Shown here: piece after piece, positions 1 to 64,000 of the stretch | Layout of the letters: each line of letters begins with the position of its first letter | Position numbering within the stretch: position 1 is the stretch's first letter | DNA from: Methylobacter sp. | Lineage (GTDB): Bacteria > Pseudomonadota > Gammaproteobacteria > Methylococcales > Methylomonadaceae | Assembly: GCA_041660285.1 (NCBI GenBank) | Contig: JBAZWN010000008.1 | Span: forward strand, 6,110 to 70,109 | Direction: 5' to 3' | Length of the DNA stretch: 64,000 nucleotides | Notes under the pieces: model-generated | What the model saw: only the letters and a program-made list of their open reading frames with translations | Database searches by the model: none | Told to the model about the DNA's origin: nothing | Made by a program: the position numbers and the translations under genes

Positions 1-2
1 TG

Positions 3-362
3 TTCCAAAAGCTGCCTGCTGCAAAATATGATGTTATCGTCAGCAACCCTCCTTACGTATGCCTTGAGGAATGGGAGCAATTACCGGCGGAATTCCGCGC
101 CGAGCCTGACATGGGCTTTAAAGGCGGCCACTCGGGACTGGATATCGTGCTGCGCATTCTGGTTGACGCCAATAATTACCTGGCAGAGCAGGGGATTTTA
201 ATTGTGGAAGTCGGCAGCAGCGCAGAAACGCTACAAAACAGGTTTCCCAATGTGCCTTTTTACTGGCTGAATTTTGAACGCGGCGGCGACGGCGTATTCT
301 TGCTGACGGCCGAACAGGTTAATCAATATCACGCATTATTTTTAGCGGCTTTAAAAAACTGA
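3..362 (+). CDS. prmB: Ribosomal protein L3 glutamine methyltransferase, 3' part (5' end outside window)
   Basis: Frame is open from base 3 (FQKLPAAKYDVIVSNPPYV...) into the listed 111-362 ORF; NPPY motif of N5-glutamine methyltransferases; conserved prmB-aroC adjacency. Confidence 0.9.
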   Translation, partial: FQKLPAAKYDVIVSNPPYVCLEEWEQLPAEFRAEPDMGFKGGHSGLDIVLRILVDANNYLAEQGILIVEVGSSAETLQNRFPNVPFYWLNFERGGDGVFLLTAEQVNQYHALFLAALKN

Positions 363-365
363 ACT

Positions 366-1454
366 ATGTCTGGAAATACAATAGGAAAATTATTTACCGT
401 CACCACGTTTGGTGAAAGTCACGGACCTGCTTTAGGCTGCATCGTCGATGGCTGCCCTCCGGGAATGGCATTGACGGAAGCCGATATACAGCATGATCTG
501 GATCGCAGGAAACCCGGCACGTCAAGGCATACGACCCAGCGCCGCGAAGCCGATGAAGTAAAAATATTGTCCGGTGTGTTCGAAGGCAAAACCACGGGTA
601 CGCCGATTGGCCTGCTAATCGAAAACACCGACCAGCGTTCAAAAGATTATTCCAAAATCGCCGACACCTTCAGGCCTGGGCATGCGGATTACACCTACCA
701 GCACAAATACGGCATCAGGGATTACCGCGGGGGAGGGCGCTCATCGGCCCGTGAAACGGCGATGCGCGTTGCGGCGGGCGGCATAGCCAAAAAATATCTC
801 AAGGAACATGCAGGCATTGAGATTCGCGGCTATTTGTCGCAACTGGGGCCGATAAAAATTGAAAAAATGGATTGGAGCATTATAGAAAGCAACCCTTTCT
901 TCTGTCCCGACGCGGATAAGGTCGCCGAAATGGAAGCGTACATGGATGCCTTGCGCAAGGAAGGTGAATCTATTGGCGCAAAAATCGAAGTAGTCGCAAC
1001 CCATGTTCCGCCGGGATTAGGAGAGCCTATCTTTGACCGGCTCGATGCCGATCTGGCGCATGCCTTGATGAGCATCAATGCGGTGAAAGGTGTGGAAATT
1101 GGGGACGGTTTTGCCTGCATCAACAGCAAAGGCACGCAGTTCCGTGATGAAATTACGCCGCAAGGATTTTTAAGCAATCATGCCGGCGGTATTTTGGGCG
1201 GCATTTCCAGCGGTCAGAATATCGTTGCCAGCATTGCGTTAAAACCCACCTCCAGCCTGCGCCTTCCGGGCAAAAGCATCAATCTGAAAGGCGAGGCCAT
1301 TGATGTCGTTACCGAAGGCCGCCATGACCCTTGCGTAGGCATTCGTGCAACGCCGATTGCTGAAGCCATGATGGCTATAGTGATTATGGATCACTTGTTG
1401 CGTCACCGTGGGCAAAACGCAGGCGTTGATTCGGGACTGCCCATCTTAAGATAA
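366..1454 (+). CDS. aroC: Chorismate synthase
   Basis: Signature motifs GESHG, RPGHADY, RSSARET, RHDPCV. Confidence 0.98.
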
Positions 1455-1457
1455 TCC

Positions 1458-2621
1458 ATGTCCGTTCCTTACTGGCGACTGTCGGGTTTTTATTTCTTTT
1501 ATTTTGCGACAGTAGGCGGTTTGCTCCCTTACTGGAATCTCTATTTAAAAGAGACGGGGTTCAATCCTGTTGAAATTGGCGAACTGTCTGCGCTGCTGGG
1601 CGGCACAAGAATTATTGCCCCGGTTTTATGGGGCTGGATTGCTGACCGTACCGGAAAAAACTTACGCATTATCCGCATAGCTTCCTTTTTTGCAGCTCTA
1701 GTTTTTTCCGGATTTTTAACTATTCACGGCTATTTCTGGTATGTCTGGATAACTATTGGTTTTAGCTTTTTTTGGAACGCCGCTCTGCCGCAATTTGAAG
1801 TGATAACCTTGCGGCATTTAAAAAATGAAGCGCATCGCTACAGCCAGATAAGGCTTTGGGGATCTATCGGTTTTATCGTCGCGGTGCTGGGCATAGGCTG
1901 GCTGTTGGATAACCAGCCCCATATCATACTCCCTGTCGTCCTTGCCTCATTGCTGGTGCTAATCTGGCTGGTCAGCCTGATGACGCCGGCAACACAAGCC
2001 ATCACTCATGAAACGGTATCCGTCGGCATACTGCAAATTCTGAAAAAACCGGAAGTGTTGGCTTTTCTGGCGGTCAATACGCTGTTACAGCTTGCGCATG
2101 CGCCATACTACGTTTTTTACTCCATCTATCTGAAGCACTATCATTACACGGCAAGCCTGACCGGATTTCTTTGGGCGCTGGCTGTTGCTGCCGAGATTGT
2201 CTTGTTTGTTTACATGAGCCGGCTGCTGAAACGTTTTTCTTTAAGAACCATTTTATTGTTCAGCATTCTGTTGGCGGTTGTCCGCTGGCTGATGATTGCC
2301 TGGTGTGTCGAATATTTCTGGCTGCTGATTTTTGCCCAGTTACTACACGCTGCAACGTTTGCAGGCGCTCATGTCGCCGCTATTCACCTGGTCCATCTTT
2401 ATTTTGGCCAGCAGCATCAGGGCAAAGGCCAGGCGCTTTACTCCAGCTTGAGTTATGGTCTGGGTGGAATGCTGGGCAGTTACTACAGCGGCCAATATTG
2501 GGAGTCGTTGGGGGCTGAGTTTGTCTATTCCATGGCGGCAATATGCTGCGGTGTGGCCTTTTTGATCGCCTATTTGTGGGTGGGCAGGGAAAATGCCCAA
2601 AACAAAGCTGTCTTGGGTTAA
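1458..2621 (+). CDS. MFS transporter (MFS_1-like / HcaT-type)
   Basis: About 12 hydrophobic segments; GWIADRTG loop motif and RLWGSIGF motif; commonly follows aroC. Confidence 0.85.
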   Translation: MSVPYWRLSGFYFFYFATVGGLLPYWNLYLKETGFNPVEIGELSALLGGTRIIAPVLWGWIADRTGKNLRIIRIASFFAALVFSGFLTIHGYFWYVWITIGFSFFWNAALPQFEVITLRHLKNEAHRYSQIRLWGSIGFIVAVLGIGWLLDNQPHIILPVVLASLLVLIWLVSLMTPATQAITHETVSVGILQILKKPEVLAFLAVNTLLQLAHAPYYVFYSIYLKHYHYTASLTGFLWALAVAAEIVLFVYMSRLLKRFSLRTILLFSILLAVVRWLMIAWCVEYFWLLIFAQLLHAATFAGAHVAAIHLVHLYFGQQHQGKGQALYSSLSYGLGGMLGSYYSGQYWESLGAEFVYSMAAICCGVAFLIAYLWVGRENAQNKAVLG

Positions 2622-2692
2622 AATAGCAATCAAATAAAGCGTGGATTTTTATCGCACGTCCATCAAACAATACTGACTATTTAGGAAATAAT

Positions 2693-3307
2693 GTGTTTGA
2701 AATAATTAAAAGCGGCGGTTGGATGATGCTGCCAATCATTTTGTGTTCAATCGGCGCAATGGGAATTGTTGCTGAGCGCTTCTGGTCTTTACAAAGAAAA
2801 AAGATTTTGCCGCCGGAGCTTGTCCCTCAGGTGTGGAAATTACACCGCGAAAAAAAACTTGATGATGTCACCCTGCGCCGGTTAAAAGCCAGTTCGCCTC
2901 TGGGTTGTATTTTGGCGTCCGGCCTTGCCAACAGCCATCACGGCAGAAAATTCATGAAGGAATGCATTGAAGAAACGGGCCGTAAGGTTGCGCACGACCT
3001 GGAGCGCTATCTTAATACGCTAGGCACGATCGCAGCAGTCGGCCCATTGCTGGGGCTGCTGGGGACTGTATTCGGCATGATTGACATCTTTTCTTCCCTG
3101 ATGCTGCATGGCGCAGGCGATCCCAGCGTTTTAGCCGGAGGCATTTCGGTAGCGCTGATTACTACGGCGGCGGGATTAACGGTCGCCATCCCCAGCTTGA
3201 TTTTTCACCGCTATTTCGAAAGGCTGGTGGATGAGTATGTGGTCAGCATGGAAGAGGAAGCGTTAAAACTCATTGATATTCTACACGGAGAGCGTGAGGA
3301 AGCCTGA
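2693..3307 (+). CDS. MotA/TolQ/ExbB proton channel family protein
   Basis: GPLLGLLGTVFGMI and ALITTAAGLTVAIP motifs; GTG start. Confidence 0.92.
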   Translation: MFEIIKSGGWMMLPIILCSIGAMGIVAERFWSLQRKKILPPELVPQVWKLHREKKLDDVTLRRLKASSPLGCILASGLANSHHGRKFMKECIEETGRKVAHDLERYLNTLGTIAAVGPLLGLLGTVFGMIDIFSSLMLHGAGDPSVLAGGISVALITTAAGLTVAIPSLIFHRYFERLVDEYVVSMEEEALKLIDILHGEREEA

Positions 3308-3744
3308 TGAAATTTCAACGCAAGAAAAGGGAAAATGTAGATATTACGTTGATCTCAATGATCGATGTGCTTTTTGTGCTGTTGTTGTTCTTCATGGTTT
3401 CTACAACCTTCAACCAACATACGGAAGTCAATATCAAGCTTCCCGAGGCAAACGGGGCGGATGCCGAGCAACATCCAAAAATGGTCACATTGACTATTGG
3501 TGCGGACGGCATTTATTATCTGAATGGTGATGACGGCTTGCCTCATAAGCTGGTTAATCAGAGCGTGGACGCGTTAAAGCAGGAATTGCGCAAGCTTGCA
3601 GAACATTCAGGGGAGATTCCCTTTATCATCAATGCCGACGGCAAAACGCCCCATCAGGCTGTGATTAAAGCATTAGAGGCTGCCAGTGATGCCGGCTTCA
3701 GCCATATCACTTTTGCGGCCCTGCATTCAAAGACCGAACAATGA
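3307..3744 (+). CDS. ExbD/TolR family protein
   Basis: MIDVLFVLLLFFMV transmembrane motif with conserved Asp; INADGKTPHQAV periplasmic motif; overlaps the ExbB-like stop. Confidence 0.92.
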   Translation: MKFQRKKRENVDITLISMIDVLFVLLLFFMVSTTFNQHTEVNIKLPEANGADAEQHPKMVTLTIGADGIYYLNGDDGLPHKLVNQSVDALKQELRKLAEHSGEIPFIINADGKTPHQAVIKALEAASDAGFSHITFAALHSKTEQ

Positions 3745-4739
3745 AAAAAACGCTGGCTCGATGGGCGCTGGATGTCTGGTATAAAGACCCGTTTATTGGC
3801 ACATGGCTGATGCCGCTGGGCTTTTTGTTTTCCGATTTTGTTAAATTCAGGAAATTCTTGTACCGCATCAAGGTGTTAAGAAAACACACCATGCCTGTTC
3901 CGGTTATCGTGGTGGGCAACATCACTGTGGGCGGCACAGGTAAAACGCCGTTGATTATCTACCTGGCTGGGCTTCTCAAGGATGCGGGCTTTAAGCCCGG
4001 CATTATCAGCAGAGGCTACGGAGGGCAAGCCGAATCATGGCCGCAATGGGTAGATGCAAACAGTATGGCGGCACAGGTAGGCGATGAGGCCTTGTTATTA
4101 GCCAGACAAACCGGCTGTCCTGTGGCGGTAGGCCCGTTGAGGGTTGAGGATGCACAGTTGTTGCTCAAGCAATCCGATTGCAATGTCATTTTGTCCGACG
4201 ATGGTTTGCAGCACTATGCATTGAACCGGGATATCGAGATCGCCGTCATTGACGGGGAAAGACGTTTTGGTAACGGCTACTGCCTGCCGGCAGGCCCTTT
4301 GCGCGAAACTATAGACAGATTGCAGAGCGTCGATTTTATCGTCGTTAACGGCGAAAAGTCAGAACCTAATGAGCTTTCCATGCAGATCAGCGGGGACACG
4401 GCAATTAATCTGGTCAGCGGAGAGCAAAAGTCATTGCAGGAGTTTAATGCCGCCGGATGTCACGCTTTGGCGGGCATAGGCAATCCTGACCGGTTTTTCA
4501 GGCTGCTTGAGTCTGCCGGTCTGACCTGCAAAACACACAGTTTCCCGGACCATTATCAATTTCAGCGCGGCGACATCGAATTTGGCGATGACGAACAGGT
4601 GTTAATGACCGAGAAAGATGCGGTAAAATGCACGGCGTTTGCGAGCAAGCAGCATTGGTATATTCCAGTAAAAGCCATTCCTGAACCGGTTTTTTCTGAA
4701 CAATTATTGAAATTATTACGAGAAAAAAACAATGGATAA
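3741..4739 (+). CDS. lpxK: Tetraacyldisaccharide 4'-kinase
   Basis: [14 protein letters not shown]-loop, SRGYG, DDGLQH, TEKDAVK motifs. Confidence 0.97.
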
Positions 4740-4923
4740 AAAATTACTCGATATTCTGGCTTGCCCTTTATGCAAAAGTTCGCTGATTTACGATAAAGCC
4801 AAACAGGAACTTATCTGCAAAGCCGACCATATCGCGTTTCCCATCCGCGATGATATTCCGGTAATGCTTGAAGATGAAGCTCGCGAATTAACTAATGACG
4901 AAATTGACGCATTATCCAAATGA
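4732..4923 (+). CDS. ycaR: Trm112 family protein
   Basis: [11 protein letters not shown]...[11 protein letters not shown] pattern; canonical position between lpxK and kdsB. Confidence 0.93.
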
Positions 4924-5690
4924 CCATGCGTTTTAAGGTAGTCATTCCTGCAAGATACGGTTCGACAAGATTGCCAGGCAAGCCCCTGCTGAACATTGCA
5001 GGCAAGCCGATGATTGCGTATGTCTGTGAGAGGGCTCAGGAAGCCGACGCCGAAGAAATTATCGTAGCGACAGATGATGACAGGATTTTTCAAACCGTCA
5101 GTGATCTGGGCATTAAAGCGGTGATGACGCGCCCGGACCATCAAAGCGGCACGGAAAGAATTGCCGAAGTAGCACAGCAATGCGGCTGGGATGGGGATGA
5201 AATCATCGTTAATCTGCAAGGCGATGAACCGCTTATTCCTTCGGCATATATTCGCGAAGCTGCGGCGGCATTAGCCGGACAGAGGCAAGCGGGCATAGCG
5301 ACACTGGCCGCTAAAATCGAAGACCATGAAGAGATTTTCAATCCAAACGCGGTAAAAGTTGTTTTGAATAATGCCGGTTACGCGCTTTATTTCAGTCGCG
5401 CTCCCATCCCATGGGAAAGAGATCGGTTTACTGCTGCAGGCGGCAAGCCTTCCGGGAAAATGCCTTATCTCAGGCACATCGGCATGTACGCTTATACGGT
5501 TGATTTTTTAAACCGCTACTGCCAGTGGGATGCTTCACCGCTCGAATCGGTTGAGTCCCTGGAGCAACTGAGAATATTGTGGCACGGTGAAGCTGTTCTG
5601 GTGAAAACCGTAGACAAAACCCCTGATGCCGGCGTTGATACCAAGGAAGACTTAATACGCGTGGAGCAGGCATTATACTTGGACCGCTAG
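4920..5690 (+). CDS. kdsB: 3-deoxy-manno-octulosonate cytidylyltransferase (housekeeping copy)
   Basis: [43 protein letters not shown] motifs. Confidence 0.97.
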
Positions 5691-5711
5691 CCTGCTGGCC
5701 ACTGTTATTAT

Positions 5712-5740
5712 TTGACATATATTATTAATAACAGTACCTT
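5712..5740 (+). promoter_or_regulatory. Sigma70-type promoter of alaC-hom-thrC
   Basis: TTGACA (5712-5717), 17-nt spacer, TACCTT (5735-5740), 41 nt before the alaC ATG. Confidence 0.65.
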
Positions 5741-5781
5741 AGAAAACATTTTTAAACTTTAACTCATACATTAAACTGTTA

Positions 5782-6966
5782 ATGGAACAATTTCATAGAA
5801 TAAGTCGCTTGCCTCCCTATGTTTTTAACATTGTTAATGAACTGAAAGCCAAGGCGCGCGCGGCAGGAGAAGATATTATCGATTTTGGCATGGGCAATCC
5901 GGATCAGCCCACGCCTGAGCATATCGTCAATAAAATGCTTGAGGCGGCAAAACGCCCCGATACCCATCGTTATTCGGTTTCCAAGGGTATACCCCGCTTA
6001 AGGAAAGCCATCTGCAACTGGTATAAAAACCGCTTCGATGTTGATCTGGATCCGGAAACCGAGGCCATTGTCACCATCGGCTCAAAAGAAGGTCTGGCGC
6101 ATTTGGCTCTGGCGACCTTGGGTCCCGGCGATGTGGTGCTGGTGCCGAACCCCGCTTATCCGATACATCCTTATGGCGTGGTGATTGCCGGCGCCGATCT
6201 GCGGCATGTACCGATGATCCCGGGCGGCGATTTCTTTGATGAGCTGAATAAAGCCATTGGCGATTCATGGCCCAAGCCGAAAATGCTGATTCTTAATTTC
6301 CCGGGCAATCCTACCAGCCAGTGCGTGGAGCTGGATTTTTTTGAAAAAATTGTCGCTATCGCAAAAGAGCATAAAATCTGGGTTGTGCAGGATATTGCTT
6401 ATGCGGACATCGTTTTTGACGGCTACAAAGCGCCGTCAATTCTTCAAGTTGAAGGCGCAAAAGACATAGCGGTAGAGTTTTTCTCGCTATCTAAAAGCTA
6501 CAACATGCCGGGCTGGCGTGTGGGCTTCATGTGCGGCAACAAATCGTTGGTTTCCGCCCTGGCTCGAATCAAGTCCTATCTGGATTACGGCACTTTCACG
6601 CCCATTCAAATCGCAGCGATTGCGGCCCTTGAAGGCCCGCAAGACTGCGTTGCAGAAATTGCCGAAATGTATGAAAAAAGACGCGATGTGCTGTGCGATG
6701 GCTTAAATGCCGCCGGATGGCCGGTTGAAAAACCCAAAGCGACCATGTTCGTTTGGGCAAAAATCCCGGATGCCTATCAAGCGATGGGGTCTCTTGAGTT
6801 CTCCAAAAAACTGCTGCTGGAGGCCAAGGTAGCGGTGGCGCCCGGTATCGGTTTTGGCCAGTATGGCGACGATCATGTCAGGTTTGGCCTGATTGAGAAT
6901 GAACACCGCACCCGCCAGGCGGTTCGCGGCATCCGCAATATGATGAAGAAAGACGGCGTTATATAA
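5782..6966 (+). CDS. alaC: PLP-dependent alanine transaminase (class I/II aminotransferase)
   Basis: [21 protein letters not shown] and [14 protein letters not shown] (PLP lysine) motifs. Confidence 0.9.
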
Positions 6967-7000
6967 TGGGAACAAGAATAATTTTTAGCAGGAGTTTGAT

Positions 7001-8311
7001 TTGAAACCGGTAAAAGTGGGTGTTTTAGGTTTAGGCACTGTCGGCGGCGGTACTGTCAATGTATTGAAGCGAAATGCCGCGGAAATTGCGCGCAGGGCAG
7101 GCCGTGAAATCATTATCACCCGTGCCTCGGCAAAAGACTTAAACAAGCAGCGCATTTGCGATACGCAAGGCATCGCTTTGACGACTGATCCCTATGAAAT
7201 CATCAACGATCCGGAAATTGAAATCATCCTGGAATTAATTGGCGGCGCAGGGCCGGTCAAAGACATGGTGTTAAAAGCCATAGAAAACGGCAAGCATGTG
7301 GTTACCGCCAACAAGTCGCTCATCGCCTTGCATGGCAACGAGATTTTCGCAAAAGCCAGCGAAAAAGGCGTGATAGTCGCGTTTGAGGCCGCTGTCGCCG
7401 GCGGCATCCCCATTATCAAGGCGATACGCGAAGGCTTAAGCGGCAACCAGATCGAATGGGTGGCCGGTATCATTAACGGCACAGGCAATTTCATCCTGAC
7501 TGAAATGCGCGATAAAGGCCGTGATTTTTCCGACGTGTTAGCAGAAGCGCAAGCGTTGGGATATGCGGAAGCCGATCCTACTTTTGATGTCGAAGGCATA
7601 GATGCCGGCCACAAACTCACCATTCTGGCTTCCATTGCATTTGGCATCCCCTTGCAGTTCGACAAGGTTTTTACCGAGGGCATTACCAAAATCACCCGTG
7701 TCGATGTCGAGTACGCCGAACAGCTGGGTTACCGGATCAAACATTTGGGCATCGCTCGCAAAACACCGGAAGGCATTGAATTAAGAGTGCATCCGACACT
7801 GATTCCTGAACGCCGCCTTATTGCCAATGTGAACGGCGTAATGAATGCCGTTCTGGTTAAAGGCGATGCGGTAGGCCCTACGCTTTACTACGGCGCCGGG
7901 GCCGGTGCTGAACCTACAGCATCTTCCGTAGTCGCCGATGTGATCGATGTGGTCAGGGCGCTGACCAGCGATCCTGAAAACAGGGTGCCCCACTTAGCCT
8001 TTCAGGCCGACTCGTTGGCCGATATACCGGTATTGTCATCGGACCGGTTCAAGACCTCTTATTATTTGCGTCTTAATGCCGAAGACAAGCCGGGAGTTCT
8101 GGCTGAAGTCACAAGAATTCTCGCGGATCATCAAATCAGCATTGAAGCCATCATCCAGAAAGAGCCGCTGGAAAATGAAACATCGGTGCCGATTATTCTG
8201 TTGACTCAGATCACGCTTGAAAAAGAAATGAATGCGGCGATTGCCGAAATTGAAGCTTTAAAAACCGTTACCGGCAAGGTAAATCGCATCCGCCTGGAAA
8301 CTTTGGGATAA
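7001..8311 (+). CDS. hom: Homoserine dehydrogenase with C-terminal ACT domain
   Basis: GLGTVGGG, VVTANK, EAAVAGGIP, GIINGT, EADPTFDVEG motifs; TTG start. Confidence 0.97.
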   Translation: MKPVKVGVLGLGTVGGGTVNVLKRNAAEIARRAGREIIITRASAKDLNKQRICDTQGIALTTDPYEIINDPEIEIILELIGGAGPVKDMVLKAIENGKHVVTANKSLIALHGNEIFAKASEKGVIVAFEAAVAGGIPIIKAIREGLSGNQIEWVAGIINGTGNFILTEMRDKGRDFSDVLAEAQALGYAEADPTFDVEGIDAGHKLTILASIAFGIPLQFDKVFTEGITKITRVDVEYAEQLGYRIKHLGIARKTPEGIELRVHPTLIPERRLIANVNGVMNAVLVKGDAVGPTLYYGAGAGAEPTASSVVADVIDVVRALTSDPENRVPHLAFQADSLADIPVLSSDRFKTSYYLRLNAEDKPGVLAEVTRILADHQISIEAIIQKEPLENETSVPIILLTQITLEKEMNAAIAEIEALKTVTGKVNRIRLETLG

Positions 8312-8318
8312 ATAAAAC

Positions 8319-9398
8319 ATGTCTATTCGTAAACGCTACACCGGTTTGATTGAAAACTACAGAGACCGTTTGCCGGTCAGTGCAAACACTCGCCTGATCA
8401 GCTTGGGCGAAGGCAATACGCCGCTGATCCAGCTTCAACACATCCCCAGACTCATTGGTAAGGATGTTGATATTTATGTGAAATATGAAGGCCTGAATCC
8501 GACCGGCTCGTTCAAGGACCGCGGCATGACCATGGCGGTAACCAAAGCGGTGGAAGAGGGCAGTCAGGCCATTATCTGCGCTTCGACAGGCAACACCTCA
8601 GCCGCTGCCGCCGCTTACGCCGTTCGCGCAGGCATTAAGGCGTTTGTATTGATACCGGAAGGCAAAATCGCTTTGGGCAAACTGGCGCAGACCTTGATGT
8701 ACGGCGCCGAGATTATCCAGATTAACGGCAACTTCGATAAAGGCATGGCCCTGGTCAAGGAAGTCGCCGAGCATGCGCCGGTAACCATCGTTAACTCCAT
8801 CAATCCGTTCAGGATTGAAGGCCAAAAAACCGCGGCTTTTGAAATCGTCGACGAGCTCGGATTCGCTCCTGACTACCATTGCTTACCTGTCGGTAATGCG
8901 GGTAATATCACCGCGTACTGGAAAGGCTATAAAGAATATGCCACAGATCGGGTGTGCGGCAACCGTCCGGTCATGTGCGGCTATCAGGCTGCTGGAGCCG
9001 CACCTTTCGTGGCCGGTAAAATGGTTGATGACCCTGAAACGGTTGCAACAGCAATACGCATCGGCCACCCGCAATCCTGGGATCTGGCCTGGACCGTGCA
9101 AAAGGAATCGGGCGGCTGGTTCGACAAGTTTTCAGACGAGCAGATTCTGGCCGCACAAAAAATGCTGTCCCAGCATGAAGGCATATTCTGCGAACCCGCT
9201 TCAGCGACTTCCCTGGCCGGTGCATTGCACGATATTGCTAGCGGGAAAATTCCTGAAGGCAGTAAAATCGTTTGTACATTAACCGGCAATGGCTTAAAAG
9301 ACCCTGATACGGCTATACAGCAATGCGCTTCCACACATCCCGTAACGATTGAAGCCAATCTGGATGCGGTAAAAAAAGCCATTTTGGATAACATGTAA
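8319..9398 (+). CDS. thrC: Threonine synthase
   Basis: EGLNPTGSFKDRGM PLP motif, ASTGNTS, PVGNAGN; follows hom. Confidence 0.95.
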   Translation: MSIRKRYTGLIENYRDRLPVSANTRLISLGEGNTPLIQLQHIPRLIGKDVDIYVKYEGLNPTGSFKDRGMTMAVTKAVEEGSQAIICASTGNTSAAAAAYAVRAGIKAFVLIPEGKIALGKLAQTLMYGAEIIQINGNFDKGMALVKEVAEHAPVTIVNSINPFRIEGQKTAAFEIVDELGFAPDYHCLPVGNAGNITAYWKGYKEYATDRVCGNRPVMCGYQAAGAAPFVAGKMVDDPETVATAIRIGHPQSWDLAWTVQKESGGWFDKFSDEQILAAQKMLSQHEGIFCEPASATSLAGALHDIASGKIPEGSKIVCTLTGNGLKDPDTAIQQCASTHPVTIEANLDAVKKAILDNM

Positions 9399-9405
9399 TT
9401 AGATC

Positions 9406-9484
9406 GTAGGGTACGCAATGCGTACCATTTTCAATGGCTGGGTAACTCTTGAGATTTGGAATTGGTATACGGTGCATACCCCAC
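9406..9484. repeat. REP doublet (REPIN-like): GTAG-type REP and a degenerate inverted copy
   Basis: GTAGGGTACGCAATGCGTACC (9406-9426; GTAG plus GGTACGCA/TGCGTACC palindrome) faces GGTATACGGTGCATACCCCAC (9464-9484), its reverse complement with 6 mismatches in 21. Confidence 0.7.
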
Positions 9485-9513
9485 GTGGCTTTATTCATTT
9501 TAACGGCTAAATT

Positions 9514-10104
9514 ATGATGTATTTCGATAAGAGCAGAAGCTTGCTTGAATTTAAGAAGCCTACTGTAGCATCAAATAAAGGACATTCAAATGGAGTTGGA
9601 ATGTTGATTGTGCCCGTTAGTTTAATTCGGAGTTCCGAATTAAACGCCAACAACCTAAAGAAATGGAACAAGATGCCATCGGCGTATAGAAACGTTATTG
9701 CGTGGTACTTAAAAGGGGCGGGTGTACCAGTTAAGGACATAGCTACTTTTCTGTCGATCAGTAGTTCAAGAGCAAGCGCACTTATTACGAAGGTTCGCCG
9801 ACTTGTATATGTTCATTCAACCATACATCGATTAGATAAAGATTTTTATAAAGAAAGTGTTTCACCTGAAGTATTTAAAGCTCATTGTTTAAAACAGCAG
9901 TACAAAGAAATGATTGATGCTGAATATGTTCTTTCAATGTCGTCTTTATTTGGTATTCAGGAAGACCATTATGTTGTTAGTGAGGCATTGCGACTTGGAA
10001 AACAAGCCTATTTGGAATCAACTGAAAAGCTTGCCGGTGTTACGTGTGATTGTTTTGAGTGCAGTGTCGTTAATAATATGATTAACGAATATGTCAACTC
10101 GTAA
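9514..10104 (+). CDS. Hypothetical protein with probable helix-turn-helix
   Basis: 196-aa ORF filling the thrC-recJ gap, AT-richer than its neighbours, followed by a terminator; segment VPVKDIATFLSISSSRASALI has HTH spacing. An alternative start at 9601 has a GGAG upstream. Confidence 0.6.
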   Translation: MMYFDKSRSLLEFKKPTVASNKGHSNGVGMLIVPVSLIRSSELNANNLKKWNKMPSAYRNVIAWYLKGAGVPVKDIATFLSISSSRASALITKVRRLVYVHSTIHRLDKDFYKESVSPEVFKAHCLKQQYKEMIDAEYVLSMSSLFGIQEDHYVVSEALRLGKQAYLESTEKLAGVTCDCFECSVVNNMINEYVNS

Positions 10105-10136
10105 GATGGGTAACTTGTAACGCGTACGAATAATGT

Positions 10137-10161
10137 AAAGCCGACAAAAGTCGGCTTTTTT
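10137..10161 (+). terminator. Rho-independent terminator
   Basis: AAAGCCGAC-AAAA-GTCGGCTTT followed by a T run. Confidence 0.8.
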
Positions 10162-10173
10162 ATTGGAAACCCC

Positions 10174-11919
10174 ATGTATTATCAAGGCGTAAAGAAAACA
10201 ATAGTTGCTCGTCCCGCCGGGAAAAAACGCGCGTTTGCGGGAGAAATGCACCCCGTATTGGAGCGCATATTTCTGGCGCGGGGTTTAACGTCGGAAGCGG
10301 AACTGGACAGAACGCTGGCAAAACTGCCGTCACCGTGGCTGTTATCCGGCATGGAAGAGATGGTGGACCATTTGATCACTGCCATCCATTCACAGCAGAA
10401 AATCTGCATCGTCGCCGACTTTGATGCTGACGGTGCAACCAGTTGCGCCGTGGCTATCAAGGGTTTGCAACTGCTGGGGGCGGGGGATGTCACATTCGTC
10501 GTGCCAAACCGCTTTGAATACGGTTATGGACTGACGCCTGAAATCGTCGATCTGGTTAAACTGCAAAATCCCGACGTCGTCATTACCGTTGATAACGGCA
10601 TTTCAAGTATTGAAGGCGTAAAAGTAGCCAAAGAGCTGGGCATAAAAGTCCTGGTTACAGACCACCATTTGCCAGGCAATGAACTGCCAAGCGCCGATGC
10701 CATCGTAAACCCTAATCTGGCCGGCGATCAATTCCCCAGTGGCGCGCTTGCCGGCGTTGGCGTTATTTTCTATGTCCTAATGGCTTTAAGGAGTCGGCTG
10801 AGAGAGCAAAACTGGTTCGAGCAGCATCAGGTTCAAGAGCCCAATCTTGCCCAATTGCTGGATTATGTTGCACTGGGTACCGTCGCCGATGTGGTTGCGC
10901 TGGATCAAATCAACCGGATTCTGGTGCATCAGGGCTTGTTGAGAATACGCACAGGCCGGGCGCATCCCGGTATAAATGCGCTTATTGAAGTGTCAGGAAG
11001 AAAGTCCGAATCCATATTCGCATCGGATTTGGGTTTTGCGCTGGGGCCAAGGCTTAATGCGGCGGGACGCATGGATGATATGTCGTTAGGAATTCAATGC
11101 CTGCTGACAGAAGATCCTGCCCACGCGAAAGAAATAGCACTGCAACTGGATGACCTGAACAATGACCGGCGGGAGATTGAAGGGCAAATGAAAAACGAGG
11201 CCATGGCCTTGTTGAGCGAGATGAAAACGCTTGATGAACACCATTTGCCTGCGGGTGTTTGCCTGTTTGATGCCAACTGGCATCAGGGGGTTGTAGGGAT
11301 TTTAGCATCGCGCATAAAAGATCAGCTGCACCGCCCCGTTATTGCCTTTGCACCCGTCGGAAAAGATGAAATAAAAGGTTCTGCACGTTCAATCACTGGC
11401 GTCCATATTCGCGACGTACTGGCTGATATTGCCGCAGCGCACCCTAAATTGCTGAGTAAATTTGGCGGCCATGCGATGGCGGCGGGGCTAAGTTTGAAGA
11501 TGCACGATTATCCGCCGTTCGCATTGGCTTTTGATGAGATGGTTAGAAAACGTTTGGCGACTGTCGATCTGGAACAGAAAATTTATTCCGATGGTGAGTT
11601 GACGGAAACGGAAATGACTATAGAATTCGCTGATTTGTTACAAAATGCAGCTACCTGGGGGCATGAATTTCCGGAACCTGTTTTTGACGGGGTGTTTGAC
11701 GTTATTCAATCGCGCATTGTCGGGCAGCGGCATCTTAAACTGGTGCTGAGAAAACCAAGCGGCGATTTACTCATAGACGCTATTGCTTTTTATGTCGACC
11801 AGCCGGAGAACTGGTTAGGCCTGCGGCATATTAAGGCGGCTTACAAACTGGACATCAATGAATTCAGGGGGAATCGCAGCGTTCAGTTTATAGTGCAGTA
11901 TCTGGAAAAAATCACATAA
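10174..11919 (+). CDS. recJ: Single-stranded-DNA-specific exonuclease RecJ
   Basis: DFDADG, TVDNG, TDHH (DHH), GTVADV, PRLNAAGR, GGHAMAAG (DHHA1) motifs. Confidence 0.98.
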   Translation: MYYQGVKKTIVARPAGKKRAFAGEMHPVLERIFLARGLTSEAELDRTLAKLPSPWLLSGMEEMVDHLITAIHSQQKICIVADFDADGATSCAVAIKGLQLLGAGDVTFVVPNRFEYGYGLTPEIVDLVKLQNPDVVITVDNGISSIEGVKVAKELGIKVLVTDHHLPGNELPSADAIVNPNLAGDQFPSGALAGVGVIFYVLMALRSRLREQNWFEQHQVQEPNLAQLLDYVALGTVADVVALDQINRILVHQGLLRIRTGRAHPGINALIEVSGRKSESIFASDLGFALGPRLNAAGRMDDMSLGIQCLLTEDPAHAKEIALQLDDLNNDRREIEGQMKNEAMALLSEMKTLDEHHLPAGVCLFDANWHQGVVGILASRIKDQLHRPVIAFAPVGKDEIKGSARSITGVHIRDVLADIAAAHPKLLSKFGGHAMAAGLSLKMHDYPPFALAFDEMVRKRLATVDLEQKIYSDGELTETEMTIEFADLLQNAATWGHEFPEPVFDGVFDVIQSRIVGQRHLKLVLRKPSGDLLIDAIAFYVDQPENWLGLRHIKAAYKLDINEFRGNRSVQFIVQYLEKIT

Positions 11920-11920
11920 A

Positions 11921-11943
11921 AAAGGGCGGATAAACCGCCCTTT
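11921..11943. terminator. Bidirectional terminator between convergent recJ and the PPIase gene
   Basis: AAAGGGCGG-ATAAA-CCGCCCTTT perfect 9-bp stem. Confidence 0.8.
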
Positions 11944-11965
11944 GTCTACTTAAGTAAAAAAGAAT

Positions 11966-13021
11966 TTATTTTTTAATTTCGGTAGGTATTGCTTTAACTG
12001 CTTCTGCAGCCTTGGCTGGTTCCGCCGCTTCTTTAACAGGTTCTGCAGTTTTCTCAACTGCGCCTTCAACAGCTTTAGCCGGCTCTGCTGCTTTATCAGT
12101 TGTAGCTGGTGCAGCTTGCTCTGCTGGAGCATTCTCAGCCGGCGCAGGTGTTGCTGCAGCTTCTTCAGCCTTAGGTTTTTCGTCAGTCAGCGGCACCAGA
12201 ATCTCAACTTGTGCCTGTTTGCGCAAGTTTCCTAACATAGTTTGGACTTTTTGGCGTTGCAGGTAAGGCATCAGTTGATCTTTCACCGCTTCCAGTGGCG
12301 GTGGCGTTAACGCGCGGGAATCTTCTCTTAAAATGATATGCCAGCCAAACTGGGTCTGAACCGGTGTGGTCGTGTATTTGCCTTTTTCCAGGGCGACAAC
12401 CGCTTCTGAGAAAGGCGCAACCATTTGGCTGGTAACAAACCAGCCCAAATCACCACCATTTTGAGTTTCTTTAGCATCCAAGGAATGCTTGTTGGCTAGC
12501 TTGGCAAAATCAGCGCCTTTACCCAATTCAGCAATCAGTTTTTTCGCTTCGTCTTCAGTTTTAACCAGGATATGGCTAGCTTTATACTCGGTTCCGTTTT
12601 CGGCGGCGACTTTGCTGTCATATTCGGCTTTAACTTCAGCCTCAGTTACCGGGTTGGCTTTCATGAAGTCTTTCAGGTCAGCTTGTGAAAGCAATGACTT
12701 TTTAGCGTCTTCAAGCTGCTTGATAACGTCAGGTGATTTATCAAGTTGCTTTTTAAGAGCATCCTGAATCAACAATTCGCGTTGAACAAGCTCTTCAATC
12801 AGTTTTTCTTTAGGAAAAGTTTGTCCATGACTACGCTCTGCAATCTCGCTTTCCAATTCAGCAAGAGTTGATTTGGCAATGTACTGACCATTTACGACAG
12901 CAACGGCATCTTCTTTTGCAACGGCAGGCGCGCTGCTGGTGGCGGCAGTTTTGTCCTGATTACAACCGGCAACCAGCAATGCTGTACCGGCAACAAGTAG
13001 AGGTATGAATTTCTTTTTCAT
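11966..13021 (-). CDS. PpiC/parvulin-type peptidylprolyl isomerase lipoprotein
   Basis: Lipobox LVAGC; ASHILV, GGDLGWF, MVAPFSEAV, QFGWHII rotamase motifs; Ala/Glu/Pro/Lys-rich tail. Confidence 0.92.
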   Translation of the reverse strand: MKKKFIPLLVAGTALLVAGCNQDKTAATSSAPAVAKEDAVAVVNGQYIAKSTLAELESEIAERSHGQTFPKEKLIEELVQRELLIQDALKKQLDKSPDVIKQLEDAKKSLLSQADLKDFMKANPVTEAEVKAEYDSKVAAENGTEYKASHILVKTEDEAKKLIAELGKGADFAKLANKHSLDAKETQNGGDLGWFVTSQMVAPFSEAVVALEKGKYTTTPVQTQFGWHIILREDSRALTPPPLEAVKDQLMPYLQRQKVQTMLGNLRKQAQVEILVPLTDEKPKAEEAAATPAPAENAPAEQAAPATTDKAAEPAKAVEGAVEKTAEPVKEAAEPAKAAEAVKAIPTEIKK

Positions 13022-13300
13022 TTACAAACTTCCTTTGGTTTCTTCGGTGGGTGAGAGGGCATTAATGCCTAAGGCATGAATTTCTTGTTTCATCATGTCG
13101 CCCAGCGCTTGATAAACAAGCTGATGGCGCTGAACTAAAGATTTTCCTTCAAAAGCGTCAGCTACGATGGTGACATGATAATGGCCGCCGCCGCTACGTG
13201 CGCCGGCGTGTCCGGCATGACCGGCACTGTTATCGATGATTTCCAGCAGCTCTGGCTTAAAGGCATCATTTAATAATGATCTGATTTGTTCGGATGTCAT
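13022..13300 (-). CDS. bolA: BolA family protein
   Basis: [31 protein letters not shown] motifs. Confidence 0.92.
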
Positions 13301-13599
13301 TGTGGAAAGACCTTTTTAAATGGTTTAACGATAACCTTGGCATATACTCCGGCATCGATATAAGGATCAACGTCCGCCCATTGCTGGGCATCTGTCAGGC
13401 TATCGAACTCGGCGACTATTAAGCTACCGGTAAACCCGGCTTCTCCCGGATTGTCGCTGTCAACAGCAGGATGCGGACCGGCTAAAACCAGTCTTCCGGC
13501 ATCCTGTAGTTCCTGCAGCCTCTTGATATGCGCAGGGCGCACTGACATTCTTCTGTCCAGACTGTCCGCTACATCTTCACTGATAATTGCGTATAACAT
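13297..13599 (-). CDS. yciI: YciI family protein
   Basis: [23 protein letters not shown] motifs. Confidence 0.93.
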
Positions 13600-13602
13600 T
13601 TC

Positions 13603-14139
13603 TTATTTCTCTGTATCGGGGATGTATTTATATAAAAAAATCATTTGCAGCAGGATGAAAATAACCATCAAGCCCGGTACGCCAAATGTTTTGAAGGTAA
13701 CCCAGTCGTCGGTGTTGTAATTGTACATCACGTAAAGATTGATAAAGCCTACGCTGATAAAGAAGCTACCCCACATGACGTTCAACCGTTTCCAAACATG
13801 TGCCGGTAAAGTTAAGCTGCCGGACATCATTCTTTCAACGAATGGTTTTTTGCCAATAAACTGGCTGCCCAAAAAGGCTGCGCCAAACAGCCATTCTATG
13901 ATGGACAGCTTCCATTTGATGAATTGTTCATCCTGGAAATAGAGGGTTGCACCACCCATTACCAGAATCAGCCCCAATGTAATCCATTGCATGATTTCGA
14001 CTTTACGGTGTCTAAACCAGGTGTAAGCGACCTGAATAACAGTGGCTGCGATAACAACAGCCGTGGCGACATAAATATCGTAAAGCTTAAACGCGATAAA
14101 AAATAAAATAATCGGAAAAAATTCGAAAAGCTGTTTCAT
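13603..14139 (-). CDS. yciB: Septation protein A / inner membrane-spanning protein YciB (IspZ)
   Basis: FIKWK, W..LN..W..FF and WVTFKTFG motifs; yciB-yciI-bolA-ppiC synteny. Confidence 0.92.
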   Translation of the reverse strand: MKQLFEFFPIILFFIAFKLYDIYVATAVVIAATVIQVAYTWFRHRKVEIMQWITLGLILVMGGATLYFQDEQFIKWKLSIIEWLFGAAFLGSQFIGKKPFVERMMSGSLTLPAHVWKRLNVMWGSFFISVGFINLYVMYNYNTDDWVTFKTFGVPGLMVIFILLQMIFLYKYIPDTEK

Positions 14140-14159
14140 AGTAACCGGAAGTGGAGTGG

Positions 14160-14507
14160 TCAGGCGTAAAGATCAATGCCTGTAATCAATTGAGTGCGTT
14201 GATCCTGCAGAGGCGAGTTGAGTTCCTGGCTGTAAGCCGATAGAGCCTTTGAAGTCTTGGCATCAATTGGTTTGATAAGATTAACCTGCTTTGTTGAATC
14301 AAGTCCCAAGCCGGCATTATCTAATGTCTTTTTTATCTCGTCAGGCGTGGAAGAGGGCAAAAGCGCCTGATTCAGCTGTTTGTTTTTGGAGTCTTTCGAG
14401 ACTAACAACTCATCTTTTTCGCTTTTACTTTGTGCGCCATTATTCTTGCCAACTTGCTGGTTAAGGCCAATGGGCGAAAAAGCTAACGATGAACTGTGAA
14501 TTTTCAT
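14160..14507 (-). CDS. Hypothetical protein, possibly motility-associated
   Basis: 115-aa ORF in the same orientation as yciB; ends GIDLYA; sigma28-like sequence upstream. Confidence 0.6.
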   Translation of the reverse strand: MKIHSSSLAFSPIGLNQQVGKNNGAQSKSEKDELLVSKDSKNKQLNQALLPSSTPDEIKKTLDNAGLGLDSTKQVNLIKPIDAKTSKALSAYSQELNSPLQDQRTQLITGIDLYA

Positions 14508-14591
14508 GTATGAAGCAAAAAACTATCGATGCGTCATTGTAAAATCTTTAATAAGGAATGTACATGCTTGAATAGCTGTTTCTGCTAGAAT

Positions 14592-14915
14592 ATGGCTTAT
14601 TTTTGGAGCAAATCTGTGGACAAAAGCACACAAACAGAATTAGAGGCGGCTGCATTCAGACATTTGGTCAGCCATTTGCAAAAACATACTGAAGTCCAGA
14701 ACATCGACCTGATGATTCTGGCGGATTTTTGCAGAAACTGTCTGGCGAAATGGTATGCGGCGGCGGCAGTAGAGCGGGGTGTGGAAATGGATTACGAGCA
14801 GGCCAGGGAAGTGGTGTATGGCATGCCTTACAAGGAATGGAAAGATAAATACCAAACCGAAGCGACGGCAGAGCAACTGGCCGCCTATGACCGCAAACAA
14901 CAAGCAAAAGCATGA
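14592..14915 (+). CDS. DUF1244 family protein
   Basis: ELEAAAFRHLV, VQNIDLM, FCRNCL, YGMPY..WK pattern typical of DUF1244; true start may be a few codons downstream. Confidence 0.85.
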   Translation: MAYFWSKSVDKSTQTELEAAAFRHLVSHLQKHTEVQNIDLMILADFCRNCLAKWYAAAAVERGVEMDYEQAREVVYGMPYKEWKDKYQTEATAEQLAAYDRKQQAKA

Positions 14916-15649
14916 TTACAACTAAATCGCAATACGACGCCATGTTTTCAGGCGTCATTGGACAAGACTATGACACGCTCAATTTGATCTGCCCTTTGGC
15001 GACCGAAATGAGCCGGCTGGTGGGCATTGCCGTCAGTGACTATGCTGCAAAAACTACCGGCAATCTCAGCGTTGTAGAACTGGGCGGCGGCACCGGTATC
15101 ACCACCTTATCACTATTAACGGCATCGGATAAACTCAGTATTTTAAGCATCGACAACGAGCCGGTCATGCAGGAACAGGCCAAAAAACACCTGAGCAAAT
15201 GGATAACCGAAGGCAAGCTGACTTTTAGCGGCGATGATGCGTTGACTGCATTAAAAAATATTGCGGCTGATAGCGTTGACATAGTGGCGTCCGCCTATAC
15301 CTTGCACAATTTTCTCGATTCCTACCGCAAGGAAGTGATGCAGCAGATTTTCAGGATTTTAAAACCCGGTGGCCAATTCATTAACGGCGACCGTTATGGT
15401 TTGGATGACATTTCCAAGCATACGCGAACCATACAGGAAGAAGTCAGCGGTTATTTCAAGGTGCTGACCAGGATTAACAAGCTGGACGTGCTGGAGCACT
15501 GGATAGTCCATTTATTTAATGATGAATCAGAAAACCACGTCATGCGTGAAACGGCAGCGCTTGATCAGCTGCGTGACGCCGGCTTTTCAGAAATCAAGCT
15601 TGCCCACAGGCTTGAAGTTAATGCGCTGGTGACTGCGGTAAAACCATAG
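14912..15649 (+). CDS. Class I SAM-dependent methyltransferase
   Basis: VVELGGGTG motif I, LKPGGQFI motif. Confidence 0.88.
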   Translation: MITTKSQYDAMFSGVIGQDYDTLNLICPLATEMSRLVGIAVSDYAAKTTGNLSVVELGGGTGITTLSLLTASDKLSILSIDNEPVMQEQAKKHLSKWITEGKLTFSGDDALTALKNIAADSVDIVASAYTLHNFLDSYRKEVMQQIFRILKPGGQFINGDRYGLDDISKHTRTIQEEVSGYFKVLTRINKLDVLEHWIVHLFNDESENHVMRETAALDQLRDAGFSEIKLAHRLEVNALVTAVKP

Positions 15650-15656
15650 AACGCTT

Positions 15657-16898
15657 ATGAATTCCCTATTTAAAATGCTCTTCCTGCTTATTCTGGCAAT
15701 AGCACTCAGCGGCTGCGCGAGTTTAGGCAAAGGCGTCGCCGAAGCTTTTCTGGAAAAACAGCAATCGGCCGACACGCGGCTTTGCGAAATATGGGGAAAA
15801 CCATTCCAAGGACTCTCTCCGTTCCTGAACAACCACAAAGGCAAAATGAAGGTGCTGATGGTGCATGGGGTAGGTGACCATCTGCCGGGCTACTCCACGC
15901 AATTTGTAGAAAAACTGGCTAAGGAACTTGATTTGCCGGTGATGTCGGCGCAGTACAAAAACATCACGCTGACCAGCCGGCTTGATTCAAGCAAAAACCT
16001 GGGCAACCTGAGAATCAACCGGTTGCTGAGCAAAGACAGAAGCAGGGAGCTGATGTTTTATGAATTAACCTGGTCTGTCATTACCGCCAAGCAAAAAGAA
16101 GTGCTTGTCTATGACAATTCAGGGGAATACTCCTTCCGCAGAGCGGAAGTAAACGACTTGCTGAAGAAATTCTCCAATGATACCGGCCCCGATCCCATCA
16201 TCTATCTGGGAGAGAGCAGGGAGGACATACTGGTTTCGTTCGGCCAGTCATTTTGCTGGATGATCAAAAGCGGTTGGGACGGCCTTCCTGACGACGTAAA
16301 GCAAGCCTGTTCCTTTAACGACGATGGCGCGGCAGCGAATTTGCCTGTCGATCAGTATGCTTTTGTTTCGCACAGCCTGGGCAGCCGCATCATTATCGAC
16401 GGCATGCAGCGCATTGCTGCTTTGCTGGGCGAGCGCGATGCCGATTTTGGCGAGGCTTTAAAGACCAAGGAAATCCCCATTTACATGATGTCCAATCAAC
16501 TGCCCATGCTGCAGTTGGGGCGTAAACTGCCCGATGTAAGCAACCAAAAAGCCGCATATTGCCAGCCGGGTGGCGAAAAATATAACCAGCGTATGCTGGC
16601 TAGGACGCCCATCATCGCGTTTAGCGATCCCAACGATCTTTTAAGTTACGCAATTCCTCACGGCTTTGCAGAAAAGTATCTGGATTCAAGGCTTTGCATA
16701 GATGTCACTAACATCAACATCAATGTAGCAACTATTTTTGACGCTTTCGGCCTGGGTAAAATGGCCAACCCGATCAATGCACACGTAGGTTACGATACCG
16801 ATGACAGGGTGGTTGCGCTTATCGCCAAAGGCATAGGTAATAAGAATACATCCGGGATTGTTAATGACCGCTGCCGCTGGACTGAGACAATAGACTGA
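15657..16898 (+). CDS. Lipoprotein with probable alpha/beta-hydrolase fold
   Basis: Lipobox LSGC; VHGVG, SHSLG nucleophile elbow, DLLSY and AHVGY as candidate Asp/His. Confidence 0.7.
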   Translation: MNSLFKMLFLLILAIALSGCASLGKGVAEAFLEKQQSADTRLCEIWGKPFQGLSPFLNNHKGKMKVLMVHGVGDHLPGYSTQFVEKLAKELDLPVMSAQYKNITLTSRLDSSKNLGNLRINRLLSKDRSRELMFYELTWSVITAKQKEVLVYDNSGEYSFRRAEVNDLLKKFSNDTGPDPIIYLGESREDILVSFGQSFCWMIKSGWDGLPDDVKQACSFNDDGAAANLPVDQYAFVSHSLGSRIIIDGMQRIAALLGERDADFGEALKTKEIPIYMMSNQLPMLQLGRKLPDVSNQKAAYCQPGGEKYNQRMLARTPIIAFSDPNDLLSYAIPHGFAEKYLDSRLCIDVTNININVATIFDAFGLGKMANPINAHVGYDTDDRVVALIAKGIGNKNTSGIVNDRCRWTETID

Positions 16899-17185
16899 AG
16901 GCTAAAGTAATCTGGAGCGCGCGCGAGCTCTTTTCCAGCTCTTATATTTCTCCGATATCTTAACCAGCGTGTTTAAATAAAATAAGGTTATAAATAAAAC
17001 CAGCAACGTTATCAGCGATACCAGTTTTAAGAACTTCTGGAATAACCAGTTCATTATTTCGACCTTTGAGTGCATGGATTCTTTCATGCGCTCAATTATA
17101 GCGAAGTTACGCAGGAAATGTACGTAACAATAGAGCAGAGCGTGCTGCGGTAAAAAACAGGCCGCATATACCAACTCGTAATATT

Positions 17186-17213
17186 ATTTAACATAATATA
17201 CATTATGCGAAGT
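17186..17213 (-). other. dif site (XerC/XerD chromosome dimer resolution site)
   Basis: Minus strand reads ACTTCGCATAA-TGTATA-TTATGTTAAAT: the 6-bp core and XerD arm are identical to E. coli dif (GGTGCGCATAA TGTATA TTATGTTAAAT); gene orientation flips around it. Confidence 0.95.
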
Positions 17214-17265
17214 GTAGGCATAACCCTTGCATTAGTCTGGCTTTTACTTGCAAGGAGCCAAAACC

Positions 17266-17727
17266 ATGACACAGCTAACCACCACGCTTAACAGCAGCTT
17301 TAAAGAATGGCGACAAACCGCCCAATATTCAATTGAAGATTGTCAGCGTATATTCTGCGTTACTAAAAGAACTATAAACAATTGGGAATCAGAAAGAATA
17401 AAGCCGCCCCGTGCGGTTTTTATTTGCCTAATGCTTTTTGCTGGGCGTCTCGATCACCTGGGCAAACAATGGCGAGGATTCAGAATCACGCCGGAATACA
17501 TAGAATCGCCTGAAGGTGATTTTGTGCATTGTCAGGAAATCAGAGCCTTAAGATACGCATTTCAGGCGTTAGATATAAAGCGAGACAAAATACTCAGAAC
17601 AAGTGAAAATAAACCGGAAAACGTAATATTTCTGCCAATCACAAAAAAGAAAACTAATACACACACCATAAAAAAGCGTTCAAAAATAACCGAATCAAGA
17701 CCAAGGAATAACCGGAGAAAGACATGA
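17266..17727 (+). CDS. Phage-type HTH regulator with DUF3653-like C-terminal domain
   Basis: AAGGAG RBS before ATG 17266; N-terminal XRE-like HTH (FCVTKRTINNWE); QWRGFRI...IESPEG segment typical of DUF3653 proteins. Confidence 0.75.
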   Translation: MTQLTTTLNSSFKEWRQTAQYSIEDCQRIFCVTKRTINNWESERIKPPRAVFICLMLFAGRLDHLGKQWRGFRITPEYIESPEGDFVHCQEIRALRYAFQALDIKRDKILRTSENKPENVIFLPITKKKTNTHTIKKRSKITESRPRNNRRKT

Positions 17728-18257
17728 ATTTAAAGCTAGAGATATTGATTATTATAGCCTTAATAACAACCTCAGCCTTTATCAAGGCAATAATAGAAAG
17801 CAACAATAACAAGAAAATATGGCCGTTTTACGCTAAAAAACTACTCTCACAACCTGAACAAATACTCTATTTCCGGTTACTAGAAGCTTTGCCAAACCAT
17901 ATAATTCTTGCACAAGTTCAGCTTTCTCAACTACTAGGCATTAAAAAAGGCAACAATCATCAATCATGGTTGAATCGAATCAGCAGAATGAGTGTTGATT
18001 TTGTAGTGTGCAATAAAGATTCGAGTATCGTAGCTGCCATCGAACTTGATGACGCAACACATTTAAGAAAACATCGTAAAGCAGCCGATGCCAAAAAAGA
18101 TAAGGCGCTAAATTCAGCCAACGTTCAAATAATACGGTGGCATGTAAAGTCAATACCTGACATCGTTGCCATCCAAACAAGTATTTTACCCCCTGCTCTT
18201 TCCGCCGAATCTAACGCAAAAATTCTACAAAATAGCGAAATATTAGCAAAATCCTAA
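17724..18257 (+). CDS. DUF2726 family protein
   Basis: N-terminal TM anchor; LLSQPEQ..Y..L, AQVQLSQLL, VDFVVC, AIELDDATH (PD-D/ExK-like) pattern. Confidence 0.88.
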   Translation: MNLKLEILIIIALITTSAFIKAIIESNNNKKIWPFYAKKLLSQPEQILYFRLLEALPNHIILAQVQLSQLLGIKKGNNHQSWLNRISRMSVDFVVCNKDSSIVAAIELDDATHLRKHRKAADAKKDKALNSANVQIIRWHVKSIPDIVAIQTSILPPALSAESNAKILQNSEILAKS

Positions 18258-18293
18258 ATGATTGTTTTTAAATAATAAAGTTAAAACTTTTGT

Positions 18294-18326
18294 ACAAGAG
18301 TCCACTGGTTATAGTATGTGGACTCT
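18294..18326 (-). other. Hairpin resembling the filamentous-phage plus-strand replication origin, copy 1
   Basis: 9-bp stem AGAGTCCAC/GTGGACTCT; minus strand AGAGTCCACATACTATAACCAGTGGACTCTTGT aligns at 27/33 positions with f1 ori GGAGTCCACGTTCTTTAATAGTGGACTCTTGT (f1 sequence recalled from cloning vectors). Confidence 0.65.
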
Positions 18327-18349
18327 ATGAGATCAGAAAAATTGAAGGG

Positions 18350-19120
18350 TTAGACCATGCAAGATACAATTTTCACATTTTTCAGATTGTTAGTGAAATT
18401 AACATCTGTAAACGGAGAAAATTTGAAGGCTTGAACTCCTGGAGTTCCTGCGGCATCAATATAGGAAATTGAAAGCTTTACTTCATACTCAGCTTGGGGT
18501 GTTTTGTACCGCCAATTCAATCTTTTGTCTTGTTCGTGAATCCATGAGAACACCTTTGCGAGGTTGGAGTACTCAATCTCAGGCTCATAAATGAAAACCA
18601 CATTAGTTGCTGTATTTCCGAGATTCTTGATAGATGAATAATAGTCTGCCTTGCCACCGCTGAGCGTCACGTTAACGTCATGAAAAACAAACAAAGGGCG
18701 TGCATCTCTGACTTGGCGGTCGCGTTCGAAACGGATGGTTTCGAGCTCTGCATCCATTTGCTTTCGTGAAACCTCAACCAGATTTCTTTGCTGCTCAACA
18801 GAGTTATGCAACTCTTCGGCCTGTAAATTGAGTGCGTGAGTATTCTGCCGTAATTCAATGCCCTGTTGGAAAAAGCCGAGAATTAACCAGAAAGTAGCAA
18901 GTGGACCAAATACGCCAGCCAAGAAATCGCCAATATTGTTAGGCGACAAATTCTTGATATCGCTGAGGCGATCATCGAAAAACCACCATAGCGCCCCCAC
19001 ATAAACGGCTGTGCAAACAATTGAAATCGACTCATAAATGACTAATAAATGATTATTAAAAGTAAAAGTATAAACATTGGCTGCTTCGCTGCCAATTAAT
19101 AAGCGATATGAAACTTTCAA
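18350..19120 (-). CDS. Hypothetical membrane protein with coiled coil
   Basis: Two TM segments around NNIGDFLAGVFGPLATFWLILGFFQQG, then a Gln/Glu-rich helix; start codon uncertain. Confidence 0.75.
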   Translation of the reverse strand: MKVSYRLLIGSEAANVYTFTFNNHLLVIYESISIVCTAVYVGALWWFFDDRLSDIKNLSPNNIGDFLAGVFGPLATFWLILGFFQQGIELRQNTHALNLQAEELHNSVEQQRNLVEVSRKQMDAELETIRFERDRQVRDARPLFVFHDVNVTLSGGKADYYSSIKNLGNTATNVVFIYEPEIEYSNLAKVFSWIHEQDKRLNWRYKTPQAEYEVKLSISYIDAAGTPGVQAFKFSPFTDVNFTNNLKNVKIVSCMV

Positions 19121-19517
19121 GCAGTTGCTTAGGGTGTGGATGGTGGCGAATTATGACGGATACTAGCTGTTTTCCTGATAAATGGCATACTATTACCCTC
19201 CCACGCTAAAGACTGAGCTCGTAGCGCAACCCCTCAAAGGGCTACAAAGGTGGAAACAGCCTTCAGTTTTTTCCACTAATCGGCGTGGCTTTGCTATCCG
19301 CTAAAAATACGCATGCTTTTATTATCACAATAAGATAGAAATTAGTTTTGAAAGATTCTAACGCTCTTTTAGTATAGAATTGGCAAAATTTCGACGCCGT
19401 TTCTCAGTATTGCACAGGGCTTAAACGCCTCCAACCATGCACTTAATGCTGCGAGAAATCAGGACAGATTAAAGAGTTTGTCCTGATTAATCTCAAATGA
19501 TGTAAATAATTGTAAGA

Positions 19518-19871
19518 TTACTTGGGTTTTGCCAGCTTTTCATGTGTTGCCGCTGCTTTTTCGTGTTCTTTGGCTAGCGCATCATGATGCTCAGCCATTC
19601 TTTCGTAATGCCTCATTAACTCTTTGTGTCCAGCTTTTTCATACTCTAGCGCTACCGATCTAAAATGCTCTGCCATAGCCTTGTTATGCTCTGCGTATTG
19701 CATTTCAAGTTTGGCTGACTCAGAATGCTCCTCAGGTGAGGTTGCAGGTGCAGTGATATTGTTAGTGGGATGCTCAGGAGCAGGTGAGATTTCCGCTAAC
19801 AAGGGCGCAGAAACAACACTCATACAAGCAGTCAAAACCAAACCAAGATAAGTATTTTTGTTCATAATCAT
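19518..19871 (-). CDS. Secreted His/Met-rich helical protein, candidate periplasmic metal-binding protein
   Basis: Signal peptide ending APLLA; heptad-spaced His (AEHNKAM-AEHFRSV; AEHHDAL-AKEHEKA-AATHEKL). Confidence 0.75.
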   Translation of the reverse strand: MIMNKNTYLGLVLTACMSVVSAPLLAEISPAPEHPTNNITAPATSPEEHSESAKLEMQYAEHNKAMAEHFRSVALEYEKAGHKELMRHYERMAEHHDALAKEHEKAAATHEKLAKPK

Positions 19872-20038
19872 GCTCTCCAGAGAAGTAATAAATTATTAAA
19901 CCAATTATTTTGTGTTGAGTCTGTATCGTTAAACCACCACTCAATAACATTCTCAACATCTAACACTATAGTTGTACTGCTACAAAAAAGCCAATTGAAC
20001 AGGAGTTGGCCGGAAGCTGACATTCGCAGCCAACAGTG

Positions 20039-20368
20039 TTAAGGGTTAGCTTGATGACTCGAGGTCTTCTCTCCAGAGTACTTCGGAACGTAAATCCGAT
20101 ATAGATCATAAGGCACCACAACTGTGTCGAACACAGCCGAGAAAGGTAGGTCGGCAATAAGGATGGTTGCCATTAGCCCCTTGATCCAACCTGGGGTCGA
20201 ACTCTTATCGCTAAATAGCTCGCTAGTATCTTTTACGTCCTGCTGAATACCGGGATAGACGGTCCACTCCTTATCAGAGGTTTCAGTCCTAGCGCGTATG
20301 CTTGAACAACCTAATATAAGAAAGCTCATAAAAACAACGACAACCCATCTTCCAATATCTGACTTCAT
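20039..20368 (-). CDS. YceK/YidQ family lipoprotein
   Basis: Lipobox ILGCSS; YPG then DLPFSAVFDTVVVPYD, the family signature. Confidence 0.85.
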   Translation of the reverse strand: MKSDIGRWVVVVFMSFLILGCSSIRARTETSDKEWTVYPGIQQDVKDTSELFSDKSSTPGWIKGLMATILIADLPFSAVFDTVVVPYDLYRIYVPKYSGEKTSSHQANP

Positions 20369-20452
20369 AATTTTTTCCTTTAAATCAATGAGGGAATGAA
20401 GCTGGTTACTTTTTTAAGAAATTGATCGCATCCGACGACAAAGTCAAACTGA

Positions 20453-20594
20453 TAGAAGCTTTACCGAACCATATAATTCTTGCACAAGAAGTTCAGCCGA
20501 TGTTCGAATAATACGATGGCATGTAAAATCAATCCCAGACATAGGCACCATCCAAACGAATATTATGCCCACTACTCGCCCCATCGAATCTAAC
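20453..20594 (+). pseudogene. Internally deleted fragment of a second DUF2726 gene
   Basis: 20453-20497 matches 17881-17922 and 20492-20594 matches 18113-18215, joined at a shared TTCAGC; 5' part absent. Confidence 0.85.
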
Positions 20595-20649
20595 TCTGAG
20601 GCTTAGAAAGACTTAAGTTATTGTCTTAATATTTATCAAGCTTCTGAGT

Positions 20650-20681
20650 AAGAGTCCACTGGTTTATAGTATGTGGACTCT
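20650..20681 (-). other. Origin-like hairpin, copy 2 (direct repeat of 18296-18326)
   Basis: AAGAGTCCACTGGTTTATAGTATGTGGACTCT, identical to copy 1 except for one extra T in the loop. Confidence 0.65.
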
Positions 20682-20707
20682 CCTGCCCCCTAGTACGAGT
20701 CTTTAAC

Positions 20708-21235
20708 TTAAAGGCCGTTGATCGCAGTCGGCGAACAGGGATCTAGGAAAGGTGGCGGCGTGTTCATATTGTCTCTGACAAGCAGCACGCTCTCGCCGGA
20801 ACTGCTGTTGTAGTAGAGAGGGAAATTCGCCTGCTGATCCTTCTTCGGGTCGGCTGAGGTATCGATGATGATCTTACCCGTATTGTTGGCGACCGATCCT
20901 TTCGGCACGGTCTTTGGTTGGGCCAATTGCAGAAGATAGTCGAATGACTGGTTGTTGGCGAAGTTCTGGTTGCCTGAATAGACCTTGGCGGGCGTGAAGT
21001 TGAAATCCTTAGCTCCAGGCTGGGTGTTGTCGATGGAGTTGATTTTGTAGATTACGAATAACCCATTGCTGGAAGAGCCGGTGGTGTGTGGCGAGCCCGT
21101 CGGATCACTATCGAAGAGATAGCACGTTGCAGATTCGTCATAGTGAACGGTGACGGTGTCGCTACAAGCTACCAGGCCAAGCGCCGTGGAGACCGCGATC
21201 GCGCCAAATGAAATGAATTTGCTGTATGTTTTCAT
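20708..21235 (-). CDS. Hypothetical lipoprotein
   Basis: AGGAG RBS upstream of ATG 21235; lipobox LVAC; beta-rich mature part; visibly GC-richer than its flanks. Confidence 0.75.
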   Translation of the reverse strand: MKTYSKFISFGAIAVSTALGLVACSDTVTVHYDESATCYLFDSDPTGSPHTTGSSSNGLFVIYKINSIDNTQPGAKDFNFTPAKVYSGNQNFANNQSFDYLLQLAQPKTVPKGSVANNTGKIIIDTSADPKKDQQANFPLYYNSSSGESVLLVRDNMNTPPPFLDPCSPTAINGL

Positions 21236-21608
21236 GGTAAGTCCTCTCCTAAACGTACTCAAATTATGTCTAACCATTGATTATCACCGCACAACTAAGT
21301 TGCAACTCACTATAGCCGTTAATTATCCAATGTCAAGCACAAAACCGCCTACTCCGTTGGATGATGATCACTGCATTGCCTATTTACAAGCATCATCTAT
21401 AACTTACCTTATGTTCATCGCATTGCACGGTCTTTGTCCATTTTTTAGCAGCAGGACGCTCGGGAGTAACCGGCGCAGTACTTTCCATCTTGGACACTTC
21501 ATACAGTCCCATTTTATACCTCAGCACTTTGCCAACTAAAACGCAAGCATACATTTTCTTGGGACTCTGATTATTAGGCTGTTATAGTAGCTTAGCCTCT
21601 AGATGATT

Positions 21609-21636
21609 GGCAGTTTGCTACGCGAAACAGCCCTAC
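21609..21636 (-). repeat. Possible single GTAG-type REP
   Basis: Minus strand GTAG-GGCTGTTTCGC-GTA-GCAAACTGCC: GTAG tetranucleotide followed by an imperfect hairpin. Confidence 0.35.
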
Positions 21637-21654
21637 GGATTATTTGATAAAAAC

Positions 21655-22794
21655 ATGACTAAACACCCTGAATTCCCATTAACTGACGAACTGATTTACC
21701 TTAACCATGCCGCTGTAGCGCCGTGGCCTAAAAGAACCGGCGCGGCTGTAATTAAGTTTGCCGAGCAAAATACCCGCTACGGCTCTCATTTTTATCTGGA
21801 CTGGCTGAACAAGGAAGCTGAACTGCGCACGCAGTTGCAGGCTTTGTTGAATACGCCCTCCTCTGATGATATTGCCTTGGTTAAAAACACTTCCGAGGCG
21901 CTGTCTTTTGTCGCCTACGGTTTGGACTGGCAGTCCGGCGATAACATTGTTTCCAGTAATGAGGAATTCCCTTCCAACAGGCTGCCGTGGGAATCATTAG
22001 CCAGCCAGGGCGTGGAATTCCGGCAGGCTGATCTGCATGGCGCGGATTCGCCTGAGGAAACCTTGTTTGCCCTGGTGGACAGCAACACGCGCTTGTTGAC
22101 CATCAGTTCCATACAATTTGCTTCCGGTCTGCGCATGGATCTGAAAAAAATAGGTGCATTCTGCAAGCAGCGCGGTATTTTGTTTTGCATAGATGCTATC
22201 CAGAGTATTGGCGCGGTGAAGTTTGACGTGCAGGCTTGCCAGGCGGATTTCGTCATGGCTGACGGTCATAAATGGATGTTCGGCCCTGAAGGTCTGGGCG
22301 TTTTCTACACCACGCCGGAAGCCAGGGACAAGTTAAGGCTGACACAATTTGGCTGGCACATGATGAAAGACACCCATAATTATGAAAACCAGCCGTGGGA
22401 AGCTCATCCCTCTGCCCGCCGTTTTGAATGCGGCAGCCCCAATATGCTGGGAATTCATGCGCTTTCCGCCAGTTTGTCTTTATTACTGGAAACTGGGATG
22501 GATGTTGTCGAGTCGCTGGTGCTTGAGAAATCAGACTACTTGAAGGCTGAAATTGATAAAAACGGGCAGTTGATTCTGCTGTCGCCACGACATGCGCCGC
22601 TTAAGTCCGGTATTGTCGTATTCAAACACCGGACTGTTGCCAATGAGGTGTTATATAAATACCTGCAGGACAACGGTGTGGTTTGCGCCATGCGCGGCGG
22701 CGGCATACGGTTTTCACCGCATTTTTATAATACAAACGAAGAAATTGATAAGGCGCTGGGGTTGATTGCTGCTGCTATACCCCGCTCCCGATAG
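21655..22794 (+). CDS. Class V aminotransferase / cysteine desulfurase-like PLP enzyme
   Basis: IYLNHAAVAP, DAIQS, ADGHKWMFGPEG (PLP lysine), IRFSPHFYN; ATG 21655 preferred over TTG 21607; stop lies inside a downstream repeat. Confidence 0.9.
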   Translation: MTKHPEFPLTDELIYLNHAAVAPWPKRTGAAVIKFAEQNTRYGSHFYLDWLNKEAELRTQLQALLNTPSSDDIALVKNTSEALSFVAYGLDWQSGDNIVSSNEEFPSNRLPWESLASQGVEFRQADLHGADSPEETLFALVDSNTRLLTISSIQFASGLRMDLKKIGAFCKQRGILFCIDAIQSIGAVKFDVQACQADFVMADGHKWMFGPEGLGVFYTTPEARDKLRLTQFGWHMMKDTHNYENQPWEAHPSARRFECGSPNMLGIHALSASLSLLLETGMDVVESLVLEKSDYLKAEIDKNGQLILLSPRHAPLKSGIVVFKHRTVANEVLYKYLQDNGVVCAMRGGGIRFSPHFYNTNEEIDKALGLIAAAIPRSR

Positions 22795-22907
22795 AGAGGG
22801 TTGGGGTGAGGAGAAAATAATATCCCCCTCGGCAAATTGCTCCTGCATTGCTCTACCTCCTGCATCCATGCAGTCGTCATCCCAGCCTTCTCCCTCAAGG
22901 GAGAAGG
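22780..22907. repeat. Inverted pair of CCCTCTCCC/GGGAGAGGG-type palindromic repeats, the second interrupted by a 46-bp insert
   Basis: CCCCGCTCCCGATAGAGAGGGTTGGGGTGAGG (22780-22811) faces CCCCCTC-[insert 22831-22876]-TCATCCCAGCCTTCTCCCTCAAGGGAGAAGG. Confidence 0.7.
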
Positions 22908-22920
22908 CGCAGTGTCTCTA

Positions 22921-23700
22921 TTAAGACTGTGCTAGCTTAAACAGATTATAAAAATTCGCCGTCGATTGCTCTGCTATTTGGTTCACGGTCGTACCGCGCA
23001 ACTGCGCCAGTTGTTCCGCAACGTAGCGCACGTAAGTCGGATAGTTGGGCCTGCCGCGAAACGGCACCGGTGCCAGGTAAGGCGAATCCGTTTCGATCAG
23101 GAAACGGTCAGCCGGTACTTTCTTTGCCACTTCCTTGATTTCCTGGGCGCTGTTGAAGGTGACAATGCCGGAAAAAGAAATATGGAAATTCAAATCCAGC
23201 GCTTTTTTAGCAAATTCCCAGTCTTCGGTAAAGCAGTGGATTATGCCCCCTACTTCGCTTGCGCCCTCTTCTTCCAGTATCCGTAAAGTGTCATGTTTGG
23301 CTTCGCGGGTGTGGATAATCAGCGGTTTTTTCAGCACTTTCGCCGCGAGGATGTGATTCCTGAAACGCTGGTGCTGCCAGCTCAAATCGCCTTCGCTGCG
23401 GAAATAATCCAGCCCTGTCTCCCCTATTCCAATGACTTTATCGGGTTGGCCTAAGGTGATGAGTTCTTCAACGCTGGGGTCTTTGCCATCCTGTTCGTTG
23501 GGGTGTACGCCGACGGTAACGGATATTTGCGGATAATCGGAAACCAGAGCCAGCATTGCCGGATAGGCTTCCAAATCGATAGCGATACAGAGGAGGTGTT
23601 CAATTTGACAGTTTGCCGCTTCGCGCATGAAGCAGGCAAAATCATTTTGATAAGGCGCCAGATCAATGCGATCCAGGTGGCAGTGGGAATCTATTAACAT
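22921..23700 (-). CDS. TatD family hydrolase (YcfH-type)
   Basis: DSHCHLD, GVHP, GETGLDY, IIHTRE, HCFT, ETDSPYLAP motifs. Confidence 0.95.
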   Translation of the reverse strand: MLIDSHCHLDRIDLAPYQNDFACFMREAANCQIEHLLCIAIDLEAYPAMLALVSDYPQISVTVGVHPNEQDGKDPSVEELITLGQPDKVIGIGETGLDYFRSEGDLSWQHQRFRNHILAAKVLKKPLIIHTREAKHDTLRILEEEGASEVGGIIHCFTEDWEFAKKALDLNFHISFSGIVTFNSAQEIKEVAKKVPADRFLIETDSPYLAPVPFRGRPNYPTYVRYVAEQLAQLRGTTVNQIAEQSTANFYNLFKLAQS

Positions 23701-23714
23701 AAGAAAAAAGGGGG

Positions 23715-24065
23715 TTACATCGTGTGGGTCGAGCGGTCGTTTTCCAAAGAGCCGGCCAGATAGGTTTCTATCTTGTTACGTGCCATGCCGCCGTCCTGAT
23801 CGCTGAACTGTACGCCGACGCCGCAAGATCTATAACCATCCGAACCGGGCGGGGTAATCCAGATTATTTTCCCGGCAATGGGCAGTCGCTCGGTTTCTTC
23901 CATTAAATTGAGCAGCATGAACACTTCCTGCCCCATTTCATATTCGCGGTTGGTGGGAATAAACAAGCCGCCGTTGATAACAAACGGCATGTAGGCGGAA
24001 TACAAGGCGTTTTTATCTTTAATTGAGAGTGACAATATGCTTTGTCCTGCTGCTGGTTCTGCCAT
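23715..24065 (-). CDS. pilZ: Type IV pilus assembly protein PilZ
   Basis: LYSAYMPF..NGGLFIPT, GVGVQF, STHTM C-terminus; holB-pilZ-tatD synteny. Confidence 0.93.
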   Translation of the reverse strand: MAEPAAGQSILSLSIKDKNALYSAYMPFVINGGLFIPTNREYEMGQEVFMLLNLMEETERLPIAGKIIWITPPGSDGYRSCGVGVQFSDQDGGMARNKIETYLAGSLENDRSTHTM

Positions 24066-24068
24066 GGT

Positions 24069-25049
24069 TTATTTGCTCAGGTTTAGTTCAGACCATTGTA
24101 TTAAAATTTCTTCAAACATTGTGTGTTTATTTATTTGAGTGTCCAACCGTTGCCGGCACATCAATAACAGATCATACAGCTTATAAAGTCCTTTTAATTC
24201 AATTTGTTGAGAAAGTTCTTTCAAGTGATTGTTTAGGTCTGGATTATATAAATTTTCCGCCTTTGTTTGATAAAAGCATTTAATCAAGTCAATAACCCAG
24301 GATGTAATCCAGAATACCAAAGGCGATTCAGGCAGTTTTTGCCAGTCTTCGGCGACCATAACCGGATGGTTTTGCTGTCTTGCTATCGCCATCCACGCCT
24401 TGAAACATTCGTTACGCAGCTTTAACGAATCATTGCTTGCATAGTGTTGGGCCAATAGCGGCGCGCCCTGCGCCAAGCCAAGCAATGCATCCGGGTTGTC
24501 CTGTATGTTCTGTTGCCTCAACCACGCCAAAATGCTCTCTTTATCAGGCGTAGTGACGGCCAGTTTTTGGCAGCGGCTGACGATAGTCGCCGGTAATTTA
24601 GCGGGCCTATCGGTAATCAAAATAATGATGGTGCGCTCTGTCGGCTCTTCCAGGCATTTTAAAAACGCATTAGCCGCTGCATTATTCATTTTGTCGGCTG
24701 GATTAACAATCACAACGCGATAAGCCTCAAATTGCGGTTTTAAAGTCAATTTGGTGATCAGGCTGCGCATCTGGCCGACAGTAATGGCTTTCCCCGCTTC
24801 TTCGGGGGTTATTTGCATAAAATCAGGATGCGTTTCTGCATCCAGCAACAGGCAACTGTTGCAACGCCCGCAGCATAAACCGTTGGCCTGTGGTTTTGCA
24901 CAAAGCAGGGAATATGCGAACTGACTGGCCAGCTGCTGTTTGCCCAGCCCTTTGTTGCCGGTAATGAGCAGCGCCTGTGGAATGCGTTTCTGGGCAATAT
25001 AATTGCAGAAGTGATCCCAGTTTTGCTGTTGCCAGGGCAATAATGTCAT
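24069..25049 (-). CDS. holB: DNA polymerase III delta' subunit
   Basis: PWQ, GLGK, C..C..C zinc motif, HPDF, AANAFLKCLEEP, TIVSRCQ. Confidence 0.95.
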   Translation of the reverse strand: MTLLPWQQQNWDHFCNYIAQKRIPQALLITGNKGLGKQQLASQFAYSLLCAKPQANGLCCGRCNSCLLLDAETHPDFMQITPEEAGKAITVGQMRSLITKLTLKPQFEAYRVVIVNPADKMNNAAANAFLKCLEEPTERTIIILITDRPAKLPATIVSRCQKLAVTTPDKESILAWLRQQNIQDNPDALLGLAQGAPLLAQHYASNDSLKLRNECFKAWMAIARQQNHPVMVAEDWQKLPESPLVFWITSWVIDLIKCFYQTKAENLYNPDLNNHLKELSQQIELKGLYKLYDLLLMCRQRLDTQINKHTMFEEILIQWSELNLSK

Positions 25050-25699
25050 TTTGCGCTTCCATGATGCGTGGAGTACAAACCGAATAAAGGATGAATGATG
25101 TCAACAATTGCATTCTGCACATCAGGCAACGGCTGGTTTGCTTTTATCAGTTTGATGCGTTTCGGGTGCAGTTCGGCTTGCAATAAATAGGCACGTCTGA
25201 CCTGTTCGAAAAAGCTGACTTTTTCCAGTTCAAACCGGTCGAACGCCCCGCGTTCTCTCGCTCGCTCTATGCCTATCTCAACGGGGGCATCGAGCAACAG
25301 GGTCAAATCCGGCCTTAGTGAGCCCTGCACCAGGTTTTCCAGCCACTCGATGGTGCTGATTTTCATGTTGCGCCCGCCGCCCTGGTAAGCGTAAGTGGCA
25401 TCGGTAAAACGGTCGCAAAGCACCCATTTTCCCTGAGCCAGGGCGGGTTCTATGACATGTTTGATATGCTGCGCTCTGGCTGCAAACATCATCAATAATT
25501 CGGCCTGCTCTGAAATTTCCTCACTGTCCTTGTCCAGCAATAACAGGCGTATTTTTTCAGCCAGCTTGGTGCCACCGGGTTCGCGCGTAACAACGACGGG
25601 AATATTATGTTGCTGCAGATAATCTTTTATAAAGGCAAGGTTGGTGGTCTTCCCTACCCCTTCCCCGCCTTCCAGCGTTATAAATTTTCCCCTGATCAT
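25046..25699 (-). CDS. tmk: Thymidylate kinase
   Basis: EGGEGVGKTT P-loop, TREPGGT, CDRFTDATYAYQG. Confidence 0.97.
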   Translation of the reverse strand: MIRGKFITLEGGEGVGKTTNLAFIKDYLQQHNIPVVVTREPGGTKLAEKIRLLLLDKDSEEISEQAELLMMFAARAQHIKHVIEPALAQGKWVLCDRFTDATYAYQGGGRNMKISTIEWLENLVQGSLRPDLTLLLDAPVEIGIERARERGAFDRFELEKVSFFEQVRRAYLLQAELHPKRIKLIKANQPLPDVQNAIVDIIHPLFGLYSTHHGSAK

Positions 25700-26715
25700 T
25701 TTTTCTTCCGCTGAAAAGTATCAACAGCCGCGTTGTGATCTTCCAGTGTCATGGAAAACACATGGGTGCCGTCGCCGCGAGATACAAAATAAAGATTGCC
25801 GCTGCTATCAGGATGCAAGACGGCATTAATGGCGTCCCGTCCCGGCATGGCAATCGGCGTTGGCGGCAAGCCTTTGACAACATAAGTGTTGTACGGCGTA
25901 GCGTTTGTTAAGTCCGCATACCCGATATCACCCTTGTAATTCTCGCCCATGCCGTAAATTACCGTAGGATCGGTTTGCAGCAACATGTCTTGCTCAAGCC
26001 TGCGGATAAACACGCCGGCTATTAACGGCCTCTCGGCTTTTGCTCCGGTTTCTTTTTCTACAATTGAGGCAAGAATCAGTGCCTCATAAGGCGTTTTAAA
26101 CGGCAAACCCACGGCTCTGTTCAGCCATTCCTGCTGCAATACCGTCTGCATTTTGTCGTAGGCTCTTTTTAATAAAGAGACATCGGACATGTGTTTTTCA
26201 AAAAAATAGGTGTCTGGGAAAAACAAGCCTTCGGGCGAAGGCATGTTCATGCCCGCCTTAAGCTTGCTCATTAAGTTTCCCAAATCACTACCGGCCAAGG
26301 TGTGCTCAATATCAGGATTTTTCTCGATTTCGCGCAGTATTTCTTTAAAACTCCAGCCTTCAGGGAACGTGATGGTGTGCTGTTTGGTTTTTCCCTGAAC
26401 GAATAAAGCAAGTATTTCCGGTACAGTTAAGCCGGGGGCTAATTCGTATTCCCCCGGTTTGAGTTTTTTAAACGATTCATCCTGGAATGCGATAACTTTG
26501 AACCAGAGCGGTTTAATGGCAAGGTTTTGAGCAATAAGCTTATCGGTAATTTGGTTAAATGAATCACCTTTTTCGATTTCAATATCAACCTGTTTGCCGA
26601 TCACAGCCGGAGCGCGAAAAGCGCTTTGGTAATCCATCGATAACCAGCCGCTCAAGAATCCTAAAATAATTAATTCAAGTCCGATGATTTTATCGAGCGT
26701 TATGCAGCCCTTCAT
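25696..26715 (-). CDS. mltG: Endolytic murein transglycosylase
   Basis: EGLFFPDTY, LASIVEKET, LQTDPTVIYG, PPTPIAMPG, YFVSRGDG; start placed at ATG 26715 because the longer ORF overlaps pabC. Confidence 0.93.
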   Translation of the reverse strand: MKGCITLDKIIGLELIILGFLSGWLSMDYQSAFRAPAVIGKQVDIEIEKGDSFNQITDKLIAQNLAIKPLWFKVIAFQDESFKKLKPGEYELAPGLTVPEILALFVQGKTKQHTITFPEGWSFKEILREIEKNPDIEHTLAGSDLGNLMSKLKAGMNMPSPEGLFFPDTYFFEKHMSDVSLLKRAYDKMQTVLQQEWLNRAVGLPFKTPYEALILASIVEKETGAKAERPLIAGVFIRRLEQDMLLQTDPTVIYGMGENYKGDIGYADLTNATPYNTYVVKGLPPTPIAMPGRDAINAVLHPDSSGNLYFVSRGDGTHVFSMTLEDHNAAVDTFQRKKK

Positions 26716-27529
26716 TTGTAAACCTGTCCAGCCAGATTTGTATTTGCTCAGTTTTAAGGCCAGCCAGGAAGCGAGTGTCAGCGATTTGTTTAATAGGCCA
26801 GATGCCAACAATTGAATTGCAGATAAATATTTCATCAGCCGATAATAGCTCATCTTTAGTAAATGTGTGCTCAATTAGTGAAAGATCATGCTTAGATGCT
26901 AACTCTATGATAATGCCGCGCATAATACCAGCAACACCTGCTAACTCAAGTGATGGGGTATAAAGTGTGTTATTTTTAATATAAAAGAGATTTGTCATTG
27001 TTCCTTCAATAACATGATTATTGATATCCAGCATCAATCCTTCCTGAATTTCAGGATCATTCCATTCAGCTCTCGCCAATACCTGCTCAAGCCGATTCAG
27101 GTGCTTGATGCCGGCCAGCGCAGGATTTAAACCCAGGCAGGTATTGCAGAAACGGGCAACGATGCCCTGCTCTTTGTATGAGCTTGGATAATCGGGAAAG
27201 GGATGAAGACTTAATACGCGGGTAGGCTGGATCACATCAGGCTGACGATAGCCTCGTCCTCCAGAGCCACGGGTGATTATGATTTTGAGTACGACCCGTT
27301 TAGAGCGCTTGCATAGCTCTTTAGCTTCAAGGCGAAGCAGATCGTGGTTTGGCGGTGGAATAGAAAGTCGGCGGCAACCTGAATTTAGCCGGTCTAAATG
27401 GCGTTCAAGAAAAACGGGTTGCCCGTTTCTAACTTCAATCGTCTCGAATAATCCGTCGCCGTATTGGAAACCGCGATCCGATATTTCGATGTGCTCCTTG
27501 CTTTCACCATTTATGAGAGTCATCAGCAA
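26690..27529 (-). CDS. pabC: Aminodeoxychorismate lyase
   Basis: DRGFQYGDGLFETI, GIKHLNRLEQVLAR, EGTMTNLF, GVAGIMR. Confidence 0.95.
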   Translation of the reverse strand: MLMTLINGESKEHIEISDRGFQYGDGLFETIEVRNGQPVFLERHLDRLNSGCRRLSIPPPNHDLLRLEAKELCKRSKRVVLKIIITRGSGGRGYRQPDVIQPTRVLSLHPFPDYPSSYKEQGIVARFCNTCLGLNPALAGIKHLNRLEQVLARAEWNDPEIQEGLMLDINNHVIEGTMTNLFYIKNNTLYTPSLELAGVAGIMRGIIIELASKHDLSLIEHTFTKDELLSADEIFICNSIVGIWPIKQIADTRFLAGLKTEQIQIWLDRFTNEGLHNAR

Positions 27530-27563
27530 GGAGCATCAGGGGCTTTACGATATGGTATACAAA

Positions 27564-28808
27564 TTACTCGTAACGTTTAAACACTAACGAGCCATTAGTG
27601 CCGCCAAAACCAAACGAGTTGGACATGGCCACATCGATTTTCATATTTCTTGCGGTATTCGGGACATAATCAAGATCGCATTCAGAATCCTGATTTTCCA
27701 GATTGATGGTTGGTGGAGCTATCTGGTTTTTGATGCTCAATGCAGTCAATACGGCTTCAATACCGCCCGCTGCGCCTAATAAATGGCCAATCATGGATTT
27801 TGTTGAGCTGACCGCCACTTTATAGGCATGGCCTCCCAAGGCAGCTTTCATCGCCTGGGTTTCGCCCACATCCCCTGCTGGCGTTGACGTGCCATGCGCG
27901 TTGATGTAATCGACAGCATCAGCATTTAAACCGGCATCACGCAGGGCATTTTTCATGCAGCGTGCAGCGCCTTCGCCGCCAACGGAAGGAGTCGTCATGT
28001 GATAAGCGTCGCCGCTCATGCCAAAACCTACTAACTCGGCATAAATCTTTGCGCCGCGGGCTTTGGCGTGTTCCAGTTCTTCAAGAACCACAACGCCAGC
28101 GCCATCGCTTAATACAAAACCGTCACGGTCTTTGTCCCAAGGACGGCTGGCGGCCTGCGGATTGTCATTGCGGCGGGACAAGGCTTTTGCGGAAGCAAAA
28201 CCGCCCATTGCTGTCGGCGATGTTGTGCAGCGCTCTGCGCCGCCGGCAATCATCACATCAGCATCGCCGTATTTAATCATACGTGCAGCGTCGCCAATGT
28301 TGTGCGTGCCTGTGGAACAGGCGGTAACGATGGCGTAGTTAGGTCCTTTTAATCCGTATTTGATTGAAAGGTTGCCTGAAATCATATTGATGATGTTGCC
28401 CGGGACAAAAAATGGCGAGATACGGCGCGGGCCGCTTTTGTCATAGGTTGCATAACATTCTTCAATGCCGGTGATGCCGCCTATACCCGAGCCGATAGCA
28501 ACGCCGATGCGTTCAGCATTAGCCTCAGTAACTTCAATGCCTGAATCTTCAATAGCCTGACAACCCGCTGCAATGCCGTAATGAATGAAACCATCCATGC
28601 GTTTGGCGTCCTTGTCCGGAATATACTGGGTAATGTCAAAATTTCTTATGACGCCGCCAAAGGTGGTGGCAAAAGAAGAAATGTCGAAAGAATCAATTGG
28701 GCCTATGCCGCTTTTGCCGTTAATAATGCCATCCCATGTTTCCGGAACAGTGTTAGCTAAAGGAGTGACAGCGCCTAATCCAGTTATTACAACTCGACGT
28801 TTGCTCAA
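27564..28808 (-). CDS. fabF: 3-oxoacyl-ACP synthase II
   Basis: TACSTG catalytic Cys, [26 protein letters not shown]. Confidence 0.97.
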
Positions 28809-28856
28809 TGTGATTTACCGTAAGAATTAAAGTGAAGATGGGAATAAAGGGCTAGA

Positions 28857-28941
28857 GGATGAACCGAGTGAATGCGCTCCTGCATCCCTAAAGAGTCTAC
28901 TTTAGGTACCCACTTGGCCATCCATGGCGTTTGGGTCATCC
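28857..28941. repeat. Small structured element between acpP and fabF, related to the 22831-22876 insert
   Basis: Terminal inverted repeat GGATGAACC...GGGTCATCC; internal hairpins CCTAAAG/CTTTAGG and GCCAT-CC-ATGGC; shares GCTCCTGCAT and CATCCATG with 22831-22876. Confidence 0.55.
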
Positions 28942-28955
28942 ACTAAAAACAGGTT

Positions 28956-29186
28956 TTATGCGTTTTTTACTACGTAATCGATAGCTTGCTGAACAGTTGT
29001 GATTTTTTCAGCTTCTTCGTCTGGAATTTCACATTCGAATTCTTCTTCAAGAGCCATGACGAGTTCAACTGTATCCAGAGAATCAGCACCAAGATCATCT
29101 ACAAATGAAGCATCAGTAGCGATATCTTCTTTAACACCCAATTGCTCTGCAACAATCTTTTTTACTCGTTCTTCAATGTTACTCAT
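28956..29186 (-). CDS. acpP: Acyl carrier protein
   Basis: [12 protein letters not shown] phosphopantetheine motif; start MSNIEE with GAGG RBS. Confidence 0.98.
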
Positions 29187-29298
29187 AATTATTATCCTCA
29201 AACAATGTAAGTTAACCAGCGTCTAATCTGATACTTACAATAGTATTTATTGATTTTATTTTGAAATCCCGTCTCCGGAAATTCCAGACGGCGGGGGA

Positions 29299-29328
29299 AT
29301 TATACTTGATATTGCAATAATGTCACAA
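29299..29328 (-). promoter_or_regulatory. Sigma70 promoter of acpP
   Basis: Minus strand GTGACA-N16-TATAAT (or TTGTGA-N18-TATAAT) in the fabG-acpP gap; hairpin CCGTCT/AGACGG (29269-29291) at the 5' end of the predicted transcript. Confidence 0.65.
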
Positions 29329-29330
29329 TA

Positions 29331-30059
29331 TTAAGGCATAAACATGCCCCCGTTTACATGAATGGTGTCACCTGTAATATAGGCGGCGCCTTCAGAAGCC
29401 AGAAATGAAACGGCATGCGCAATTTCTTTGGCTTCACCCAGCCGGGCCAGCGGAATGGACGAAAGCAATGTGTTTTTGATCTCATCGCTCAATTCCTTAG
29501 TCATATCGGTGTCGATAAAGCCGGGCGCCACGGTGTTGATAGTAATATTGCGCGAACCCACCTCCTTGGCCATCGATTTGGCAAAACCGATCATTCCTGC
29601 CTTTGCAGCGGCGTAATTTGCCTGGCCCGCATTTCCGGTAGCGCCGACCACGGATGAAATATTGATGATGCGCCCTGTTTTGGCCTTCATCATGCCGCGC
29701 AGCACGGCTTTGCTCATGCGAAAAACGGAGGTCAAGTTGGTGTTGATGATGTCATCCCACTCCTCATCCTTCATGCGCATCAGTAAATTATCGCGGGTAA
29801 TACCGGCATTGTTAACCAGGACAGCAGGAGCGCCAAAGTCATCATTTATTGTTTTCATGACGGCTTCGATAGAGTCAGCCGAAGCGACATCCAGTTTGAT
29901 ACCCTTGCCATTTTCGCCCAGATAGGCGGAAATCGAAGCGGCGCCGCTATCGGTAGTCGCGGTGCCGACAACAAAAAAACCATCTTCAGACAGTCTTTCA
30001 GCGATTGCCCGGCCAATGCCACGGCTCGCTCCTGTTACCAAAGCTATTTGCTTAGCCAT
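29331..30059 (-). CDS. fabG: 3-oxoacyl-ACP reductase
   Basis: TGASRGIG, NNAGITRD, NYAAAK, APGFIDTDM. Confidence 0.97.
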   Translation of the reverse strand: MAKQIALVTGASRGIGRAIAERLSEDGFFVVGTATTDSGAASISAYLGENGKGIKLDVASADSIEAVMKTINDDFGAPAVLVNNAGITRDNLLMRMKDEEWDDIINTNLTSVFRMSKAVLRGMMKAKTGRIINISSVVGATGNAGQANYAAAKAGMIGFAKSMAKEVGSRNITINTVAPGFIDTDMTKELSDEIKNTLLSSIPLARLGEAKEIAHAVSFLASEGAAYITGDTIHVNGGMFMP

Positions 30060-31002
30060 TTAGTTGCTCCAATACGTTATTTAACGTTTCCGTGTCATAG
30101 ATGGTCATATGCTCGGCATCCTTGGCGATACGTTTGTTTAAACCAACCAACACCTTACCGGGACCGCATTCAACAAAACAGGTAACGCCCTGATCATGCA
30201 TGAACTTAATGCTGTCCGACCATCGCACGGGTTTATATAATTGCTCTTTTAATGCATTCCTGATGACTTCAGGAGCGCTATGCGCGGCGACATCCACATT
30301 ATGGATCAGTGTCATTTTTGGCATGCCGATGACAGTATTCTGTAATTGCTCATTCAGTTTTTCAGCCGCAGATTCCATTAGTGCGCAGTGAGAAGGAACG
30401 CTGACCGGCAACAGTACCGCCCGCTTAGCCCCTGCTTCTTTTGCAGTAGCCATCGCTCTTTCAACAGCGGCAACATTGCCGGCGATGACCACCTGCCCTG
30501 GCGAATTAAAGTTGACGGCGGAAACCACTTCATTTCCTGCTGCATCGGCACACACTTTGACAACCTGATGATCTTCAAGCCCCAAAATGGCCGCCATTGC
30601 GCCAACGCCGGGGGGCACTGCTTCCTGCATCAACCGGCCTCTCGCCGCAACCAGTTTAATGCCGTCTTCAAGCGACATGGCCTCTGAACAAACCAGGGCC
30701 GTATATTCGCCCAAGCTGTGGCCTGCCATCCAGGATGGGCGGGTAGTACTGTGCTTGCACCAGACTTCCCATACGGCAACGCCGGCAGCCAACATGGCTG
30801 GCTGCGTATTATGCGTTTGATTGAGCTCGTCTTCCGGACCATTGGCGACAATTGACCATAAGTCCTTGCCCAGCGCATCGGAGGCGCGTTCGAACGTATG
30901 TTTCACTTCCGGATAGCTGGCAGCCAGATCGGCTAACATGCCGACGGATTGGGAGCCCTGGCCGGGAAAAACAAAAGCTAAGTTATAAGTTTGGCTATTC
31001 AT
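30052..31002 (-). CDS. fabD: Malonyl CoA-ACP transacylase
   Basis: FPGQGSQ, GHSLGEY, VSVPSHC. Confidence 0.97.
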   Translation of the reverse strand: MNSQTYNLAFVFPGQGSQSVGMLADLAASYPEVKHTFERASDALGKDLWSIVANGPEDELNQTHNTQPAMLAAGVAVWEVWCKHSTTRPSWMAGHSLGEYTALVCSEAMSLEDGIKLVAARGRLMQEAVPPGVGAMAAILGLEDHQVVKVCADAAGNEVVSAVNFNSPGQVVIAGNVAAVERAMATAKEAGAKRAVLLPVSVPSHCALMESAAEKLNEQLQNTVIGMPKMTLIHNVDVAAHSAPEVIRNALKEQLYKPVRWSDSIKFMHDQGVTCFVECGPGKVLVGLNKRIAKDAEHMTIYDTETLNNVLEQLNG

Positions 31003-31013
31003 TTCAATGCATT

Positions 31014-31982
31014 TTAATATTTAATTAATGCAGAGCCCCAGGTGAACCCCGCTCCAAATGCTTCAAGCAAGACCACTTGTCCGCGCTGAATACGGCCATC
31101 ACGAATCCCTTCATTTAAGGCAAGAAGCACGGATGCGGACGATGTATTGCCCTGATTCTCAAGAGTCAAAATAACATGATCCATGGACATTTTTAATTTT
31201 TTCGCTGTCGCTGCGATAATCCGCGTATTGGCCTGATGAGGTACCAGCCAGTCAACATCGGATTGCTGCATATTATTTGCAGCCAGTGTTTCATCAACAA
31301 TGCGCCCCAGCGTATTGACCGCCACTTTAAAGACTTCATTGCCGCGCATGCTGATGTAGCCAGATTCGTGCTTGTTCGCTGCTGTTGCGGCCTGTGGATT
31401 TGGACAATACAGCAAATCTTCATATTCCCCATCGGAATGGATATGCGTTGACAAGATACCGGCTTCATCTGATGAACTCAGCAATAAAGCCCCTGCCCCA
31501 TCGCCGAATAAAATGCAGGTGCTTCGGTCTGTCCAGTCGACTACGCGCGAACAAATTTCAGAACCCACAACCAGAACTTTCTCGGCCGCACCTGATTTTA
31601 TATATTGATCAGCAATGCTTAAAGCGAAAATAGAGCCTGAACATGCAGCCTGCACATCAAATGCTACGCAGTTTTTGATGCCCAAGCGCTGCTGCAGCAA
31701 ACAGCCTGTGCTGGGGTAAACGCGATCGGGGGTTCCTGTTGCAACGATAATCAGGTCGATGTCTTCCGGTTGGATTTGTGCCGCGTCAATGGCCTGTCTT
31801 GCAGCAATTTCGGCCATGCTTGAGGCGGTTTCATTAGGCCCGGCTATCCGACGGCTTTTAATGCCGGTCCGCTCATAAATCCAGCTGTCGGATGTATCAA
31901 CAGTCTGTGAAATTTGCTCATTGGTGCGAACTTCTTCCGGCAAATAGCCGCCGGTACCGATTACTCTTGAATAACGAGTCAT
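31014..31982 (-). CDS. fabH: 3-oxoacyl-ACP synthase III
   Basis: AACSG, FGDGAGA, PHQAN, GNTSSAS, GAGFTWG. Confidence 0.97.
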
Positions 31983-33007
31983 GCGCTTTCTCTCAGAGCT
32001 AAAGTTTTTTCAACTTGTTCGCTTATTTTTCTAATGACATCTTTTTTAACTTCAACTTCGGCAAGATGAATAGCCGTTTTAAAAGCCAGTTCATCTGCGC
32101 CGCCGTGGCTCTTGATCACCAGTCCGCGCAAGCCCAAAAAGCTTGCGCCGTTGTAAAGCCGTGGATCTATGCGCTTTTTAAATGATTTAAGTACCGGATA
32201 GGCCAGCAACCCCGCCAGTTTCGTAAAACTGTTTTTGCCAAAAGCTTCTTTTAGCGCGGTGCCTATCATTTTTGCCGCGCCTTCAATGGATTTGAGCGCG
32301 ATATTGCCGACAAAGCCATCAGCAACGATCAGGTCAACATTTATATGGCCTGCATTCAAGGAATCCCCTTCCACATAGCCGATATAATTCAGTGACGAAT
32401 TCTCCAGTAATTTTGCAGCCGCTTTAACCTGCTCATTACCTTTCATGTCTTCTTCGCCAATATTTAACAGGCCTACTTTGGGGTTATCAATGTTTTCAAC
32501 GGCTTTAACCAGTTCAGCTCCCATGACGGCAAATTGAAAAAGGTGTTCTGCAGTGCAGTCGACGTTTGCCCCCAAATCAAGCGCATGGGTGTGCCCATTA
32601 ATCGACGGTAGCGTGGAGATAATGGCAGGACGATCAATACCCGGAATCATTTTCAAAACAAAGCGCGCAGTAGCCATTAATGCGCCAGTGTTGCCGGCGC
32701 TAACGCAAGCATCCGCTTGCCCATCGCGCACCAAGTTGATGGCAACCCGCATTGACGAATCTTTTTTGTTTTTTAATGCCTTGGATGGCGACTCATCCAT
32801 TTCAACGCATTGAGATGCGTGCTGAATAGTAAGCCTGTCTTTGTAATCGACTAAAGCCTGCGTCAACTGTTGCTTGAGAACAGTTTCGTCACCCACTAAA
32901 ATAAGTTTTAAGTCTGGATTGTTTTTTAAGCAATCCAATGATGCTGGAATGGTAACTTTAGGACCGTGATCCCCGCCCATTGCATCAATCGAAATTGTTA
33001 GACTCAC
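31979..33007 (-). CDS. plsX: Phosphate acyltransferase PlsX
   Basis: [40 protein letters not shown]. Confidence 0.97.
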
Positions 33008-33093
33008 GCTTACGAATGACTCCGGAGTTATTAAAAAGAAGCCGAATCAGAACTGATCCGGCATACCATCACTCTAAAAGGCGGGAAGATTGA

Positions 33094-33276
33094 TTAATCT
33101 TCGTTGCCAGTAGTCACGATTTGGCGACCTTTAAAAAAACCGTCTGGAGTAACGTGGTGACGCAAATGAGTTTCACCTGTCAATGGATCCTGAGACAATG
33201 CTCTTTCTGTTAAGGCGTCGTGTGAACGACGTTGGCCACGTCTTGAACGTGTTACTTTACTTTTTTGTACTGCCAT
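33094..33276 (-). CDS. rpmF: 50S ribosomal protein L32
   Basis: [28 protein letters not shown]. Confidence 0.97.
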
Positions 33277-33803
33277 TATAAATCTCCAATGTTTTTAAGG
33301 TTGGCTAAGATGGAAAAAGGATTTTCTTTAGGTGATTGCTCGTTATCCGATAATAAATCCGCTTTATTATTGTCTAAATCAGGAGCTAAACAGTTATGCT
33401 GATGTTTTGGAAATGTAGGTATAACGAGTAACAACTCATCTTCTACAATGCTCTTTAACGGAACTTTTCCTTCCTCAACTAACAATGGTTCATAATCTTC
33501 CGGCAATCTATTGGCTTGATCTATTGATGTGACAATGCCCAGCCGGATGTCGGCATTGACAGGCCATTCCACAGCCTGCAAGCAATTTTGACATTCAAGC
33601 TGCAAAACCGCTTCTATTCTACCTTCAATTTTGGCTAATCTTCCTTCCCTGCCAAAAAAAAGATCCACAACAACAACGCCCTCATCGCTAAACAATATAT
33701 CCGCTAAACGATCCAAGCTGCTTACAGGTATTTGCCCCTTCAACTCACCACGCTTATCAGCCAGGTGCAAAGGGTCTATATATTCGGGCAATCGATCTAA
33801 CAT
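33276..33803 (-). CDS. yceD: YceD / DUF177 family protein
   Basis: LECQNCL, EDELLL..P..PKH, NPFSIL; yceD-rpmF synteny. Confidence 0.92.
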
Positions 33804-33812
33804 AACCGGCTA

Positions 33813-33841
33813 ATGGTATCCGGAAACGGCAAATGCGTCAA
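33813..33841 (-). promoter_or_regulatory. Sigma70 promoter of yceD-rpmF
   Basis: Minus strand TTGACG-N17-TACCAT, ending 9 nt before the ATG. Confidence 0.6.
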
Positions 33842-33950
33842 ACTCTAAATAAGCCACTTTATAAAATGAAAGATGTGTAATTACGAGTTCAACACCAATA
33901 GAAAGGGTTTTTGAAACACATCCATTGCTGCATCGACGCCATATGATCAT

Positions 33951-35081
33951 TCAATTCCATTTCGACCAGACGGTGCGGTTCACGTAATCCACGTAACTCA
34001 TTACGACACGAAGAATTTGTTTAGACACTGTACCTGTCTCATAATCCTGAACCGGCTGCATAACACGATTGGTCTTGTCGTGCTGGGCGATGATGACGCG
34101 CACCGCATCTAGCACCCGCTCTTTCTTTAGACCGCTCATGATGAGCGTACCAACATCCATGCCTTCCGGGCGTTCATGCGCATTGCGAATGGTGATCGCA
34201 GGCAGATTGAGTAGCGAGCCTTCCTCAGTGATCGTGCCGCTATCGGATACTACGCACAACGCCTCCATCTGCAATTTGATGTAATCGCAGAATCCGAAAG
34301 GTTTAAGGAATTGGATATGTGAATTGAGCTTGCCTAATTCCAAAGCATCCAAACGCTTTCTGGTGCGCGGATGAGTGGAGACAATCACAGGACAGTCGTA
34401 GGTTTCCGCGAGCGCATTGAGCGTCTCGACCATATCCAGCAGATTCTGCGGAGTATCGACATTCTCTTCGCGGTGCGCGCTTACGATAAAGAACTTGTTC
34501 GCAATCAGTCCCATGCGTTGCAGCACGTCCGATTTCTGGATCTTCGGCATGTAATGATCCAGCACCTCGCGCATGTGTGAGCCTGTCTTGATGATAGTCT
34601 CAGGAGGTATGCCCTCGGCAATCAAGTAACGGCGGGCATGTTCAGTCAATACCAGATTGATGTCGCTCAAATGATCCAATACCTTGCGGTTAAGCTCTTC
34701 CGGCACGCGCTGATCGAAACAGCGATTACCGGCCTCCATGTGGAACACCGGAATCTTGCGGCGCTTAGCCGCTATAACCGCCAGACACGAGTTAGTATCG
34801 CCGTACAGCATGACTGCATCCGGATTTTCTTTTTCCATGATCTCATCGGACTTTTCTATCACTCGCGCGATGGTCTGCGCGGCGTTCTCGCCCACTGCCT
34901 CAAGGAAATGATCCGGTTTGCGAATGCCCAAGTCTTCGAAAAATAGTTGGTTCAGTTCGTAATCGTAGTTCTGTCCTGTATGCACCAGAACATGTTGGGT
35001 GTGCTGGTCGAACTCAGCGATAACCCGGCTCATTTTGATCAGTTCGGGTCTAGTCCCGACGATGGTCATGACTTTAAGCAT
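33951..35081 (-). CDS. UDP-N-acetylglucosamine 2-epimerase family (FnlC/QnlB-type)
   Basis: GTRPE, HTGQNY, GDTNS, HMEAGNR, HREEN, DSGT, ERPEG. Confidence 0.9.
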   Translation of the reverse strand: MLKVMTIVGTRPELIKMSRVIAEFDQHTQHVLVHTGQNYDYELNQLFFEDLGIRKPDHFLEAVGENAAQTIARVIEKSDEIMEKENPDAVMLYGDTNSCLAVIAAKRRKIPVFHMEAGNRCFDQRVPEELNRKVLDHLSDINLVLTEHARRYLIAEGIPPETIIKTGSHMREVLDHYMPKIQKSDVLQRMGLIANKFFIVSAHREENVDTPQNLLDMVETLNALAETYDCPVIVSTHPRTRKRLDALELGKLNSHIQFLKPFGFCDYIKLQMEALCVVSDSGTITEEGSLLNLPAITIRNAHERPEGMDVGTLIMSGLKKERVLDAVRVIIAQHDKTNRVMQPVQDYETGTVSKQILRVVMSYVDYVNRTVWSKWN

Positions 35082-36084
35082 TTAGTTCTTCCTTTATGAA
35101 ATCCAGTTTCGACAACAGTTTTTTAACTTGCTCGACATTTAGGCGCTCGGTATTGTGAGAAGTATAATCGTGCTGATGGGATATCTTTTCTTCACCCTCG
35201 CTAAAGAATTGGGCGTAATTCAGATCACGATTATCCGCTGGGATTCGGTAATACCCACCCATGTCTTCCGCTTTTGCCATTTCCTCACGCGAGATCAGTG
35301 ATTCATATAGCTTTTCCCCGTGTCGCGTGCCGATAACACGAATCGGATTGCTCTTGGCAAACGTCTCTTTTAACGCCTGTGCGAGATCCTCTACCGTCGA
35401 AGCTGGCGCTTTCTGTACAAAAATATCACCCTGCTTGCCGTGCTTAAACGCATACAGCACCAAGTCTACGGAGTCTTCCAGCGACATCAGAAAGCGCGTC
35501 ATGTTCGGGTCTGTGACCGTGAGTGCCTTACCTTCTTTGAGTTGCGACACGAACAACGGGATGACCGAGCCGCGCGAAGCCATAACGTTACCGTAACGAG
35601 TCGCGCACAGCACAGTCTCTCCAGCATTTTGCATGCGCGCTTTAGCGATCATGAACTTTTCCATCATGGCTTTGGAGATACCCATCGCATTGATGGGGTA
35701 TACTGCTTTATCCGTGCTCAACATTACTACTCGCGACACACCGCGAGCAATGGCTGCTTCCATCACGTTTTCCGAACCCATCACATTAGTGCGCACCGCC
35801 TCCAAGGGATAAAACTCGCACGAAGGAACCTGCTTCAACGCTGCTGCATGGAATACGTAATCCACGCCCTTCATCGCCTGATAGATGCTGTTGTAGTCGC
35901 GGATGTCGCCAACGTAGAACTTCAATTTCGGATTGTTCAACGCGATGCGCATCTCTTCCTGCTTTTTCTCATCGCGACTGAAGATACGGATCTCGCGCAC
36001 TTCCGTCGAAAGGAAGCGCTTGAGTACAGTGTTCCCGAAAGAGCCCGTGCCGCCGGTAATCATCAATACTTTATTTTTGAACAT
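35074..36084 (-). CDS. fnlA: UDP-GlcNAc 4,6-dehydratase/5-epimerase (FnlA/WbjB/CapE type)
   Basis: TGGTGSFG, FSRDEKKQ, LKQVPSCEF, STDKAVYPINAMGISK, RHGEKLYE, YTSHNT. Confidence 0.9.
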   Translation of the reverse strand: MFKNKVLMITGGTGSFGNTVLKRFLSTEVREIRIFSRDEKKQEEMRIALNNPKLKFYVGDIRDYNSIYQAMKGVDYVFHAAALKQVPSCEFYPLEAVRTNVMGSENVMEAAIARGVSRVVMLSTDKAVYPINAMGISKAMMEKFMIAKARMQNAGETVLCATRYGNVMASRGSVIPLFVSQLKEGKALTVTDPNMTRFLMSLEDSVDLVLYAFKHGKQGDIFVQKAPASTVEDLAQALKETFAKSNPIRVIGTRHGEKLYESLISREEMAKAEDMGGYYRIPADNRDLNYAQFFSEGEEKISHQHDYTSHNTERLNVEQVKKLLSKLDFIKEELNA

Positions 36085-36100
36085 AATTTCTTAGTTTAAG

Positions 36101-36955
36101 CTATTTATTAAAATACATTAATTTTACCAGTTCAGGCCAATCAGGCGCCACATATCCAGTCGCTGCGCGGAAACGCTCTGCATTCAACGAACGATCTATT
36201 TCAAACCGGTCTTCTCGCACAATATCAATAGACTTGCCATACACTTCGGCAATCAGCCGCAACAAATCATATTTCGCGATAGGTTTGGCAGCAACATGGT
36301 ACAACCCAAACATGTCGGGTCGTGGTATTACCTCATCCCGGATGACCTGTGCAAAAACAACCGTAGGCAATCCTGAAAAAATCGCATGGGCAAAGCCTTC
36401 ACATTGTCCCTGCTGCGATAAAAACCAGTCGAGCAAGCCATGAGTGCTCTGCAGCTCATGTCCAATGGTTGAGGTACGCAAAGTAATAGTGTGCGGATAA
36501 TTGACTTCTCCCAGAAATTTCGACTTACCATATACATCGGCTGCATCCGCAGGGTCGTCTTCTGTATACCCCCCTTTTTTTCCAGAAAAAACGCAATCCG
36601 TGCTGATATGAATTAAACGCGCACCTGTGAGGTCACATAATCCTGCCAGCCGATGAGGCATCAGCGTATTAATGGGAATGGCCGTCAGATGGTCTTCTGC
36701 ACCCGGCAGATGTTTGGTTAAACCCGCGCAATTAATGACCACATCCGGATGCACCTGTGCAAACACTTTGACTAATACATCGTGATTCCCAACATCAATC
36801 CCCGTCACCAGCCGCTTGGCAATCTTTGGACTGAAAAATCGTTTCACATCGCCAGAGCGAACGGTTCCGAACACATTCCACTCTTCTTTTTCGTTCAGTA
36901 CACGTATAATTGTACTGCCGATCATGCCACTGGCACCGATCACTAAAACCTTCAC
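36101..36955 (-). CDS. RmlD-like NDP-4-keto-6-deoxyhexose reductase (QnlA/WbvR type)
   Basis: GASGMIG, HISTDCVFSG, YGKSK, LRTSTIG; GTG start at 36955 with GGAG upstream. Confidence 0.85.
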   Translation of the reverse strand: MKVLVIGASGMIGSTIIRVLNEKEEWNVFGTVRSGDVKRFFSPKIAKRLVTGIDVGNHDVLVKVFAQVHPDVVINCAGLTKHLPGAEDHLTAIPINTLMPHRLAGLCDLTGARLIHISTDCVFSGKKGGYTEDDPADAADVYGKSKFLGEVNYPHTITLRTSTIGHELQSTHGLLDWFLSQQGQCEGFAHAIFSGLPTVVFAQVIRDEVIPRPDMFGLYHVAAKPIAKYDLLRLIAEVYGKSIDIVREDRFEIDRSLNAERFRAATGYVAPDWPELVKLMYFNK

Positions 36956-37111
36956 TGAATATCCTCTCCGCTTTTTGACGTAGCTCTGCAAGAGCCTGAT
37001 CAAACAATCATGTTCAAGTATTTGATAACACTGCCGTCGTTGTCACCTATTACTTACAGTCAATCCTACCCAGGACTGTATCCGCAGATGAGAAGGAGGC
37101 ACCTTACCCGA

Positions 37112-38206
37112 CTACTCGTAATAGGCGTTGGTATAGTAACCGTGGTGTTTCACGAGCTCATCACGCTCCGCAGTTTTGAGATCTTCCCTCACCATTTCCT
37201 TAACCAACTCATCGAATGTTGTTTTGGGTTGCCAGCCGAGCTTATCCTTGGCTTTAGAAGGGTCGCCAAGGAGCGTTTCGACTTCAGTGGGACGAAAGTA
37301 ACGTGGATCGACTGAGACAATGCATTTCCCGGATGCGTCATAACCTTTTTCATCCAAGCCCTCACCATCCCAGCGGATCATAATACCTAATTCATTGGCA
37401 GCAATATTAACAAAGTCACGCACGCTATATTGTATCCCGGTGGCAATAACAAAATCTTCCGGTTGCTCCTGTTGCAGCATTAGCCACTGCATTTCAACAT
37501 AGTCTTTAGCATGCCCCCAATCACGTAGAGCATTAAGATTGCCGAGATAAAGGTGTTCCTGCAATCCAAGCTTGATGCGAGCCAATGCACGGGTAATCTT
37601 TCGCGTTACAAAATTCTCTCCTCGAACTGGCGATTCGTGATTGAACAAGATGCCGTTACAAGCATACATACCGTAGGCTTCGCGGTAATTAACCGTAATC
37701 CAATACGCATAAAGCTTGGCGACTGCGTAAGGTGAGCGAGGGTAAAACGGGGTGGTTTCTTTTTGTGGAACCTCTTGTACGAGACCATACAGCTCAGAGG
37801 TGGAAGCCTGATAGAAACGTGTTTTCTTTTCTAACCCAAGAATGCGGATAGCCTCCAACACACGTAAAGCGCCCAATGCGTCAGAATTGGCTGTATACTC
37901 AGGTTCTTCGAACGACACTGCGACGTGGCTTTGTGCGGCCAGATTATAAATTTCAGCCGGCTGCACTTGTTGAATAATTCTGATCAAGCTGCTCGAATCG
38001 GTTAGATCGCCGTGGTGCAGAAAAAAACGCACACCATCCTCGTGCGGATCGCGGTACAAATGGTCGACACGCGCTGTATTAAAGGTTGACGCGCGGCGCT
38101 TAATGCCATGCACTATGTAACCTTTATTTAGAAGAAGCTCAGCCAAATAGGCTCCGTCTTGTCCGGTAACGCCAGTGATCAACGCAACTTTTTTGGTTTC
38201 TCTCAT
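37112..38206 (-). CDS. gmd: GDP-mannose 4,6-dehydratase
   Basis: [47 protein letters not shown]. Confidence 0.97.
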
Positions 38207-38281
38207 TTCAGTCCTTTCTTTTTTACGGCTATTTGCCGTAGTTGTCTTCCTGGTGATGTTTCGCGCCGACCACCAATATTT

Positions 38282-39514
38282 TCACTGAACAGCCTTGCCG
38301 CTCTTTGACGCAGTTTGTAAAAGCGCAATCAATTGATCAATCAAATGATCATGATTGAAGTGCTCTTGATAATATTTGTGTCCGTTGTCGCCCATTGTTT
38401 CACGCTCGCTGGGTGATTGCCTATATAAACGCAATATTGTATCAGCCAAAGCCCTGGCATCTTCAGCTGGTGTAGCCAATCCCGCCCCGGACTCAACGAC
38501 TAATCGTGCACCCTCGCCATTCAAGCAAGCGATGATCGGCCGCCCTGACGCCATGTACGCCTGCACTTTATTGGGAACAGTCACCGCAAAGATTGGCTGA
38601 TCTGCAAGCGTAACCAGTAGCGCAGATGCCTTCTGCATGAAATCGGGCATCGTTTCTACGGGGAACCTTCCTGGCAAATGGAGATTTGTCAACCCGCGCT
38701 GTTGCACCTCCGTCATCATCCAATCGCGCGAACTACCGTCTCCCAGCACCAGAAAATGGATATCCGAATACTCTTTCAGCAATGAGGCGGCCTCGACTAT
38801 TACGCCAACAGCCTGCGCCGCGCCGATGTTGCCCGCAAACATAATCGAAAATCCTTCACCTAATCCTGCGACCGTTTGAGGGGCGCCTTTAGCCGGAGCG
38901 GCGAAAATCTCATCGACAGAGTTCGGGTAATACGCGATAGGCGTATCCGAAGCCAGAGCTCGAACCGGCTCTTCAAAAGCCTTTGATTGCACCAAGAGCA
39001 GATCGGTACGCCGGTAGATAAAGCGCACGGCCAGCTCAACTAATTTGAGGACTGTCTTATTTCGCACATAACCTGTCGCCGATAGACTTTCCGGCCATAA
39101 ATCCTGTACCCACAACACCACGGGGCACTTCTTCAGCCATCCGATAAAAAGCGCAGGGATCGCCAACAAAATAGGAGAAAGACCATACACAAAGATAATA
39201 TCGTATTGGTGCTTGCGTATTAGCCATGATCCACTGATCAGCCCAAAGAAAATAAATGAAAGATAGTTAATAATCAATCCCATGCGGCTGTTTCGACCTC
39301 GAGGAAGTAATGGGACGCGATATAATGCCGCGCCTTTCCACTGCTCTTTCTGACAACCCCAAACGCGATAGCCTGAAAAAATAGCACCCTCAGGATAATT
39401 GGGCTTTCCAGTCAAAACTTCAACTTCAATACCACGTTCGACCAGCGTTTCAACAATCGCATTAATTCGAAAGTTTTCTGGCCAAAAATACTGGCTAACA
39501 ATTAATATCTTCAA
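38282..39514 (-). CDS. GT4 glycosyltransferase (WbuB-like)
   Basis: ILIVSQYFWPE, PNYPEG, VQDLWPE, FAGNIG..Q, PNKVQAYMASG; TTG start at 39514. Confidence 0.88.
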   Translation of the reverse strand: MKILIVSQYFWPENFRINAIVETLVERGIEVEVLTGKPNYPEGAIFSGYRVWGCQKEQWKGAALYRVPLLPRGRNSRMGLIINYLSFIFFGLISGSWLIRKHQYDIIFVYGLSPILLAIPALFIGWLKKCPVVLWVQDLWPESLSATGYVRNKTVLKLVELAVRFIYRRTDLLLVQSKAFEEPVRALASDTPIAYYPNSVDEIFAAPAKGAPQTVAGLGEGFSIMFAGNIGAAQAVGVIVEAASLLKEYSDIHFLVLGDGSSRDWMMTEVQQRGLTNLHLPGRFPVETMPDFMQKASALLVTLADQPIFAVTVPNKVQAYMASGRPIIACLNGEGARLVVESGAGLATPAEDARALADTILRLYRQSPSERETMGDNGHKYYQEHFNHDHLIDQLIALLQTASKSGKAVQ

Positions 39515-39525
39515 AACCTGAAAGC

Positions 39526-40662
39526 CTATATCTTGCCCAACAACCCGACATATAAATCCAGATATTTCCGGATTACAACATGCCATGTGTAGTTATTTTT
39601 TACATGGTTCTGCAATTTGCCACCCATCGCATCCAAGTTCATCTTGCCATTCAATAAGCCTGCCAAACCATTTTGCAACCCCTCTACCGTTGCCGGGGTC
39701 ACGACCCCTCCACCAATCTTGCCAACCACATCAAAACCACACTGGTCGGTCAACAATACAGGAACTCCGGAAATTCCAGCTTCAAGCACGACAATCGACA
39801 TTGCCTCCTGGCGTGAAGGAATCACTAATAACTGTGCACTGTGGTAGGCAGATGATTTCTCTTTACCACCAACATACCCGATAAAATGAACGCGATTACG
39901 GGCTGCACTGACTGCAGAACTTTTCTTGAGAGAATCCAATAACCCTCCATCCGGACCGGCAAAGACCAAGTGCCACTCCGGCCATGCCTCTTGACCACGA
40001 CAGAATGCGTCGAGAAGAAGATCCGGCCCTTTAATTGGATTGAGTCGACCAAGAAATAATATAAAGGGGTGATCAGCAAGCCCATGTTTTTTTCTAAAAC
40101 CCTGCACATCCGTTTCAGAAAAATCATCCGGATTTATTCCATTAGGTATGACAGTAACAGATCTCCGGTCAATCCCGTAAGCATCAAAATGAGAACATTC
40201 ATCTTCGGTAATAGCAATCCAGGCATTGGCATCACGGATAATTCGCCGCCCAATAACCCAGTTGTAGATTACCTTAAGAATCTTGGATCTTCCGTAAATA
40301 GGTAAAGCTCCAGCCGGGCACACCACATACGGTTTTTGCATCCGGCGGGCAGCCAAGTATACCAGTGCGTTCAACACCGACCAATGGCCCATAATGTGAA
40401 TGACATCAACCCCTTCCACTTCTTTTTTTATACTGGCGAATGAAACTCTGGGTATGTAGAATCTTTTAAGCAGGCATTGGTAAGCGGTAACGTTTAGCCC
40501 ATCCAATCGTGGTAGCGATCTGTTCTCGAAACCAACATCTGTAGTTAGTATCTGGCAGTCAACGCCTTCATCCCTAAGTGCTCGACTAATTTGGAGGGTG
40601 CGCTCAGCAGTCCCGCCCCCAATCACCGGATCAAGTAGCGAGTTAACATTCAGTATTTTCAC
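39526..40662 (-). CDS. GT4 glycosyltransferase
   Basis: GGGTAE, IPNGI, FLGRLNPIKG, EAMSIVVLEA; GTG start. Confidence 0.9.
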   Translation of the reverse strand: MKILNVNSLLDPVIGGGTAERTLQISRALRDEGVDCQILTTDVGFENRSLPRLDGLNVTAYQCLLKRFYIPRVSFASIKKEVEGVDVIHIMGHWSVLNALVYLAARRMQKPYVVCPAGALPIYGRSKILKVIYNWVIGRRIIRDANAWIAITEDECSHFDAYGIDRRSVTVIPNGINPDDFSETDVQGFRKKHGLADHPFILFLGRLNPIKGPDLLLDAFCRGQEAWPEWHLVFAGPDGGLLDSLKKSSAVSAARNRVHFIGYVGGKEKSSAYHSAQLLVIPSRQEAMSIVVLEAGISGVPVLLTDQCGFDVVGKIGGGVVTPATVEGLQNGLAGLLNGKMNLDAMGGKLQNHVKNNYTWHVVIRKYLDLYVGLLGKI

Positions 40663-40812
40663 GAGTTTGCAAAGTCAGTCAAACTGGATATCAGCAGTCG
40701 AGGTGGATTAAATCCATGAGTGCCGGTAATGGCGATAAAGGGATTTTGTGCTTTCCCTTTCACTCCATTGCTCTTAATAATCATTTAAATTTACCCAAGG
40801 ACTCTACGCTAT

Positions 40813-42066
40813 TTAGTCAATCCCCTGAACACAACGATGAGAATCAAACTCAGCGATTGCTTCTTGATATAGCTTTTCGTACATGGGGCCCACAATACTT
40901 AAAGAAAACTCATCCATTACAAGTTGATGGGCTTTTTTTCCAATATTTTCACACATCCCTTTGTTATTAAGCAATGACAATATCAGTCCAGCACATTCAG
41001 GCATTGTTTTATATAACAAGCCATGTTCGCCATTTACAAATGGGATGCCTGCGAAACCAGTCTCTGTACCAACAACAGGCAAACCAAGCCCCATAGCCTG
41101 TAGCGTACGAGTTTTTGCGCCAGGAGGCCCCACATTGTCTGGCACCAAAACCACATCAGCATCAGCGAGGAATTTTTGATAATCTTCCACCCATGTACAA
41201 AACTCAATATTTGATGTTTTTATAAGTTGTTCTTGAAGTGCTCTGCTGACATTTTGCCCAAGAACGACAAAACGAACATTAGGTACCTGCTCCCAAATGA
41301 GTGGTAGGGCAATGTTCACAAAGTCTTGGACGCCTTTGGCAATAGCAGGGTTGCCAAGGTTGCCAGTACAGACAATTCTAGGATGCCTTACAAGTGCATT
41401 ACTTTTATCGTTTTTAAAATCAACGTTATTCAGAAACGCCTCATCAACAGCAATAGGAATAGTTGCAACATTAATACTCGCCCCCAGGTTCATTAAGTAT
41501 GCTGCGTCATCTTGAGATACAACATGTATCTTATTGAAGAAGCAGTAGGTTTCCCTCTCAAATCGCCGCAGCAAAATTGCAGAAACAAGCAAACGGGCTT
41601 TTCCAAGCGAACAGGGAGTACTTTCAGCCATATGGAAATATATTAATGAGGTAGCATCATTTGGCGAATGAACAGAAGCTATTTTAGAACCCAAAGGCAG
41701 ATACTGGGCCATATTGACAAGATCATAATGAACGAGATCGTAATCGCTTCTTGCTAGGCACTCCCTTAATGCAGAAACATACTTCTGTCCTGAAAACGAC
41801 GCGAACGAGGGTGGTAAACCGCGCGCAAGATTCCATAAAACTCCCACCCACTTGTATATTCCTGAAACTGGTGAGATAACACCTAAAACTCGAATATTAG
41901 GCAACGCCGCAATCAAACCAGCCTTATTGGAATCGTCCAATTTACCAAAACATAAAATATCACACTGATGTCGCTTGGACAGATGTTTTAATATATTGAA
42001 AACTTTCAACCGCCCACCAGTCGATGCGGGGTACGGGAAGTCTGGCAGTAAAAATAAAATTCGCAT
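40813..42066 (-). CDS. GT4 glycosyltransferase
   Basis: PYPASTGGRLK N-terminus, TRTLQAMGLGLPVVGT C-terminal GT-B motif. Confidence 0.85.
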   Translation of the reverse strand: MRILFLLPDFPYPASTGGRLKVFNILKHLSKRHQCDILCFGKLDDSNKAGLIAALPNIRVLGVISPVSGIYKWVGVLWNLARGLPPSFASFSGQKYVSALRECLARSDYDLVHYDLVNMAQYLPLGSKIASVHSPNDATSLIYFHMAESTPCSLGKARLLVSAILLRRFERETYCFFNKIHVVSQDDAAYLMNLGASINVATIPIAVDEAFLNNVDFKNDKSNALVRHPRIVCTGNLGNPAIAKGVQDFVNIALPLIWEQVPNVRFVVLGQNVSRALQEQLIKTSNIEFCTWVEDYQKFLADADVVLVPDNVGPPGAKTRTLQAMGLGLPVVGTETGFAGIPFVNGEHGLLYKTMPECAGLILSLLNNKGMCENIGKKAHQLVMDEFSLSIVGPMYEKLYQEAIAEFDSHRCVQGID

Positions 42067-42148
42067 GAATATTAATGTTTCAGGCTAATACCAAAAATAG
42101 CAGCATTTGTTCGCTCTTGGATAATATGGCTTATGAGAATTGATCAAT

Positions 42149-43597
42149 TCATAAATTGAACCCATATGCTCTCCTTCTTGCAAACACCCTCAAACCTATT
42201 TCTAAAACTACAATCGTTATTAGGCCAACAAAAAACATATAGACCATACTGTCCAATGTACCTTCGGTTAGGGCCATAAAAAGCATCCAAAGAAAGAATG
42301 CTTGGGCTACTGGTCCAGATTCAACATATCTGCAGCCAAGAAATTTCCACCCCAGCACAGATAAAGCCCCTACAAATAATGATCCGAGAACTATTGCTGG
42401 AAAGCCTGCTACAAGATAAAACCATCCAACAAAACCGGGTGCCAATAAAGTATTGTCGGCCTCATCCATAGAATAAATAATATAAGTGAGATATCCTGCT
42501 ATCCCGTTTTTTGAGTTGATAACATCAATGACATGGATACCTAATGGCTCTCCCTTAGAAGCAATCATGCACCATAGACTTTCTATTCCTGGCATTCTAA
42601 ATAATACAAACTCCAAGCCTTTAAAAATTTGCGCCAACAAATCTTTCCCACCAATATTTAACGCGTTGGAAAATGCCTCAATATAAGTCAAATCAGAAGA
42701 CACGCGAATCTGTCGATATTCCGTCATAATCGGAATCATAACAAAAGCAACCGTTATCATGACACCCAAAAACACTTTTTCTTTGCGTCGCAATTTGATT
42801 CCATCCGCCAGCATTAGAAATAACACCAAGAGGAGCGACAAAAGTAGGCTACTTCGGCTATTTCTTAGCAGCATATCTATAATTCCATGCATCATCAGAA
42901 TCAAAACTCCTAATCTTGATGTCAGTATATGACCACTGCGCTCAGCCAGATAAATCGATAGCAATATGATGAGGGGTATAGCAACAATTCTGATGTAGAA
43001 AATCACTCCTTTCAAATGGAATGGTAGCGCCTCCCTTGATGATGACGCCCCCATCTCACCAATATGATATTTGTAAGTGAGGTAAGCCAACACCATCATT
43101 AGCAATGTAACTACCAATAAAGATCGCTTTGCTAACAATCCAGACAAAGTTGAATTGCCACTATATTGAGAAACACGGCTATTTTGCTTTCTCATGAAAA
43201 ACAGCAATGCCACCGCTGAGAAACTAAAGCTAGTAAACGCCATTACTGATAGCTTAAAAGCGTGTAATAGTGCATTTCTGTCTGCCACCATTGCATTATA
43301 AGGGATCCTGGGCAACATAATTTGAACTGGCAAGGCGTCAATGGTAACCCAATAAAACCTAATGAAGTAAACCAGTATAAAAAGGATGAGCGCAATCCAG
43401 ACAGCGACAAATTTTTGTTCAAATAACTTTATTTGCGCAAGCAAAACTGCACAGGAGACTGTAGCCAAGAGATTGTATGCTGAATATTCAACACTCTTGG
43501 TATCAAAATATTTAAGCGTTAAAAAATAGCCGCAGAAAAATACCAAAGGCAATGCCCATTTAATCTTGGCAATACACTTTTTAGAGTAACTTAGCAT
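42149..43597 (-). CDS. wzy: Probable O-antigen/polysaccharide polymerase (Wzy-like)
   Basis: About 10 TM segments, NSRS-type motif and a large periplasmic loop; immediately downstream of wzx. Wzy is too divergent to call with certainty. Confidence 0.65.
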   Translation of the reverse strand: MLSYSKKCIAKIKWALPLVFFCGYFLTLKYFDTKSVEYSAYNLLATVSCAVLLAQIKLFEQKFVAVWIALILFILVYFIRFYWVTIDALPVQIMLPRIPYNAMVADRNALLHAFKLSVMAFTSFSFSAVALLFFMRKQNSRVSQYSGNSTLSGLLAKRSLLVVTLLMMVLAYLTYKYHIGEMGASSSREALPFHLKGVIFYIRIVAIPLIILLSIYLAERSGHILTSRLGVLILMMHGIIDMLLRNSRSSLLLSLLLVLFLMLADGIKLRRKEKVFLGVMITVAFVMIPIMTEYRQIRVSSDLTYIEAFSNALNIGGKDLLAQIFKGLEFVLFRMPGIESLWCMIASKGEPLGIHVIDVINSKNGIAGYLTYIIYSMDEADNTLLAPGFVGWFYLVAGFPAIVLGSLFVGALSVLGWKFLGCRYVESGPVAQAFFLWMLFMALTEGTLDSMVYMFFVGLITIVVLEIGLRVFARRRAYGFNL

Positions 43598-45101
43598 CAG
43601 ATACCTTGCTTCCCAGCGACCTTAACAAATTACCCCTGATTGACGTACCAAATATCGCCGAAATTAATACCGCCATTACGCCAGTCAATAATAAAAACAG
43701 GAACCAATGCAGACGATCGTCATAACTTTGCGGTTGAAGTTGTTTTGCCAAAACCATTACGATGATTGCACCACAGGTAGGCAATAATATATCAAAAAAA
43801 TACCACTTCCATTTATGATCCATTAGCAATCTGCGGTGCATCACATGACTTGTCAGTAACAAATAAACAGCATTCAGAGCCACCCAAACCCATGCTGCGC
43901 CCTCAACCCCGTAGATCGGGACAATGAATAAAATTGATGCAATAAATAAAAGCACAATGAATGCATAAGTTTTCAGAAGAAGGCTTGTCCAACCATGAGC
44001 GACTTGGAGTTGATAGGGTAAATAACTTAAGCTGTTAAAAAAGCTCCCTATAACTAAAATGGAAAGAAGTGGCGCTGCACTTCTTACAAGATCCTGATTG
44101 CCTGACCACATGAATATAACTCCCCCTGAAAAAAAACACAGCAACATGCTGGCGGAAGCGGTCAAGACTGTCACTAACTGGGTTGTTTTATGGTAAATAG
44201 CAGCCGTTTTTAGCTGATCATCATTGAACGAAAGCTTTACCAATTGCGGATAAATAGCCTGAGTGACTGGAACAACAACCATAAACATTACATTTGCAGC
44301 TGCGGTTGCTAATGAGTAATAACCCAAATCTTTAAGTGACACCAAACGTGAAAGCAACGCCTTATCCATCTGCAGAAAAAGCATAGTCAGAATGGAAATC
44401 CCCATCATTCCCCCTGCGAATTTCCAGACTCTTATGAGTGACTCTTGCGAAAACTTCGCCCGGGAAAGCGCTTTGGGTAACGACTGATATACGCGCGCGG
44501 ACAACACTACAAGGGTAAGTAACGAAACACCGGCCTGCCAGACAAAAAACGCTTCAATGGTGGCTGAAAACCATACCAGTATTGCCAGCGCACCAACATA
44601 CCGCAAAGTCGAGAAGAAAGAATAAATACCGTTATACCAGACTTGCTGCTCTAAACCATAAAGCGATCCTCGATAGATACTCTCACATAAGCGCAAGGCA
44701 GCCACCAACGTCATGAGTGTCAACGCATGCGCGACATCACTAGTTGAAAGATGATCCGCCCTAAGCCACTTTTTAGCAAAATAATCGGAAGAAAGCCATG
44801 CCGCTATTACAATCACCGTGGCAAGGCTATAGCAGATTACCTCTAAGCTACGCAATAAATCGCGAATAGACTGCGGGCTATGGTCACTATTGGTGAAACT
44901 GGACATTTCCCTATTAATAGTGGGTCCCATGCCCATATCCAAAATCATAACCAGCGCTTGGATAACCGCAAAAAGACCTATGAGACCATAAGCCTCCACC
45001 CCGAGGTAATGTACATATGAGGGAAGAAATGCAACTGCCATAAAACCGGACCATCCTTGTCCGAGGTAGTTGGCAATTATATTTTGTTTAATGGTAGCCA
45101 A
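43581..45101 (-). CDS. wzx: Polysaccharide flippase (Wzx)
   Basis: 12-14 TM segments; LGVEAYGLIG, DMGMG, MDKALLS...LGYYSLA motifs. Confidence 0.88.
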   Translation of the reverse strand: MATIKQNIIANYLGQGWSGFMAVAFLPSYVHYLGVEAYGLIGLFAVIQALVMILDMGMGPTINREMSSFTNSDHSPQSIRDLLRSLEVICYSLATVIVIAAWLSSDYFAKKWLRADHLSTSDVAHALTLMTLVAALRLCESIYRGSLYGLEQQVWYNGIYSFFSTLRYVGALAILVWFSATIEAFFVWQAGVSLLTLVVLSARVYQSLPKALSRAKFSQESLIRVWKFAGGMMGISILTMLFLQMDKALLSRLVSLKDLGYYSLATAAANVMFMVVVPVTQAIYPQLVKLSFNDDQLKTAAIYHKTTQLVTVLTASASMLLCFFSGGVIFMWSGNQDLVRSAAPLLSILVIGSFFNSLSYLPYQLQVAHGWTSLLLKTYAFIVLLFIASILFIVPIYGVEGAAWVWVALNAVYLLLTSHVMHRRLLMDHKWKWYFFDILLPTCGAIIVMVLAKQLQPQSYDDRLHWFLFLLLTGVMAVLISAIFGTSIRGNLLRSLGSKVSDAKLL

Positions 45102-45173
45102 TCAGATCTACTTTCTCAGGACTGCACTTTCGGAGCAGGAAATTTGATCTCCTCGCTATACTCAACAATGCTG

Positions 45174-46421
45174 CTAAGCAACTTTTACTACCTCAACTTT
45201 AGGTAATGGAAACACCAAACTCATACCCGAAAACTTTTTGTTTGCGGTAAAAAATTTCCTGAAATGCCACGGCAACACAATAATGTAATCCGGCTTTTTA
45301 GCAAGCAGCTCCTGTTCTTGAATAATCGGAATCCATGTGCCTGGCGTGTAGCAGCCGAATTTTTCGGGATTTACCTCACCTACAGATTCAACTTCCTTTG
45401 TAGTTAGGCCGCAGTATTGCAACAGCACATTACCCTTGGTTGATGCACCGAGAACTGCTACAGACTCACCTTCAGCATGAACTGCCGCAATGAATTTCAA
45501 TAAATCACTCTTTGTCTGAACCACGCGCTCGGCGAATGCTTGATAAGGCGTCAACGTGTCCAGTCCTCTTGCACGCTCATCGTCGAGAATTTTCTGTATT
45601 GAATAAGCCGCCGTCAAGTCCCCATTCGACTTCGATACCGTTACTGAGAAACTACCCCCATTAATATCGTTAAACTCCACATCAAGAATCTTGAAGCCCA
45701 CTTGATCCGTCATCCATTTGATTTGCCGCAATGCATAAAACTCCAAGTGTTCATGACACACCGTGTCATACGAATTCGTATCCAGCATGGTTGGCATGTA
45801 ACTTTGCTCAAATACCCAAATGCCATCGTCCGCCAGCACGTCATATACCTGACGCATAAAATCCATCGGATCTTCCAGGTCGTAGAACATGGAAAATGAG
45901 GTAACAGCCTTTGCCTTTTGTCTGGGGAAGCGCTCTTTCACCAGGGCGGAAGAAAAGAAATCCGGGATCAGTTGAATGTGTGCAGGGTAATAGTTGCGAA
46001 ATTTAATGCCTGTCGGATCAACACCCACCAACACCAGGCCTGTGGATGGATAAGCTTGTAATGTGGTGCTGTCATTGCTGCCAATATCGATAACGAGATC
46101 ACCCTCACTTAACTCGACAAGACCAAGGATTCGTTTCACCTTGTTGTTAAGATGCTCCACCATGCTGGCATTAAGGCCCGAGCGATAGCCATAGTTTTCA
46201 CCATACATCTCGCCCAAATCGTAGGAATGCTCCATCTGCAACAGCCCGCATACCTCATCTCCACCCGTGCACTTCACCAAGCGCAGAGGGCCGGTCGTGA
46301 CTTTTGCGTCCTTCTCACGTGGAAAAACGCCAGTGAGCATCTGCTCTCCCAAGTCAAGCACACACTCCAGATGCGTATTGCCACAAATCCTGCATTTCTC
46401 AATTTTCTTGTATATCGTCAT
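45174..46421 (-). CDS. NDP-hexose C-methyltransferase
   Basis: N-terminal CRICG...C zinc motif, YGYRS, DIGSNDST SAM motif, YDTVCHEHL, GASTKGN C-terminal domain. Confidence 0.88.
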   Translation of the reverse strand: MTIYKKIEKCRICGNTHLECVLDLGEQMLTGVFPREKDAKVTTGPLRLVKCTGGDEVCGLLQMEHSYDLGEMYGENYGYRSGLNASMVEHLNNKVKRILGLVELSEGDLVIDIGSNDSTTLQAYPSTGLVLVGVDPTGIKFRNYYPAHIQLIPDFFSSALVKERFPRQKAKAVTSFSMFYDLEDPMDFMRQVYDVLADDGIWVFEQSYMPTMLDTNSYDTVCHEHLEFYALRQIKWMTDQVGFKILDVEFNDINGGSFSVTVSKSNGDLTAAYSIQKILDDERARGLDTLTPYQAFAERVVQTKSDLLKFIAAVHAEGESVAVLGASTKGNVLLQYCGLTTKEVESVGEVNPEKFGCYTPGTWIPIIQEQELLAKKPDYIIVLPWHFRKFFTANKKFSGMSLVFPLPKVEVVKVA

Positions 46422-46437
46422 TTGTCTTATCTATTCT

Positions 46438-47403
46438 TCAAATTTTTCCACTTAAGTTCTGCAAATCTGCGTCCACCATCATGTGTACCAGCTCTTTAAA
46501 CTCAATTTCCGGTTTCCAACTTAACTTACTATTGGCTTTGGCCGCACATCCAATCAGTGCCGCGGGCTCAACAGGCCTGTAAACTGATGCATCATCACGC
46601 ACATAATCGCGATAATCGAGTCCCAGATAACTAAAAGCAAACTCGCATAATTCACGAACCGAGTGCGCCTTTCCTGTCGCCACGACATAATCATCCGCAT
46701 ATTCCTGCTGTAGCATTAACCACATGGCACGAACATAGTCGCCTGCATATCCCCAGTCCCGTTGCGCATCCATATTGCCAAGGTGCAACTCCTTTGCCAG
46801 ACCCAGCTTGATCTTTACCGCTTCCTGAGTAATTTTTCTAGTCACAAAACATAAACCGCGACGCGGGCTTTCGTGGTTAAACAAAATTGCCGAACATGCA
46901 AAAAGGCCATAGCGTTGCCGATAAATCCGAATCATCAAATCCGCGTAAAGCTTAGCCACACCATAGGGGCTGCGTGGATTAGCAGGCGTACTTTCAGTTT
47001 GAGGGCTTTCTGTAGCTTCACCAAAAACTTCTCTGCTTGAAGCTTGGCAGAATCGCATATTGGCATCCACTTCACGAATTGCTTCCAATATGCGCGTAAC
47101 AGCCAAACCATTCACCTCACCCACTCCGACAGGGTCATCGTACATACCTGCCCCCGATGAATAACCGGCAAAGTTATAAATTTCCATCGGACGATATTCA
47201 GCCAACACTTCCGTCATGCGGTCCTGATCAAGCATATCCCATGCGATCAACTCGACGCTATTCTTCAGGGCGGCAGGAAACGACTCCTTACTATTTTGAC
47301 TATCTCTCACTGCGCCAATGACACGGTAGCCTTTGGCGAGCAGTAATTCCGCCAAATACGATCCATCCTGCCCTGTTATCCCTGTGATAAGCGCTGTTGG
47401 CAT
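46438..47403 (-). CDS. Second GDP-mannose 4,6-dehydratase-like enzyme
   Basis: TGITGQDG, QASSREVFG, PRSPYGVAK, FNHESP, RDWGYA; clearly divergent from gmd at 37112. Confidence 0.85.
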   Translation of the reverse strand: MPTALITGITGQDGSYLAELLLAKGYRVIGAVRDSQNSKESFPAALKNSVELIAWDMLDQDRMTEVLAEYRPMEIYNFAGYSSGAGMYDDPVGVGEVNGLAVTRILEAIREVDANMRFCQASSREVFGEATESPQTESTPANPRSPYGVAKLYADLMIRIYRQRYGLFACSAILFNHESPRRGLCFVTRKITQEAVKIKLGLAKELHLGNMDAQRDWGYAGDYVRAMWLMLQQEYADDYVVATGKAHSVRELCEFAFSYLGLDYRDYVRDDASVYRPVEPAALIGCAAKANSKLSWKPEIEFKELVHMMVDADLQNLSGKI

Positions 47404-47515
47404 TTTAGATTAACGATTTCCTGACTGAGTGAACCAGGGAGGCGGCGCGCTGCTGGTTAAAACAAGTGGAGGCGGAATTGGAACGTACCATCGGTCGCTA
47501 CCAAGCGGGATAAGT

Positions 47516-48568
47516 TCAACCGCGCAAATTTCCGAAACCTCGAAAACGGTACCGGATATGATCGACGATTTGGTTTTGGAACTGCGCAATGATCACCGAA
47601 AAAACAATCGAGAGGATGACTGTCTCCAGAAGCAGAAGCTGGTTGACTTCATAGGCGCCAAAAAAATATTCATTAATCCGCCGAGCTAGAAAATGCACCA
47701 GGAACAAGGGGTAAGAAAGATTGCCAAGAATCCGGTCAATTGACCCTGGCTTTTGATCCTTCGTCAGCAGAAATACGCCGAGCGAAGCAGGAATCAAAAA
47801 CGTCACACTGAACAAAACTTCGTACGTTGAAAGATTGGTTATCCATTTGCGAACCGGGGCTAACAAGAATAGACTGACCGCATACATGCCCCAGATTGCG
47901 AGCAGATTCTGATCGAAGCGATTCTGTTTCACGAATGATTCGTAGCAGATGGTTCCCAATAAAAACGTCACCCCGACGACAAAAGGGAGATCAAAACCCA
48001 GATAGTCACTAATTGGCATTGTGCATACACCTGGCTGAATCGGCCAGAAACACCCCCACTTTCCAAGCGCAGCATGGGACGAAAGGACTAGCAAATGCAG
48101 AGCAGCCATCCCGTAAGCGAGACGAATGCGGTTCTGGTACGTAATCATCGCAATTAACGGTACCGCTAAATAAAAATGCGCCTCGACGCCGAGACTCCAA
48201 GATGGCGGAACAATGGTAAGTGCATTGGTACCCCACGGGATCATTTTTGTGTAAGCGGCCGGCAAAATGAATACTTCGGCAATCACTCGCCGCCAATCGT
48301 AATCTATATGTATTAGTGGATAGACAATCAAGCTGACTATGAAAACAAGCATGTAACTCGGCCAGAGCTTTACTAAACGATCTATGAAGAATTTTCGTAC
48401 AGGGGATGGTGATTTTATCTGAAAGCGTTCAAAAGACATCGCCATGAGAATGCCGCTGATGAAATAAAATGCCAGCACCGACATTTGCCCGAAATTACCT
48501 TTTAAATACGATCCGGGAGTGTGGGACAGCAAAACCATGAAAGCTAGTATAAAGCGCCAGATGCCCAT
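47516..48568 (-). CDS. Acyltransferase family 3 (OafA-like membrane O-acyltransferase)
   Basis: RFILAFMVLLSH, FYFISG, RLVKLWP, WSLGVEAHFY, GNLSYPLFLVH. Confidence 0.9.
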   Translation of the reverse strand: MGIWRFILAFMVLLSHTPGSYLKGNFGQMSVLAFYFISGILMAMSFERFQIKSPSPVRKFFIDRLVKLWPSYMLVFIVSLIVYPLIHIDYDWRRVIAEVFILPAAYTKMIPWGTNALTIVPPSWSLGVEAHFYLAVPLIAMITYQNRIRLAYGMAALHLLVLSSHAALGKWGCFWPIQPGVCTMPISDYLGFDLPFVVGVTFLLGTICYESFVKQNRFDQNLLAIWGMYAVSLFLLAPVRKWITNLSTYEVLFSVTFLIPASLGVFLLTKDQKPGSIDRILGNLSYPLFLVHFLARRINEYFFGAYEVNQLLLLETVILSIVFSVIIAQFQNQIVDHIRYRFRGFGNLRG

Positions 48569-48801
48569 TAATTCAGTACTCCGCAGTCTCGATTTGCACC
48601 GATTTGTATGTCAACAATACGTTTGTTGCAGTTGGTTCCTGACTCTGTCCATAGCTTCATGGTGCGCTTGCAATAATCAACTAGCACTGGGCAACGCACA
48701 TCTAATTTAGTCCATAAAAATATAAGCATAAAACTTAGAATTCCCCCCTTTCCTTCACATATTTTATAATTGGCGATCAAAATAATTGCATATCCGAAGA
48801 G

Positions 48802-49794
48802 TCATGAAGTTCCCCCCCTCTTCTCTCCAAGATACGAAGCTCGATACCAGGCAGCATATTCGGCCAACCCATCAATCAGGCTAACCGGACTCTTAAAACC
48901 TAATTTACGCAGTTTGCACGGGTCGAAATCACAGAGCGGATTGACATTATTCCTGCCCAGTGACATAAGGAAAAATTTGAGCACAGCCATGGGTATTGGC
49001 AATCGTGGCAAACGGTATTCCTTAACTCCCAATGCACCCATCAAGAATCGCTCCACATCAATGAAGTTATTTTGGGGATCGTCATCATCCGAAACAATGA
49101 ATATCTCCCCTCCAAAGCGCTCGGTATACCGACTCACAAAGATGATTGCAGCCACCACATTGGCAACAGGCACTAAATTCATCCTGCGCCTGCCAAATAA
49201 GCAAGACTTCAGGTAATTCTTCCAATAATTTCCTGTGCTGATGTCATCTGCCAGTTTTTTAAGCGGCTCCCCATTGACTCCAAAAACCGATGTTGGCCGC
49301 AGAATGACCACATCAAAGCTATCCTTCACAGAATCGATGATGTCACGCTCAATTTTCAACTTGGTTGTGCCATATTCACTTATGGGCAGACATTGCGTCT
49401 TTTCATCAATCAGATCATCTGACGCCCTCCCCGCCACAGCAGCAGTGCTACAATGAATCAGTCGCGCCACTTTTGCATCCTTACATGCAGCTAACAAATT
49501 ATGCGTACAGGCCAGATTCAACTCTTCCCCTGCATTCCAAAGATAACTCAAGTTTATCACTGTGCACCCCGGCACAAGAAATCCCCTTAATGAGCTTGGA
49601 ACACTTAGATCGCCCTCGAATATCTCCACGCCTTGCCCCAATCTCCCCTCGCAAAAATCTTGCTTTTTGCTTCTGGAAAGCACCCTGATTTCATACTCAT
49701 CCTTGCGGAGCAGGGCCGACACCAGACATTTTCCAATGAACCCAGATGCTCCGATAATAGCAATTTGAGAGATATTATTAGTTATATACGCCAT
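48802..49794 (-). CDS. NAD-dependent epimerase/dehydratase (extended SDR)
   Basis: GASGFIG, CSTAAV, YGTTK, LRPTSVFG. Confidence 0.88.
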   Translation of the reverse strand: MAYITNNISQIAIIGASGFIGKCLVSALLRKDEYEIRVLSRSKKQDFCEGRLGQGVEIFEGDLSVPSSLRGFLVPGCTVINLSYLWNAGEELNLACTHNLLAACKDAKVARLIHCSTAAVAGRASDDLIDEKTQCLPISEYGTTKLKIERDIIDSVKDSFDVVILRPTSVFGVNGEPLKKLADDISTGNYWKNYLKSCLFGRRRMNLVPVANVVAAIIFVSRYTERFGGEIFIVSDDDDPQNNFIDVERFLMGALGVKEYRLPRLPIPMAVLKFFLMSLGRNNVNPLCDFDPCKLRKLGFKSPVSLIDGLAEYAAWYRASYLGEKRGGTS

Positions 49795-49836
49795 GCTTTT
49801 CTTACCGGCATGACTGCTTCGTGCAATAGTGGATGG

Positions 49837-50730
49837 TCATAACGACGCCCCAGCTATCTTTTTATATATAAAGCTCAAGTATCTTGTAACATAGTACAAA
49901 TGCATCCGTAACAGGCTGCGCGAGTAAAGACGCACTGCATATTTTCTATCCTTATAGTCTGATACAAGATGCTTTAAAAATTCTGCCTGTCCATAACCGG
50001 AAGTAGAAACCGACTCAAGCCAGCAAAGCGCTCTTGAATCCACTTTAAGAGAGACTCCCTTCTCCCTAAGATAGTAGGAATATACAATGTCTTCAAAATA
50101 TGCTTTGCCGGTAAAGGGATAAAAATTTTCAAACTCCAGATTTTCCCGATAATGCATCACACAGCCGCCGGCCAGCCACTCAACATCGAACAACGTCTTA
50201 TCTTCTCCCTCCGGATCTATACCGATACCCGCACCCGCTTTATCAACTTTACCTGGCTGGTAACCGTCTGCACCATTCACAAGCCAGTAGTAAATATTTT
50301 GAAAGATGCGGTTCTTTCCAGGTTTCTTATATGCAGACTTACCCGTTGCCAAGTCCATCAGCGCCGGCGCGACTGCGACATTGGGACCGTACATCTTTAA
50401 AGTTTCCAACAGATACTCAATACAATGCTCATCCAATAGCAAGTCGTCATCAAGCTGCATTACAACATCGTGAGATGAACTGCGGAAACCAGTCGCTCTT
50501 TGGGCAACCTGTCCCCTGCAAGTCGTGACTATAACTTTGACATTCTGGATAGATAGATTCTGGACTCTGTAAGCTTCATTTTCAGGGATACAAACCAGTA
50601 TTTCATCTGGAACAACGGTTCCTCGGTTGATTGTCTCAATCGTTCCTTTCAGGGTATCTCCTCCCAATGTTGCCATAACCACCGTTATTGGATATAGCTT
50701 CAAATTGGTAAGCGTATTTGTCGTCATCAT
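49837..50730 (-). CDS. GT2 family glycosyltransferase
   Basis: GQVAQRATG, QLDDD (DXD), EWLAGGC, FED motifs. Confidence 0.82.
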   Translation of the reverse strand: MMTTNTLTNLKLYPITVVMATLGGDTLKGTIETINRGTVVPDEILVCIPENEAYRVQNLSIQNVKVIVTTCRGQVAQRATGFRSSSHDVVMQLDDDLLLDEHCIEYLLETLKMYGPNVAVAPALMDLATGKSAYKKPGKNRIFQNIYYWLVNGADGYQPGKVDKAGAGIGIDPEGEDKTLFDVEWLAGGCVMHYRENLEFENFYPFTGKAYFEDIVYSYYLREKGVSLKVDSRALCWLESVSTSGYGQAEFLKHLVSDYKDRKYAVRLYSRSLLRMHLYYVTRYLSFIYKKIAGASL

Positions 50731-50796
50731 ATTTCAAAGCTCGAATAAAGCAACTTCAAGTGTGCCATTTTCATCCTGCACTCCAACCCAAAAACA

Positions 50797-51963
50797 CTAC
50801 ACATTATCAGTATGCCCAATAGAGAATTCATCAAAAATATGCTCTACATTGAATACACTTTCGCCATTAACCAAGGGTTTGAAAATTACGTTGACATACG
50901 CACCGCCCAACGCGAGCAGTCGCCATAAATCTTTCACTAATAAAGTATTGTCACAAGACCATAATCTGACAACGGCATTCTGGTACTCAAGCGATTGCAG
51001 CACCTTGTATATGAATGCCACCCACAAGGCTGAATCCGTTCTGTACAGCCAGTCACAAATCGTGATGATCGGGCCCTCTGCAGATTGTCTTATCCTAAGC
51101 ACTAACCATCCACAAAGGTGCCCTTTCAACCGAAGAGTGTAAATTTTGTATGTAATGTCAGGATGTGATTGATATCGCCACGACAGCCAATCCTTATTTT
51201 TGACTAAAGACGCTCCCTCGCTCACTGAGCTTTCCCATAAATCATCAAATTCGGAATTTGCCAGCTGTTTTAATTCATCTATCTGGAATTTTGCCAATTT
51301 AATAGTTGGAAAAAACAGCAGCAGTTGACTGGCGAAGCTGAGGCAATATCCAAATAACCGCGCAACCAAGCTAGGCACCCGCTTTTTAAGCTGGAACAAT
51401 TTTGCCGTCAGTAATGTTCTTGATCTTATTCTACTGGTCTGGGTATTAACCAGTTTGAAATCAAGTCGCTTAATCCATCCAGGAAGAGCAAGAGCATTGG
51501 GGGTACCGTAAATACCTTGAACACCCATTGTACTGGCCCAACCAATTGCCTCTGTGGCTAGGCGGGCAAATATACTACTGTTAATATATTCCGTATTTTG
51601 AAAAGGCCCCGCATATTTGGAACTGCATGAATATCTCTTGTGTGAAGATTTAGCCAACATTGATTTGCTCGTATAAGCATCCCCGATTTCAGCCATTAAA
51701 TATTTCTGCCCACCAGAATATAATCTTTTAAAAGTCAGTGATACTGACCCGACCGTTCGGCCATTTAGAATAGCGGAAAAAATAAGTCCATGTCCCGCTG
51801 GATTCAAATCACCAACTTTCCAGTTCAGAAGAGCTGATGACCAATGCAAGCCGATATTTTTGTCTCCATACTCACTCTCTAAAAAGTTAGCCACATCCTG
51901 AATCTCCCGATTTCCTTGGACATATACTAGATTCCACTTTTCGGACAGCTCCTCTTTATGCAT
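50797..51963 (-). CDS. Hypothetical protein, probable tandem GNAT-fold acyltransferase
   Basis: AEIGDAYT, IYGTPN..A..GW and WLSWRY..HP patterns typical of GNAT-domain proteins in polysaccharide loci. Confidence 0.6.
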   Translation of the reverse strand: MHKEELSEKWNLVYVQGNREIQDVANFLESEYGDKNIGLHWSSALLNWKVGDLNPAGHGLIFSAILNGRTVGSVSLTFKRLYSGGQKYLMAEIGDAYTSKSMLAKSSHKRYSCSSKYAGPFQNTEYINSSIFARLATEAIGWASTMGVQGIYGTPNALALPGWIKRLDFKLVNTQTSRIRSRTLLTAKLFQLKKRVPSLVARLFGYCLSFASQLLLFFPTIKLAKFQIDELKQLANSEFDDLWESSVSEGASLVKNKDWLSWRYQSHPDITYKIYTLRLKGHLCGWLVLRIRQSAEGPIITICDWLYRTDSALWVAFIYKVLQSLEYQNAVVRLWSCDNTLLVKDLWRLLALGGAYVNVIFKPLVNGESVFNVEHIFDEFSIGHTDNV

Positions 51964-52921
51964 TCAGACTCACCCTCTCCTGCAAGGTGCTCCCAAATAA
52001 AATATCGCTTCTGTTAATTCTGAAATCGAGTTGTGAAGGTTTCACTATTTCCTGTGAAATGTTGATCCGATCCAGCAACGAACTATTTTTATCGCCATTC
52101 ACCGTTCCACAATTTGCAAAAATCCGGGCGGCGCCCAAACTCTTGACAAGCAAATAGTCGGCATATCGAAAGCAACTGCCCCACTGGCCATGAGGAATCG
52201 AAAATAGCGGCACGCTGTTTTCGTATTTATCAAGGACGTCTGCGTTCAATTTGTACTGGTAAGTCAATTCAGCAGGTGTTAATGCGGCCGAGTTCCAGTG
52301 TTGGTATAGATGATTGCCAATTTGGACATAGGGATTTTTTTGCCATTCCATCAGCACTGTCGTCTTTGTGCTTCTTCCCTGATAGTCCAATACATCATTC
52401 ATGTTATTTGGTTGTATCAAATACTTTTTCAGAATTTCTGGCGTAATGGAAAGAAAATAAGGAGGAGCCAATCCCGCTGTATCCATAACATCCAGAAATT
52501 CTTTATCTTTTGACTTGCAGGCAATTAGTGCTGGAAGCAATGGTTCACTGCTATCAATGAAAGCCATATTGAGAAAATGCAGTGACGGTATTTTATTATC
52601 AGCAAGATAAGGCACCGCATGCTCAAAACTCCCTGCCCATCCATCGTCGAAAGTAACCATGGCAGCATGAGCAGGAATCCTGTTGGATAATAGGTCATAC
52701 GAACTGATTATCTCAAATCTGCTCGCTATCCAATCAATTTGTTTCTTGAATAAATCGATACCAGTAGACAGGTTGTATTGTCTCAAAAAGTCGCTCGGTG
52801 TATCACTCACCTCATGGAAAGTAAATACCGTAAGTCCATTGCGCTTTCGTGAGATCGAGATTGGATGCCATGCCGATACGGCGCCCAATACGCTCATTGT
52901 GATGTTTTTGATGCTACTCAT
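51956..52921 (-). CDS. Polysaccharide deacetylase (NodB/CE4)
   Basis: VFTFHEV, VTFDDG, GNHLYQH, FSIPHG; start at ATG 52921. Confidence 0.85.
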   Translation of the reverse strand: MSSIKNITMSVLGAVSAWHPISISRKRNGLTVFTFHEVSDTPSDFLRQYNLSTGIDLFKKQIDWIASRFEIISSYDLLSNRIPAHAAMVTFDDGWAGSFEHAVPYLADNKIPSLHFLNMAFIDSSEPLLPALIACKSKDKEFLDVMDTAGLAPPYFLSITPEILKKYLIQPNNMNDVLDYQGRSTKTTVLMEWQKNPYVQIGNHLYQHWNSAALTPAELTYQYKLNADVLDKYENSVPLFSIPHGQWGSCFRYADYLLVKSLGAARIFANCGTVNGDKNSSLLDRINISQEIVKPSQLDFRINRSDILFGSTLQERVSLNA

Positions 52922-53065
52922 TATTCTTGCTCTTTCATTTTTTAAACTCAAATGCTCCAAGTAGCCGCATCCAAACTGCGGCAGAAACATGACTTCATGT
53001 ATAGATGGACCGATCCATCATGAAACTAACTTGTTGGTATGAAATCTGGAGAGCCGCGTTAAGAA

Positions 53066-54607
53066 TTATTTCGGATTTTCCATATCCTTGAAAATTGCAG
53101 CCTTGAACGTATCAACATCCAGTGGACTAAAAAAATCTCTGCAGTATTGTTTGGCCAACATAAATGCAGTTTCTCCATCCAATGGAGAATTAGCTTCATC
53201 GGTTTCAATCGCATGTTTCAAATCATTAATATTTTCAATATTGGTGTGCCAAGCGCCAAGCTCATACAAAGGGTCTATGCTCATTTCTCCCTGCACATGG
53301 AGATACAGCGGCCTCACCCCAGCAGCGACTGCCTGAATAATGGCCGTCGTTCCTCTGTAAAGCGCCCAGCTACAGCGCGCAATATCAGTATCAAGGTTTT
53401 CTTGGGATAAGATAATATTACCTGGAAGGTCTCGCAGCTTAACGTTATGACTCACCAAAGATTCGAATGTAACGACTGGATGCAGTCGCCAGATAAATTG
53501 AATATCGGGGCATGCCTGCGCGCAATCCAAAGAGAATTCAAACAGAAGATGACATTCACTGGCGATACCTTCGGGAAGAACCAGGCAGGCTCGCTTATTT
53601 GACTGTCCACGAATCTGTGTCGGCGGTAACTCAAATTTATCTGCCTTAAAGCTACGATTGGAGCCTAACACGGAAATCGGAACTCCTTTCAGATCCGGAG
53701 CCAATTCCAATTGCTTCTTTCCGACTGGCCCCGCCGTCAAAATACAATCTGGATTGTATTCGCGCCCAAGGCTGCGCCGAATGGCGTGCTGTAAACAAAA
53801 CACGGCAGCATGCTGATAACCAACACACAACACCTTTGGAGCGCTGCTTCGAGCTGCAGCGAACGCCACTCTTTCCCATGCATGACCTTCATGGATGGTT
53901 ACGACGGCCTTGGGTTTTAACTTGTCCACTAATCTGTTTATCTGTCTGGAAAGCCGTAAAGTTGCCAGTGACTCATTTGTCAGCGCTTCTTGGGATGAGC
54001 GCGAAAGCACTTTTCGAAGCAGGTCTACAGTTTCATTTTTTGCAAGCGTTCTTAACCGAAGCGACTCCATTTTTAAGCGCTGATGAAGAGCGATTTCCTC
54101 GGAATAGCCGAGCGAGCAGGAGAGAATTACCCGTGGTACTGCGCTGTCTTTCCATTTGTACGCGAGAGTCGCCGCTGACTGTTCAGAGTGATTGAGCAGC
54201 GCGATCGCCACTGAATGTCCTTGCCCAACTAGCTCATCAGGCAGTTCACCAAAATAAAAATCGGCCGCATCGCCGGCATGGGACTCATTAAGCAAATGTG
54301 AGACGAACAGAACATCGACCTCGTGAGGAAGTTCTTTTGAAGCAAACCAGAACTCCCCGTCTGAGCGTAATGCTCTTCCAATCTGTCTGACCCACCCTGC
54401 CATGTTACGCAAATCCCGCAACCAGCGGCGACTCAGCGCCTTGATGTCCTTTGTATGCTTGAAAATATCTACATATTTAGAAAGGGTTAGAGGGTGTTCG
54501 CGAATAACATGTAGCCAAGGAACGGCAACACGCTCAATCGTCGAATCCGGTGCCAGCAGTACGCGATCGCAAGCTTCGCATAGCTCTCGATACTGCTCTT
54601 CGTTCAA
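53066..54607 (-). CDS. Probable GT-B glycosyltransferase of the CMP-sugar (sialyl/Kdo transferase-like) type
   Basis: HEG, YQHA, WRLHP (HP motif) and RGTTAIIQAVAAG segments; TTG start; directly after the cytidylyltransferase. Confidence 0.55.
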   Translation of the reverse strand: MNEEQYRELCEACDRVLLAPDSTIERVAVPWLHVIREHPLTLSKYVDIFKHTKDIKALSRRWLRDLRNMAGWVRQIGRALRSDGEFWFASKELPHEVDVLFVSHLLNESHAGDAADFYFGELPDELVGQGHSVAIALLNHSEQSAATLAYKWKDSAVPRVILSCSLGYSEEIALHQRLKMESLRLRTLAKNETVDLLRKVLSRSSQEALTNESLATLRLSRQINRLVDKLKPKAVVTIHEGHAWERVAFAAARSSAPKVLCVGYQHAAVFCLQHAIRRSLGREYNPDCILTAGPVGKKQLELAPDLKGVPISVLGSNRSFKADKFELPPTQIRGQSNKRACLVLPEGIASECHLLFEFSLDCAQACPDIQFIWRLHPVVTFESLVSHNVKLRDLPGNIILSQENLDTDIARCSWALYRGTTAIIQAVAAGVRPLYLHVQGEMSIDPLYELGAWHTNIENINDLKHAIETDEANSPLDGETAFMLAKQYCRDFFSPLDVDTFKAAIFKDMENPK

Positions 54608-54650
54608 AACGATTCACGCTTGACAATCTGACTAGGACCGCGCACTTGAC

Positions 54651-55415
54651 TCATTCCAGCACCTGCTCAAGCAATGTACGCTGTTCATCGTTGTATCGAA
54701 TGTAATCCAGCACAAGCTCAGCCTCATCAGGTTCATTTACCGAGGGTAAGCTCGGCGTAACAGGGACAGACCGCAGATTGAAGCCATTCTCAATGATGCG
54801 CATTTGCTCTATGAACTCAGCCTGTTCAATCGGTGAGGCGGGAAGCGCCGTGATCTCCATCAAGAAGTCTTTACGATAGGCTATTATTCCAAGAATCTTC
54901 CTCACAAAAGACTGTTGCACATCGAAAGCGCTATAACAGGGCGTCCGACGGAAACAATACAAAATGCGATCGGATGACGAAACAGCGCACTTCACAAAGG
55001 AATGACGATCCAACTCATCCTTGTGTTCGATAGGTCCGGTGGCATTCCATGCATCGCCATCTGGCTCAGCCGTAATTGCTTTTGCAAAAATTTCCATGTG
55101 CCTAGGCAATAACAACGGTTCATCACCCTGTAGCAGCATTACATGAGTGCAATCCACGTCCCTTATCGCCTCGGCAACCCGGGTAGTACCATTAGTGTGC
55201 GTATTGGCCGTCATGACGACCTTTCCGCCAAAGCCGCGTACCACCTCGGCGATCTCCTCGTCGCAGGTCGCTACATACACATCCGACACGACACCGGAAA
55301 GCAAAGCACGCCGACGGACGTGCTCAATCATAGGCAGACCGTGGAAAGGAAACAGGATTTTTCGGGGAAATCTGACCGACGCAAGATGCGCAGGAATAAC
55401 AGCAACAATATTCAT
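54651..55415 (-). CDS. KdsB-like ulosonate cytidylyltransferase (second, divergent copy)
   Basis: IPAHLASVRFPRK, NGTTR, QGDEP, EQMR; clearly homologous to kdsB at 4920. Confidence 0.88.
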   Translation of the reverse strand: MNIVAVIPAHLASVRFPRKILFPFHGLPMIEHVRRRALLSGVVSDVYVATCDEEIAEVVRGFGGKVVMTANTHTNGTTRVAEAIRDVDCTHVMLLQGDEPLLLPRHMEIFAKAITAEPDGDAWNATGPIEHKDELDRHSFVKCAVSSSDRILYCFRRTPCYSAFDVQQSFVRKILGIIAYRKDFLMEITALPASPIEQAEFIEQMRIIENGFNLRSVPVTPSLPSVNEPDEAELVLDYIRYNDEQRTLLEQVLE

Positions 55416-55428
55416 TTGTACCCAACAC

Positions 55429-56178
55429 TCATTGAGGAAAGACACCGCAATCCACATTAATACATTGCCCAGTCATCGCAGATGCTGCATCAGACGTCAA
55501 GAACAAGCTCATTGCAGCCACCTCTGCTCCAGTAGGAAGCCTGCCCAACGCGGCATTTGCCGCTGTAAAATTTGCGATAAACTCTTCTGGATTGCCTTTG
55601 GCAGGCGAAGCAGGGCTATTCAATGCTTCAAGTAACCCGTCTGTGGGAATGAGTACTGGACACAAAGCATTTACCCGAACTCCACGTGGCCCGAGTTCTT
55701 TGGCAAGCGATTGAGTCAACCCATTCATCCCAAACTTGGATGCGCAATAAGCAGAGTTGTTTGAACTTCCACGCTTCCCGGCAATACTGGAAATATTGAT
55801 GATGCATCCACCGTCCTGCATAACACTTGAAGCGGCTTTACAACCCCAGAAAGCCCCTTTTAAGTTGGTGCCAATCAAATCGTCCAGAAATTTTTCATCA
55901 ATATCCGCAATAGGTCGCCATTCCGAAAAACCCGCATTATTGATGTAAACATCCAGCGTTCCTGTTTTTTCGATTGCGGCATCCACCAAGCGACGGTGAG
56001 CGGATTCATCCTGAACGTCCGCAGAAATAAATCTGACCTTATCGCCAAACCGGGTTCCCAATCCAAGCTCCTGCCGTGCCCCCACAATTACGAAATAGCC
56101 GGCATTGACATAAGCTTCTGTAATGTTGAGTCCGATTCCACGGTTTCCTCCCGTGATCACTACTGTTTTTTGCTTCAT
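55429..56178 (-). CDS. SDR family oxidoreductase
   Basis: TGGNRGIG, NNAG, YCASK, DCG C-terminus. Confidence 0.92.
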   Translation of the reverse strand: MKQKTVVITGGNRGIGLNITEAYVNAGYFVIVGARQELGLGTRFGDKVRFISADVQDESAHRRLVDAAIEKTGTLDVYINNAGFSEWRPIADIDEKFLDDLIGTNLKGAFWGCKAASSVMQDGGCIINISSIAGKRGSSNNSAYCASKFGMNGLTQSLAKELGPRGVRVNALCPVLIPTDGLLEALNSPASPAKGNPEEFIANFTAANAALGRLPTGAEVAAMSLFLTSDAASAMTGQCINVDCGVFPQ

Positions 56179-56234
56179 GTATTGTATTTACTCCAAACTC
56201 TGTAATATGTTCTTGTTGAAAAGTGTTCGCAAAC

Positions 56235-57017
56235 CTAGATGGTCATACAAGAAAAGCCGCCATCAACAGCAATCTCCGCGCCTGTAACAAAGCCGGATGC
56301 ATCTGATGCCAGCCATAGGGTCGCGCCAATTAATTCATTTGGCTCCCCATAGCGCTTCATTGGAGTGTGTCCAAGAATAGCAACTTCACGCTCGGGAGTT
56401 ATAAAATTCTTGCGATTCCATTCCGTCGGAAAGAATCCAGGCCGTAACGCGTTAACTCGAACACCTTTCGTGCCCCACTCCCGACCTAGGTTTTGTGTCA
56501 GGTTCTTGATCCCTGCCTTAGCCACGGAATAAGTTATTGCCTTGGAGAGAGGCGGACCTGCAGATGCCGATGAGAGATTGATGATTGATCCGCTGCCTCT
56601 GTTTACCATGTATTCCCCGAATACCTGGCAACCAAGAAAAGTGCCGGTAACCTGTGAGTCTAGAATCGCGTACCACTCTTCAAGGGTTAATTCAAAAAAC
56701 GGTGTCGGCCCGTTAATGCCGGCCCCATTGACAAGAATATCAATCTGGCCAAAGGCTGAAAGCACTTTTTGTAGCGCATCAACGTGATCCTGTTTTTTTC
56801 CAACATCAATGGCAATTGATATTACATTTTCAAAACCCGCTCTTTTCAATTCATCTTCTACAGTCTTTGCCTTTTCCAGTTTTAAGTCCAATATTGCAAC
56901 TTTACACCCGGCACGAGCAAATCCTCTCGCCATTTCGCCACAAAGATGGCCGCCAGCGCCGATCACTACGGCAACCTTGCCTTCCAAATTAAATAAATCA
57001 TTAAGATAAGAATTCAT
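56235..57017 (-). CDS. SDR family oxidoreductase (gluconate 5-dehydrogenase-like)
   Basis: GAGGHLC, VNGAG, YSVAK, PGFFPT, VDGG. Confidence 0.9.
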   Translation of the reverse strand: MNSYLNDLFNLEGKVAVVIGAGGHLCGEMARGFARAGCKVAILDLKLEKAKTVEDELKRAGFENVISIAIDVGKKQDHVDALQKVLSAFGQIDILVNGAGINGPTPFFELTLEEWYAILDSQVTGTFLGCQVFGEYMVNRGSGSIINLSSASAGPPLSKAITYSVAKAGIKNLTQNLGREWGTKGVRVNALRPGFFPTEWNRKNFITPEREVAILGHTPMKRYGEPNELIGATLWLASDASGFVTGAEIAVDGGFSCMTI

Positions 57018-57033
57018 AAAAAACCTTTAATAG

Positions 57034-57819
57034 TTAGCGCATTGATTTGATCATGCCTTGCATCTTTTCTGCCCACTTCCACAACACAAACAGATCGGAA
57101 CTTAATATTGCATAGGTATATCCGAGATCAAACAGGGTCTGAACGCTTTCTTCTGACGCATCGGCTACTTGCGTACCGCAACTCTTGCCAAAGCGTTCGC
57201 AGGCCGCGATCACCTTGCGTGACGCTTCGATCACAAGAGGATGCGACGTCTGCCCTGGCACACCCAAGGAGCCGGAGATATCATACGGCCCCACCATCAC
57301 GCCATCGACTTCGTCGAAGGCGAGTAATTTCTCGATATTCTCAACTGCCTGGATCGACTCAACTTGAATAATGAAACTCGAAGTGTCATTCCAGTTCTGT
57401 ATGTAACTGTCGAAATCAAACCCATAGGCCTGTGCGCGGTTAACGCCATAGCTCCGATTACCCATGGGAGGGTATTTGAGATACCTGATGATCGCTTCTA
57501 CCTCTTCTGGCGTATTAACCATCTGTACCAGCAACCCATCAGCACCCGACTCCAGCAGCGGCTTAAACCAATCGTTCGAATGGGAAACGGGGCGCGGCAA
57601 ACATGGCACCCCCTCACTTTGACAGGCCGAGATGATACGCTGCGCCTGCTCCACGGAAATGGTGGAATGCTCCATGTCAATCGCAATGAAATCAAAACCT
57701 GCACGCGCAAAAGTTTCAGTGATTGAAGGATGCGCGTAGGACACCCAACCTGCAAACAGCCGCTCACGCTGCCGCAACCGCTCTTTTAAAGCAGCTCTTT
57801 TTTCAAATATGTTGTTCAT
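57034..57819 (-). CDS. HpcH/HpaI aldolase family protein
   Basis: IDMEHS, PPMGNRSYG, IQVES, MVGPYDIS.SLG. Confidence 0.9.
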   Translation of the reverse strand: MNNIFEKRAALKERLRQRERLFAGWVSYAHPSITETFARAGFDFIAIDMEHSTISVEQAQRIISACQSEGVPCLPRPVSHSNDWFKPLLESGADGLLVQMVNTPEEVEAIIRYLKYPPMGNRSYGVNRAQAYGFDFDSYIQNWNDTSSFIIQVESIQAVENIEKLLAFDEVDGVMVGPYDISGSLGVPGQTSHPLVIEASRKVIAACERFGKSCGTQVADASEESVQTLFDLGYTYAILSSDLFVLWKWAEKMQGMIKSMR

Positions 57820-57901
57820 CTTTATTTTCTTGAGTTTGTAAGAGGATAAAAAATTCTATTGCTTCAATAGCAAGATAATCAATTGGCCTGGCCGGAATAC
57901 A

Positions 57902-58327
57902 TTATTCTTTCATCCCAAGCAATGCTTGAACCGCTGGATGAAGGTGCAGCAGGCCGACAAGAGTTCCCTTACCATCCACGACAGGCAGATCCCATATCTG
58001 CTTTTGACCCATCAAACCAACCGCATGCACCAATGTGTCGTCTGGCTGAGTCGTCATGGGCGATCGAATAGCATGTTCGAGTGCATCATCCACAAGCAAT
58101 GCGGAGAATGGTTTTTGTACCTTGAGTAACTTGCGTCGGATATCACCATCCGTGAGAATACCAAGAAGCTTGGTGTCAACATCCACAATACAAGCAATGC
58201 CCAAGCCTGACCGACCCATCTCTTCAAGAGCCTCTTTCATAATAACGGTCTCGCCGATCACCGGAATCCGATTCAGCGGCATCATGACTTCACTGACCTG
58301 CATCGCATTATTTTTCTGGGTGGACAT
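57902..58327 (-). CDS. Stand-alone CBS-pair protein resembling the C-terminus of KdsD
   Basis: GILTDGDIRR and DLPVVD...VGLLHLH motifs; ATG 58327 overlaps the end of the KdsA-like gene; no SIS domain. Confidence 0.85.
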   Translation of the reverse strand: MSTQKNNAMQVSEVMMPLNRIPVIGETVIMKEALEEMGRSGLGIACIVDVDTKLLGILTDGDIRRKLLKVQKPFSALLVDDALEHAIRSPMTTQPDDTLVHAVGLMGQKQIWDLPVVDGKGTLVGLLHLHPAVQALLGMKE

Positions 58328-59189
58328 TGTCTTCTCCATATTTTTCGAGTAATTCAAGGCGCGTCTCATGTATGGCCTTGGCCTGGCCGAGAATATTTTC
58401 CAGATACTGGATATCCAGCACCGTATTGGCATCCGACAATGCATTATCGGGGTCGTCATGGACTTCCATGAACAAGGCGTTGATGCCGCAGGCCACCGCC
58501 GCCCGAACCAGATAAGGGATAAACTCGCGCTGCCCGCCAGAGATATTGCCCATGGAGGTCGGTAACTGAATCGAATGCGTCGCATCAAAACACACCGGAT
58601 AGCCAGTTCTAGCCATTATGGGGAAACAAGTCATATCGTTGACCAACATGTTGTAACCCAAAAAAGTGCCGCGATCAGCAAGCAGAATCTGGTGATTACC
58701 ATTAGCCTCAATCTTCCTTACAGAATTTTTCATATTCCAAGGACTCATAAATTGGCCTTTTTTCAGGTGGACAGGTCTATTCGTTAAAGCTGCAGCCTTC
58801 AATATGGATGTTTGTCTGCACAAATAAGCCGGCACCTGCACCATGTCACAGACTTCCCCAGTCGCCGGTCCCCAAGCTGGTTCTGAAAAATCCGAGACCA
58901 CTGGAATCCCAAATTCATCTCTGATGTCGGCAAGAATGCGCAAACCATCATCCGCACCAAGGCCATGAAAGCTGTCCAGTGAGGATCGGCAATCCTTGTC
59001 ATAACAAGATTTATAAATCCACGAGATACCAATACGACGACAGATATCACTGATTGATTCCGCCATTTTGAAAGCATGATCACGGCTTTCGATTGCACAA
59101 GGACCGCCAATAAACACCAATGGTAGGCGGTCGCCTATTCTCACTTTGGCAACAGAGCCATACCCGACTTCAAGTGTCTTTTTATCCAT
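58308..59189 (-). CDS. KdsA-like (KDO8P synthase family) PEP-dependent synthase, divergent
   Basis: GPCAIES (metal Cys), QVPAYLCRQT, KKGQF, RGTFLGYN, FDATHS, EVHDDP..A.SD. Confidence 0.92.
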   Translation of the reverse strand: MDKKTLEVGYGSVAKVRIGDRLPLVFIGGPCAIESRDHAFKMAESISDICRRIGISWIYKSCYDKDCRSSLDSFHGLGADDGLRILADIRDEFGIPVVSDFSEPAWGPATGEVCDMVQVPAYLCRQTSILKAAALTNRPVHLKKGQFMSPWNMKNSVRKIEANGNHQILLADRGTFLGYNMLVNDMTCFPIMARTGYPVCFDATHSIQLPTSMGNISGGQREFIPYLVRAAVACGINALFMEVHDDPDNALSDANTVLDIQYLENILGQAKAIHETRLELLEKYGEDNVHPEK

Positions 59190-59979
59190 GAAAAACTACC
59201 ATTTTTTGTTCCTGAATACGGAAAATGAAAGGCCTCGCCATTACGAGACGGCTGTTGATAACGATCCTTACTTCTTGCGACTGCTCCACTTGAACCGGAA
59301 ACACATGGGAGCCTCTTGGCCGCAACTGTACCTCTTGGACACCCAAGCTCGCTCCGCTACGCGCTGATAGCACCTGGCAAGCGATGAGTTGATTACGCGA
59401 ACTGGGGTTCACTATTGCCACCTCATACAACGCCGGGCCTGATAGTTCATGCTGAAGTCTGTATTCACGCGGGAAAATGCTGCTCGAACCGAGAAGTGTC
59501 AGTCCTGTGGACTCGCACAGAGAAATTGCATCAAGGCTTCCATGCACATAGCTACGCAAAGGTGCATCTTTATAACGATAACTCACATAGCCTCTTTCTG
59601 TGATAAACGATCCAATGTCCGATATCATTTGGGGGGCGGAGTGAAAGACGCAAAATGTACCGAAAGAACTTTTTGACTCAACCAGGAGTTCAGAAAAATC
59701 GACCGTCTGCCGTTGATTATGAAGCAAAGCCAGACGCTTTTCAAGGAACTGGTTACCGTTACTGTCGAAAAACAGAATAGTCACTGACCGACTGGATGCA
59801 CCTTCACCATCATCAAAAAGTCCCGCAATATCTGTTAGCTCAAAGAATGTCTTCCAGTCTTCAGAATTACGCCACACGAACAGGTCGCTGACAGGCACTC
59901 CAGCTAGTTTGGGTTTTTTAGTGAGCGGCTGCCCGAAGGTCCAAAGCGCCCTCCTTAACTTTTCTATATTGTATCGCAT
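59182..59979 (-). CDS. Hypothetical protein
   Basis: 265-aa ORF translationally coupled on both sides (TAATG overlap at 59979; overlap with the KdsA-like start). Confidence 0.75.
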   Translation of the reverse strand: MRYNIEKLRRALWTFGQPLTKKPKLAGVPVSDLFVWRNSEDWKTFFELTDIAGLFDDGEGASSRSVTILFFDSNGNQFLEKRLALLHNQRQTVDFSELLVESKSSFGTFCVFHSAPQMISDIGSFITERGYVSYRYKDAPLRSYVHGSLDAISLCESTGLTLLGSSSIFPREYRLQHELSGPALYEVAIVNPSSRNQLIACQVLSARSGASLGVQEVQLRPRGSHVFPVQVEQSQEVRIVINSRLVMARPFIFRIQEQKMVVFHG

Positions 59980-60764
59980 TATTGCGCCGCCCTTGAGAAC
60001 CATGTGTTTTTAAGGATTTTCTGAGCCTCCCGTCGCTGTCCGTGGATTACATAGCTCGCTGGTGGGTGGGTATGCTCAAGACTGAGAAACGAACCATCGC
60101 AAGTCTTCGAAAAATACAATGGGATTCCCGACATTTCTCGACAAATAATTAAAGGCAAATCAATTGGACTAAAACCAAGCCCGTCTAGAGCAATGATTGT
60201 TACGTCATTGTTTCTTACCTCAAATTTACGCCTTAACGCTGTGTTCTCAGCATCGTATATTTCCACTTGCGAAGTTCTCGTGACTGGAGAGTTTTCCATG
60301 TTCAGAAATATCAGATAGTTCTCTATCTCTTCACCGAACTGAATAAACGGACAGAAAGTCAACAGTGACCCCGGCGAGGCAAACGAATCAATCTCACCTT
60401 GATAACTGACCAAAGCATTATTCGTTGATAGGCCCAGTGTCGCGCGCCAGGCGGGCATTGCTGTTCGGGGCGCGTCTATCTGTGGCAAGCTATCACTGCG
60501 CGCAGAAAGCTTTGATGTACTGAGCGACAGCAAAGGCAGCACACCTTCGGGAATCACCCCGGAAATCTCCTCAGTGCTGATAGTACGCATTGCACCATGC
60601 GCAAGTACCCCGAGGGATTCGGTTCGCCATGCGCCCTCTTCAGCCCAAGTCAAGCTGACAAATTTCTCTGTGGCATCCCTCGTCTCCCAGTTATTGGGCG
60701 AAAAATTACACAGAGTTGTCCAACCTTGGCAGCCCGGTGCTTTAAGGATAGGGTAATAGGACAT
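59979..60764 (-). CDS. Hypothetical protein
   Basis: 261-aa ORF tightly packed in the operon; EHTHPP near the C-terminus. Confidence 0.75.
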   Translation of the reverse strand: MSYYPILKAPGCQGWTTLCNFSPNNWETRDATEKFVSLTWAEEGAWRTESLGVLAHGAMRTISTEEISGVIPEGVLPLLSLSTSKLSARSDSLPQIDAPRTAMPAWRATLGLSTNNALVSYQGEIDSFASPGSLLTFCPFIQFGEEIENYLIFLNMENSPVTRTSQVEIYDAENTALRRKFEVRNNDVTIIALDGLGFSPIDLPLIICREMSGIPLYFSKTCDGSFLSLEHTHPPASYVIHGQRREAQKILKNTWFSRAAQ

Positions 60765-60775
60765 ATATACCTCGC

Positions 60776-61708
60776 TCAGTTAGAAGTTTTTTGTGCGACA
60801 GCTCTTAACCACCAAGCTGGCTTAGAAGATTCACAATGTGCATTAAAAGGCGCGACTGCCGCACGTTCGAGCGGGTCTGACAACGATTCCATCCCCTGTC
60901 TAACCTCTGCAAAAGGGGCAATCAACCCTATGGAGATTAACTTAGAGCGCAATCTCATCCATTTAGCCTGCAATGCAGAAGCCGAATGCAACCGCTCAAT
61001 CTCTTGGCCGTAATAACTAACTTCTATATTGTCAAACCCTAATGTGCCCAGCAACAGTTGCATGGGTTCCTTATCGAAGAAAAGAAGATGCGGTTCATCG
61101 ATCGGCTTGTGCTCCCAATCCCGGCAGGGAACTTCGATAAAAATACCACCCCCTATGCGCAGGTTTCGGGTGGCATCCTTTAGAAACTCGATGGGATTTG
61201 AGACATGCTCCAGAACATGAGACATCACGACCAAATCGACCGATGCATTTTCTTCCGCCACGGCAGAAGTCTCAACAAGGCGAACCCCCAATTCTCTCAG
61301 AGAGGCATGGCAAGATATATCCGTCTCAACAGCCAGATAGTTAGCCGCCGGATGCTTCACGAGCCAGTTACGCGCAAAAAAACCAGCCCCTGGACCCAGT
61401 TCCAGTAGTTTTGACACATCGATGCGGTACTTATCCAAGTATCGTTCAAGATAGGCCATACGCAAGCGAGCAATACCTGAAAAAAAAGCAGTAGCCCAAG
61501 GTGTGCTCGGTTGACCGCCATGGGCAGTGACGAAATAGCTCGCATTGTAATCGGAAAGCGCCTTGTTGCCGGGCATGGGAGTGGCAAAAACCATACCGCA
61601 TGAACTGCAATGGGCGCGATGCAACCCGTTAAAAGTAGGGTGGGCGCCTCGATATGAACCTCGCACCTCGACATCAACACTCTTGCAAACTGGGCAGGCT
61701 TCGATCAT
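60776..61708 (-). CDS. Class I SAM-dependent methyltransferase with N-terminal zinc motif
   Basis: CPVC...[32 protein letters not shown]. Confidence 0.88.
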
Positions 61709-62313
61709 TTTTCCGTTATCTCTTGGTTGCGATACTTGATGACTTTAGCCGGAACCCCCCCGGCGATGGCCAACGGCGGAACATCTTTGGTAACCACAGC
61801 ACCTGCACCAATTATAGCTCCCCTGCCAATGTGAGTCCCGCCAAGAATCACTGCATTCGCACCTATCCAGACATCGTCATCAATATCAATGTTAAGGGGT
61901 ATATGCCCCTGCTGTCGAATAAAAACATCAGGATTGTCATATCTATGCCCAGCCGTACGCATGACAACATTCGGGCCGATAAGACACGATTCACCAATTC
62001 GAATCTCCCCTCCAACCGATGCATTAAGGTGAACATTCATATTAAACGCCGTATTGGAACCCACCGTGATTGCACCGCATTCAGCCGTGAAAAATGAATT
62101 TTTTCCAATACTGATCAAACCATTAAAGCACATGGTCTGTGGGGAAATAAATTCACAGCCCACGTCAATATTGACCGCCCCGTTTTTTTGAAAGCGTCGG
62201 CCAAACCACCCTCGTCTTATAACGCCGCCTATGCGTCCAGGCATGAATCTGACAATCGACTCTATCCATACAATGACTTCGTTGGCTAGCAAATTAAGCA
62301 TGCCTATCTTCAC
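61705..62313 (-). CDS. Hexapeptide-repeat (LbH) O-acyltransferase
   Basis: [49 protein letters not shown]. Confidence 0.92.
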
Positions 62314-62433
62314 ACTAACACTCTCTTTTTTAGAACCTTACTAGCCGCCCTTTGAATCATAGAATATATCAACCCCATAAGCAGCTTGACCATTCTTTTG
62401 CAATACTTCACCTGAATCATAATAGGGAGTTAC

Positions 62434-63999
62434 TCAAACCACTACTGATTTCAACCAGACTCTAAGCTCATCTTGTCCGCACAATATATCAATCCCATGG
62501 GCAGCTTGATCATCCTTTTGAATCATGCCATTGGGGTCATAGTAGACAGAGGGCTTACCTAGCGCCTGCCCTAAAAGTGCAGTAGAGGTAAAAGGCGTAG
62601 AGATAACCGCAATGCAACCTTCAATAACGTTGACTGCTGCAACATCTGGATCAACATGAATGCAATGCGGAAGTTTTTCGAATTCTTCAACAAATCGTCT
62701 GTACGCTGGGTGAGCCAATCTCCCAATATCACGCTTGCGTTTCAGTGCAAGGGAACAGTCGGCTTCTTTCAATATTTCGTGAACATCAGTCAAAAACTGA
62801 TTTGCTGTCGTCGGAGTGTAGTAATCAAAATCTATAGCCAGCGTGTTATAAAAAACAGCGCGGACAGGCTGAACATCGAATACCGCAACCGTTCTTGCCG
62901 GCAATGCGGGCATTTTATTTGTGTTGTCGCTAAAGTGAATGGAACCAACAACATCAATACACGGATCTCCGCAGGCCACCCGGCGCACAAAATCCGCCTG
63001 ATATTCATCCCATACCAGATAACGAGGCCACGTCATTGCTTGATACCCGCAATATGCCCTTAGCGGATCACGCCCCGGTCGTTTGAACGCCTCTATGTTC
63101 GTCGAGTAGAAATAAAGGATTATGCGCGATCCTTTAGCCTCGGCCTCATAGGTCCAAAGGGGGCGGTATATCCAGCTAGAATTATGAAACAAGTAATCCC
63201 GAGCAAGTTGATCAGATTGATGCATACGCATTAGAGCGGCTTTCGATGCCTCACTAAGCAGCACAGCATGCCACCAACGCCCACGGAAAAAATCAATCGT
63301 TGCAATAACGCTTGCAGCTACTCCCCATCCCAAGTAACGGAACAACGTTGTGAGTTTGGTTGGTGGCGGTATTGCTGATCGCAAGGAGAATAAAGGCACC
63401 CCCATAGCCCTAGCCTGAGTGACACTTTTAACTGTGTGACTGATCGCATCAAGTTCGCTAGTCCGCCCCGGCCAACGCTGGTACCAGGAAATGATGTCCT
63501 GACCGAACCCATCTTCGGGTGAACGAGGGAAATTATTTACTGACAAGCCATCAAAAAAAGCATAGCGACCAAGCACAGGAAGCGAGGGCTTAATAATTTC
63601 CTTGATGCCCCTCAAGAAAGTTTTTCCGATGGACATGATGCCGTAAGCGAGAAAAATAATGACCAAAGCGTTCCACAAAACCGTAGACCTAACGGTTGCA
63701 ACCTCGAACCCATGCTCATTTACAATTTTACGCCACTCAGGCGGCAATGGATAAACTACCTTTGCCCCCATTTTACCATGCGTATAAAGGATTGCCTTTC
63801 CGAATTGAACACCTGCCAAGCGCATCAGTAGGTATTGCCGAATAGCCAGTTCTGCACTATTAGCCGCTGCACCAAAAATAATTTTTGAATAGAATCCGTC
63901 TTTGATGCACCCGGTTGTAGTAAACGCAATATTTGCTGTATTTATTTTTTCCAATGAATCGGATTTTTTCAGTACGCGATGCCCGCGTAATACTCGACG
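62434..63999 (-). CDS. Polysaccharide biosynthesis PFTS-motif protein (5' end outside window)
   Basis: ISTPFTST motif near the C-terminus; the frame stays open upstream of the listed TTG (RRVLRGHRVLKKSDSLEKI...) to the window edge. Confidence 0.8.
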   Translation of the reverse strand, partial: RRVLRGHRVLKKSDSLEKINTANIAFTTTGCIKDGFYSKIIFGAAANSAELAIRQYLLMRLAGVQFGKAILYTHGKMGAKVVYPLPPEWRKIVNEHGFEVATVRSTVLWNALVIIFLAYGIMSIGKTFLRGIKEIIKPSLPVLGRYAFFDGLSVNNFPRSPEDGFGQDIISWYQRWPGRTSELDAISHTVKSVTQARAMGVPLFSLRSAIPPPTKLTTLFRYLGWGVAASVIATIDFFRGRWWHAVLLSEASKAALMRMHQSDQLARDYLFHNSSWIYRPLWTYEAEAKGSRIILYFYSTNIEAFKRPGRDPLRAYCGYQAMTWPRYLVWDEYQADFVRRVACGDPCIDVVGSIHFSDNTNKMPALPARTVAVFDVQPVRAVFYNTLAIDFDYYTPTTANQFLTDVHEILKEADCSLALKRKRDIGRLAHPAYRRFVEEFEKLPHCIHVDPDVAAVNVIEGCIAVISTPFTSTALLGQALGKPSVYYDPNGMIQKDDQAAHGIDILCGQDELRVWLKSVVV

Positions 64000-64000
64000 C

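Follow-up and report, generated by a model that had tools for sequence, protein, structure and literature searches.

Does a hairpin in a methanotroph chromosome that resembles the plus-strand origin of the f1/M13/fd phages owe that resemblance to descent, and if so, how did a filamentous phage origin come to lie beside the chromosomal dif site? The hairpin is found in the window, by which we mean the whole 64,000-nucleotide stretch of Methylobacter sp. DNA analysed here. An earlier note had interpreted it as a pII-type rolling-circle origin of an undescribed inovirus lineage combining Ff-like replication with Xer integration. In our assessment it is very probably a genuine pII-type origin inside a decayed, dif-integrated phage element, left as an orphan without its Rep. 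The coordinates of the hairpin and of the features around it are collected in Table 1.

Table 1. Features of the dif island and its origin hairpins, in window coordinates
Feature	Position	Strand	Basis or remark
Chromosomal dif, left boundary of the island	17186-17213 (ACTTCGCATAATGTATATTATGTTAAAT)	minus (XerC arm - central region - XerD arm)	25/28 to E. coli dif
XafT-like protein, HTH + DUF3653, presumed Xer recombination activator	17266-17727	plus	weak DUF3653 match, homologues
DUF2726 protein with N-terminal membrane helix, PD-(D/E)XK-like fold family	17724-18257	plus	PF10881, E = 9e-22; phrog_14167
Origin 3' flank, AT-rich (TTGTACAAAAGTTT...)	18240-18296	minus	homologous to L059/G250/G278-type inovirus origin flanks
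Origin nick hairpin copy 1, pII-type viral-strand	18297-18326	minus	AGAGTCCAC/GTGGACTCT stem, loop ATACTAT^AACCA
256-aa membrane/coiled-coil protein (orf256)	18350-19120	minus (origin strand, immediately 5' of the origin)	phrog_9267, E = 4e-36
117-aa His/Glu-rich periplasmic protein (orf117)	19518-19871	minus	exported, between origin copies
109-aa DUF1375 lipoprotein (orf109)	20039-20368	minus	exported, between origin copies
Decayed DUF2726 fragment	20407-20600	plus	5'-truncated, internal deletion, ~78% identical to copy 1; tblastn fragments
Origin hairpin copy 2	20651-20681	minus	same stem; one extra loop A (ATACTATAAACCA); 3' flank degenerate
189-aa lipoprotein-like ORF, no family assigned	20708-21277	minus	last island gene before the aminotransferase gene at 21607

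Read on the minus strand from 18326 to 18294, the sequence is AGAGTCCAC-ATACTATAACCA-GTGGACTCT-TGT, as the earlier note had claimed. A 9-bp stem (18297-18305 paired with 18318-18326) encloses a 12-nt loop (18306-18317), and the hairpin, modelled as single-stranded DNA, has a folding energy of -8.2 kcal/mol (z = -2.8). Our reference for the Ff phages was fd (J02451.1), in which the rep_origin for viral-strand synthesis is annotated at 5782. The 8-bp stem GAGTCCAC/GTGGACTC and the stretch AGTGGACTCTTGT are identical in the two, and the loops align as ATACTAT^AA in copy 1 and GTTCTTT^AA in fd. By alignment to the fd annotation, the equivalent of the fd/f1 nick would fall at 18311^18310, the position that had been proposed for it.

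A blastn search of the 76-nt hairpin region against 2.3 Gb of phage records did return the f1/M13/fd origin as its top match (31/38), but at E = 8. Since that match is not significant alone, we have built the case on comparative evidence. The 186 Vibrio matches from blastn with the hairpin region are chance matches of 19 nt inside the AT-rich flank.

A Phage_CRI search of genomes holding XafT-like relatives led to a prophage in Methylobacter tundripaludum OWC-G53F, in which the hairpin (GAGTCCACATACTATAACCAGTGGACTCTTGT) is identical at 32 of 32 nt and lies 33 nt upstream of rep on the same strand. After the hairpin come first the inverted repeat TTGTCTCAtggTGAGACAA and then the ssb, coat, pIII, pVI, zot and secretin (pIV) genes. 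The Rep of this prophage (401 aa) has Phage_CRI and G2P_X_C domains and shares 32-34% identity, along its entire length, with the pII proteins of f1, M13 and IKe; its origin folds into two abutting hairpins, like that of fd.

Elsewhere, too, hairpins of this type are tightly linked to pII genes. We scanned IMG/VR and metagenomes for the exact stem (GAGTCCAC-N8-16-GTGGACTC) and classed loops as f1-like if they contained CT[AT]TAA, TTCTAAT and similar motifs. A pII homologue was present at the locus for 62 of 74 hairpins with f1-like loops. Among the 171 hairpins with other loops there were 5 such cases, all of them loop variants that had slipped past the filter. Of the remaining 12 f1-like hairpins, some are origins of f1-based vectors and the others sit at the ends of contigs. 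All 62 linked hairpins are on the rep strand. Forty-seven lie 23-650 nt upstream of rep; in the others the locus is circularly permuted or a regulatory module intervenes. The accompanying Reps are 73-100% identical to the M. tundripaludum Rep when the loop is exactly that of the window, 45-80% identical with related 12-nt loops, and 29-38% identical with TTCTAATG and CTTTAATA loops; in this sample the loop sequence co-varies with the Rep clade. In both IKe and fd, the annotated viral-strand origin consists of this hairpin. In Acinetobacter phage M02 an identical stem, and in Pseudomonas phage 42-1 a stem with two bases different, occupies the non-coding DNA upstream of rep. Finally, there is homology on the 3' side of copy 1, where 85 nt align with the origin regions of intact L059-, G250- and G278-type phages.

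Given the pII linkage, the co-variation, the IKe and fd origins and the flank homology, we regard the window hairpin as a genuine member of the pII-type origin family, and its likeness to phage origins, judged by sequence, is homology and not chance. It belongs to a subtype with the ACTATAACCA loop, which is found in methanotroph (Methylomonadaceae) inoviruses. A literature search by sequence string found vector sequences alone, and a search by methanotroph inoviruses found nothing relevant. The nick hairpin of f1 and IKe is not confined to enteric phages: the stem recurs unchanged in methanotroph, Acinetobacter, Pseudomonas and many uncultured-host inoviruses. Since its loop follows the Rep clade, the hairpin offers a straightforward sequence criterion for recognising pII-type origins and a means of predicting initiator-origin pairs.

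Most pII-type members also have an 8-bp inverted repeat abutting the nick hairpin, which serves as the initiator binding site (f1 beta/gamma). This repeat (TTGTnnnn-N3-nnnnACAA) is not found in the window copies, copy 1 having only TTGTACAA and copy 2 being degenerate there. It is likewise missing from the intact L059, L120, G250 and G278 phages that have the window-type flank, and phages of the L059, G250 and G278 types have TTG(T/G)(A/T)C(A/C)AAAGTTT in place of the long inverted repeat. The hairpin with a nick motif that characterises pII/G2P-type origins (an 11-12-nt loop with a CT(T/A)T^AA-like sequence) is present in both window copies, the loop of copy 2 being 13 nt long.

The hairpin might instead be a bidirectional terminator or attenuator whose likeness to phage origins is coincidental or secondary, since it has a stable 9-bp stem and lies between the convergent DUF2726 and orf256 genes. 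However, neither strand has a T-tract and the terminator scan made no call at the hairpin. The 12-nt loop is also identical to that of phage origins with unrelated flanks, the linkage to pII genes and the same-strand orientation are strict elsewhere, and the second copy follows a dead gene. This reading is strongly disfavoured and almost certainly wrong. A multi-copy REP is ruled out by copy number. In the 2.9-Mb genome there are two exact matches to the stem pattern (18298-18325 and 20652-20680), both in the dif island, with no occurrence of the reversed-pattern control, and allowing one mismatch per arm adds no further copy in the genome. With only two copies, each accompanied by the 3' end of a DUF2726 gene, the hairpin is neither a dispersed REP nor a dispersed terminator.

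Another function for the hairpin is suggested by its neighbour. The DUF3653 domain of the Xanthomonas phage protein PSB15 is reported to bind the packaging-signal hairpin via a WAGFXF/TPE motif (preprint, 10.1101/2024.03.19.585677), which the WRGFRI-TPE of the window protein resembles, so that the hairpin could be a packaging signal, or some other hairpin bound by the neighbouring DUF3653 protein, and not a replication origin. Yet phages lacking a DUF3653 gene (L059, G250, f1 and IKe) have the hairpin too. In fd and IKe the viral-strand origin has been mapped or annotated at this very hairpin, and the morphogenetic signal of IKe is a separate annotated stem-loop. We consider a packaging role extremely improbable.

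The dif site lies 1.1 kb from the hairpin, and "next to dif" was an apt description. It coincides with the maximum, or turn, of the cumulative GC skew, shuffled sequences gave 0 matches, and a whole-genome search found no other such site. The genome encodes XerD (390 bits) and a XerC-like recombinase. As expected of a Xer-integrated element, the one described here directly adjoins dif, beginning at 17214. The same dif adjoins XafT-like genes in relatives. In the window, the XafT-like ORF opens with TTG at 17248, and its likely start is the ATG at 17266, 52 nt from dif, giving a product of 153-159 aa. The match of this protein to DUF3653 (E = 4.4e-4, 20.8 bits) is under the Pfam cut-off of 22.4; 12 of 16 XafT-like homologues match the family, and the WRGFRI-TPE block is conserved. 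At every related locus examined, the XafT-like gene is 50-110 nt from dif or a dif-like site. XafT itself is the Xer activation factor of the TLCphi satellite (PMC6744903), and DUF3653 relatives of XafT mark dif-integrated elements (PMC6744903; PMC12715192). The gene beside the attachment site is thus of the expected kind, and by analogy with XafT its product would activate Xer recombination.

The DUF2726 gene overlaps the stop of the XafT-like gene by 4 nt, and the hairpin follows 40 nt beyond it on the opposite strand. A C-terminal extension of ~20 aa, which in the alignment is present here only, reads into the origin flank. DUF2726 homologues are found downstream of XafT-like genes at three other loci (L015, L275 and L005). 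Scans of IMG/VR with DUF2726, using the single protein and the alignment, returned the L015 record alone and no intact parent with XafT, DUF2726, origin and pII.

On the other side of the hairpin, the 256-aa protein is 44% identical to one in a 5-kb "Bacteriophage sp." record and has no Pfam or PADLOC match; it belongs to a phage-associated family and is probably prophage cargo. The genes for the 117-aa protein and the DUF1375 lipoprotein have homologues (75-85% nucleotide identity) away from dif in other genomes of the genus. All three minus-strand genes between the origin copies may be prophage cargo.

The GC content of the island (17-20 kb) is 38-41%, versus ~47% elsewhere. Its left flank (a gene ending at 16898) and right flank (the aminotransferase gene) are conserved in the genus, and the distance from dif to the right-flank gene is 4.4 kb here versus 0.8-1.2 kb in the closest relatives. 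The conserved flanks and the shorter interval in the closest relatives, where the island is missing or reduced, define 17214-21600, to the XerC-arm side of dif, as a variable island. Half-site searches and 28-mer scoring over 16500-22000 found no second dif-like junction, nothing exceeding 17/28, which is the background level; the outer boundary of the element and its integration by Xer recombination are accordingly putative. One 17/28 site, at 20701-20728 just past copy 2, we judged to be chance. An Rfam scan of 16500-22000 gave no match beyond one sub-threshold sRNA. A likeness between 19328-19406 and a phage locus (L021) is due to a repeat of ~150 nt that occurs at many sites across the genus and is not phage-specific.

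No phage that could use the origin was found. The host genome is 99% complete in 55 contigs. A profile search for Phage_CRI had no match in it, and tblastn of the whole genome with proteins from related methanotroph inoviruses (three types of Rep, three of Zot, and pIII, coat and ssb) found nothing. Inovirus prophage genes (zot/pI, major coat, pIII, ssb, rep) are absent from both the window and the genome. The origin is an orphan, with no pII gene in cis or elsewhere in the genome. Given an assembly in 55 contigs, a small helper phage may reside on an unassembled or unbinned contig. The search for a pII-like gene near the same hairpin, proposed as a check, finds one in related genomes, but this genome has no Phage_CRI protein. 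The proposed lineage with Ff-like replication and Xer integration is partly supported: inoviruses that combine a true pII orthologue with Xer-type integration exist in relatives within the family (G250 is one example), but there is no inovirus in this window or genome. Nor is the combination new, being already known from TLCphi, CTXphi and XafT-positive inoviruses (PMC6744903, PMC12715192).

Among the genomes of the family, the hairpin occurs sporadically, in 7 of 301, with 0 for the reversed control. Intact pII-bearing prophages are present in three (G062, which is M. tundripaludum, G278 and G250). The complete chromosome of G250 has two tandem prophage copies directly right of dif, with an origin at the end of each, and 37 nt past the origin is an inverted pair of dif-like sites separated by a stem. 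From its sequence, this pair is a forked single-strand attP of the CTX type. Orphan origins are found 0.5-1.1 kb from dif in this genome (twice) and in G094, G145 and G317, in every case oriented relative to dif as in the intact G250 prophages. In G094, whose genome nowhere matches Phage_CRI, dif is followed by a XafT-like gene and a complete origin with inverted repeat; in G145 it is followed by a DUF29 gene and the origin, and in G317 by 550 nt and the origin. A full XafT-type prophage in another related genome (L023) is bounded by dif and ACTTCGTATAATGTATAACATGACAAAG. The dif-adjacent orphan origins of these four family genomes are candidates for helper-dependent mobilisation or interference.

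The association with dif extends beyond the family. The 9-mer of the dif XerC arm occurs within 150 nt on the 5' side of 26 of the 72 pII-type hairpins from our scans, versus a background of 0.009 per 150 nt, and the deposited Acinetobacter phage M02 is among the 26. The pairing of pII-type origins with Xer attachment sites is, on this count, common. With about a third of pII-type origins beside a dif-like arm, replication origin and attachment site form a recurrent paired module, and pII-type replication with Xer integration is an already known principle that is widespread in sequence data.

We propose the following account of the locus. In an active phage, pII would bind the origin on supercoiled DNA and nick the loop at ACTAT^AACCA. 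The nick would prime plus-strand displacement synthesis, and pII would cleave and reseal at the same hairpin after one round. The 17214-21600 island would be an array of elements integrated at dif via the Xer recombinases (IMEX) and now decayed. As to the order of events, we infer that a first related filamentous phage integrated at dif and decayed, leaving the DUF2726 fragment and origin copy 2, and that a later phage integrated at the regenerated dif, bringing the XafT-like gene, DUF2726 and origin copy 1. Deletions would have taken rep, the structural genes and the outer junctions and left the ends nearest dif. The remains would then be a 1.1-kb Rep-less unit on the XerC-arm side (dif, XafT-like gene, DUF2726 and an origin pointing toward dif) and a second, older decayed unit, consisting of the DUF2726 fragment and origin copy 2, 2.35 kb further out. 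In the lack of a cognate pII, the origin is presumably silent at present, and could be nicked solely by pII from a superinfecting relative. On this account, the low-GC island at the terminus of replication is where the remains of filamentous-phage elements have accumulated.

In the second copy, the hairpin is better preserved than its surroundings. Repeat comparison aligns 20453-20488 with 17881-17916 at 94% identity and 20489-20594 with 18110-18215 at 78%. The junction between DUF2726 and the origin, common to both copies, is ~78% identical, and the degenerate flank of copy 2 retains 78% identity with the L059 origin flank across 85 nt. The hairpin of copy 2 is intact: all 28 stem and loop bases are retained and one base has been inserted, where a probability of ~0.002 is expected at 80% identity. 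An intact hairpin in a decayed copy hints at selection on the hairpin or at the spreading of a Rep-less unit.

The intact hairpin and the shared junction at ~78% fit better with a second explanation, in which the Rep-less units are working helper-dependent satellites, that is, integrated miniphages or natural phagemids whose orphan origins are nicked by the pII of an infecting inovirus. A 2.35-kb single-stranded circle could form between the direct origins, on which orf109, orf117 and orf256 would be in the sense orientation, or the XafT-DUF2726-origin unit could itself circularise. The helper would package the product, which XafT-activated XerCD would then insert at dif again. CTXphi/RS1 arrays undergo replicative excision from tandem origins, and f1 miniphages exist; both are precedents. 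A third is the TLCphi satellite (PMC6744903). As release in the CTX/RS1 style needs, the window origins are directly repeated on the coding strand of the three intervening genes. The DUF2726-origin junction, shared as far as the C-terminal extension, resembles two diverged Rep-less integrations, and the hairpin of the decayed copy is better conserved than its flanks. The arrangement in G094, with a minimal dif, a XafT-like gene and a complete origin in a genome devoid of Phage_CRI, is of the kind that such a satellite would have.

Several observations count against satellites. No helper was found in the genome, there is no second Xer site for excision, and the predicted 2.35-kb circle would contain neither XafT nor an attP. 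The non-coding DNA (19121-19517) has no long hairpin resembling a packaging signal and no unusual structure (z = -0.9). The loop of copy 2 is altered and its flank degenerate, and remnants beside the essential dif are expected to persist in any case. The recurrence of orphan origins is in part an ascertainment effect, because they were found through a hairpin search. We therefore consider working satellites at this locus possible but unlikely. It is doubtful, too, that XafT-(DUF2726)-origin units in general constitute a Rep-less satellite family of methanotroph inoviruses, with a Xer activator and a pII-type origin replicated in trans. If they did, the two direct origins in the window would allow the pII of a superinfecting helper to free a 2.35-kb segment encoding host-type exported proteins and to spread it through dif.

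The conserved hairpin of the decayed copy could also be caused by a role in host protection. Cloned f1 origins interfere with f1 growth, and an orphan origin might in the same way titrate or misdirect incoming pII, perhaps together with the nuclease-like DUF2726 protein. In Vibrio inoviruses, hypervariable cargo, often defence genes, lies between xafT and zot (PMC12715192), and DUF2726 occupies the corresponding position here. Its PADLOC match is marginal, however (E = 0.008), the other island proteins have none, and the anatomy of the locus is explained without a decoy. We consider this highly unlikely, and retain the decayed phage element with an orphan origin as our preferred interpretation.

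That interpretation can be set against the systems to which the locus is most readily compared. With the origins of Ff (f1/M13/fd) and IKe, the window shares an identical stem (GAGTCCAC/GTGGACTC) and an 11-12-nt loop with CT(T/A)T^AA at the aligned nick, followed by CTCTTGT, and in its relatives the cognate Reps, which have Phage_CRI and G2P_X_C domains, are pII orthologues over their full length, at 32-34% identity. It differs in the loop, which is ATACTATAACCA in the window and GTTCTTTAATA in Ff/IKe, and in having neither the adjacent 8-bp pII-binding inverted repeat nor gene II. Ff and IKe are also non-integrating, whereas the window site is chromosomal and beside dif. The OWC-G53F prophage (loci L019, L022 and L087) is from the same host genus and has the same 32 nt of hairpin and TTGT; what the prophage has and the window lacks is a complete inverted repeat, a rep gene 33 nt past the hairpin and the whole set of morphogenesis genes. 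The flanks of the two are unrelated.

The island resembles the TLCphi and XafT-positive ("CTX-I") Vibrio inoviruses in its HTH+DUF3653 gene at dif, in the adjoining variable cargo and in the array of elements (PMC6744903, PMC12715192). TLCphi combines a rolling-circle HUH endonuclease with XafT (PMC6744903), and Vibrio inoviruses positive for XafT have been described (PMC12715192). In contrast to the window unit, which has neither an initiator nor a second site, TLCphi has its own HUH initiator (Cri) and a flanking degenerate dif. A final comparison is with CTXphi/RS1 arrays and with f1 miniphages and phagemids. RS1 encodes RstA and miniphages carry a packaging signal, whereas neither an initiator nor a packaging signal is evident in the window. 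What the window has in common with them is a pair of direct origins that could bracket a releasable segment, and origin-only DNA that would be dependent on a helper.

We examined 72 pII-type origin hairpins, f1/IKe-like hairpins of the viral-strand origin, drawn from IMG/VR and metagenome loci L025-L264. The 9-mer of the XerC arm of dif (TTATGCGAA/TTCGCATAA) lies within 150 nt 5' of the hairpin in 26 of the 72 and within that distance 3' of it in none. Many uncultured inoviruses, and also Acinetobacter phage M02, thus have the origin and the Xer attachment site as a module of fixed order. In the complete chromosome of G250, which carries intact prophages encoding pII, the forked attP lies 37 nt away from the pII-type origin and consists of two inverted dif-like sites flanking a stem; the right chromosome junction is located within the second of these sites. 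This forked attP resembles that of CTXphi.

Features of the window and of related loci
Feature	Location	Remarks
XafT-like protein	window 17248-17727	DUF3653 part contains WRGFRI...TPE
C-terminal extension of the DUF2726 protein	window 18192-18257	about 20 aa; absent from homologues
Membrane/coiled-coil protein, 256 aa	window 18350-19120	phrog_9267 member (function unknown)
Forked attP	L272 11327-11420; L273 686-790	inovirus prophages in tandem beside dif of the G250 chromosome
pII-type origin hairpin with inverted repeat	L284 1399-1426 (G317:C135)	between dif and a partial prophage
Single 199-aa ORF	L274 10082-10681 (G094)	adjoins orphan origin

Three other genomes of the family (G094, G145 and G317) have orphan origins near dif. 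The Rep of the partial prophage in G317 belongs to another, distant Phage_CRI clade, and the ssb region of this prophage has a duplicate 3.5 kb away; the G317 locus is a composite in which two phage lineages meet at a single dif. In the ORF beside the G094 origin, an HTH_37 antitoxin-like domain is fused to a Gp49/HigB-like toxin domain. A 5-kb contig of a methanotroph-family assembly (L277, G155:C179) contains an almost exact f1 origin, its loop one base short and its f1 flank complete, which most likely stems from contamination by a cloning vector.

In the window, the DNA coding for the extension of the DUF2726 protein partly coincides with a stretch that is homologous to the flanks of phage origins; the extension recurs in the decayed second copy. 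It looks like a recombination junction through which the ORF reads. The 256-aa protein had no match in Pfam or PADLOC searches; over 120 aa it shares 44% identity with an ORF of a "Bacteriophage sp." record, 5 kb in length, that comes from human faeces.

Repeated sequences were also observed. A non-coding repeat of about 150 nt (19244-19402) has further copies in the same genome at 78-88% identity (C3:71123-71269 and C7:24386-24440) and occurs at many sites in other genomes of the genus; its dispersal accounts for the apparent match of the window to phage locus L021. Immediately 5' of the aminotransferase gene is a 38-nt motif (21604-21642), with copies of 91-95% identity at many loci in genomes of the genus, one of them at C5:48478-48517 of the genome studied here. 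This motif may represent either a regulatory box or a short dispersed repeat.

According to a preprint (10.1101/2024.03.19.585677), the WAGFXF/TPE motif binds the packaging-signal hairpin in Xanthomonas phages. By analogy, the XafT-like protein of the window might bind DNA hairpins, in addition to or in place of activating XerD, since its WRGFRI...TPE resembles the motif of the Xanthomonas phages.

Follow-up and report, generated by a model that had tools for sequence, protein, structure and literature searches.

The segment from position 17214 to about 20700 of the window, i.e. the whole 64,000-nt stretch of Methylobacter sp. DNA analysed here, is probably what remains of two filamentous-phage-type elements (TLCphi/XafT-type IMEXs) that were acquired independently, came to be stacked at dif, the dimer-resolution site of the chromosome, and have since decayed. 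Both elements would have been integrated at dif via the host Xer recombinases, and each would have brought the same module, in which a DUF2726 gene is separated by a short spacer from the nick hairpin of a (+) origin; moron-type cargo would lie directly upstream of both origins on the viral (minus) strand. Of the two, the younger (E1) would adjoin dif and have kept its XafT-like gene intact, together with DUF2726, origin 1, and three cargo genes. The older (E2) would have been reduced to origin 2, part of a gene, and possibly a lipoprotein gene (Table 1). The Rep-to-Zot modules, the Xer junction between the elements, and the XafT of E2 would have been lost or in part never present, leaving the hairpins as orphan origins that may now persist passively in the neighbourhood of dif, into which deletions cannot extend. 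The relative age of the two elements, the course of the deletions, and the inactivity of the elements today are given here as we infer them. If this reading is true, the finding is an ordinary one.

Table 1. Features of the dif-proximal island (positions in the window)
Feature	Position	Strand	Remarks
Chromosomal dif	17186-17213	-	3 mismatches to E. coli dif; 0 expected by chance
XafT-like gene (HTH + DUF3653), 153 aa	17266-17727	+	Starts 52 nt from dif
DUF2726 gene, 177 aa	17724-18257	+	Pfam PF10881, E = 8.9e-22
Hairpin 1	18297-18326	-	Ff-type (+) origin nick hairpin, assigned to E1
256-aa membrane protein gene	18350-19120	-	phrog_9267, E = 3.8e-36, unknown function
Non-coding spacer	19121-19517		Terminator-like inverted repeat (I20) at 19450-19495
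117-aa secreted His-rich repeat protein gene	19518-19871	-	Signal peptide in translation
109-aa DUF1375 / YceK-YidQ-type lipoprotein gene	20039-20368	-	Pfam PF07119, E = 1e-13; NCBIfam YceK/YidQ family
Decayed second DUF2726 allele	about 20453-20606	+	5'-truncated, ~196-bp internal deletion; putative remnant of E2
Hairpin 2	20651-20681	-	Origin nick hairpin, assigned to E2; 13-nt loop, diverged 3' flank
175-aa lipoprotein gene	20708-21235	-	Gene end 26 nt from hairpin 2

Organization of the dif-proximal island

The minus strand of dif reads ACTTCGCATAA-TGTATA-TTATGTTAAAT (XerC arm, spacer, and XerD arm), and the island is located on the XerC-arm side. A 28-mer identical to this dif is present at the syntenic place in two other Methylobacter loci, L105 and L123. 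The GC content of the island is 0.33-0.46, and the low GC stops at about 20700. An earlier reading of this DNA (the sequence-only reading) had described the island as anchored at dif, and dif does directly flank it, with the XafT-like gene alongside. No second dif-like site was found at up to 9/28 mismatches in the region 16800-21700, and no distal copy of the XerC arm plus spacer was detected within 4/17 mismatches; the second Xer site of a TLCphi-like IMEX is thus missing.

The XafT-like protein matches NCBIfam NF040522 (VC1465_fam; E = 5.4e-11, positions 1-90 of 111) below the curated cut-off and Pfam DUF3653 (E = 4.4e-4) below the gathering cut-off, and it contains the WRGFRI and TPE motifs. 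Homologues sharing 55-75% identity adjoin dif in Methylobacter prophages. The function of the XafT/VC1465 family has been described (PMC6744903), and by sequence the gene is a candidate Xer recombination activation factor of E1. XafT-type IMEXs populate the Methylobacter dif region, with three different contents in three syntenic genomes. Rfam identified nothing in the island, including the 397-nt spacer, except a weak, sub-threshold sRNA match (E = 0.18) over dif and the start of the XafT-like gene.

The DUF2726 gene is translationally coupled to the XafT-like gene and encodes a protein with an N-terminal transmembrane helix and a PD-(D/E)XK nuclease-like domain. A dead copy of this gene, which the sequence-only reading had also recognized, lies between the hairpins. 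The two copies are linked by direct repeats D1 and D2 (78 and 94% identical, respectively), which are colinear across the 3' part of the gene, the spacer, and the hairpin. In the conserved core, the differences between the copies are synonymous, and at a position at which the intact gene encodes Q, the decayed copy has the R of the family consensus. These features indicate that the decayed copy is an independent allele and that the alleles diverged under selection before arrival; the two DUF2726-origin modules are therefore diverged alleles, pointing to two stacked elements rather than one repeated unit. DUF2726 homologues number 851, and the best ones listed are ~70% identical and occur in varied islands (RM, Thoeris, and Fic) without the hairpin. 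A fixed linkage between DUF2726 and the hairpin was ruled out, as the hairpin is absent at eight loci with DUF2726 homologues of 65-73% identity. Four scans of IMG/VR with single sequences or a profile, which were uninformative, returned no relatives of the DUF2726, XafT-like, or 256-aa proteins. No full phage with DUF2726 beside this hairpin was found in IMG/VR, an observation that counts against a relic.

The three intact genes between the hairpins (membrane protein, His-rich protein with a signal peptide, and YceK-type lipoprotein) are all encoded on the minus strand, as had been described. On the viral strand, cargo occupies the slot that directly precedes the origin, and at origin 1 this slot is filled by the gene for the 256-aa membrane protein, for which no Pfam, PADLOC, or NCBIfam match was obtained. 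The 117-aa protein gave a weak Asr-like match (E = 1.3e-3) and nothing else. PADLOC matched no defence family for any island gene. The gaps from stop codon to hairpin had been given as 24 and 27 nt and were measured as 23 and 26 nt. The predicted ssDNA fold of the non-coding spacer is unremarkable (z = -0.87), and nothing resembling a packaging signal or a minus origin was seen in it. The 175-aa lipoprotein has 19 homologues in all, including a 70%-identical one in an ordinary chromosomal context in Dyella, and its gene has a core-like GC content of about 0.50-0.52; it may be cargo of E2 or an unrelated acquired gene.

The hairpin pair and its origin family

Hairpins 1 and 2 read AGAGTCCAC-N12-GTGGACTCT and AGAGTCCAC-N13-GTGGACTCT, respectively, and are located where the sequence-only reading had placed them; the sole difference is one extra loop T (plus strand) in hairpin 2. 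This pattern is not expected by chance (0 in 100 shuffles of the window), and a pattern search of the 2.9-Mb assembly yielded just these two matches, which lie on the same strand in direct orientation. Fold computation gave a 9-bp stem, ~-8 kcal/mol, and z ~-2.7 for each hairpin. The base added in hairpin 2 adjoins the predicted nick and results in a 13-nt loop, compared with 12 nt in hairpin 1; such a loop is unique among the 102 + 38 loci compared, which were collected with a pattern permitting it. The 3' flank of hairpin 1 (TTGTACAAAAGTTT) agrees with that of two complete phages, L009 and the Methylomonas rivi phage L098, and the flank of hairpin 2 differs from that of hairpin 1 at 6/16 positions. 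As the flanks of the two hairpins are only ~75-80% alike, the identity of the hairpins suggests sequence constraint while the elements were active.

Among 50,697 phage records, the top match of the minus-strand hairpin was fd/f1/M13 at 5766-5803, annotated as 'origin of viral strand synthesis', with which it has in common an 8-bp stem (GAGTCCAC/GTGGACTC), a CT.TAA loop, and a 3' CTCTTGT. Judged by this match and by their conservation in inoviruses with a Phage_CRI Rep, the hairpins are genuine M13/f1-type replication-origin hairpins, homologous to the Ff origin, and the earlier description of them as origin-like is borne out. In the alignment to the annotated fd origin, the loop contains CTxT/AA, and the nick is predicted at CTAT/AACC in the loop of hairpin 1, where the viral strand would be the minus strand.

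The exact hairpin pattern was found in 33 IMG/VR contigs, 69 genome contigs, and 38 metagenome contigs, and the nick hairpin is invariant across 26 family members. The hairpin occurs at approximately 100 inovirus or prophage loci, where the phages encode pII/Phage_CRI Rep and carry it on the strand of their genes; at ~7 loci, a rep gene beginning MIDxLVLR starts ~40 nt downstream of it. It is on the strand of the inovirus genes in L009, L098, L105, L101, and L081; these genes include Phage_CRI Rep (L009, L098, and L105), Zot (L009, L098, L101, and L081), a coat gene (L098), G5P or G5P-like genes (L101 and L009), and a secretin gene (L081). No Rep gene was found in the island or elsewhere in the window, nor was a Zot gene found in the window. 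In the same genus, there are phages that combine the identical hairpin with a Phage_CRI Rep (L105 and L058/L014, the latter a Methylobacter tundripaludum prophage). These data indicate that, across inoviruses of methanotrophs and other gammaproteobacteria, the sequence of the Ff nick hairpin has remained almost unchanged.

In 13 relatives, a second hairpin lying immediately 3' of the nick hairpin covaries, with compensatory changes in 5/6 pairs and 98.7% of cells pairing. In many related phages, it occupies the place of the Ff pII-binding repeat, and it probably sets Rep specificity. The flank of hairpin 1 fits the L009/L098 subgroup, which is without the Rep-binding inverted repeat, and the flank of hairpin 2 fits neither group well.

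Two other identities for the hairpins were ruled out. The genome contains too few copies (two) for a REP/RAYT-type repeat family, and the hairpin is unlike dif and matches the Ff origin instead, which excludes an attC or pdif-type recombination site. Nor does the hairpin have the features of a Rho-independent terminator: neither strand has a T-run after it, and its loop measures 12-13 nt.

Related loci and competing explanations

The order hairpin, 0.4-1.1 kb, and dif is present in the same orientation in seven other genomes. Phage structural genes (Zot and pIV or pIII/pVI/G5P) are located directly upstream of the hairpin in L081 and L101, and only non-phage genes are found there in L095 and L073. 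Origin-to-dif modules without upstream phage genes occur in Aeromonas and Zobellella; on the relic reading, origin-proximal relics persist beside dif in several genera. The recurrence of Rep-less origin-to-dif modules in other genera (L095 and L073) counts against a relic and could mean that a real class of minimal satellites exists.

L128 (Methylobacter sp. GCA_036561025.1) is a syntenic locus arranged as dif, XafT (+), a 95-aa gene (+), a 1-kb intergenic region, cargo (-), Zot (-), and further on Phage_CRI Rep (-). It shares with the window the left flank (methyltransferase, 82% identical), dif, the XafT-like gene (62% identical), a small plus-strand gene, a spacer, and minus-strand cargo. 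In contrast to the window, L128 still carries genes for Zot, a pVI-like protein, a pIII-like protein, and Phage_CRI Rep, has another origin sequence without the GAGTCCAC hairpin, and lacks DUF2726. L128 is an intact XafT-type inovirus prophage, and the layout of the window recurs in it as the part nearest dif of a complete prophage of the ordinary kind. Had both elements begun as full phages, the Rep-to-Zot region, and precisely this region, would have to have been lost twice separately, which counts against a relic. All E1 genes are intact ORFs, which likewise speaks against a relic. The XafT-DUF2726-hairpin-256aa block is conserved in a relative from another metagenome (L130), the DUF2726 protein of which is 92% identical. 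The intact ORFs and this conservation suggest that E1 is recent or under selection and is not plain junk.

It is unlikely that satellites composed of an origin, a Xer activation factor, and cargo, without Rep and coat genes, are a real dif-integrating class and that the island is a trapped tandem pair, the 2.35-kb unit of which could still be released by a superinfecting Methylobacter inovirus. In that case, gene-free or Rep-free filamentous-phage satellites would represent a new route for cargo genes into the terminus region.

The sequence-only reading had gone further and interpreted the direct origins as a helper-dependent ssDNA satellite, in which a Rep supplied in trans would nick hairpin 2 and the minus strand would be displaced to hairpin 1, giving a packaged 2,355-nt circle that carries only cargo. 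We regard this natural phagemid as quite unlikely. Both copies show the family's invariant nick hairpin and are directly oriented on the gene-bearing strand, same-genus phages carry the identical hairpin together with a Phage_CRI Rep, and rolling-circle replication from origin to origin in tandem prophages is, as that reading held, an established route to ssDNA circles, known from CTXphi (PMC4439123). However, the 2.35-kb unit between the origins contains neither a Xer site nor XafT, and the circle, having no dif-like site and no XafT, would be unable to integrate. The initiating copy would be hairpin 2; its loop insertion is absent from the other ~140 loci, and its 3' flank has diverged from the one that hairpin 1 shares with L009 and L098. 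Moreover, the spacer is without a visible packaging or minus-origin structure, no Rep or Zot is encoded in the window, and the genome has no third hairpin. The hairpin-delimited cassettes expected elsewhere did not materialize: among about 140 related loci compared, no other internal tandem pair was found, and three double matches are terminal repeats of circular contigs. The predicted 20665/18311 circle junction has no exact match in JGI metagenome contigs, a weak test because the organism may be absent from the collection. In view of the lack of a Xer site and XafT in the unit, the aberrant hairpin 2, the diverged DUF2726 alleles, and the layout of L128, the idea of an evolved, origin-punctuated cargo array is unsupported. 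Accidental origin-to-origin release by a superinfecting phage is possible.

Slightly less probable again is an interpretation of the whole of E1 (attP, XafT, DUF2726, origin, and cargo; ~3.2 kb) as a Rep-less minimal satellite IMEX, which a helper inovirus would replicate and package, XerCD and its own XafT would integrate, and a deletion of the distal Xer site would have trapped. The intact XafT-like gene and cargo, an origin flank like that of complete phages, and conservation in a second lineage fit this interpretation, as do the reduced element at the same dif in the genus (L105: Rep, 88 aa, hairpin, and dif) and the Aeromonas and Zobellella modules. Against it, a bounded copy with two Xer sites was found nowhere, the intact relative L128 shows this layout as the end of a full prophage, and DUF2726 was not found in IMG/VR inoviruses, so that no free form is known.

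A host function for the hairpins, either as bidirectional terminators or as chromosomal decoy origins that would titrate away Rep from infecting phages, is highly improbable. Each hairpin does sit between convergent genes, with DUF2726 on the left running right and a cargo gene running left, and Ff helper phage suffers interference from cloned f1 origins, which is in favour of a decoy. A 9-bp stem of ~-8 kcal/mol with a 12-13-nt loop and no T-run would nonetheless make a poor intrinsic terminator, and identity to phage origins accounts for the conservation without any host function. A nicked chromosomal origin would be hazardous to the host rather than protective, as double-strand breaks arise at nicked ori (PMC4439123). 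Least probable of all is that the DUF2726-hairpin segment was duplicated in situ and the second copy then decayed, with no second integration: the direct repeats are colinear, as this would require, but gene identity is just 78% in the longer repeat D1, the core differences are synonymous, and the consensus residue is in the pseudogene and not in the intact copy.

Comparison with known systems

In its parts, the stack of two relics that we favour most resembles the L128 prophage described above and four known systems. In CTXphi/RS1 tandem arrays, ssDNA is produced by rolling-circle replication between the origins of adjacent prophages (PMC4439123). The island similarly has two direct (+) origins on the same strand, a dif-linked array, and a viral-strand cargo slot just upstream of the origin, as for ctxAB. 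CTX units, however, hold rstA (a Rep of another family) and an attP-forming junction, whereas the unit between the origins here has neither a replication gene nor an attachment site. Ff miniphages and laboratory phagemids are likewise origin-bearing DNA without phage genes and wholly helper-dependent, but they have a packaging signal and a complete origin, whereas the segment here is without an identifiable packaging signal and its circulation is putative.

TLCphi of Vibrio cholerae is a satellite filamentous phage and an IMEX with XafT/VC1465 (PMC6744903). Shared features are integration at the chromosomal dif, an XafT-like HTH-DUF3653 gene immediately beside dif (the matches here being below the curated cut-offs for both families), the absence of virion genes, and association with Phage_CRI-type replicons. 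TLCphi differs in having its own Rep (Cri) and two bounding Xer sites; no rolling-circle initiator of this kind (Cri) was found in the island or window, and the second Xer site is missing.

The Ff (M13/f1/fd) origin differs from the hairpins in its loop (11 nt in Ff versus 12-13 nt here), and the copies here, which are part of a methanotroph chromosome, lack a rep gene in their vicinity and have flanks that form no second hairpin. The 8-bp stem is nevertheless identical, the CT.TAA loop around the nick and the 3' CTCTTGT are shared, the Rep proteins of the related phages belong to the same family as that of Ff (Pfam Phage_CRI/G2P), and the covarying second hairpin of many of these phages stands at the position of the Ff binding repeat.

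Two hairpins of the filamentous-phage origin type

Both hairpins that the sequence-only reading had described as origin-like, differing by one loop base, were confirmed by inspection of the sequence. They are the only two matches to the hairpin pattern in the 2.9-Mb, 99%-complete assembly, and shuffles of the window indicated that none is expected by chance. Each folds into a 9-bp stem (approximately -8 kcal/mol). Among 50,697 phage records, the best match of the minus-strand hairpin is f1/M13/fd 5766-5803, with a BLAST E-value that is not significant by itself; the fd record annotates this segment as "origin of viral strand synthesis". The alignment to the fd origin is exact in its decisive parts: the shared 8-bp stem (GAGTCCAC/GTGGACTC), the CT.TAA surrounding the gpII nick and, beyond the stem, CTCTTGT. 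This alignment and the occurrence of the hairpin in inovirus relatives bear out the origin-like character, and homology settles hairpins 1 and 2, with strong support, as filamentous-phage origins in which the nick itself is predicted.

Features of the dif-linked island and its borders in the window
Feature	Position	Strand	Remarks
90-aa ORF	16902-17174		low GC; TM-like segment; between 413-aa core gene and XerD arm of dif
dif site	17186-17213		start of low-GC island
HTH-DUF3653 (XafT-like) gene			52 nt from XerC arm of dif; first gene of island
DUF2726 gene	17724-18257		intact
Hairpin 1	18297-18326	-	AGAGTCCAC-N12-GTGGACTCT
256-aa membrane protein (phrog_9267)	between hairpins	-	intact
117-aa secreted His-rich protein	between hairpins	-	intact
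DUF1375/YceK-type lipoprotein	between hairpins	-	intact
DUF2726 copy	~20453-20606		decayed
Hairpin 2	20651-20681	-	as hairpin 1, with one extra loop base
175-aa lipoprotein	20708-21235		only 19 homologs

An exact search pattern derived from the alignment of the hairpin to the fd origin was found in 33 IMG/VR, 69 genome, and 38 metagenome contigs. Those with a 12-nt loop belong to Methylobacter, Methylomonas, and further gammaproteobacteria or lie on phage-sized contigs (5-10 kb). Among the 29-nt genome matches, many lie on tiny contigs from unrelated phyla (the exact Ff origin hairpin in Streptomyces, Bacillus, Mycobacterium, and other assemblies, where the contigs are very short; L040, L044, L045, L049-L051, L060, L063, and others), and these most likely represent f1-ori cloning-vector contamination of public genomes.

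Where annotated, the relatives with the hairpin are inoviruses, and the hairpin always lies on the strand of the phage genes. They include L009 (Phage_CRI Rep, Zot, DUF5455, and a weak G5P-like gene), L098 of Methylomonas rivi (Phage_CRI Rep, Zot, and a coat B gene), L101 of Aeromonas (G5P, pIII-like and pVI-like genes, and Zot), and L081 of Oceanisphaera (Zot and pIV secretin). An identical hairpin adjoins rep in a Methylobacter tundripaludum prophage, and in about seven loci a rep start reading MIDxLVLR is located ~40 nt downstream of the hairpin. In 13 relatives, a second hairpin directly follows the nick hairpin on its 3' side, where Ff has its gpII-binding repeat (origin alignment A4, loci L006-L105, columns 33-47); compensatory changes affect five of the six pairs of this second hairpin, 98.7% of cells are paired, and the nick hairpin shows no variation across the same origins. 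An invariant nick site beside a variable specificity element is the signature of a rolling-circle replication (RCR) origin, and the covarying second hairpin likely determines Rep specificity. Hairpins 1 and 2 are identical because the nick hairpin is invariant family-wide, not because of a recent duplication. The repeat extends beyond the hairpins to the 3' part of DUF2726 and a homologous spacer upstream of each copy (direct repeats D1-D3).

Comparison of dif regions

The island has a GC content of 0.33-0.46, compared with ~0.50 in the core, and its low GC ends at ~20700, just past hairpin 2. The XafT-like protein matches the NCBIfam "VC1465 family Xer recombination activation factor" at 5.4e-11, which is below the cut-off, and its Pfam DUF3653 match is weak. 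The VC1465 family has XafT of TLCphi as its founding member, and in many proteobacteria DUF3653 genes cluster beside dif (PMC6744903); a DUF3653 protein of Xanthomonas phages, by contrast, binds the packaging hairpin (bioRxiv 10.1101/2024.03.19.585677). The protein is a candidate for Xer activation or packaging-hairpin binding, its sequence alone fitting either job. The place of the 90-aa ORF, on the other side of dif, is taken in the syntenic Methylobacter locus L105 by a shorter spacer of unrelated sequence.

The genome belongs to Methylobacter or to a near relative. Synteny of the left flank extends to two Methylobacter MAG loci, L105 (with 90% identity of a 415-aa protein) and L128 (with 82% identity of a methyltransferase), and the three dif regions differ in contents. 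L128 contains an intact prophage, with dif followed by an XafT-like gene (62% identical to that of the window), a small plus-strand gene, a 1-kb intergenic region, two minus-strand cargo genes, Zot, pVI-like and pIII-like genes, and a Phage_CRI Rep; this layout is exactly that of the window, and its origin sequence differs from the window's hairpin. In L105 (3620-5625, syntenic with window 13600-17213), 550 nt separate dif from the hairpin, which is followed by an 88-aa gene and a Phage_CRI Rep.

Seven other genomes have the hairpin at a distance of 0.4-1.1 kb from dif and in the same orientation. Directly upstream of it are phage structural genes in L081 and L101, and non-phage genes only in L095:1-1200 (Aeromonas sp. 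164P; rplT-infC-thrS) and L073:4290-5720 (Zobellella aerophila; HAD hydrolase). In the latter two, the hairpin is 0.75-0.95 kb from dif and inspection by eye showed no second Xer site; these modules represent recurrent origin-to-dif relics or else minimal satellites. Since dif-linked hairpins occur with or without phage genes upstream, the dif-proximal end of the prophage carries the origin and tends to outlive the rest, plausibly because deletions cannot extend into dif. In Methylobacter sp. L123 (9911-10462), an identical dif has an XafT-like gene on its XerC-arm side and a complete inovirus with a Phage_GPA-type Rep, a C5 methylase, and a Mrr-type nuclease on its XerD-arm side; thus, Xer-exploiting elements integrated at dif (IMEXs) occupy both sides of one dif.

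Origin of the arrangement

The three intact same-strand genes and the dead DUF2726 copy previously noted between the hairpins were all recovered. The PD-(D/E)XK-like DUF2726 gene is highly conserved (best homologs ~70% identical). It lies in RM, Thoeris, and Fic islands that lack the hairpin, no copy of it was found among IMG/VR inoviruses, and it behaves as cargo. Membrane-anchored DUF2726 proteins (the intact copy and loci L111-L119) are unusually conserved across beta- and gammaproteobacteria, and because their genes neighbour type III RM, Fic, and Thoeris genes, they may be mobile defence or exclusion nucleases. The named homolog of the 175-aa lipoprotein, which shares 70% identity with it, is encoded on the chromosome of Dyella (Xanthomonadales), pointing to a recent horizontal acquisition.

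The DUF2726 fragment and the intact gene share 78-94% identity. Its differences in the conserved core are synonymous and it keeps the family-consensus Arg (Gln in the intact copy); therefore, the copies diverged as functional genes before arrival, which in turn argues that related elements integrated twice. A second dif-like site is no longer present. The best explanation, which we consider probable, is that two inovirus-type, XafT-class IMEXs, both gutted, are stacked here and that their orphan origins flank moron cargo. The two would have integrated at dif one after another, the older lying farther away, as expected because new IMEXs enter at the regenerated dif; the older would have lost its XafT gene and the 5' part of its DUF2726, along with the Xer junction between the elements. 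That Rep-less origin-plus-XafT elements may instead be true minimal satellites is a minority reading, favoured by the intact and conserved dif-proximal element and by the recurrence of origin-to-dif modules in other genera, and we consider it unlikely.

RCR from one origin to the next is a genuine process (PMC4439123) and the genus has cognate Reps (the M. tundripaludum prophage), so accidental release of the 2,355-nt inter-origin unit by a superinfecting phage is possible. The proposal that this unit is an evolved phagemid, released as a packageable circle by a helper Rep, fails several tests: it lacks a Xer site and XafT, so the product could not integrate; replication would have to start at hairpin 2, whose inserted loop base adjoins the predicted nick and is absent from all ~140 other loci, and whose 3' flank mismatches that of hairpin 1 at 6 of 16 positions, the flank of hairpin 1 being the one that agrees with the complete phages L009 and L098; replication from hairpin 1, the better-preserved and downstream origin, would pass through dif into the chromosome; no packaging-signal-like structure was seen in the unit's 397-nt spacer, no Rep or Zot gene in the window, and no third hairpin in the genome; and the same island is unchanged in the independent metagenome contig L107. 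The predicted circle junction was absent from JGI metagenome contigs, a weak test, and the anticipated hairpin-delimited cassette arrays did not appear, the other double matches among the ~140 loci being only terminal repeats of circular contigs (L033, L145, and L168).

In the phage-sized contig L098 (7,396 nt), XerC-arm-like motifs (CATTATGCG) lie on opposite strands near both ends (1-13 and ~7313-7340); if the contig is circular, they are ~80 nt apart and inverted, recalling the folded ssDNA attP of CTXphi. The reduced element of L105, with an origin and Rep and no virion genes, resembles RS1/TLC-type satellites.

Follow-up and report, generated by a model that had tools for sequence, protein, structure and literature searches.

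Why would a genome that encodes the canonical Kdo pathway carry a second set of Kdo-type genes within a polysaccharide locus, and what sugar could that set supply? The question is raised by contig JBAZWN010000008.1 of Methylobacter sp., of which a stretch of 64,000 nucleotides (the window) was analyzed. Six genes at positions 54651 to 59189 of the window, all on the minus strand, encode in this order a KdsA-like synthase (KdsA2), a CBS pair, an HpcH aldolase, two SDRs (SDR1 and SDR2), and a KdsB-like cytidylyltransferase (KdsB2). Gene set, order, and coordinates agree with a preliminary description, which had proposed a dedicated, complete-looking pathway for an uncharacterized CMP-activated ulosonic sugar.

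Genomic context

The canonical kdsB is found at positions 4926 to 5654 of the window (314.5 bits) and the canonical kdsA on contig 27 (413.7 bits), while KdsD and KdsC are encoded on contig 24. Because the genome already has this complete canonical set, the cassette is an extra one, which bears out the view that it is dedicated. KdsD and KdsC being on contig 24, there is therefore neither a KdsC phosphatase nor an SIS isomerase in the window, as previously noted. The pathway is, however, less complete than it looked: its phosphatase lies outside the cassette; in Prochlorococcus, it is presumably a KdsC-type HAD protein encoded in the cluster, and in this genome the housekeeping KdsC.

The cassette genes abut or overlap, by 20 nt in the case of kdsA2 and the CBS gene, and promoter and terminator scans of the region gave no signal above chance. 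The polysaccharide locus around the cassette extends over more than 45 kb and also encodes a MOP-family flippase and several glycosyltransferases. NeuB-type genes adjoin the cassette here as well as in the Legionella and Prochlorococcus loci.

On the upstream side, the gene of a 273-aa protein (59182 to 60003, minus strand) overlaps kdsA2 by 8 nt. This protein has 45 orthologs and no match in Pfam or NCBIfam; its gene is often located directly upstream of kdsA2 and is almost always paired with the gene of a 261-aa all-beta protein (59979 to 60764, minus strand) that carries an invariant E-H-x-H-P-P motif. The 261-aa protein likewise has no family match in Pfam or NCBIfam, its AF2 model (pLDDT 88) matches no PDB fold at E ≤ 0.001, and no relatedness to the 273-aa protein was detected. 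Farther upstream, all on the minus strand, are a SAM-dependent methyltransferase with weak UbiG/BioC-type matches (60776 to 61708), a left-handed beta-helix (LbH) O-acetyltransferase (61705 to 62313), and a PFTS-motif polysaccharide biosynthesis protein (62434 to 63954; TIGR04417, 368 bits versus a cut-off of 100), the last present in ~20 related loci. The methyltransferase and acetyltransferase co-occur in several loci, sometimes within the cassette, and are possible candidates for tailoring enzymes.

KdsA2 and its CBS partner

KdsA2 (58308 to 59189, minus strand; PF00793) scores above the curated KDO8P synthase cut-offs of TIGR01362 (321.1 bits versus 314) and NF003543 (336.5 versus 242) and shows ~50% identity to solved KDO8P synthases. 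Alignment with the Aquifex aeolicus enzyme (1fwn) reveals that the Cys of GPC, the His of DATHS, the Glu of ME(T/V)H, the Asp of SDA, and Lys/Arg residues, which we take to be the metal and PEP site, are retained, as are the phosphate-binding Arg and Ser. The aldose-phosphate loop is altered from KSSFDKANRS to KSCYDKDCRS, PAFLCRQTD is changed to PAYLCRQTS, and the L7 loop reads PTSMGNISGG. In the motif test for arabinose 5-phosphate binding, KdsA2 thus does not match, having KDCRS instead of KANRS and PAYLCRQTS instead of PAFLxRQTD. Among 131 KdsA2 sequences scanned, KD[CS]RS is found in 128 (the regular expression had no match in the other 3), PAYLCRQT[ST] in 128, and PTSMGxxSGG in all 131, whereas the canonical KdsA proteins of the same hosts retain KANR[ST] and PAFLCRQT[DN]. 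In the phylogenetic tree (where one "canonical" row, G030, was a wrong ORF and is to be disregarded), KdsA2 forms a single clade with support of 100/98, set apart from the canonical KdsA that the same hosts encode alongside it in intact form. By sequence, KdsA2 is predicted to be a PEP-dependent 3-deoxy-ulosonate-phosphate synthase that occupies its own clade within the KDO8P synthase family.

The 141-aa CBS protein (57902 to 58327, minus strand; PF00571 twice) matches only positions 155 to 268 of TIGR00393 (KpsF/GutQ, KdsD/KpsF), with 69 bits versus a cut-off of 203.7; in this comparison, the SIS catalytic domain of arabinose-5-phosphate isomerase is absent. Its gene always directly follows kdsA2, in long and short forms of the cassette alike. 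This pair of domains, similar to the C-terminal half of KdsD/KpsF, is probably a regulatory partner of KdsA2.

Aldolase and two SDRs

The HpcH/HpaI aldolase (57034 to 57819, minus strand; PF03328, 103 bits versus a gathering threshold of 25) retains the YfaU (2vws) motifs IDxEH, RP, QVES, and GPxD(I/L)S, here in the form of IDMEH, PRP, QVES, and GPYDIS. It falls short of the HpaI, GarL, and RhmA equivalog cut-offs (146 versus 369, 128 versus 393, and 119 versus 441, respectively). These features suggest a class II (metal-dependent) pyruvate aldolase, and homologs with more than 80% identity are found across phyla. SDR1 (56235 to 57017) and SDR2 (55429 to 56178), both on the minus strand, are classical SDRs. 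The nearest models of SDR1 are mannonate oxidoreductase, gluconate 5-dehydrogenase, and KduD, i.e., enzymes acting on sugar acids, and SDR2 is glucose-1-dehydrogenase/acetoin-reductase-like; PDB sequence matches of both are generic and do not indicate a substrate.

KdsB2 and the candidate transferase

KdsB2 (54651 to 55415, minus strand; PF02348, 120 bits) is encoded by an ORF open to position 55457, with the likely start at 55415 placed from 254-aa orthologs. It scores under every KdsB cut-off (TIGR00466, 120.2 versus 155.2; NF003952, 191.9 versus 193; and 205.6 versus 255) and retains the nucleotidyltransferase core (IP..S.R.P.K, QGDEP, VK). All 72 type-I KdsB2 sequences, which form a clade (support 100/99) apart from canonical KdsB, have Asn where the canonical C-terminal G-[VI]-D-T motif has Asp. 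KdsB2 would thus be a CMP-ulosonate synthetase in a clade of its own. This clade goes with the aldolase-SDR trio; six short forms have a canonical-type KdsB instead.

In most loci of either form, the KdsB gene is followed by one coding for a 513-aa protein (here, 53066 to 54607, minus strand) that has no Pfam match. Foldseek searches with its AF2 model (pLDDT 92, pTM 0.91) retrieve GT-B glycosyltransferases and epimerase_2 with a probability of 1.0; no sialyl- or Kdo-transferase is among the top matches, which are generic GT-B enzymes. Residues E240, E245, R374, H376, and S401 show no variation and P377 almost none, giving a conserved R374-x-H376-P377 motif. A match to the BFO_1060 family is weak (E = 0.0024). 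The PFTS protein was considered as a relative, and no homology is detectable. On the strength of the modeled fold, the 513-aa protein is a candidate transferase for the CMP-sugar.

Distribution and modular forms

The search of other taxa recovers the set as a unit conserved across phyla, with the same gene order and 47 to 91% identity in ~60 independent loci, many of which derive from MAGs, SAGs, and short metagenome contigs. Since the same order recurs so often, the arrangement is not due to chance. Hosts include Proteobacteria, Bacteroidota, Nitrospirota, Leptospira, Legionella, Prochlorococcus, SAR11, and SAR324. KdsA2 is found in none of 40 related genomes (24 from the same genus and 16 from the same order). 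The cassette is horizontally mobile and widely shared. The E. coli genomes searched contain no DNA-level match to kdsA2-CBS-HpcH-SDR1, and the plasmid collection yielded nothing beyond one 36%-identical aldolase. The cassette is apparently undescribed so far: no description was found in the literature searched, and there is no mention of it in a Leptospira genomics paper (PMC4758666).

Among 27 informative loci seeded with KdsA2, 17 have the long form and 9 have a short form, KdsA2-CBS-KdsB-GT, with identical KdsA2 motifs in both. HpcH, SDR1, and SDR2 are all present or all absent, with no partial trio in these 27 loci. One SAG locus (L064) shows HpcH and no SDRs or KdsB2 nearby. An apparent CBS-HpcH fusion in locus L039 was ruled out by a stop codon between the two genes. 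Planctomycetota and Omnitrophota loci have an HpcH-HAD-(SDR1-SDR2)-KdsB arrangement with TAL_FSA and SIS_2 and without KdsA2, and two delta-type MAGs encode the trio and KdsB2 with no KdsA in the genome. In Prochlorococcus, KdsD is found in only 1 of 31 genomes. A KdsC-type HAD is encoded in the cassette's gene cluster in two of the three cassette-bearing Prochlorococcus genomes tested (in locus L071, as the last gene of the run), and two cassette-less genomes have no such HAD. Prochlorococcus, otherwise devoid of KdsD and KdsC, thus adds a KdsC-type phosphatase of its own to the cluster and no isomerase. The short form, the joint gain and loss of the trio, the association of the KdsB2 clade with it, and the phosphatase of the Prochlorococcus cluster are new observations.

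Proposed pathway and alternatives

We lean toward the view that this region represents a long-form cassette supplying a CMP-activated 3-deoxy-2-ulosonic acid that is Kdo-like and probably not Kdo; its most likely destination is a variable surface polysaccharide. KdsA2, whose activity its CBS partner probably regulates, would join PEP and an aldose phosphate the size of a pentose 5-phosphate into a Kdo-8-P-like acid. Arabinose 5-phosphate from KdsD is disfavored because the aldose loop is altered and the cassette occurs in KdsD-less Prochlorococcus; ribose 5-phosphate is our guess, and arabinose 5-phosphate in Prochlorococcus may have a non-KdsD source. A KdsC-type phosphatase, here the housekeeping one, would then remove the phosphate, and HpcH, SDR1, and SDR2 might remodel the free acid ahead of activation. 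In the preferred chemistry for this weakest step, the aldolase would invert C4 by retro-aldol/aldol reaction, and another carbinol would be inverted through oxidation and re-reduction. We know of no precedent in the HpcH family for an aldolase working as a C4 epimerase; loose C4 stereocontrol is a trait of the family, and it is this trait and gene co-occurrence that suggest the role. KdsB2, by its family, would form the CMP-sugar, and the GT-B-fold protein might transfer it.

KdsA2 passes two KDO8P cut-offs and a canonical-type KdsB occurs in some short forms, so the direct product of KdsA2 could be ordinary Kdo. It is nevertheless unlikely that the cassette merely raises the CMP-Kdo supply for a Kdo-containing capsule or O-antigen, in the manner of KpsF and KpsU for E. 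coli group 2 capsules, with the aldolase and SDRs engaged in unrelated salvage or side-chain chemistry. The two scores, the retained metal and PEP residues, the KdsB pairing, and the KdsC-type phosphatase serving the Prochlorococcus cluster would all fit such a role, but not the near-invariance of the altered loop over 131 sequences, the presence of an intact canonical KdsA alongside KdsA2, the gain of a phosphatase and no isomerase by KdsD-less Prochlorococcus, the co-inheritance of the trio with the KdsB2 clade, or the KdsB2 scores under all KdsB cut-offs. Of the two roles previously offered for the trio, redox modification before CMP activation fits better. The other, in which the aldolase and SDRs act upstream of KdsA2 and make its non-standard aldose phosphate, is very unlikely. 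The altered loop and the lack of a cassette-encoded isomerase speak for it; yet HpcH-type aldolases yield 4-hydroxy-2-oxo acids rather than aldose phosphates, and the KdsA2 motifs are the same in both forms. Because short forms lack the trio, and trio and KdsB2 occur elsewhere without any KdsA, the trio is not needed to feed KdsA2 and does not seem to build its substrate.

Remodeling of the free acid, our preferred reading, also has to be weighed against a second C-C bond step, in which the acid derived from KdsA2 would acquire a carbonyl through an SDR and be extended with pyruvate by the aldolase, giving a branched or ~C11 ulosonic or ulosaric acid. Two enzymes of the long form belong to C-C bond-forming families, KdsB2 is distinct from canonical KdsB, and in the KdsA2-less forms HpcH would work in the synthetic direction, as it is the only candidate synthase there. 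We regard this step as very unlikely: a sugar of this type is not known, aldehyde formation from primary alcohols is rare among classical SDRs, and KdsB2 has departed little from KdsB in its size and core motifs. It would take a long shot for the long-form product to be a monosaccharide type not yet reported, be it such a branched or ~C11 3-deoxy-2-ulosonic or ulosaric acid or, in a milder version, a new Kdo stereoisomer, e.g., a ribose-5-phosphate-derived 3-deoxy-altro/allo-octulosonate.

Significance

Surface ulosonic acids affect how phages adsorb, how cells are grazed, to which serotype they belong, and how the immune system recognizes them. If the model is true, one more acidic sugar is present on the surfaces of very abundant and very diverse bacteria, including Prochlorococcus, SAR11, SAR324, Thioglobus, freshwater Bacteroidota, Leptospira, and Legionella relatives. 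Such a sugar, served by synthase, cytidylyltransferase, and transferase families of its own, would be a new branch among the Kdo and sialic-acid systems, and a common misannotation of these genes as kdsA, kdsB, "rhamnonate aldolase," and "FabG" would be corrected. The modular forms offer an experimental handle: the short form would give the base sugar, the long form the remodeled one, and the aldolase-only form a product made without a PEP-dependent synthase.

Comparison with known systems

The cassette shares with the canonical CMP-Kdo pathway the family of the PEP-dependent synthase, with the metal Cys and the phosphate-binding Arg and Ser kept in KdsA2, the need for a KdsC-type phosphatase, and the activation of a 2-keto-3-deoxy acid by a KdsB-family enzyme. 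It differs in that the synthase and cytidylyltransferase belong to their own clades, the aldose motifs of the synthase are altered, KdsD is represented only by its CBS half, and an aldolase and two SDRs are added; moreover, it resides in a variable polysaccharide locus and is horizontally spread, also to organisms with no Kdo pathway. The E. coli group 2 capsule locus similarly contains additional Kdo-pathway paralogs, KpsF and KpsU, within a surface-polysaccharide locus. There, however, KpsF is a full SIS+CBS isomerase, KpsU yields ordinary CMP-Kdo, and there is no extra synthase, aldolase, or SDR.

The proposed pathway would follow the logic of the nonulosonic acid pathways (CMP-Neu5Ac, Leg, Pse, and Kdn), in which a 2-keto-3-deoxy acid is built, the free acid or its precursor is tailored, and the product is CMP-activated and transferred by a GT-B enzyme with an HP motif. 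Those pathways use NeuB-family synthases, NeuA/PseF-type synthetases, and tailoring on nucleotide-hexosamines, whereas the synthase of the cassette is of the KdsA family and an aminotransferase is lacking. Finally, the class II HpcH/HpaI aldolases (YfaU/RhmA, GarL, and HpaI) have the same fold and catalytic motifs as the cassette aldolase and act on 2-keto-3-deoxy sugar acids; such aldolases take part in the breakdown of rhamnose and fucose alongside SDRs that oxidize acids of this kind. In contrast to these catabolic enzymes, the cassette aldolase is part of a biosynthetic glycan operon, is more than 80% conserved across phyla, and in some lineages appears to replace the PEP-dependent synthase.

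Gene organization and origin of the cassette

All genes between window positions 64000 and about 33950 are located on the minus strand and together constitute a surface-polysaccharide locus. Within it, the cassette encodes KdsA2, a paralog of the KDO8P synthase (58308-59189), a 141-aa CBS pair (57902-58327), an HpcH/HpaI class II aldolase (57034-57819), two classical SDRs, SDR1 (56235-57017) and SDR2 (55429-56178), and the KdsB-like cytidylyltransferase KdsB2 (54651-55457, with a likely start at 55415). A 513-aa ORF, the candidate transferase, follows at 53066-54607 on the same strand. Neighboring cassette genes directly adjoin or overlap each other, and scans for promoters and terminators around them gave no signal above chance. 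Upstream, also on the minus strand, are genes for a 261-aa and a 273-aa protein that belong to no family, a methyltransferase, a hexapeptide acetyltransferase, and a PFTS-motif protein. Downstream, that strand encodes a deacetylase-like protein, a GT2, an acyltransferase_3, and a GDP-mannose dehydratase paralog with a methyltransferase-like protein; a MOP-family flippase, a 482-aa membrane protein, and more glycosyltransferases are also found on this side.

According to profile scores, the same genome encodes a complete canonical Kdo pathway, with KdsA on contig 27 (413.7 bits), KdsD and KdsC on contig 24, and KdsB at window positions 4926-5654 (314.5 bits). This full set outside the cassette bears out the proposal of the preliminary description that the cassette, with a canonical kdsB elsewhere, is dedicated. 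KdsA2 was not found in 24 genomes of the same genus and 16 of the same order, where the matches were just canonical KdsA, 43 to 49% identical. Thus, the cassette is additional to the canonical Kdo genes and was acquired.

Several neighbors deserve mention in their own right. The 273-aa (59182-60003) and 261-aa (59979-60764) genes are translationally coupled and lie directly 5' of kdsA2 in many loci, especially those of the short form, KdsA2-CBS-KdsB-GT. The 261-aa protein has a confident all-beta model with an invariant E-H-x-H-P-P motif; comparison of this model with PDB folds gave no match (E <= 0.001), and the protein may represent a new enzyme family linked to KdsA2. The PFTS-motif protein (62434-63954; TIGR04417, 368 bits) accompanies the cassette in about 20 loci and has no detectable homology to the 513-aa protein. 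At 45174-47403, a second, divergent GDP-mannose 4,6-dehydratase (TIGR01472, 340 bits, under the cutoff of 415) adjoins the 415-aa methyltransferase-like protein, which suggests that the same glycan contains a modified 6-deoxy sugar.

The polysaccharide locus extends at least 18 kb past the window end (L195, positions 70000-88000 of contig JBAZWN010000008.1). This stretch contains a complete NeuB gene and part of another NeuB-like ORF, which extends beyond the analyzed sequence. Its other genes encode a second CTP_transf_3, a class I/II aminotransferase, a PhyH dioxygenase, an RraA-like aldolase, an amidohydrolase, an ATP-grasp ligase, and a MaoC-SDR fusion. Synthesis of an extensively tailored nonulosonic acid beside that of the Kdo-like sugar is thus probable. 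In Legionella (L015) and Prochlorococcus (L071), too, the cassette is flanked by NeuB genes.

Sequence features of the cassette proteins

KdsA2 shares about 50% identity with solved KDO8P synthases and retains the metal-binding Cys, His, Glu, and Asp as well as the phosphate-binding Arg and Ser. The canonical KSSFDKANRS, which includes the KANRS loop that contacts arabinose 5-phosphate, is replaced by K[SA]C[YF]DKD[CS]RS, and PAFLCRQTD by PAYLCRQT[ST]. Both of these replacements occur in 128 of the 131 sequences, and PTSMGxxSGG stands in place of the L7 loop PGGxGxxSGG in all 131. These changes are identical in the long form, which includes the aldolase and both SDRs, and the short form, whereas the canonical KdsA of the same hosts retains KANR[ST] and PAFLCRQT[DN]. 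In the KdsA tree, KdsA2 forms a single clade with a long stem (support 100/98). Judged by its sequence, KdsA2 is a distinct subfamily of KDO8P synthases.

Alignments show that the aldolase retains the catalytic motifs of YfaU. Matches of both SDRs are generic, with models acting on sugar acids nearest to SDR1. KdsB2 retains the core nucleotidyltransferase motifs. Its residue 227, which corresponds to the Asp in the C-terminal G-[VI]-D-T motif of canonical KdsB, is Asn in all 72 sequences of the KdsB2 clade (type I); canonical-like KdsB and the Planctomycetota/Omnitrophota type keep the Asp. The 513-aa protein has a predicted GT-B fold (pLDDT 92) and a conserved R-x-H-P motif.

Phyletic distribution and modularity

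The preliminary description called for a search for the same gene set in other taxa, and this set is indeed found across phyla in the same six-gene order. Aldolase homologs with >80% identity come from Legionella, Nitrospirota, and delta-type MAGs, all with the identical order. When a single genome of each species was scanned, 80 loci were recovered. By tblastn synteny, the order KdsA2-CBS-HpcH-SDR1-SDR2-KdsB2, usually followed by the 513-aa protein, is found in Proteobacteria, Bacteroidota, Nitrospirota, Leptospira (including L. noguchii), Prochlorococcus, SAR11, SAR116, and SAR324. Loci without an adjacent KdsA2 have a 77 to 80% identical copy elsewhere in the genome. Hosts that are in culture and non-pathogenic include Tabrizicola sp. 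TH137, Devosia sp. UYZn731, and an Aquirufa sp. The cassette is therefore conserved across phyla; no description of it was found in the literature searched. In other loci, the cassette is interrupted by genes for methyltransferases or PhyH-like dioxygenases, or by 464-aa membrane ORFs with a resemblance to MBOAT O-acyltransferases, which points to lineage-specific tailoring.

The modularity of the cassette is a new observation. In a metagenome scan seeded with KdsA2, 27 loci had at least 6 kb downstream: 17 were long forms, 9 were short forms lacking the aldolase and SDRs, and none contained a partial trio. In the KdsB tree, type-I KdsB2 forms one clade (support 100/99), with eight short forms as a single derived clade nested among the long forms; in six other short forms, the KdsB clusters with the canonical enzymes. 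L072, L100, and about 17 other loci of Planctomycetota and Omnitrophota contain a parallel cassette that lacks KdsA2, Gfo/Idh/MocA-SIS_2-TAL_FSA-HpcH-HAD-(methyltransferase)-(SDR1-SDR2)-KdsB-2-hydroxyacid dehydrogenase. It appears to be a non-orthologous Kdo-type pathway in which a pyruvate aldolase is the synthase. Two delta-type MAGs encode HpcH-SDR1-SDR2-KdsB2 and no KdsA anywhere in the genome. Read from gene content, these arrangements indicate that either KdsA2 or the aldolase could serve as the synthase, that the SDR pair is dispensable, and that, where KdsA2 is present, the aldolase and both SDRs behave as a single add-on accompanied by the KdsB2 clade.

Substrate and proposed pathway

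Prochlorococcus is informative on the substrate. Among 31 genomes, only one encodes a full KdsD, and three encode the CBS-only protein of the cassette. Two of these three cassette-bearing genomes have a KdsC-type HAD phosphatase within the cluster, and none was found in two cassette-less Prochlorococcus genomes. In L071, the phosphatase gene (13598-14125) closes the run and scores 138 bits (cutoff 107). Apart from these cases, the genus appears to lack both KdsC and KdsD. The cassette product is thus probably phosphorylated and requires a KdsC-type enzyme. The Prochlorococcus clusters supply no isomerase, which argues for an aldose phosphate other than KdsD-made arabinose 5-phosphate; ribose 5-phosphate is only a guess.

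In the proposed pathway, KdsA2 would make a Kdo-8-P-like acid, to be dephosphorylated by a KdsC-type phosphatase. The trio of aldolase and SDRs would then remodel the freed acid, KdsB2 would activate it, and the GT-B protein would transfer the activated sugar. For the trio, we tentatively favor inversion at C4 by retro-aldol/aldol chemistry with redox inversion of another carbinol, a possible but rather doubtful assignment. Such chemistry would explain why the SDRs never accompany KdsA2 without the aldolase, and would also account for their position after the aldolase in loci that lack KdsA2. Overall, the cassette is likely to be a dedicated pathway to a CMP-activated acid that resembles Kdo but is distinct from plain Kdo.

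Follow-up and report, generated by a model that had tools for sequence, protein, structure and literature searches.

We describe here a gene for a paralog, designated KdsA*, of the metal-type KDO8P synthase KdsA, the enzyme with which synthesis of the envelope sugar Kdo begins, together with its cassette, from a 64,000-nucleotide stretch of Methylobacter sp. DNA (GCA_041660285.1 JBAZWN010000008.1:6110-70109; "the window", coordinates in Table 1). The cassette is held within a minus-strand glycan locus of about 30 kb that begins past the fab genes near 33.9 kb. Translation of the KdsA* frame gives the motif KDCRS (reverse complement AAG GAT TGC CGA TCC, for K65-D66-C67-R68-S69, within residues 59-70, YKSCYDKDCRSS), PAYLCR, and GPCAIES with its metal-binding cysteine kept, all as in the original prediction.

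KdsA* scores 336.5 bits against NF003543 (cut-off 242) and 206 bits against the TIM-barrel family PF00793 (DAHP_synth_1), passes TIGR01362 marginally (321.1 bits, cut-off 314), and is 45-52% identical over its full length to solved metal-dependent KDO8P synthase structures. Models for type I-beta DAH7P synthases fall far below their cut-offs (TIGR01361, 117 against 268; NF006421, 132 against 335), and the KPR(S/T) loop of DAH7PS is not present in KdsA*, the loop there being the five residues KDCRS. A canonical kdsA is found elsewhere in the genome, flanked by pyrG and eno (G000 C27; L001 1507-2340), with a score of 444.5 bits and a product that has the KANRS loop and reads YKSSFDKANRSS, PAFLCR and AGTCVIES. 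Since canonical kdsA, kdsB and lpxK occur in the same genome, the KdsA* gene is a true paralog, as had been claimed. Current annotation models label KdsA* "3-deoxy-8-phosphooctulonate synthase", a name that can wrongly imply a Kdo/LPS-core pathway, for instance in Prochlorococcus, Devosia or Actinobacteria.

Table 1. Features of the window, in order of position.
Feature	Position	Strand	Remarks
lpxK	3741-4739		
Canonical kdsB	4920-5690	+	315 bits
Unclassified 513-aa protein, candidate CMP-sugar transferase	53066-54607	-	
KdsB*, KdsB-like cytidylyltransferase	54651-55457	-	TIGR00466 120 bits (cut-off 155); second model 191.9 (cut-off 193)
SDR 2, glucose-1-dehydrogenase / FabG-like	55429-56178	-	
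SDR 1, mannonate oxidoreductase / gluconate-5-dehydrogenase / KduD-like	56235-57017	-	
HpcH/HpaI-family class II (pyruvate) aldolase	57034-57819	-	PF03328 103 bits
Stand-alone CBS pair, KdsD/KpsF type	57902-58327	-	141 aa; PF00571 x2
KdsA*, metal-type KDO8P-synthase paralog	58308-59189	-	293 aa; NF003543, TIGR01362, PF00793; monophyletic clade
PAYLCR, residues 120-125, replaces PAFLCR	58815-58832	-	
KDCRS, residues 65-69, replaces KANRS	58983-58997	-	
GPCAIES, residues 29-35, with metal-binding Cys31	59085-59105	-	A. aeolicus Cys11
u273, all-beta protein	59182-60003	-	no family match
u261, all-beta protein	59979-60764	-	invariant E-H-x-H-P-P
SAM methyltransferase and hexapeptide acetyltransferase	60776-62313 (60776-61708 and 61705-62313)	-	probable tailoring enzymes
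PFTS-motif polysaccharide biosynthesis protein	62434-63954	-	TIGR04417 368 bits (cut-off 100)

Gene neighborhood

The stop of u273 overlaps the KdsA* start by 8 nt and the CBS gene starts 20 nt before the KdsA* stop, so that KdsA* is translationally coupled on both sides. The CBS protein aligns only to positions 155-268 of TIGR00393 and has no SIS domain. The neighborhood was surveyed in 80 related loci, the best 80 from 235 species, 60 of which have at least 6 kb of downstream sequence. A CBS gene directly follows KdsA* on the same strand, at -7 to +77 nt, in all 79 loci with downstream sequence, and beside KdsA* no SIS-domain isomerase was found in the window or in any of these 79, only the CBS pair.

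Farther downstream, the 60 longer loci contain the HpcH aldolase in 44 cases, the SDRs in 47 (median identity of SDR 1 across loci, 73%), KdsB* in 52 and, after KdsB*, the 513-aa protein in 34. The window's aldolase scores far below every NCBIfam equivalog cut-off, its KdsB* also lies below the equivalog cut-offs, and Pfam and NCBIfam searches of the 513-aa protein gave no match. At least 10 genomes have the cassette in a minimal form, KdsA*-CBS-KdsB*, and contain genome-wide no HpcH ortholog, only paralogs of 35% identity or less. The HpcH/SDR trio was therefore rejected as a supplier of substrate, and the minimal cassettes imply that it would tailor the product instead.

On the upstream side, the PFTS protein is present in 25 of the 80 loci, and homologs of the methyltransferase and acetyltransferase (c14, c13) lie inside or beside the cassette at other loci. 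A KdsC-family HAD gene stands directly upstream in nine of the 80, both Prochlorococcus loci included, and is not present in the window. About 25 loci have an inserted NanM-like sugar O-methyltransferase; other inserts are FkbM and further methyltransferases, an acetyltransferase, a PhyH-like dioxygenase and a radical SAM/SPASM enzyme, and NeuB-type NulO genes occur in many related loci (c7, NeuB; c16, CMP-NulO synthetase).

The genes for u273 and u261 occur together in 21 of the 80 loci. AF2 models of the two proteins (pLDDT 89.6 and 87.4, pTM 0.85) each show two all-beta domains with invariant His, Glu and Asp residues; comparison of the folds with the PDB gave no meaningful match, and no homology was detectable between the two. 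With no such match and this limited occurrence, they were set aside as candidate substrate suppliers (isomerase or kinase).

Clade and distribution

An exhaustive phmmer search over 1.84 billion representatives clustered at 50% identity places KdsA* in one 50%-identity cluster (594 bits) plus a few fragments, after which the next match falls to 298 bits and 52% identity. The clade comprises about 190 homologs. Its 120 nearest 90%-identity clusters are all at least 84% identical to the query and all have GPCAIE or GPCALE, and KDCRS and PAYLCR are found in each of the 119 that span the motifs, one cluster being without the stretch. Across the 188 members used for residue comparison, D66 is conserved in 100% and C67 in 99%, and the tyrosine of PAYLCR is found in 99% of the clade, compared with Phe in 82% and Tyr in 3% of canonical representatives. 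When the 150 best 50%-identity representatives were aligned, cysteine at the Asn position of KANRS was confined to the KdsA* clade, and a few unrelated representatives showed KDNRS/T, KDWRS, KSNRS or KSDRS. In a maximum-likelihood tree with 25 sampled members, KdsA* forms one clade (SH-aLRT 99) with a stem of 0.88 substitutions per site and short inner branches (0.03-0.34); together with the invariable CBS neighbor, this bears out the idea that KDCRS may define a clade tied to a gene set. Groupings within it are discordant with taxonomy; for instance, Balneolaceae fall next to Polaromonas, Thermodesulfovibrionia next to Syntrophales, and Flavobacteriaceae next to an enterobacterial MAG.

When one genome per species was scanned, relatives turned up in 235 species. 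The best 80 of these are 72-91% identical and belong to Alpha-, Beta- and Gammaproteobacteria, Bacteroidota, Leptospira, Nitrospirota, Thermodesulfobacteriota, SAR324, Magnetococcales, Calditrichota, Balneolota, Prochlorococcus and Ca. Planktophila (Actinomycetota). The clade spans at least 10 phyla, and identity this high across them shows that it spreads horizontally. Within the host's own family, Methylococcaceae, the present genome is the only one of 121 with KdsA*; the other 120 (36 genera) have the canonical copy only, at 43-49% identity to KdsA*. As read from these comparisons, the pattern marks KdsA* as an accessory gene that moves horizontally and evolves under strong purifying selection. 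KdsA* was absent from 5,426 E. coli genomes, which were searched for a host with a known glycan structure, and the kdsA homologs on PLSDB plasmids, all below 60% identity, did not include it. In a literature search, neither the clade nor the CBS partner nor the cassette was found described.

Residue comparison

Residues of the 188 clade members were compared with those of 65 full-length canonical representatives, the host KdsA and A. aeolicus (Aa) KDO8PS, whose numbering is used for substitutions. The PEP and catalytic residues K60, K65, K143, R173 and H205 (Aa K41, K46, K124, R154 and H185), the phosphate ligands R68, S69 and R125 (Aa R49, S50 and R106) and the class II metal site C31, H205, E242 and D253 (Aa Cys11, His185, Glu222 and Asp233) are all kept. 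The KANR(S/T) loop of the A5P (arabinose 5-phosphate) sub-site is not present in KdsA*. KDCRS corresponds to A47D and N48C, positions at which the canonical set is 100% Ala and Asn as a product of how that set was selected, which is not so for the other positions. These are S43C (canonical S 100%; C62 in KdsA*), H83S (H 100%; S102), R56H (R 90%; H75), D109S (D 90%; S128) and F103Y (F 82%), and each replacement is 94-100% fixed in the clade (n=188). G191T/G192S in the L7 loop, D133N and an extra conserved C-terminal tail, GEDNVH, complete the changes. SDAN in place of SDGP was rejected as a specificity change, since A. aeolicus KDO8PS itself has SDAS.

KANRS is treated as a signature of KDO8P synthases. 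The claim that it selects A5P is partly supported, in that Asn57 and Arg58 of N. meningitidis KDO8PS are placed by modelling in the A5P sub-site, with Asp90, Pro110, Phe112 and Leu113, and Lys50, Lys55, Lys133, Arg163 and His197 at the PEP moiety (PMC6650799). Asn57, Arg58, Asp90 and Phe112 correspond to Aa N48, R49, D81 and F103. H83, two residues past D81 on the same strand, should by barrel geometry face the same A5P pocket, and from the same geometry we infer an aldose-side place for S43, two residues past K41. By its residues, KdsA* has kept its PEP, metal and phosphate machinery intact and appears to have had its aldose sub-site rebuilt.

The loss of residues that are invariant elsewhere could also mark a decaying or non-catalytic paralog, such as a scaffold or regulatory pseudo-enzyme. 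We regard this as very improbable: the ORF is intact and 72-91% identical in at least 10 phyla, all catalytic and metal ligands are kept, and the residues at the changed positions are invariant in their turn, a sign of strong purifying selection that argues against decay.

The same changes might instead fit a larger substrate. In that case a hexose 6-phosphate (Man6P, Glc6P or GlcN6P) would give a Kdn-like or aminated nine-carbon nonulosonic acid 9-phosphate by a non-NeuB route or, less likely, erythrose 4-phosphate would give a heptulosonate. N48C, H83S, R56H and D109S lead to smaller side chains and could enlarge the pocket, Asp66, new in KdsA*, could serve as partner for an amino group, and the cassette HAD phosphatase scores nearly equally as KdsC (154 bits, cut-off 107) and as Kdn-9-P phosphatase (147 bits); the NanM-like O-methyltransferases and NeuB-type genes of the related loci point the same way. 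However, the K-x-x-R-S loop has KDO8PS length, G191T/G192S and F103Y add bulk, and the cytidylyltransferase is closest to KdsB rather than to NeuA or PseF, so that these substrates seem distinctly unlikely.

Occurrence without the Kdo pathway

KdsD was found above cut-off in 41 of 65 carrier genomes and was not found above cut-off in the other 24, many of them MAGs or SAGs whose assemblies may be incomplete. KdsA* is the sole KdsA-family match above cut-off in two Prochlorococcus SAGs (1.7 Mb each, full genome size), four Devosia-type genomes (3.7-5.5 Mb), Ca. Planktophila and several flavobacterial SAGs. Searches of these same genomes found neither a KdsD-type SIS protein nor WaaA, and all of them but Planktophila keep LpxC. 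Both Prochlorococcus loci run KdsC-like, KdsA*, CBS and then KdsB*, a Kdo-like pathway minus the isomerase, and in one of the two (L053) an ABC-transporter gene and the HpcH/SDR trio intervene. Judged by gene content, with absences that come in part from possibly incomplete SAGs and MAGs, the cassette cannot serve LPS-core Kdo in such hosts. These hosts have no known route to A5P, though a non-SIS A5P isomerase may exist.

These hosts bear on the possibility that KdsA* is an ordinary second KDO8P synthase, condensing PEP and A5P to provide a capsule, an O-antigen or some other glycan with Kdo, with motif changes that alter regulation or kinetics or fit the CBS partner and leave the substrate the same. 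It would then resemble the KpsF/KpsU duplicates of group 2 capsules. KdsA* lies above two NCBIfam KdsA equivalog cut-offs and keeps every catalytic, metal and phosphate ligand, its partners are derived from KdsB, sometimes KdsC, and KdsD, as would fit plain Kdo synthesis, and with KdsD in 41 of the 65 carriers A5P is available in most hosts. Nevertheless, the canonical sample shows no variation at the Ala and Asn of KANRS or at S43 and H83, all of which in KdsA* were replaced and then frozen, and the cassette is maintained in Prochlorococcus, Devosia and Planktophila genomes where no A5P isomerase could be detected. E. coli without KdsD and GutQ is an A5P auxotroph, so a promiscuous supply of A5P is not expected. 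On balance we consider the second-synthase explanation unlikely, though one to be taken seriously.

Proposed pathway

We propose, with a probability of roughly 55%, that KdsA* catalyzes the committed step of a mobile pathway to a CMP-ulosonic acid, and that its aldose phosphate is not the A5P made by an isomerase but another one. KdsA* would condense PEP with a sugar-phosphate aldehyde in the manner of metal-dependent KDO8P synthases, and its rebuilt aldose sub-site (A47D, N48C, S43C, H83S, R56H, F103Y, D109S and G191T/G192S) suggests that an aldose phosphate already in the cell is accepted in place of A5P made by KdsD. The original prediction held that the two loop substitutions strongly suggest a new aldose-phosphate specificity; at least five further aldose-side changes and the KdsD-less carriers add to that view, but "strongly" overstates a case drawn from sequences, and we hold a substrate other than A5P to be only modestly favored.

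The five-residue loop length, as in KDO8PS and longer than the KPR(S/T) of DAH7PS, and the retention of both phosphate-binding arginines would favor a pentose 5-phosphate. Ribose 5-phosphate (R5P), the C2 epimer of A5P, is our leading guess, a tentative one drawn from loop length and metabolite availability, and it would yield an octulosonate 8-phosphate of the 5-epi-Kdo type. Against this choice, binding of R5P to A. aeolicus KDO8PS is unproductive.

A KdsC-type phosphatase, encoded within the cassette in some hosts, would dephosphorylate the product, which might then be tailored optionally by the HpcH aldolase, the two SDRs and the O-methyl and acetyl transferases, in an order and by a chemistry that we give provisionally. 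KdsB* would turn it into a CMP-activated 3-deoxy-2-ulosonic acid, to be transferred by the 513-aa and PFTS proteins as a decoration of a variable surface polysaccharide. The CBS protein looks like the remnant of a KdsD whose SIS domain was lost when an isomerase was no longer needed, and its obligate coupling to KdsA* suggests that it is most likely a separate regulatory subunit, which would gate the drain on PEP and a central sugar phosphate and may sense a nucleotide or CMP-sugar.

A more specific version, which we hold doubtful, is that KdsA* and the CBS protein form a two-subunit allosteric synthase that converts PEP and R5P, or another central aldose phosphate, to an ulosonic acid not described so far, for instance a derivative of 3-deoxy-D-altro-octulosonate, independently of KdsD. 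To our knowledge, no other synthase of the DAH7PS/KDO8PS superfamily has its regulatory subunit detached, and this would be the first. If this version is true, the sugar would be found on the surfaces of Prochlorococcus, SAR11/SAR116, SAR324 and marine Flavobacteria, as well as freshwater acI Actinobacteria, Leptospira and many soil and groundwater bacteria.

A large, strongly conserved and mobile clade that has rewritten KANRS as KDCRS would illustrate the evolution of substrate choice within the superfamily. The presence of the cassette in genomes without an A5P isomerase or Kdo transferase would point to a new acidic surface-glycan sugar. If so, environmental bacteria of very high abundance, ocean plankton included, would have it in their variable surface glycans. 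Such glycans bear on recognition by phages and grazers and on marine dissolved organic matter.

Comparison with known systems

Like members of the NeuB family (Neu5Ac, legionaminic, pseudaminic and Kdn-9-P synthases), which make ulosonic acids from PEP for CMP activation and lie in surface-glycan loci, KdsA* is a putative PEP-dependent synthase of such an acid, but the two are unrelated in sequence (PF03102 for NeuB, PF00793 for KdsA*). The CMP-Kdo pathway (KdsD-KdsA-KdsC-KdsB, and KpsF/KpsU) is similar in that a synthase, sometimes a HAD phosphatase, and a cytidylyltransferase of the same families are found in one operon, and the KdsD/KpsF origin of the cassette CBS pair is clear. It differs in that the cassette is without the SIS isomerase domain, may have HpcH, two SDRs, methyl or acetyl transferases or a radical SAM enzyme between synthase and cytidylyltransferase, and is built from three enzymes that are all divergent paralogs of housekeeping copies.

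Class II KDO8P synthases (Aquifex aeolicus 1FWN series, Brucella 3FS2, Legionella 6MDY) have in common with KdsA* the TIM-barrel family PF00793, the same Cys/His/Glu/Asp metal site, the PEP Lys/Arg/His residues, the phosphate Arg-Ser and the inter-subunit Arg. KdsA* is set apart from them by KDCRS, the aldose-side changes, the GEDNVH tail and a separate CBS protein, and by its horizontal spread and occurrence without KdsD or WaaA. Measured against KdsA as an activity (EC 2.5.1.55), it has the HMM score and the catalytic and metal ligands, but has neither the KANRS loop nor the invariant residues S43 and H83, and it does not depend on KdsD and WaaA. Type I-beta DAH7P synthases, of the same superfamily, have a fused ACT domain (Thermotoga maritima) or chorismate mutase (Bacillus/Listeria) and are a precedent for an allosteric module on a condensation of PEP with an aldose phosphate (PDB matches 1RZM, 3NVT and 5J6F); in contrast to these enzymes, KdsA* has KDCRS in place of KPR(S/T), and its putative regulator is a separate CBS polypeptide.

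KdsA*, the KdsA paralogue carrying KDCRS in place of the KANRS motif, passes the curated thresholds of two KdsA 'equivalog' models in NCBIfam and is named KDO 8-P synthase by sources; automated annotation will therefore place a gene of the Kdo pathway in organisms that lack Kdo, such as Prochlorococcus or Planktophila. LpxC is present in carriers of Devosia type (genomes G006, G157, G158 and G145) and in flavobacterial SAGs and MAGs (G013, G169 and G176), and no WaaA (PF04413), KdsD or canonical KdsA is detectable in these genomes, which suggests that the lineages have Kdo-less LPS, or else gaps in the assemblies or divergent enzymes. Among other KdsA-family representatives, KANRS is replaced by KDNRS/T, KDWRS, KSDRS, KSNRS and KGNRT (P0184, P0192, P0198, P0247, P0257, P0169 and P0202), often with alteration of the preceding FDK. 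These proteins form long branches scattered over the tree and may represent further, independent specificity switches.

The 513-aa protein and the PFTS-motif protein, both encoded near KdsA* in the window (Table), are candidates for a transferase or polymerase acting on the CMP-ulosonic acid; neither has an assigned GT family. The GDP-mannose-4,6-dehydratase-like gene is a divergent second copy, present in addition to a canonical GMD, and together with its adjoining C-methyltransferase suggests that a C-methyl-branched deoxy sugar is made from the same glycan locus as KdsA*.

Features of the glycan locus around KdsA* (window coordinates)
Feature	Position	Strand	Remarks
KdsA*	58308-59189	-	
513-aa protein	53066-54607	-	Unclassified; 3' of KdsB* in 34/60 loci
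PFTS-motif protein	62434-63954	-	TIGR04417, 368 bits; upstream in 25/80 loci
GDP-mannose-4,6-dehydratase-like gene with adjoining zinc-ribbon NDP-hexose C-methyltransferase, and canonical GMD	45174-47403, 37112-38206	-	PF08421/PF08484 (methyltransferase)
u273 and u261	59182-60764	-	Translationally coupled pair; unknown proteins without a Pfam or NCBIfam family

The proteins u273 and u261 accompany KdsA* in 21 of the 80 loci, and searches of Pfam and NCBIfam returned no family for either. Confident AF2 models (pLDDT 89.6 for u273 and 87.4 for u261) predict that each is an all-beta protein of two domains, with no meaningful match in a fold comparison against the PDB. Invariant residues are D40, H121, R137, H154 and H272 in u273, and E124, E230, H231 and H233 in u261; the two are possibly new metal-dependent tailoring enzymes.

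At six loci (L060, L064, L067, L069, L075 and L077), which represent a sub-variant of the cassette, a radical SAM/SPASM enzyme (cluster c30) follows KdsA* and the CBS pair, replacing the HpcH/SDR trio. The kdsA-kdsB pairs found on Rhodobacterales plasmids (Sagittula and Roseivivax; PLSDB matches H1, H2 and H7), with less than 50% identity to KdsA*, are another kind of accessory Kdo module, separate from the KDCRS clade.
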